Virus record (IMG/VR): IMGVR_UViG_3300010048_000003
Length of the DNA stretch: 20,000 nt
Reading direction: 5' to 3' (one strand)
Origin: an uncultured virus (IMG/VR IMGVR_UViG_3300010048_000003)
Lineage: Duplodnaviria; Heunggongvirae; Uroviricota; Caudoviricetes
Part shown: positions 1 through 20,000 of the stretch, piece by piece
How the letters are laid out: each line of letters opens with the position of its first letter
Position numbering within the stretch: position 1 is the stretch's first letter
Notes under the pieces: model-generated
Databases searched by the model: none
Told to the model about the DNA's origin: nothing
Seen by the model: only the letters and a program-made list of their open reading frames with translations
Position numbers and translations under genes: made by a program

Positions 1-78
1 CGCATGAGGGACATGAGTGACAACGAGATACGCAAACTGATGAACAGCCCTAGCTTCCTGGAGGTGCCCGATGACTGA
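1..78 (+). CDS. 3' end of probable tail assembly chaperone (partial)
   Basis: Frame 1 is open from base 1 (RMRDMSDNEIRKLMNSPSFLEVPDD) to TGA at 76-78, overlapping the tape measure start. Function inferred from position only. Confidence 0.55.
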   Translation, partial: RMRDMSDNEIRKLMNSPSFLEVPDD

Positions 79-3000
79 TATCGTCGTAGGATCAGTTTCA
101 GTCGGCGTCGTGCCGGACGCTAGAGGCTGGGATGAGAAGATGCGGCAGCAGATTGTCGAGCCGTCTCGGGCTATAGGCGATGAAGCCGGAACGGAGATGG
201 GCAAGGCAATCACCGACAAGATGGGTAAGTCAGGAGATTCAGCAGGAGGTGCGTTCGACAAGGAATTCAAGAGGCGTATAAAGGCTGCGCTTGATTCACT
301 ACCGAAAGCGCAGCTTGACGCCGACTCGACGCAACTCGATCAGAGACTTGATGGTATACGCGTCAGGATCAAGGAGATCTATGATTCAAAACTGATAGAT
401 CCGACAAAAGCGGCTCACGAGATCGATCGTATCATGCTTGACCTGAAGAGGCTCAAGCTCGAAGCCGGCAAAGACATGCCGCTCAACATAAGCTACGACT
501 CGCAAAAGGCTTTGGACATCCTCTATAAGCTGCGCGGGATTGGGCCACAAGGCGCTACGAAGGGTGGTCTACTCTCTACCATATCAAAGGATGTATCGGG
601 TCTTGAGAATGCTGCGAACAGCCTATCGGGCGCAACCTCGGCGGGTACCGGTATCTTTGGCAGCCTTTCGAGTCTTTTTGACAGATTCACAGGGTTCTTC
701 GGCGGGGGCGGTGGCGGCGGTGGCGCTGGCGGAGTAGCCGGGGAAGTTGCCTCTGGTGGCGAGAGTGCTGGCATGGGTCTCTCAGGACTTCTCACGTCAC
801 CTGCAGCTATTACGGCTATGGTTGCTGCGGGCATCGCCGTGTTGCCGTTTATCCTACAGGCGGCTGGTAGCATAATAATTGGTACTATGGGCACCGGTAT
901 CCTTGGCCTTGGGATTATCGGCGCTCAGATGGGTGGCAAGCTTGCTAAGCCTGAAGCTCATTTCGGTGCGGATTTTTCGTCATTCCTTAAGCAGTCAGGA
1001 GCGCCCCTAGTTCCGGTTCTCACTCAAATTCTCAACTTCGCCGGTAGCTTGATGAAGACTCTGACGCCGACCTTCGTTCAGGCTATGAAGGATATTGCTC
1101 CAGCGTTCCAGCAATTTGCCGATGCCTTTATCAAGGCGCTTATGCAGCCTGGAGTTCAGAAGGCGATCATTGATGTGGCGAATGCTTTCGGGCTCATGCT
1201 ACAATCTATGACTACCGTTCTGGCTAGTAACATGGCATCCTTTGCTAAGGCAATTGATGATCTAGCGAACACGATTGCGAAAAATCCACAAGTGTTTGCT
1301 GATATGATCAACTTCCTATCAAAGGCTGTCGTTCTTGCTATTGATATCGTCAACTGGGGAGCGAAAATTGCCGGGTATATTGAGAAGCATCCATTGCTTG
1401 AGGCGATACTCAAGTGGACGCTGATTCCCGGGTATGGAGTAGTCAAGACCGGGCAGGCTGCGCAAAGTAGAGGCGGGGCTGGTGGAGCGATACCGCTGTC
1501 TGATCAATGGTTTAACAACCTAGGTTCATCTTTGTGGCATGGTTTGATGAAGGCTACGTCCACTCCTCCGGCTGGTGCGCCTGCTAAGATCTCAACTCCG
1601 TTTGTTGGTCCGGTAACTGGTGCTCGTCCAGTACTGACTCATACCTTCATAGGCCCGAGTGTACCGTCTAATGTAGCGGCTAGCGGTATTCCTGGTGGTG
1701 GAGTTCTTCACGACATACTTCATGGAGCTATGAGTTTCCTGACATCTGGGAATATTGTACAGCCTACGACTCCAGGACAACCTGGTGTACCTGCTGGGTT
1801 CGTTGGGCCGGTAGCTGCCAAGGCGCCAATACTTGGTCCGGCGGTTCCGTATCCAGGAACGAATGTAAAGCCTGGCATTAGCGTTCCTGGCGAACTTAAT
1901 AAGTGGCTTGCGCTCGGGCCAGCGGCCGGACATATTGCGAACATAGGCGTTATGATAGGTCATGGGTTCGAAACGGCCTATAACGTTGCTGTTCATGGTA
2001 TGTCTCTATTGAGCGGTAAGATAGCGTACGGCTGGAACCGATATGTGAAGCCGTTCTTTACAAAGACTATTCCACAGAACTTCCATAACTGGTTCTTTGA
2101 CGCAATACACTGGCTTGAGAAAACTGGCGAAGACCTGATTACTGGATTGTGGAATGGTGTAACCACAATCTGGAATACTGATATCGTGCCATTCTTCACC
2201 AAGACGATACCTCAGAACTTTACGAATTGGTTCTGGGATGCGATTCACTGGCTGGAGAAGACCGGCTCTGATATCATAACCGGTATGTGGAATGGCATCA
2301 AGACGGCCTGGACTACTGTTTCGAACTTCTTCACCAAGACGATACCGCAGAACTTCAGTAACTGGTTCTCGAATGCTGTGACCTGGCTTACTGGTGCCGG
2401 CAAGGATATCGTCAATGGATTGCTTGCTGGCGTATCTGACTTCTTCAAGGGTGCTAGTAGCGTCAACCAGTGGTTCCATGACAATGTCTATATGCCAATC
2501 CTCACAAGCATCAAGAGCGTGTTCGGGATTTCGTCGCCTGCGAAGAAGATGCATCCTATTGGCGCGAATCTTATCACCGGTATCATACACGGCATGATGG
2601 GCGAAGGCAAGAAGATCGGCCACTTCATCGCGCAGATCTTCGGGTCGTGGCCACATGCGATTCTATCGTATGTGTCTAAGGGCTTGCTATCTGAAAAGGG
2701 TCTCCCAAAGGCGGCCATGAATGCTATTGGCAGCGCCCTAGGATGGGGGCAGAAGGCACTGAAGGGCGGTCTCGGTGCGGCTGCTAATATTCTTGGCGGC
2801 TTCTGGAACTTCATAACCGGGAAGTCAGCTGGCAAGGTCGGCGCGGGCGTAGAGCAGTGGCGCAATACTGTGTTGAAGGCGCTTGCTATAACGCATCTCC
2901 CCTCGGCATACACAGATCTTGTTCTACGTCAGATGCAAACTGAGTCGGGCGGCGATCCGAATATCGTCAATACATGGGACTCTAATGCTAGGGCCGGTAA

Positions 3001-3406
3001 TCCGTCGCGCGGTCTTATGCAGACTACTGGCACTACGTTCGCGGCGTTCCACGTTCCCGGTACATCATGGGACATCTACGATCCGCTTGCGAATATTGCT
3101 GCTGCGCTTAACTATGCGGTACATACTCGCGGCGTCGGGATAGGCCCCGGTAGAGGACAGCTTGGCGGTGGGTCAGGGTATGACCTTGGGGGATGGCTAC
3201 CTCCGGGCGTAACGATGGCAGTGAACCGTACCGGTAAGCCAGAAGCTATATTCACCCAGGATCAGCTTGATCGTATGGGTGGTACGCAGTATCACGCTCA
3301 CTTCGACGGACTGACCGGCGCAGTTATCGAGGGTCATGTTCAGACGGCATTTAAGCTTATGGAGATGAGGAACGGCGCTCTACAAAGACAGGGGAGGCGG
3401 TCATAG
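71..3406 (+). CDS. Tail tape measure protein with C-terminal lytic transglycosylase (SLT) domain
   Basis: 1111 aa, Ala/Gly-rich; N-terminus VGSVSVGVVPD; W/F-periodic repeats; SLT motifs QMQTESGG, RGLMQ, DPLANIAAALNY (~2855-3125); SD GGAGG upstream. Confidence 0.93.
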   Translation: MTDIVVGSVSVGVVPDARGWDEKMRQQIVEPSRAIGDEAGTEMGKAITDKMGKSGDSAGGAFDKEFKRRIKAALDSLPKAQLDADSTQLDQRLDGIRVRIKEIYDSKLIDPTKAAHEIDRIMLDLKRLKLEAGKDMPLNISYDSQKALDILYKLRGIGPQGATKGGLLSTISKDVSGLENAANSLSGATSAGTGIFGSLSSLFDRFTGFFGGGGGGGGAGGVAGEVASGGESAGMGLSGLLTSPAAITAMVAAGIAVLPFILQAAGSIIIGTMGTGILGLGIIGAQMGGKLAKPEAHFGADFSSFLKQSGAPLVPVLTQILNFAGSLMKTLTPTFVQAMKDIAPAFQQFADAFIKALMQPGVQKAIIDVANAFGLMLQSMTTVLASNMASFAKAIDDLANTIAKNPQVFADMINFLSKAVVLAIDIVNWGAKIAGYIEKHPLLEAILKWTLIPGYGVVKTGQAAQSRGGAGGAIPLSDQWFNNLGSSLWHGLMKATSTPPAGAPAKISTPFVGPVTGARPVLTHTFIGPSVPSNVAASGIPGGGVLHDILHGAMSFLTSGNIVQPTTPGQPGVPAGFVGPVAAKAPILGPAVPYPGTNVKPGISVPGELNKWLALGPAAGHIANIGVMIGHGFETAYNVAVHGMSLLSGKIAYGWNRYVKPFFTKTIPQNFHNWFFDAIHWLEKTGEDLITGLWNGVTTIWNTDIVPFFTKTIPQNFTNWFWDAIHWLEKTGSDIITGMWNGIKTAWTTVSNFFTKTIPQNFSNWFSNAVTWLTGAGKDIVNGLLAGVSDFFKGASSVNQWFHDNVYMPILTSIKSVFGISSPAKKMHPIGANLITGIIHGMMGEGKKIGHFIAQIFGSWPHAILSYVSKGLLSEKGLPKAAMNAIGSALGWGQKALKGGLGAAANILGGFWNFITGKSAGKVGAGVEQWRNTVLKALAITHLPSAYTDLVLRQMQTESGGDPNIVNTWDSNARAGNPSRGLMQTTGTTFAAFHVPGTSWDIYDPLANIAAALNYAVHTRGVGIGPGRGQLGGGSGYDLGGWLPPGVTMAVNRTGKPEAIFTQDQLDRMGGTQYHAHFDGLTGAVIEGHVQTAFKLMEMRNGALQRQGRRS
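2051..2445 (+). repeat. Three tandem 45-46 aa repeats inside the tape measure gene
   Basis: FFTKTIPQNFxNWFxxAxxWLxxxGxDxxxG units start at 2051, 2189 and 2324 (spacing 138 and 135 nt). Confidence 0.9.
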
Positions 3407-4314
3407 TGTCAGTAGCTCCGGTACCGCTAAACATATCGTACGTCGATCCAGACGGGAACACCTGGAACTTCTCCGACTACACGATGGCGAATGGGTATTG
3501 CTGCTCGGCTATCTCCGGTATCGACGGCTTCCCTGTCATGATGCAAACACTTCCGATGCTTGACGGTACGGCTATTCCGATCACATATCTACCTCAGCCT
3601 GGTACTGTTGGTCTAGCCATTCTGCTAGCTCGTCCTTCATCAGACGATGAGCACGACTACTACACGCTACTTGACAATTTTGTACGTGCGTTCATATGTC
3701 GTCGTAACGAGGTACCGACTCCGGGCACGCTTATAATTCAGCGGTTCCCTCCGAACGGCCCGACTCGGCAGATCAACGTATTTACACTGACCGGACTCGA
3801 TAATCCTGATGTTGGCAAGAACAATACGATGCTGTATACGCTTGCTCTTCAAACGCCGAATCCGTTCTGGAGTGATCTTTCTGCTACTCAGGTCAATTTT
3901 TCGATGCCTGCTGCGGGTGCTGGTATTCTTCCTGAGTTGCCGGTCCAGCTTAGCAGTCCGTCTGTTTTTGGGACCAACACTGTTACGAATAATGGTACCG
4001 CGCTTGCGTGGCCTACCTGGACTATTACAGGACCGGGGACTCCAACGATAACGAATCAGACGACAGGGTTGTCATGGGCTCTGAATACCGCTGTGCCAGC
4101 CGGACAACAAGTTCAGGTTGTGACGCAACGCGGACAGCAAATGGCTGTTAATATTACGACAGGAGCTAATGTCTGGGGTCAGCTAGTCATGAATACGCCA
4201 CGTAACTTGTGGCCGCTTGTAGGCGGCCGGAACGTTATTAGCGTAACTATGCCAGGATCAACTTCGGCATCGAAGGTGAACATGAGCTACTTTAATCAAT
4301 GGAACCGAGCATGA
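3406..4314 (+). CDS. Distal tail protein (Dit)-like minor tail protein
   Basis: 302 aa directly after the tape measure; GTG start with SD GGAGG; motifs LQTPNPFW, NNGTALAWPTWTITGPG, WPLVGGRNVI. Confidence 0.8.
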   Translation: MSVAPVPLNISYVDPDGNTWNFSDYTMANGYCCSAISGIDGFPVMMQTLPMLDGTAIPITYLPQPGTVGLAILLARPSSDDEHDYYTLLDNFVRAFICRRNEVPTPGTLIIQRFPPNGPTRQINVFTLTGLDNPDVGKNNTMLYTLALQTPNPFWSDLSATQVNFSMPAAGAGILPELPVQLSSPSVFGTNTVTNNGTALAWPTWTITGPGTPTITNQTTGLSWALNTAVPAGQQVQVVTQRGQQMAVNITTGANVWGQLVMNTPRNLWPLVGGRNVISVTMPGSTSASKVNMSYFNQWNRA

Positions 4315-7300
4315 GCGTTGACCAGTTTCTCATTAACCCGGACTTTGCGGACGAGTACTTCGAGGGTGGTACTCCTGGTAATGTTATTGATACTACTCAC
4401 ACGACCTTCAACAATGTAACGAATTCTTATGCTAATGCTTATTTCAGCATTTTTGGGTATGCCGGTCAGGGCTGTAATGCTTGGGGGCAAACCTATACAT
4501 TTGGCAATGACGTCGGGATGGGCGGCTGGAATGTACTACCGTCGAGTGGGCAGGCCTACTCACAAATAGCTAATTTTCAGTCATACCCGCCGCGTAACGT
4601 TATCATTGCTAGGATGCAGACATCTGCGAGCGCAGCTATAGCTGATCTTGTTCTTCAGACTAACGGTTACCTACAGATAGTCAACAACTCTAGCGTCGGA
4701 CTAGTTACCAGCAACAAACCGGTTCCGCTGAACAAATGGGTCATGATCAACTTCACCGTCTTCCCTGATCCATCAAAGGGATACGCGAAGATTGACATAT
4801 TCTATTCACCTACCGAGGCAGTGCCTGACGACACTTCCTCTATGAACAATCTTGCGATACCAGGCGGTTCGCCGGGCAAGGCATGGTTCGGTCTTGAGAC
4901 TCGATTCGCAGTAACATGGAATGCTGAAGCCATAACGAATCTCAGTTCCTCGGTAGCAGTTGCCTCATCGCTCGCGGTATTTCAGGCGAACGGCTTTACA
5001 TATACTGATACTAATTTCGGACATAATCAGACGATACCTAATCCCGCGTCGGCTACGTTTACTTCGACGCATACGAAGTCGGTTGACTGGGGCGTTGAGC
5101 TTCACACGATTCCGTATGCCTATGGGGCATCACCTGCGCCATCGATCAATTATATCAATACTTACAACCAGTTTGCCGAGATTCCGCAGGGTGTTAATAT
5201 AGGCACTTACACTGGCGCGTCCGCTACTTCGCATACGTGTACTGTTACCGGCGGTGGTTCGCTCGCTAATTGCGGCATCTTCGTCGCCGTTGCGATGGGA
5301 GGATTCGGCGCTTCATCTGCTACTGTAACTGATAGTGCAGGGAATGTTTACACGCAGGTTGGATCACTAAATCTTGATGGCTATACTAATGTTCCGCTGC
5401 TTGTATTCCAGGCTAACCAGCCGTCAAAGGCATTGATTAGTGGAACAAGTACTGTTACGGTAACGCCGAATGCTGCAACCCCATGTAATTTCTCAATCAC
5501 TTATGTTTATAATCTGACTGCGATGGTGACGTTGCGGGATAGTGAGCATGCTACAAGTGCTTCGATATCGACTGCTACCGGAGCACTACCTTCTATCGCT
5601 CAGACTGTTTTGACTTTTATATACAGCGGTGGTGCTGGCGGAACTCCGGCATTTGGATCAAATACAACTTTTGTGAGTAATACGCAAGGACAGGGTGTTG
5701 GCCTAGTCACAGTCGGGTTCCAGACGAATACTGGTTCAGGCAGTGTCGCGACGACAGCGACCCTACCTTCCGGTTCAGCTGCATGGTGTGCCATGACGTT
5801 TAGTGCTACGACTGTAGTCGTTACCGGGCATTTCAATATTCAGCAGGCAGTTGCTAGCCGGTACGTATACATCATGGTGTGTACTTCCGGCGCGGTAAGT
5901 GGTTCACCAGTCATTGCCGATAATCACGGGAATGCGTATTCACAGATAGCATTCATTGCGCTTCCGACTGGGCAGCGCGTATTCCTGATGCAGTCGAATG
6001 CTGCTGTTACGTTCGCCATCAATGACTGGTATACTATCACATCCGGGTATGCGATTAATGGCTGGTCTGAAGTCTTTTCAATGATCGGCCTAACGGCTAC
6101 AGCTACGGTATATGATGATACCGGTACGAGTGCTACGCCTACGGTCCCGAATGTCACCATAGGGACTGGCAATCACGCAGTCCTATGGATAGGCGGTAAT
6201 GATACTGAAGCTGAGGTAGTTCCGGTTGGGTTCACCCACCTTAATCCAGGCAGCGGTTCCGGGGGAACTGGTGGATACGCGGGCGTATATGCTGGACTAG
6301 GTGTAGCGTATTATGCTGATCGTACCGGTACGATGGTAATCAATCCGGACTGGATATATGATGACTTCAATGCTGCAATAGTTTATACTGGTAATTGGGG
6401 CAACACTCAGAACGGCCAGAACTTGACACCGCCTGCGACGTGGTATGGTGGTACGCAGCACTTCTCGAATATCACGGGGAATTATGCTACGCTTAACTTC
6501 AACATGCCTATGAGCGGTAGTCTGTACGTTCAGTTCTCTGTCGATACGAACAGAGGTATAGGATCTATATCAATTGATGGCGGAACTGCTGTCCTTATTG
6601 ATACGTATTCATCAACTCTACATAATAACTTCATTGTATGGGAATCTCCAGTTCTGGCTAGAGGTAGCCATACGATAGTCATTACGGTAACCGGAACGAA
6701 GAATGCGGCTTCATCTGCTTACTATGTCGGTATTGATGCATTCTCGAATATGCCCATTGTAAGTGGGTATGGTACTATACCGTCTGGTGATTCTTCACTA
6801 GTTAATATCGTGTCGACTAATGTTGCTACATCAGGTTCATTCTCAGTTACCGATACTCAGGGCAATGCTTATACCCTCGTGATGTCAAATACGGCTCCTG
6901 GCAATGTCGTGTCGCAGTTCGTATTCGCTTGCCTGAGCCCGAAGGCGCTTGGTGCGAGCGATACAATTTCGGTTACCTGTACTACGTACTTTGAGGGGTA
7001 TGCGTCTGCGTACGGTATGCAGGGACTATACTCGCTTCTCGCTACGGCTCCTGGCGGCAGTGTTACTTCTAATACTGTTGATATGAAAGTGAGCGTTTCT
7101 AATTCGTGGGCTCCTGTACTTATATCCGCGACGGTCGCGGTTATAGGATCGGTACCGTCGCCTAATGGCCTATGGACTGCTATAGATAACTTGGCTATGT
7201 CTGGCACCCTCGCCGGAACGATATCGCAGAACCTATCGTTTAACGTGATGTCAAATGGTATGCCGACTAACTGGGGATATTATTTTGACAATTGTTCAGT

Positions 7301-8552
7301 TAAGCTTTTCACGAGCGTGCCTGCGCCACCTGATCAAACGGTATGGGTCGATGTACTTAACACCAACTTCGTTAGTCAAGGTATGATCCAGTTCGCGACT
7401 GTCACCGCGACGCTCTACTACAATGCGGTTGGAACATGGACTATCCTAGCGCCGTACTCGGACTGGTTGTGGAAAATCGCTACCGGCGGTGACTTCATCG
7501 TCAGAGTTAACTGGCGCAACATGTTTGAATTTGGTGGCAAATGTGAACAGCCAGGGTACGTCGATTCGATGCCTGGCTCGACCGGCGCGGGATCTGGGCC
7601 ATCAGGTAGTTACTCCGGTCCATTTATAATGCTGACCGGTGGTGACTATCTTCAGATACTCGCAAACCGGATATGCTATCCAGATCCTACTAGCGACTGG
7701 GCACATCAGCGTCCATCGAATAAGGATATAGTTGTCAATGTCCCGCTTGAGACAGCTATCAAGCATTATGTTTCGGTGAATGCTGGACCTGGTGCATTGT
7801 CTGCGCGTAGACATCCATCACTAGTTATCGCTACTGATCAGGGACGTGGTCCGGCTGTAAACTATAGTGTTCAGTTCACGTCGGGCGTTGATCTTGGCCT
7901 GCTCGATGTTATACGCGCGCTTATCGCGCAAGCCTACCCGACGAATGTTGCTGGAGGTATGGGGTTTAGGATTACCAGAACAGGCACCAATCTTACATTC
8001 GACGTCTTCACGCCGGTTGATAAGTCGCAGACTGCGTACTTCTCGGAACAGCTCGGGAACCTTACATCCATCAACTTCTCTTTGACAGATCCAACATGTA
8101 CTGATGCTCTTGTACAAGGTGTTAATAGGTTCGTGTCACAGACTAATTCGGCCGTCACCCCATGGACTAAGACTGAGGTGTATGTTGATGACACTTCGAA
8201 TGCGGATGCTAAGACTCTTACTACCACGGCACAAAATGAATTGTTCTCCGGTACATTCGGGCCTACCATGGGCGTAACCGCTTCCGATACGCCGTTCTGT
8301 ATTTATGGACGTGATTATGTACTAGGCGATATAGTGACTGTCGAAGTCCGTACGACTCCGACGCTCATATCGTATACTGATGTTGTTTCTAGTGTACAGC
8401 TTACTGCCGATCCTTCACAAAGTCCGATACTGAATGTTATCCCCACAATAGGGAACTCTACTGATCCAACGTCCTCGGGCAAGACCCTTACCAATCAGCT
8501 TACTGCGCGTATCAAGAAACTTGAGAAGAATATGCGGGCCAAGGGAAGATGA
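4311..8552 (+). CDS. Large minor tail/baseplate hub protein: N-terminal beta-rich/carbohydrate-binding-like modules plus C-terminal Gp37-like (ReqiPepy6-type) domain
   Basis: ATG at 4311 overlaps the Dit stop (ATGA); 1413 aa, Thr/Ser/Gly-rich; C-terminal ~400 aa contain LYYNAVGTWTI and YGRDYVLGDIVTV and end in a short coiled coil. Confidence 0.75.
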   Translation: MSVDQFLINPDFADEYFEGGTPGNVIDTTHTTFNNVTNSYANAYFSIFGYAGQGCNAWGQTYTFGNDVGMGGWNVLPSSGQAYSQIANFQSYPPRNVIIARMQTSASAAIADLVLQTNGYLQIVNNSSVGLVTSNKPVPLNKWVMINFTVFPDPSKGYAKIDIFYSPTEAVPDDTSSMNNLAIPGGSPGKAWFGLETRFAVTWNAEAITNLSSSVAVASSLAVFQANGFTYTDTNFGHNQTIPNPASATFTSTHTKSVDWGVELHTIPYAYGASPAPSINYINTYNQFAEIPQGVNIGTYTGASATSHTCTVTGGGSLANCGIFVAVAMGGFGASSATVTDSAGNVYTQVGSLNLDGYTNVPLLVFQANQPSKALISGTSTVTVTPNAATPCNFSITYVYNLTAMVTLRDSEHATSASISTATGALPSIAQTVLTFIYSGGAGGTPAFGSNTTFVSNTQGQGVGLVTVGFQTNTGSGSVATTATLPSGSAAWCAMTFSATTVVVTGHFNIQQAVASRYVYIMVCTSGAVSGSPVIADNHGNAYSQIAFIALPTGQRVFLMQSNAAVTFAINDWYTITSGYAINGWSEVFSMIGLTATATVYDDTGTSATPTVPNVTIGTGNHAVLWIGGNDTEAEVVPVGFTHLNPGSGSGGTGGYAGVYAGLGVAYYADRTGTMVINPDWIYDDFNAAIVYTGNWGNTQNGQNLTPPATWYGGTQHFSNITGNYATLNFNMPMSGSLYVQFSVDTNRGIGSISIDGGTAVLIDTYSSTLHNNFIVWESPVLARGSHTIVITVTGTKNAASSAYYVGIDAFSNMPIVSGYGTIPSGDSSLVNIVSTNVATSGSFSVTDTQGNAYTLVMSNTAPGNVVSQFVFACLSPKALGASDTISVTCTTYFEGYASAYGMQGLYSLLATAPGGSVTSNTVDMKVSVSNSWAPVLISATVAVIGSVPSPNGLWTAIDNLAMSGTLAGTISQNLSFNVMSNGMPTNWGYYFDNCSVKLFTSVPAPPDQTVWVDVLNTNFVSQGMIQFATVTATLYYNAVGTWTILAPYSDWLWKIATGGDFIVRVNWRNMFEFGGKCEQPGYVDSMPGSTGAGSGPSGSYSGPFIMLTGGDYLQILANRICYPDPTSDWAHQRPSNKDIVVNVPLETAIKHYVSVNAGPGALSARRHPSLVIATDQGRGPAVNYSVQFTSGVDLGLLDVIRALIAQAYPTNVAGGMGFRITRTGTNLTFDVFTPVDKSQTAYFSEQLGNLTSINFSLTDPTCTDALVQGVNRFVSQTNSAVTPWTKTEVYVDDTSNADAKTLTTTAQNELFSGTFGPTMGVTASDTPFCIYGRDYVLGDIVTVEVRTTPTLISYTDVVSSVQLTADPSQSPILNVIPTIGNSTDPTSSGKTLTNQLTARIKKLEKNMRAKGR

Positions 8553-8553
8553 C

Positions 8554-9495
8554 ATGAGCACATACGACGCACGGCCGAGTGCTTTCACTCAGCTGACTAC
8601 GACGGCAGAGTGGGAATACTTCATGTCTGCTGCTGGCGTCTGGGATGGCATCGACGGGCCCAACAGCTTTGTGCCGTCAATTAGCGGCACTACACTTACC
8701 ATCTCGGCCGGTTCTTGTCAGATCAAAGGACAGCTCTGGCGTGCGGATGCGAATGTGTCCTATACAATGCCGGCTACTGACCCGACGTATGACCGGATAG
8801 ACATCCTCACTCTCCAGCTTTCCCGTACCGCGTCGACATCACCGACCGTAGTATCGCCGTACATTCAACAAGGTGTCGCTGCTGCGACGCCTGTGCCTCC
8901 CGCTCTTTCTCAGACCCCGACTGGTCTATGGCAGATTCCTATTTGCCAGTATACCGCGCACCACGGCGGCACGACGTATGATACTCTCCTGGACATCAGG
9001 CAGTTCTCTGGGCGTACCGTCATCAACATGACATCGAAGTATCACCCAAGTCCGGCGAATACCTGTCTCGGAATCGAGACGGATACTGGTAACGTCTATG
9101 TCTGGTATCCTGGCAGCGCTAAGTGGGTGTTCCTAGGACCAGGCGCGAACCCGATCGATCCATGGAAGCAGGTCAACCTGATCAATGGCTGGGCGAATGC
9201 TGCAGCGCCTGCGCCGCAGGTTTCATACCATTACGGCTTGAGGAATGGCAGCCTAGAGCTTAATGGCGAGCTACGCCAGGCAGCAGCTCCGACCAATGCG
9301 ATCTTTGGCGTACTCCCAATCAACTACCGGCCGACGAGCAATCAGATGCAAGCATGTGGCGCAACGGCTGGTGTGAGCGGAGCTACTAGTCCATACGTTC
9401 AGCTTGATACAGCCGGGAACCTCTCGGTTCAGGGTGTGACTATTTCAGCGAATCCAATCATAGTTTTCAGTGTCCTGTTTGCGCTGGATTTTTAG
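8554..9495 (+). CDS. Minor tail / receptor-binding protein, paralog 1
   Basis: ATG at 8554 just after the preceding stop; anchor region with RIDILTLQL and WQIPI; C-terminal head-like domain WKQVNLINGW...IFGVLPINYRP. Confidence 0.75.
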   Translation: MSTYDARPSAFTQLTTTAEWEYFMSAAGVWDGIDGPNSFVPSISGTTLTISAGSCQIKGQLWRADANVSYTMPATDPTYDRIDILTLQLSRTASTSPTVVSPYIQQGVAAATPVPPALSQTPTGLWQIPICQYTAHHGGTTYDTLLDIRQFSGRTVINMTSKYHPSPANTCLGIETDTGNVYVWYPGSAKWVFLGPGANPIDPWKQVNLINGWANAAAPAPQVSYHYGLRNGSLELNGELRQAAAPTNAIFGVLPINYRPTSNQMQACGATAGVSGATSPYVQLDTAGNLSVQGVTISANPIIVFSVLFALDF

Positions 9496-9502
9496 GAGTG
9501 AC

Positions 9503-10474
9503 ATGACTACGTATGATGCTCGTCCTAGTGCCTTTACGCAGATGACGACTACGTCTGAGTGGGAGACATTCTGTTCGGCTGCGAATATTTATGACGGTGT
9601 TGATACCAGCAACAGCTTCGTGCCGTCCCTCGATACTGCCGGGCGTAATGCCGTCATGAGCGCCGGTGACTGTCTCATCAAGGGCATGTTGTGGCGAGCG
9701 GATGCGAGCGTATCGACGCCTATTCCAGCTGCTGAATCCCAGGACCGGATTGACTATCTTGTCCTCCAGCTGAACCGCGCCGCGACGTCTTCACCGGCCG
9801 TCATTCAGCCGATTGTCGTTAAGGGCACTGCAGCAGCTACTCCGGTGCCACCGACTCTCACTCAGAACTCGACCGGAATTTTCCAGATCCCGATATCGCA
9901 GTGGACAGCACACTCGACCGGCGTACTTGACACAATGTACGACGCAAGGTTGTATACTCAGCGAACGCCCCGGAAGATCGCGAACATAGGCTCTCACATA
10001 GCGAACAGCACGAACTACTACAGTGTACACCAGTCAGTATACGTTCCGCCTCTCGATGCGGCAGCTGGCGCGGTAGTCCATAGGTTCAGGGTTGCTGGGA
10101 ACGGTACGCAGGCGACAGGTACCGCCGTACAGATGAACTGGCAGCTCGCCTACCAAGGCAACACGATTACGGCGGTCGGGGACAGTGGAGGTATTCCTGC
10201 TGGCGCGGGATTCAACTGGCTTTGTGATATGGATTTCATGATATTCCCTGACGGCTCGGCGATGCTCCTTAGTACTATGGTGCAGTCCCGATCAGTCAAC
10301 ACGCCTGGTACTGCGCAAAGTACGAAGACTCAGTCCCAGACATTCGCAGCCGGATACATCAACATAGGTCAGGGCGGAAGCATGGCGCTACAGATTGGAT
10401 GGGCGTCAATAACGGGGTCTCCAATCGCTACCGGTCTCGGCTTCGTATATGAAAAGCAGCAGGTGAGTGTTTAG
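9503..10474 (+). CDS. Minor tail / receptor-binding protein, paralog 2
   Basis: SD AGGAG then ATG at 9503; first ~150 aa clearly homologous to 8554-9495 (MxTYDARPSAFTQ, WRADA, DRID, QIPI); unrelated beta-rich C-terminus. Confidence 0.75.
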   Translation: MTTYDARPSAFTQMTTTSEWETFCSAANIYDGVDTSNSFVPSLDTAGRNAVMSAGDCLIKGMLWRADASVSTPIPAAESQDRIDYLVLQLNRAATSSPAVIQPIVVKGTAAATPVPPTLTQNSTGIFQIPISQWTAHSTGVLDTMYDARLYTQRTPRKIANIGSHIANSTNYYSVHQSVYVPPLDAAAGAVVHRFRVAGNGTQATGTAVQMNWQLAYQGNTITAVGDSGGIPAGAGFNWLCDMDFMIFPDGSAMLLSTMVQSRSVNTPGTAQSTKTQSQTFAAGYINIGQGGSMALQIGWASITGSPIATGLGFVYEKQQVSV

Positions 10475-10658
10475 TCTTGACTCCATCTTCTACGGCGGCC
10501 TGGTTGCCGTCGGGATTATCGTAGCTACTGCGATATATGATGAGATCAAGATTAATGCTTACGAGAGAAACCTCGGGGTACCGCCCTGTGTGAGGAAAGG
10601 GAAGAGAAGATGGATTATGAGGAGAAGCGCGAGGATGAGGCACCGCGCGATCCACTAG
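10467..10658 (+). CDS. Small single-pass membrane protein in the lysis region
   Basis: GTG start; hydrophobic stretch IFYGGLVAVGIIVATAIY followed by a basic tail. Confidence 0.55.
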   Translation: MFSLDSIFYGGLVAVGIIVATAIYDEIKINAYERNLGVPPCVRKGKRRWIMRRSARMRHRAIH

Positions 10659-10792
10659 CGCCGCATCTCCGGCAGGTCACTCCGGTAGTCGAGCCTGCCG
10701 AAGAGGGGCACGAGTTCTGGGCGAACCCAGGAGACGACGAAAGGCCAGAGTCAGATCTGGCTCAGCTTACCAGAGGTGCGGAGGAGCAGTAG
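10610..10792 (+). CDS. Small acidic hypothetical protein
   Basis: 60 aa; purine-rich SD upstream; its TAG abuts the lysin ATG. Confidence 0.6.
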   Translation: MDYEEKREDEAPRDPLAPHLRQVTPVVEPAEEGHEFWANPGDDERPESDLAQLTRGAEEQ

Positions 10793-11587
10793 ATGACACT
10801 CACAAGGGTTTGGATTCCTAGCCCCAACTACAGCAGCCGGGGCGGTTCCTCGGTACGCCTGATCGTACTCCACACGGCCGAAGGGGCAACGACGTACGAG
10901 TCCCTGGGGAACTACTTCGCCAGCAGCAGCTCAGGAGTCTCTTCTCACGTCGGCATCGATGACAAGCGCGGCAAGTGCGGCGAGTACGTCTCGCGCGGGA
11001 ACAAGGCGTGGACGCAGGGGAACGCTAACCCGGTGTCGGTCGCCGCCGAGCTGTGCGGGTTCGCGTCCTGGTCGGACTCGACCTGGCGGAACTCGCACAA
11101 CAACATGCTCCTGAACGCGGCCGACTGGGTCAGGGAAGAAGCAGCCAAGTTCAACATTCCGATCACGAAGCTCACCGCTTCGCAGGCACAGGGGAGTGGT
11201 CGTGGAGTCTGTCAGCACCGAGACCTCGGAACCTGGGGCGGAAACCACTCCGACTGCGGGAACGGATTCCCCATGGACTACGTCCTGGATCTGGCTCGGG
11301 GCGGAACTCCACCACCGTCGGGAGGTGGAGGCGGTGGAGGCGGTTCGGTTCCGACGCTTCATGTCGACTACTTCGGCCCGGCCAACGGCCACAACTACAA
11401 CTGCTCGGACGTTCAGGTATGGCAGGCCCAGATGTCGTCGCGCGGATGGACGATCAGTGTAGACTGTCATTACGGGCCGCAGTCCGAGAACGTCTGCCGT
11501 CAGTTCCAGTCAGAGAAGGGACTGAGCTATGACGGCATGGTCGGTCCCGAAACGTGGAATGCGGCATGGACCGCGCCGGTAACCTAG
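10793..11587 (+). CDS. Endolysin: N-acetylmuramoyl-L-alanine amidase (Amidase_2) + Gly linker + peptidoglycan-binding domain
   Basis: SPNYSSR, IVLHTAEG, SSH, AELCG, QH...HSDCG; C-terminal RQFQSEKGLSYDGMVGPETW; SD GGAGGAG. Confidence 0.93.
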   Translation: MTLTRVWIPSPNYSSRGGSSVRLIVLHTAEGATTYESLGNYFASSSSGVSSHVGIDDKRGKCGEYVSRGNKAWTQGNANPVSVAAELCGFASWSDSTWRNSHNNMLLNAADWVREEAAKFNIPITKLTASQAQGSGRGVCQHRDLGTWGGNHSDCGNGFPMDYVLDLARGGTPPPSGGGGGGGGSVPTLHVDYFGPANGHNYNCSDVQVWQAQMSSRGWTISVDCHYGPQSENVCRQFQSEKGLSYDGMVGPETWNAAWTAPVT

Positions 11588-11859
11588 CCCGAGCACTCGT
11601 CTGGCATCTGTGGCGAATACTGTCGGTGTTCATAGCCGCGCTGATCATCAACGTAGTCGCCACAGATGTCGTCAAGAGTCTCAGCAAGGAATCAATCCTT
11701 GACTGTGTCATCATCGCAGCATTCATTGCGTTCGGTGCTGAGATTATCGGTCCGCGCGCATTCACCGGAGGGAGGCGTCGTGCTAAGCCAGCAACAACTG
11801 TGGGACCTGGAACTGGAACAGCTATACAAGGAACGGGAGACGACGGACCCCGACCCTGA
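11566..11859 (+). CDS. Putative holin / two-TM membrane protein (start uncertain)
   Basis: Directly after the endolysin; two hydrophobic segments (ILSVFIAALIINVVA and CVIIAAFIAFGAEII) followed by a basic RRRAK patch. Confidence 0.6.
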   Translation: MDRAGNLARALVWHLWRILSVFIAALIINVVATDVVKSLSKESILDCVIIAAFIAFGAEIIGPRAFTGGRRRAKPATTVGPGTGTAIQGTGDDGPRP

Positions 11860-12385
11860 GATGTGGCGGTGGAGTCCTCTTGAACTGCGTGAGTTCGACA
11901 GGATGCTTACTGTCGCTATCCACATGTTCCCAGGACAGCACGAGATCTCGTTCTGTGAAGCCGGATGCGGTATCGGCACAAAGCTATACCTGGCCGAGAA
12001 GTATCATGGCCTGACGGCGGTAGGCTACGAGATCTCTGAAGACTATCTAGCCAAGGCACTCGCCATAGAGGTCGATGCCCGGTACATGGACCTGCGGACG
12101 GACTCGCCGCCGTGGGCCGAGTATGATATCGTGTATACCGCGCGACCGTTCAAGGATGACGAGTTCGAGTCAGCCTGGGAGTCTTCGGTTCAGCGCGCGA
12201 TGCGTCCCGGCGCGGTATTGATGATGGCCTACACGGCGCATAAGCCGTATGCCTGGCCGTGTTACTACCGGGCGCCATTTCGGGGCGTATGGGTGAAGCC
12301 GCAACCGCGTATCCCCGGCGTATACGACCAGATGATCAGGCGGCAAGAACCGCATGATCCGCTAGTGAAGGAGCCGGGCCCATGA
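11780..12385 (+). CDS. Class I SAM-dependent methyltransferase
   Basis: Motif I FCEAGCGIG, motif II GYEI, YDIVY and AMRPGAVL; GTG at 11780 with strong SD GGAGGGAGG (alternative ATG at 11861). Confidence 0.85.
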   Translation: MLSQQQLWDLELEQLYKERETTDPDPEMWRWSPLELREFDRMLTVAIHMFPGQHEISFCEAGCGIGTKLYLAEKYHGLTAVGYEISEDYLAKALAIEVDARYMDLRTDSPPWAEYDIVYTARPFKDDEFESAWESSVQRAMRPGAVLMMAYTAHKPYAWPCYYRAPFRGVWVKPQPRIPGVYDQMIRRQEPHDPLVKEPGP

Positions 12386-12669
12386 CAGAGAGATCGCCAG
12401 AAGTAACACCATTGGCCAAGCCTGCGGTGCCTGCGACGTACTCGGCGCTCATAAGCGGTAGTGGCTGGTATGTCATCTGGGGATCAACTGCGCCGAATCC
12501 TGGCATGACTCAGATGATTATTGCCTTCGGACTTGGCACTACTAGCAACGTCATCGAGCCAATAGTGTCTAGTGCAGGTGTCCCTACTGCCGCTACATCT
12601 ATCAGTACCGACTACCTGCTAGCGAACCCGCAAGAGAACCAGGCCTATACCGGCCTTACTGGTACGTAG
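12382..12669 (+). CDS. Hypothetical protein (95 aa, Thr/Ser-rich)
   Basis: ATGA overlap with the methyltransferase stop; SD AAGGAG. Confidence 0.7.
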   Translation: MTERSPEVTPLAKPAVPATYSALISGSGWYVIWGSTAPNPGMTQMIIAFGLGTTSNVIEPIVSSAGVPTAATSISTDYLLANPQENQAYTGLTGT

Positions 12670-12878
12670 TCGGCCGGTTACGTAGAGCGACGTATAGCTA
12701 CGCGGCTCTAGGATCGATTCTAAGAGCCTATCGAGCCTAGCCGTACCCGAGAGTCCCGGGAGGGGGAGATAGGCCCGCTCCGTTCGGCTCCGGGCCGGCA
12801 AGGAGTCTGTCTTTCGGGCCGGTTCGGAGCCGGTAGGGCCGAGGGGTATGGTTTAGACATAGTCGACCGTAGTCGACT
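12663..12878 (+). ncRNA. Putative structured RNA / complex terminator region at the convergence of the two arms
   Basis: Stems 12663-12671/12676-12684, 12683-12688/12705-12710, 12739-12748/12844-12853, 12754-12758/12763-12767, 12784-12799/12818-12833, 12861-12867/12872-12878; non-Watson-Crick pairs in these stems are G-U on the + strand. Confidence 0.5.
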
Positions 12879-12879
12879 C

Positions 12880-13491
12880 CTAGATGATGTGAGTCTTGAG
12901 GTGGCCGATGTTGACCGAGGTGTCGACGCAGATATTGTATCCTAGGCTGATCGCTCGAATACAGAAGGTGACATCCTCACCGGCAAGATATTCGCCCATC
13001 GGGATCTCCTGGAACCACTGGGCGGCCTTATTGGGCAGCTTCTCCTGGATGTCTAGGAACACCTGCCGGTGGACTAGGAGGCAGCCCGCGCCGGTCGCGT
13101 CCACGTCAACAACCTCGCCTTGTTCATACTCGGTGATGGCCCGGTATGCCGGCGTCCCGTTCTCGTCATCAGGCTCACGCCGGAACATCGACGGGTACTT
13201 CGGGAGGTCATTGATATGAACGAGTCCGCCTATGATCGCCTCGTTACGCTTGAGTAGGCGCTCGATCGTATTCCGGTTGAAGACGGTATCGGTATCGGCC
13301 ATATATAGCCACTTGTTACCAGACTCTAGGAACTGCTCGACTAGTTTGTTCCGCGCGGTCGATATGTTAGCGCTCGACCAGTAGTCAAGGGTGTCGATAC
13401 TCATGTACCGGATGAGGTTCACCAGCGAGTGCATAAACCCGGCGTGGACGTGATCGTTGTGGACGTACCCGATAGTGACTGAGGTTGTCAT
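12880..13491 (-). CDS. Glycosyltransferase, GT-A fold (family 2-like)
   Basis: ISTARNKLV, DxD motif (MADTD), DATGAGCLLVHR, GEDVTFC, IGH; likely start ATG at 13491. Confidence 0.88.
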   Translation of the reverse strand: MTTSVTIGYVHNDHVHAGFMHSLVNLIRYMSIDTLDYWSSANISTARNKLVEQFLESGNKWLYMADTDTVFNRNTIERLLKRNEAIIGGLVHINDLPKYPSMFRREPDDENGTPAYRAITEYEQGEVVDVDATGAGCLLVHRQVFLDIQEKLPNKAAQWFQEIPMGEYLAGEDVTFCIRAISLGYNICVDTSVNIGHLKTHII

Positions 13492-13492
13492 A

Positions 13493-13723
13493 TCACTTCC
13501 CATGTTCGTGATCAACTTCGCCGTACAGGCTTAGCCGGTGTATGGTGTCGTGGAATGTGCGATAGCACTCTTCAACGTAGTCGCTGGCGAATGGTGGTAG
13601 AGTGTACTGTCCGGCGAGAGATTCGCTATGCCTAACGGACATATGTTTTCTGAAGTTCCATTCATCCATGTCATCAGCATTCCTGACGACTATCTTGAGA
13701 TCTACATTCTCTTGCGGTGTCAT
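13493..13723 (-). CDS. Hypothetical protein (76 aa, His-rich)
   Basis: SD GGAGG then ATG at 13723; fills the gap between dnaE and the glycosyltransferase. Confidence 0.7.
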   Translation of the reverse strand: MTPQENVDLKIVVRNADDMDEWNFRKHMSVRHSESLAGQYTLPPFASDYVEECYRTFHDTIHRLSLYGEVDHEHGK

Positions 13724-13734
13724 GGTTACCTCCA

Positions 13735-15984
13735 TCAATTATCAGGATCGAGAACCCATATCTCATCTACCGTGATAGGCGTGCCGAATCCGGAGATCCG
13801 GTTGCCGGATATGATGACTACATCATGATTGATCTTGATTGTCCCTAGCTTGCCCTGGATAGTCGGGAACCGGAACCGGTTGACCCTAGCATATACCTCT
13901 TCGTCGCCTACATCGTAGCAGTGTAGGGTAGCTCGTTTGATGAGGTCAGGGCGCTTGATGGTCTTGAGGATCTCCTCCACTTCCTTGCCGGTACGGGACC
14001 GTTCGTCTTCGACTATGTCTTTGTACTCGACCTTTCTGACCATCCCCATATAGATGACTTGCTTACCGAATCGCCAGATCTTGTGGGTATGATGTTGGTC
14101 TACTGTCATCGCGGCGAGCTGATCCCCGCTATGCGTCGGGAGGGGAGCGAGTCCCTTGCCCGGACCCCTGAGGAATCGCCTGACCGACGATAGGCGCTTC
14201 TCCGTCCGGTACAGCCCGAATGGGTCTTTCGCTAGCGTCCACTCCTCCATACGGGCGATAGTCTTGTCGCCTAGGCCGGGAATCGCCTTGAGTTCAATCC
14301 AGTCATCGAATCCATAGTGACCACCGAATGCCTCTATGCGTTCTGCGATTGCCGGGCCGACCTTTGGCATCTGACGCCATCCGGCGACTAGCCCGACATT
14401 CGGCACTGCTTGCCAGGTGGCGCGGGATAGCTGTAGTGATGGCGGCTTAACGTCTATGCTATGAGCTAGGGCGTCACGCATAAGACGGAACTGAGTGTCG
14501 GCTACTGTGGCTTTTGCCAGGCTCGCCGCGTAGAACTCGACTGGATAGTTTGCCTTTAGCCATGCCGTCCAGAATGCTAGCATCGAGTAGGATACTGCGT
14601 GCGCGATATTGAAGGCATAAGTGCCGGAGGTTACGAGCCGGTTCCAGATCTTCTCGGCCATCTCCCGGTCGATGTTGTGGAGTCGTTTCGCACCCTCTGC
14701 GAACTCATCGAAGTTCTGCTGGAATGCGGCTTGGCCTGCTTTCTTCGCGATGATGCGCCGGATGTGGTGGACGTTCGTCCAGGACAGATCCCCTACCTCT
14801 TTGAGACAGCGGAGGATATGTTCCTGGTAGATCATTTGTCCGTAGGTGTCCTTCGTGATCTCATCCACGATGGGGTGTAGAGGGGTAGCTCGTTTACGAC
14901 CGTGACGTACTTCGATGTACTCTGCGGTCTGTCCGGAAAACAAAGGGCCAGGACGCGATAGCGCATTGATGTCCGTGATATGCATGAAGTGATCTGGATG
15001 AACGTCTCGGTTGACAAGCCGAGTAGCTCTACCTTCAAACTGAAATACTCCCACGACGTCTCCAGAGCGGAATATCTCGATTGCTCTAGGATCAGTATCC
15101 GGTATGGCATATAGATCCTCCAGAGTTAGTCCGGTCATCCGGAGACAACGAGAGATCATCCCCATAGTCGATAGGCCCAGGAAGTCTAGCTTGAGAACGC
15201 CGACATACTCGGCGTCATACTTGTCGATTGAGAGTACACGCTCTCCGTCCTTCTCGTATACCGCGCAGACGTCGGTGAGCGGAGAGTTGGCTACCATTAG
15301 GCCGCAAGCATGGACGGACATTCCGCGTACGTCGCTCTCTAGGCGACTTGCTTTTGCGAGGTCAGGGTACTCATCAAGGACTGCCTTCGCAGCCGGGAAC
15401 ATCTCAAAAGTGTCTTCGAGCGTAGCGTCGGCTCGCGAGTCGCCACCCGACCTCTCTATGGCTAGATTCGCTACTGCTTCTTTTGCGTAGAGCGGTATGC
15501 GATAGACAGTCGAAACGTCAGCAAGACTATTCTTGGCACGGTACCGGACGAAGTTGCCTATGTGGCCGACACATTCCGCACCGTACTTGTAGGCGATGTA
15601 GTCATAGACCTTGAAGCGTTCTTCGTCAGAACAGTCGACGTCGATGTCGGGCGGGTCGTGTCGGGTAACGTCAAGGAATCGTTCAAAGATCATACCCGGA
15701 TACTTCCATGGATTGATCTCGGTGATCCTTGTCATATAGGCTACGTCGGACGCGGCGGTGCTGCCCCGGCCGGGGCCTATCGCTACATCATTGTCCTTAG
15801 CCCAGCGGATCGTGTCGGAGGTGAATAGCATGAAGTCGGCTAGGTCTTTGCCGAGGATCATATCCATCTCTCGGCGGATTCGCGCGCCGTGCCAGTCCTG
15901 TTCGACCTGCGGTAGCCTGCCTATTCGGCGATAGTTCCAGCCCTGTCGAAGCCAGTACCACAATAGATCATCAGAGTCGCTCAT
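13735..15984 (-). CDS. dnaE: DNA polymerase III alpha (DnaE-like), catalytic part lacking the PHP domain
   Basis: GPGRGS, FERFL, PDIDVD, KLDFLGL, GVFQFE, ALSRPGP, IYQE, YAFNIAHA, HhH IPGLGDKT, C-terminal OB-like region. Confidence 0.95.
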   Translation of the reverse strand: MSDSDDLLWYWLRQGWNYRRIGRLPQVEQDWHGARIRREMDMILGKDLADFMLFTSDTIRWAKDNDVAIGPGRGSTAASDVAYMTRITEINPWKYPGMIFERFLDVTRHDPPDIDVDCSDEERFKVYDYIAYKYGAECVGHIGNFVRYRAKNSLADVSTVYRIPLYAKEAVANLAIERSGGDSRADATLEDTFEMFPAAKAVLDEYPDLAKASRLESDVRGMSVHACGLMVANSPLTDVCAVYEKDGERVLSIDKYDAEYVGVLKLDFLGLSTMGMISRCLRMTGLTLEDLYAIPDTDPRAIEIFRSGDVVGVFQFEGRATRLVNRDVHPDHFMHITDINALSRPGPLFSGQTAEYIEVRHGRKRATPLHPIVDEITKDTYGQMIYQEHILRCLKEVGDLSWTNVHHIRRIIAKKAGQAAFQQNFDEFAEGAKRLHNIDREMAEKIWNRLVTSGTYAFNIAHAVSYSMLAFWTAWLKANYPVEFYAASLAKATVADTQFRLMRDALAHSIDVKPPSLQLSRATWQAVPNVGLVAGWRQMPKVGPAIAERIEAFGGHYGFDDWIELKAIPGLGDKTIARMEEWTLAKDPFGLYRTEKRLSSVRRFLRGPGKGLAPLPTHSGDQLAAMTVDQHHTHKIWRFGKQVIYMGMVRKVEYKDIVEDERSRTGKEVEEILKTIKRPDLIKRATLHCYDVGDEEVYARVNRFRFPTIQGKLGTIKINHDVVIISGNRISGFGTPITVDEIWVLDPDN

Positions 15985-16160
15985 ATAATTTCCCAGCTTC
16001 CATGGAATGCGTTAAAGAACCAGTCATTCCGGCCGTATAGGGAAAGCTCATTGAAAAGAAATTCATGATCCATCTCGTCACTGTAGCCGGTATCGATGAT
16101 GTAGAAACCGCATATCGCACAGAGGCCGACGACATGACTGATGTAGATGTCCTGCTTCAC
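15981..16160 (-). CDS. Small hypothetical protein (59-60 aa, CxxC) between the two dnaE halves
   Basis: GTG at 16160 (or ATG at 16163) overlaps the PHP stop, with SD GGGAG; its TGA overlaps the dnaE ATG (ATGA); sequence VKQDIYISHVVGLCAICG...GSWEII. Confidence 0.6.
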   Translation of the reverse strand: MKQDIYISHVVGLCAICGFYIIDTGYSDEMDHEFLFNELSLYGRNDWFFNAFHGSWEII

Positions 16161-17104
16161 CATGGCTCCCAGTCGGAGTCTTTGATTGGGTAGGTAAGTC
16201 GTTCTGCCTTTGGCAGGGTTACCGTACATTGCTCGGCTATGCGCTCAGTATTGAGGATAGCCTCCCATGCTGCGGCGCGGGATAGGCCGGTCTTCATCAG
16301 GCGTTCGCCGAGTTGCTTGTCGGACTCGGGGAACGTCATAGGGACGTCATAGTTCCAGGCGCGTAGTGCGTCGTCTATGGATTGGTTCTTTCGGTGTACT
16401 GCGTGGAGTATAGCCTGCATCTCAGAATCTGCTGGTCTGGGGTAGTGGACATCACACGTTGCGACAAGTGGAACTCCAGTCTCCCGGCTGAGACGTTCGT
16501 AAGCTGGATTGATGCGGCAGGTCTTTTCAAGCTCGTAGAAGGGCTGGACTTCGAGGTAGTAATTGGCCCCAAATAGAGAGGCAAAACGGCGGATGACGCG
16601 TCGTGCGTCATCCCATCCATAACCGTCTCTAGACGTGGGATCGGCGATCCCCTTGCCTCCGACAAGAGCGCATGCGAGCATGCTACCAGTGCATCCTGAA
16701 AGTACGACAAGATTCTCGTGATTGTCGACCAGATTCTGTCCAGAAACTGTCGGATGGTAGTGATGATCTCGCCAAGACTGTGTGACAAGGCGGTTGAGGT
16801 TTCGGTATCCATTTGCGTTCTCCGCGAGGATCGTGAGGTGATACTTCCATTGGCTACGGTTTTCGCCTACCGGCCCGCAGTACGCCTCTAGCCCAAATAT
16901 CGGCTTCAGCCCTAGCTTCAGGGCGGCCTGCTCGAACTGGAAGTGACTAGACGTACCGCCATGCTCTGTAAGGGCTTGCGCGGTATAGCCTAGCTCTACA
17001 GCCCGCGCTACGTGGATAGCTGGTAGCTTGTGGCCATCACCGTGACTGAAGGTCGAATGGTGTAAGTGGTGAAGTGATACGTAGCGTATCTTGTTCTTCA
17101 CCAT
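16157..17104 (-). CDS. dnaE: DnaE N-terminal PHP domain encoded as a separate gene
   Basis: LHHLHHSTFSHGDG, ALTEHG, GLEAY, YHLTILA, VLSGC, YYLEVQ, ATCDVHY; strong SD GGAGGTGATC. Confidence 0.93.
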   Translation of the reverse strand: MVKNKIRYVSLHHLHHSTFSHGDGHKLPAIHVARAVELGYTAQALTEHGGTSSHFQFEQAALKLGLKPIFGLEAYCGPVGENRSQWKYHLTILAENANGYRNLNRLVTQSWRDHHYHPTVSGQNLVDNHENLVVLSGCTGSMLACALVGGKGIADPTSRDGYGWDDARRVIRRFASLFGANYYLEVQPFYELEKTCRINPAYERLSRETGVPLVATCDVHYPRPADSEMQAILHAVHRKNQSIDDALRAWNYDVPMTFPESDKQLGERLMKTGLSRAAAWEAILNTERIAEQCTVTLPKAERLTYPIKDSDWEPW

Positions 17105-17232
17105 AGATCACCTCCGGATATATGATATGGCGGTTCGGACAAAGCTATTGACAGTACCAATAGCAGTAGTAGTAGTGCTAGGATGATACCCGAGACTAGT
17201 ATATCGCGCCAGTCGTACGTACGTCTAGTCAT
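17098..17232 (-). CDS. Small membrane protein (44 aa), absent from the ORF track
   Basis: MTRRTYDWRDILVSGIILALLLLLLVLSIALSEPPYHISGGDLW; ATGA overlap upstream, and its stop overlaps the PHP start. Confidence 0.75.
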   Translation of the reverse strand: MTRRTYDWRDILVSGIILALLLLLLVLSIALSEPPYHISGGDLW

Positions 17233-17777
17233 AAGATGACTCCATTCGGCCTGAACTTTCCGATCAGAGAGACCATGGTACGGGCTTGTGGCTCGGCCAT
17301 CTCTAGGCGATCTGCCAGGGAGTGGTAGTAAACCTGGTCGAGCCGTGCTACGCAGATGACGTCAAGGATTGCCTGGGCGTGTTCGCGTGCATCCTTGAAG
17401 TCCCACTGTCCGACTTCGACACCGCGCAGGATGATTACTAGGAATGGCTGTTTGGTCCGCTGACTAATGCCGGGGATTAGCTCTAGCGGCGTGCCGGTAT
17501 CCGGTAGGTGACGGTATGGCCGGAAGTTGTCCGCGATAAACCGCGCAGCAGTTGTCTCGCTGATATCTGCTGCCTTCATCTGGGCGAGGATAGATGCCTC
17601 GTACTCGGCAATATGGGCAACCTCCAGTATCGCAAGTGAGTACTGGAGTGCCTCTTCGTCGGTAAGGGTGATCGAGTCGTCCGGCGTAAAGTCCAGAGTG
17701 ACGTTGTACGAGCCGCCCGGCAATAGCTCGCTCTTGACCCAGATAGAGCCTTCGCTTGTGTTGTTTTTCTTGTTCAC
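17229..17777 (-). CDS. Hypothetical protein
   Basis: Likely GTG at 17777 (GTGA overlap with the upstream stop); ~182 aa. Confidence 0.75.
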   Translation of the reverse strand: MNKKNNTSEGSIWVKSELLPGGSYNVTLDFTPDDSITLTDEEALQYSLAILEVAHIAEYEASILAQMKAADISETTAARFIADNFRPYRHLPDTGTPLELIPGISQRTKQPFLVIILRGVEVGQWDFKDAREHAQAILDVICVARLDQVYYHSLADRLEMAEPQARTMVSLIGKFRPNGVIL

Positions 17778-18139
17778 CCTGGGTCCCCCATCTCGCCCCA
17801 CTTCGGGCCGTGATTCTTCAAGCGCATGTAGAACCCCGCGAAGTTGATAAGGTCTACTGCGCCGTTCTCGTAGTACTCGTTGCGCTCCCAGCTGAAAAGC
17901 CGGAGCCGGAATGCGTTGTCCATGATGTCATGAACGAGTCCTTTCCAGCCGCGTTTCATCCAGAAGAACTTGGCGTCTTCGTCATCCTCCTGTCGGAAGT
18001 AGCCGCGCTTACAGATGATAGCTAGGGCTTCTGTGAATGGGCCGGAGAGCTGTTCGATGGCATCGAGGTTTGGGTCAAGACCTACGTCCGTAAGGTACTT
18101 GAATGCCGCGTCGCGAGTCAGTTCCTGTCTACTGCTCAT
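17774..18139 (-). CDS. DUF1599/Nmad1-like all-alpha (MazG-superfamily) protein
   Basis: SD AGGAAAGG then ATG at 18139; pattern KRGY...W..RGWKGLV..I.D...RL...DLINFA resembles DUF1599 by eye. Confidence 0.5.
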   Translation of the reverse strand: MSSRQELTRDAAFKYLTDVGLDPNLDAIEQLSGPFTEALAIICKRGYFRQEDDEDAKFFWMKRGWKGLVHDIMDNAFRLRLFSWERNEYYENGAVDLINFAGFYMRLKNHGPKWGEMGDPG

Positions 18140-18470
18140 GATCCTTTCCTTTCTGTAGGATTTGTTGGAGCGTCCATGTCCCCTTGAGTTCGATGGTTTG
18201 CGGGATTTCGCAGACACGGCACCTCACAAGTACGATAGTCACTGCCGGAGTACGGAGCTGAGGGTGATTGCTGAAGACGGGGTGCCAGATGTCGAGCGTT
18301 TCCCACTTGTGTACGTGAGAGTTTGGCGTATCGGCATCGATCGGGGCGAATGGGCCGGTAGTAGGCTCTGGCGCGGGGTTGGGTTTCTTGTCGTGCGGGC
18401 TATCGCCAAAGTCTTGTCCAGGTGGCATGTAGTTTTGCTCCATTTCTTCGTGGCTAGTCCAGTCAGACAT
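18129..18470 (-). CDS. Hypothetical protein with possible Zn site (HxH...CxxC)
   Basis: 113 aa; HVHKW and RCRVCE; overlaps both neighbours. Confidence 0.65.
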   Translation of the reverse strand: MSDWTSHEEMEQNYMPPGQDFGDSPHDKKPNPAPEPTTGPFAPIDADTPNSHVHKWETLDIWHPVFSNHPQLRTPAVTIVLVRCRVCEIPQTIELKGTWTLQQILQKGKDHEQ

Positions 18471-19356
18471 TCGGAGACTTCCGAGCTGCGTTATGCTGGA
18501 GGGGTTCGAGCGGGTTGATGTCGGTCCAGGTGTCCGGGGGATCTCCGGCTGCCGAGTGTGCGTTCACACGGTCGCGGATGACGCACCACCGGTCGATCGG
18601 GGAGTTGAAGCCGCAGCTGCCGGTCTGGTAGCAGATCGGCTTGAATAGTTTCGCGATAGCCGCCTGCTGCCATCTTTCCTCGGGCGGCCCATAGTTGAGG
18701 ATGGCCCGGATCATTTCGGCCCAGACCAACTTCCATTCGGACTGAGCCTGGGAGCAGAGCCGGTTCCCTGACTGGGCTACTAGGTTCCGGAGGTCGGTGT
18801 GGTAGTGGACTCTTGTCGTGATGTTCGTCGGGAGTAGGCCGCGCGCATCTTCGGCGGGCATCCCGTCATTCACGAGCTGGTTGTACGCTCGGCCTACGGT
18901 AGCGACGGTATCATTCCAGATGACGCGCCAGGGATGGTCGTCGGCCTTTCCCTCCAGGCTCGGCGGCTCGGCTACTTCCCAGGCAGCGTTTTCCTTGACC
19001 GCGAAGCGCATGGACTCCTGAACGAACACGGCTGTACGCTGCCGGACAAGCTGGTGCGTAAAGGCCCGCGTCACGCCGTCGATGAAGAAGTGGAGATTGA
19101 TGAACTCCAGCGGCGCAGAAATCTTGCTCTTCTTGAAGCCGTCGAGCCATTCGAGTGCCTGATCACGGGAGATTGCATCGGCATCCTCGTATACGCCTCC
19201 CCGGTATAGTTCGCTCGCGGCCGACATAACCCGGAGCGGGTTCGCGGTCATGCTGATAAGCACGACGCTCGGGCGTACCGGCTCACCGAAACTTGAGAGC
19301 GGTTCGGCCGTGTACATCGCCTCGTCCGCATAACGTCTGATTTCTTTCCCGGTCAT
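18463..19356 (-). CDS. thyX: Flavin-dependent thymidylate synthase ThyX (RQR variant)
   Basis: PLEF, VTRAFTHQLVRQR-x7-SMR, EDARGLLP, RLCSQAQSEW. Confidence 0.9.
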   Translation of the reverse strand: MTGKEIRRYADEAMYTAEPLSSFGEPVRPSVVLISMTANPLRVMSAASELYRGGVYEDADAISRDQALEWLDGFKKSKISAPLEFINLHFFIDGVTRAFTHQLVRQRTAVFVQESMRFAVKENAAWEVAEPPSLEGKADDHPWRVIWNDTVATVGRAYNQLVNDGMPAEDARGLLPTNITTRVHYHTDLRNLVAQSGNRLCSQAQSEWKLVWAEMIRAILNYGPPEERWQQAAIAKLFKPICYQTGSCGFNSPIDRWCVIRDRVNAHSAAGDPPDTWTDINPLEPLQHNAARKSPNV

Positions 19357-19785
19357 TTCTGTGCCTTCCTTCTTGCCTCGGACCAGGGCTTTCCTTTGAG
19401 TGCCGCTGATATCTTAGCTCTTGTTTCGGTCGAAATTTCTTGTCCGTAATGAGCATCAGACATATGTTGACGGTATTCTGGATCATTCCAGTTGTTTGTT
19501 GTGATCGCCTTCATTCTTTCAGATCTGGCTTCTGATGAGTTCCCTCCCTTCTGGTTATGGCCGTCATACTGCATATGACATCGCCTACATAGCGGTACGA
19601 AGTCGGCCCATGGATCGTCGCCGGATTCGCCGTGTATGTGTGCCCAGTCCTTGGCTTTCCTATCGCATTTGGCACATAGATACTCATTAGCTTTTCCGCG
19701 ATTCTTTACGCATTGCATTCGTTGGTAATGTCCTAGATTCCTTTCGGCTGGCTTGTAGTTCGTATGGGCTTTGGTCTTAGCCATT
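19324..19785 (-). mobile_element. Inferred homing-endonuclease cassette (HNH gene + recoded thyX 5' end) inserted in thyX
   Basis: Peptide-level duplication MT-KEIRRWAD / MTGKEIRRYAD on either side of the HNH gene; removing this interval restores a contiguous thyX. Confidence 0.7.
19353..19784 (-). CDS. HNH homing endonuclease with NUMOD3-like C-terminal DNA-binding motifs
   Basis: CAKC...DWAHIHG...VPLCRRCHMQYD; ISTETRAKISAALKGKPWSEARR; markedly lower GC than thyX. Confidence 0.85.
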   Translation of the reverse strand: MAKTKAHTNYKPAERNLGHYQRMQCVKNRGKANEYLCAKCDRKAKDWAHIHGESGDDPWADFVPLCRRCHMQYDGHNQKGGNSSEARSERMKAITTNNWNDPEYRQHMSDAHYGQEISTETRAKISAALKGKPWSEARRKAQK

Positions 19786-19815
19786 GTCAGCCCACCGGCG
19801 GATTTCCTTGGTCAT
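19777..19815 (-). pseudogene. 12-aa mini-ORF, remnant of the original thyX 5' end
   Basis: ATG ACC AAG GAA ATC CGC CGG TGG GCT GAC AAT GGC TAA = MTKEIRRWADNG; ATGA-coupled to the upstream gene; its last codons contain the HNH ATG. Confidence 0.8.
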
Positions 19816-20000
19816 CCTTCTACCGTCCTGTCCTCGTAATGGCGTCGCATAGGCAATGGCAATTCTACCGCCATCTCCTCAACTGGGTGGTCGGAGTGGT
19901 GCTGGAGGATGAATGCGTTCGGCATGAATTCCTTGACGGCGTCTATACATTCCGAGCATAGCTCGATAGGCTGGAACTCGTCATCCCCGACGTACTCGCC
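19812..20000 (-). CDS. 3' end of hypothetical protein (partial, CxxC)
   Basis: Open frame from the window edge, GEYVGDDEFQPIELCSECIDAVKEF...DRTVEG, to TGA at 19814-19812. Confidence 0.7.
   Translation of the reverse strand, partial: GEYVGDDEFQPIELCSECIDAVKEFMPNAFILQHHSDHPVEEMAVELPLPMRRHYEDRTVEG

Follow-up and report, generated by a model that had tools for sequence, protein, structure and literature searches.

We show here that the thyX gene of an uncultured tailed phage is interrupted after codon 10 by 462 nt, which carry an HNH-like nuclease gene and end in a second, diverged thyX start. Closely related phages have the uninterrupted gene, and nuclease genes flanked by duplicated host gene ends recur in the nuclease family. 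The segment is probably a mobile homing element that uses neither intron nor intein and works by nuclease-driven copying.

The interrupted thyX locus and its empty allele

The window, i.e., the whole stretch of 20,000 nt analysed here, is the first half of a 41.7-kb contig of a tailed phage, and the runs with matching contigs are soil metagenomes; no RNA data set was listed among them, from which nothing follows on expression. The minus strand of the window holds a replication module with thyX, small genes and a dnaE in two parts, a PHP gene and a polymerase gene. The top cultured matches of thyX are Mycobacterium phages (41%) and the cultured matches of the nuclease are Gordonia and Mycobacterium phages, hence the phage host is likely actinobacterial.

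All features of the locus lie on the minus strand. The upstream gene (19812..20000, its 5' end outside the window) overlaps with its stop the start of a mini-ORF (ATGA). This mini-ORF (19777..19815, MTKEIRRWADNG and stop) consists of the orphaned original thyX codons 1-10 (MTKEIRRWAD, 19786..19815), two element-encoded codons and the stop, and it is preceded by the Shine-Dalgarno-like site of the original thyX start (19822..19829; anti-SD duplex -8.1 kcal/mol, given here with no shuffle baseline). The inserted element spans 19324..19785, its edges being uncertain by 3 nt (GAC on either side), and its GC content is 47.8% vs 60.9% in thyX. Most of it is the nuclease gene (19353..19784, 143 aa), the start of which overlaps the mini-ORF by 8 nt out of frame. 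The gene product combines a putative zinc-finger core of the type CxxC...CxxCH (residues ~17-78) with a NUMOD3-type helical tail. The stop codon of the nuclease gene is overlapped by the ATG (again ATGA) of the element-borne replacement start of 11 codons (MTGKEIRRYAD, 19324..19356), which leads into a complete thyX of 297 aa (18463..19356; starting MTGKEIRRYADEAMY), a flavin-dependent thymidylate synthase by its Pfam Thy1 match (E 4.5e-29). A Shine-Dalgarno-like AGGAAGG for this new start (19364..19370) lies within the nuclease coding sequence, 7 nt 5' of the ATG, while the corresponding site of the nuclease gene is formed by the host's own Arg-Trp codons. The duplexes before mini-ORF, nuclease and thyX amount to -8.1, -6.5 and -7.9 kcal/mol, respectively, as raw energies with no control. 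No sigma-70-type promoter was found within 19200-20000. The two starts, KEIRRWAD and KEIRRYAD, are identical in 7/8 amino acids and 17/24 nt (71%), and when the 644 nt upstream were base-shuffled 300 times, a 7/8 peptide match never arose (best 6, once). The preliminary description of this DNA had given coordinates, peptides and codons for the mini-ORF (19815-19777) and the start of thyX (19356), all of which are as it stated.

It had also claimed that deletion of the 462 nt would yield a thyX product beginning MTKEIRRWAD-EAMYTAEPL, and that a nuclease gene had invaded thyX and rebuilt its start. A real protein begins exactly so. P0013, encoded on a 63.8-kb contig, starts with MTKEIRRWADEAMYTAEPL (MTKEIRRWADEAMY), falls into one 90% cluster with the ThyX of the window and is 98% identical to it overall; the window ThyX is whole and colinear with P0013 except for one Gly. 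The empty allele is also found as DNA, since contigs in two of the four soil runs skip the interval. Contigs of the DNA runs X2 and X3 join 19323 to 19786, and a second X3 contig joins 19323 to 19787 with one other letter and has 44 differences over 18478-19323. The occupied allele is present without any difference in X1 and X2, either of which is possibly the window's own source. Because its loose end matches the HNH-less phage locus L048, the first kind of joint in X2 and X3 is assigned to an L048-like phage, and an X3 contig is the likely match to P0013. A metagenome scan with P0013 returned 15 loci, the best at 77%; the contig of P0013 itself was not among them. The element is patchily present, with occupied and empty alleles among close relatives, a pattern by which homing endonucleases are recognised.

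Which of the two starts is the old one can be read from L048. There, a homologous upstream gene (60% identity) is directly coupled to thyX by an ATGA overlap, as the preliminary description had predicted for relatives that lack the nuclease, and the homologues of the upstream gene in L001-L004 likewise overlap the thyX start. The first 30 nt of L048 thyX match the mini-ORF copy at 27/30 and the replacement at 21/30 positions (the extra Gly codon set aside), while the next 30 nt match the body of the window thyX at 28/30. Judged from these identities, the upstream copy is the original one, and it was the element that brought the downstream 33 nt. The opposite outcome, a nuclease-free relative starting thyX with the downstream codons, was not seen in L048.

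The insertion lies inside the first conserved motif of thyX (R-W/Y-A-D|E-A-M), in which D11 and M14 are invariant across 11 aligned ThyX-subfamily sequences. The motif is present in 71 of 80 viral thyX loci, some of them redundant (W 47, Y 17, F 7), and among 120 proteins its variable residue is W in 70, Y in 36 and F in 7, with none in the remaining 7. None of the 80 viral loci has a duplicated thyX start, and in two (L179, L192) a family nuclease lies directly before thyX, again with no duplicate.

It had further been proposed that the downstream copy was recoded such that the element destroys its own target. This view did not hold as an excess of divergence. Between the copies, 4/7 degenerate codons differ and Trp, for which no silent change is possible, became Tyr. 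However, the degenerate codons that differ between the window thyX and six relatives make up 40-54% (P 0.3-0.6), therefore the codon divergence is unremarkable, and Tyr is natural at this position in the 36 of 120 proteins mentioned above. Similarly, the GC counts put forward for the nuclease gene (24/60) and thyX (39/60) are correct, and the replacement is indeed lower in GC (16/33) than the upstream copy (18/30), but this difference is not significant (Fisher P 0.45; binomial test vs thyX body P 0.09), so that its AT-richness was dropped as an argument. The codon usage of the replacement is mildly nuclease-like, with 11 of 279 thyX windows scoring as high. A captured foreign thyX allele would explain the data as well as adaptive recoding, and both could hold if it is the resistant alleles that persist. 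The alignment with P0013 revealed no bypass-type insert in the window thyX.

The nuclease family and recurrence of the layout

The assignment of the nuclease as HNH-type rests on motif, family and weak fold matches and should be read as putative. In Pfam, NUMOD3 is just above the cut-off (E 3e-4) and HNH is below it (14.1 bits vs 21.4; E 0.052), and a PHROG homing endonuclease match (E 1e-5) falls on the tail. A profile search recovered a family of 2,823 cluster representatives. Its best 150 members all have G30, W47, C66, H70 and D74, and nearly all have C37, C40, C69 and H51 (H51 in 143/150); at C37, C40, H51, C66, C69, H70 and D74 the window protein has the family consensus. The structure model (pLDDT 86.7) has strands at 46-49 and 62-65 and a helix at 67-74, which form a putative strand-strand-helix zinc-finger core, and a helical tail. 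Its top fold match is the weakly similar HNH protein of GVE2 (Z 4.3, rmsd 3.9, 62 aligned residues), and no fold match reached Z 5. Five of the six top Foldseek rows are HNH-type, all with E>0.2, and a PDB sequence search with a 96-sequence profile gave no match at E<=0.001.

The window protein has R22 where 144/150 relatives carry His. In its subgroup, this near-invariant His of the first helix is lost and a His occupies the presumed canonical HNH position instead: four of the six relatives without the first His, including P0001, P0002 and P0017, have a His at 49, while H49 occurs in 20/150 members overall. By the usual HNH spacing, H49 would be the general-base position. The residue before it is Ala or Ser and not Asp or His. 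The catalytic residue has possibly moved from position 22 to 49 in this subgroup, and since the carriers are close kin, the shift counts as one event.

The duplication of a gene end across the nuclease gene is not confined to thyX. After removal of identical copies and of L078, 50 loci were kept, one of which has no scorable flank. At least 7/8 matching residues across the nuclease gene were found in 4/49 other distinct family loci vs 2/400 mismatched pairs, of which one pair is two elements at the same gene and one is chance. The four are L063 (cas4-like exonuclease), L105 (PHP/dnaE; the same sequence as L048) and L113 and L116 (cytosine methyltransferase); the other 45 of the 49 have no duplicate at this threshold. 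A shorter case is L001, in which MRYVSL is fused to the nuclease. Starts of the thyX type are also found on nucleases themselves. Of the nucleases found, P0017 is most similar to that of the window (59% over 98 aa); its N-terminus is MAEEDKSKLPAR and resembles that of L003 thyX, while the N-terminus of P0158 reads ...RVAKYADE. These are the two thyX-type starts at >=7/8 among 150 family proteins, compared to none in controls (C-termini, shuffles). A 6/8 likeness of P0030 to the thyX start was dropped, as it is within the control range. P0017 has no locus in the viral contigs, and the close relatives P0002 and L063 (40-44%) sit at cas4, not at thyX. Searching IMG/VR with the HNH query alone gave 38 loci, mostly matched via the tail, none of them beside thyX.

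Among cultured phages we examined five of six with the nuclease and five further relatives, leaving out HubbaBubba and ~65 other records. The start of cas4 is duplicated in the Gordonia phages Turuncu and GTE5, and in a third Gordonia phage, Skysand, the duplicate accompanies an internally deleted nuclease. Wojtek and Leopard have no duplicate, and Flapper, Patio, Fury and Emianna have a single cas4 start and no nuclease. A C-terminal form exists in Gordonia phage Xenia2 (L201:1040-1530), where cas4 ends with NSKTTVLLKKKTGVS and stop and the nuclease ORF behind it with NSKTTVLLKRKTGVS and stop. Which cas4 copy is older is mixed: compared with an empty relative, the upstream copy matches at 33/36 vs 30/36 positions for the other copy in Skysand, 32 vs 30 in GTE5 and 29 vs 30 in Turuncu. 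Taken at the level of sequence, the end-duplicating layout recurs across the nuclease family at dnaE, cas4 and methyltransferase genes.

Proposed homing without splicing, its alternatives and known systems

We envisage that the element, which unites the nuclease gene with a ribosome-binding site and thyX codons 1-10 in diverged form, would act as follows. Through the overlapping stop and start codons, translation is predicted to run from the upstream gene via the mini-ORF and the nuclease to thyX, so that a whole ThyX would be made without splicing. In a mixed infection, the nuclease would nick or cut near codons 6-12 of the empty allele. The element would then be copied during repair from the occupied genome, with homology arms provided by the upstream gene and by the body of thyX. 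The occupied genome should escape cutting, as its site is split by the insertion and 7/24 nt of the replacement half are changed. Most simply, the replacement would be a captured foreign thyX allele, kept because it is resistant to cutting.

Against homing speak R22, the sub-threshold Pfam HNH match and weak fold matches, the background level of codon divergence, and the many family loci (45/49) lacking a duplicate, as do L179 and L192 directly before thyX. Further counterpoints are the location of the close relatives P0002 and L063 at cas4 and the case of MobA (see below), whose diverged copy by itself did not stop nicking, while the window thyX has no bypass-type insert. The anatomy and its origin could indeed be the same with a nuclease that is inactive or cuts elsewhere, like the free-standing Seg-type enzymes of T4; the duplicate would then be a by-product of recombination with a relative that has the nuclease before thyX, and play no role in self-protection. 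Such a course is unlikely in our view, but several observations would suit it. The near-invariant His is replaced, the copies diverge no more than background, the nucleases directly before thyX in L179 and L192 could have been donors, and the cuts of free-standing T4 enzymes lie hundreds to thousands of bp away (PMC2988022). However, that His is equally missing from the three closest relatives examined, which carry one at the presumed canonical HNH position, and their occurrence at two different target genes points to a mobile subgroup. Moreover, the 5' junction lies inside coding sequence and has no similarity to the nuclease gene, and fusions recur at the same thyX motif. Homing, with the occupied genome presumably spared by the split site and the diverged start, stays the preferred and probable reading.

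A degenerate self-splicing intron joining codon 10 to codon 11, with the downstream copy as a fallback or a coincidence, would account for the restored frame and natural protein after removal of the interval, and an alternative cut even offers a U at the exon end and a G at the intron end. Yet we regard it as very unlikely, in line with the preliminary description, which called the invader splicing-free: by sequence there appears to be neither room nor signal for an intron. The nuclease ORF fills 432 of the 462 nt and leaves 30 outside, no Rfam intron matches at E<=10, and the folding z of -1.05 is equalled by 12/100 shuffles. Nor would the 3' end of an intron have to carry a start codon, a ribosome site and eight matching codons. 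The matching GAC codons of the two junctions, together with the short candidate bypass inserts that accompany related elements (see below), bring to mind a long translational bypass with take-off at the GAC of codon 10 and landing 462 nt further on. This is highly improbable, because AAT, which is not TTA and not a stop codon, follows the GAC at which take-off would occur, known gaps measure 50 nt in T4 and 27-55 nt in yeast mitochondria (bioRxiv 10.1101/2022.08.31.505936), and thyX has its own start and ribosome site. Finally, the window is an uncultured metagenomic contig from samples with several related phages, hence a chimera assembled from two strains might be considered. We see next to no chance for it, as single contigs in X1 and X2, which stem from different studies, span both junctions with 0 differences and finished genomes of cultured phages have the same layout.

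Entry into genes without intron or intein, and the mobility of such elements, have precedents, and the lack of such precedent implied by the preliminary description was too strong. MobA, a phage HNH gene without intron or intein, occurs in the topoisomerase genes named 39 and 60 of T4-type phages. Besides a start of its own it brings HomR, which copies the host segment containing the nick site at 67-81% DNA identity; polymorphisms in HomR alone are reported not to block nicking, whereas the bypass insert is reported to do so (bioRxiv 10.1101/2022.08.31.505936, Manning and Atkins). By its description, MobA shares with the thyX element the HNH gene within an essential gene, the element-encoded start and the diverged host copy (71% here), and in both the nuclease ORF and the element-encoded tail of the upstream frame overlap in different frames (by 1-20 nt in MobA and 8 nt here). 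In contrast, MobA is ~1.1 kb long, sits mid-gene, deletes 55-75 nt and leaves a two-chain enzyme with ~44-aa extensions, its protection comes from a 50-nt bypass cassette, and its nuclease has 269-279 aa. The thyX element, with a nuclease of 143 aa, measures 462 nt, lies at codon 10 and preserves the old start. Its target gene still encodes one whole protein, and a bypass insert is absent. Fungal mitochondrial mORF hybrids, described for atp6 of Allomyces macrogynus and atp6, atp9, cox2 and nad3 of Glomus, likewise carry a foreign gene end, leave a native relic closer to relatives and need no splicing (PMC3630166). They replace C-termini with LAGLIDADG or GIY-YIG enzymes in organelle genomes (PMC3630166), whereas the thyX element is N-terminal, HNH-like and from a phage and brings a new ribosome site and translational coupling. 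At yeast FBA1, WHO elements also home without splicing by replacing a gene end, and allele-specific cleavage was shown for them; unlike the thyX element, they act at the 3' end of a nuclear gene with an intein-like, HO-related enzyme and form clusters of repeated insertions (PMC7282813). T4 Seg/Mob enzymes and Aeh1 mobE in nrdA are intronless phage HNH/GIY-YIG homing systems at DNA-metabolism genes as well, but are either intergenic with distant cuts or split a gene into two chains (PMC2988022). The accessible part of that source describes no replacement start for T4-type free-standing or gene-splitting enzymes, and the corresponding parts of PMC10448857 and PMC12724721 contain no start-replacing layout. 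In the literature, mostly from non-subscription sources, we found no phage element that replaces the first codons of a gene; the MobA supplements may list more. In its way of working, the thyX element resembles mORF, WHO and MobA elements, yet it belongs to none of these groups. Carrying a copy of host gene sequence without splicing is known from all three, and what appears to be new is the replacement of a start at the first codons of a phage gene.

Short inserts beside related elements and wider meaning

Several relatives combine the element with a short insert that breaks the frame of the target gene. All three cas4 alleles with the element (Turuncu, GTE5 and Skysand, i.e., L198, L199 and L203) have a 7-nt insert, CCG AGA TCCG, with matched Pro codons around AGA, and all four alleles without the element (Flapper, Patio, Fury, Emianna) lack it (Fisher P 0.03, though from related genomes). 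In Turuncu and GTE5, cas4 is annotated from an internal start. At PHP/dnaE, an insert of 2-7 nt at TTA, TAG or TGA is found in 5/8 loci with a nuclease directly upstream vs 2/14 without, one of the latter being the window itself (CAC TTA CAC at ~17073-17065). The inserts resemble the UUA bypass sites that are supported for the terminase of phage Hau3 (PMC10732093) and, in their presumed role, the cassette of MobA. They are candidate ribosome-bypass sites, and single metagenomic frameshifts among them could be errors.

It is possible, if tentative, that these cases belong to one widespread and so far undescribed family of end-replacing HNH homing elements of ~450 nt in soil and actinobacterial phages, equipped with miniature bypass inserts and targeting the first or last codons of replication genes, namely thyX, dnaE, cas4-like exonuclease and cytosine methyltransferase genes. 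If true, self-protection would come from the diverged replacement end alone, as in thyX, or from the replacement plus a hopped insert of 2-7 nt, and the inserts after a rare or stop codon would represent a minimal and repeatedly arising version of the T4 gene 60 bypass. For a selfish nuclease gene, elements of this type would open a compact path into essential phage genes that requires no intron, no intein and no split enzyme, and they would allow gene starts to be swapped between phages. The near-identical empty allele fixes the junction and supplies the exact substrate pair for a cutting assay. Phages of Gordonia terrae 3612 occur with (Skysand, Turuncu) and without the element (Patio, Flapper), hence homing and self-protection are testable in crosses. 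Annotation overlooks elements of this kind, as stubs remain uncalled and insert-bearing genes are called from internal starts.

Further loci deserve mention. In Gordonia phage Wojtek (L197:1130-1560) an unannotated family nuclease gene precedes dnaE. Both there and in Mycobacterium phage Leopard (L200:1610-1650), what looks like the dnaE start runs into an in-frame stop that belongs to a 4-5-nt insert, with the annotation starting downstream. More frame-breaking inserts after element-associated starts are seen at L063:1905-1960, L217:1175-1210, L224:1320-1340 and L116:1658-1700, three of which begin with TTA; they could represent bypass sites or errors of assembly. In a relative (L007:58-2667), the dnaE ORF contains an in-frame insertion that looks like an intein and includes an HNH-like stretch.

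The dnaE halves of the window lie at 16157-17104 (PHP) and 13735-15984 (polymerase), with an 82-codon ORF between them. At the start of the PHP gene (dnaE-N; 17104-17055, minus strand), the window reads SLHH-LH-HSTF where most relatives read SLHHHSTF, and the same insert is present in L207 and L208. A 6-nt hop between the matched His codons over TTA would restore HxH, which makes this a candidate UUA bypass. Over 17162-17057, the PHP gene carries a strong ribosome site, GGAGGTGA, and a K-N-K-I extension that resembles those of element-borne starts, but no nuclease accompanies it, and a close relative in run X3 differs just over this stretch. Possibly, it is the scar of a lost element. The PHP gene is preceded by a short hydrophobic ORF of ~44 codons (17229-17098, minus strand), which has a counterpart in L048 and likely encodes one membrane helix.
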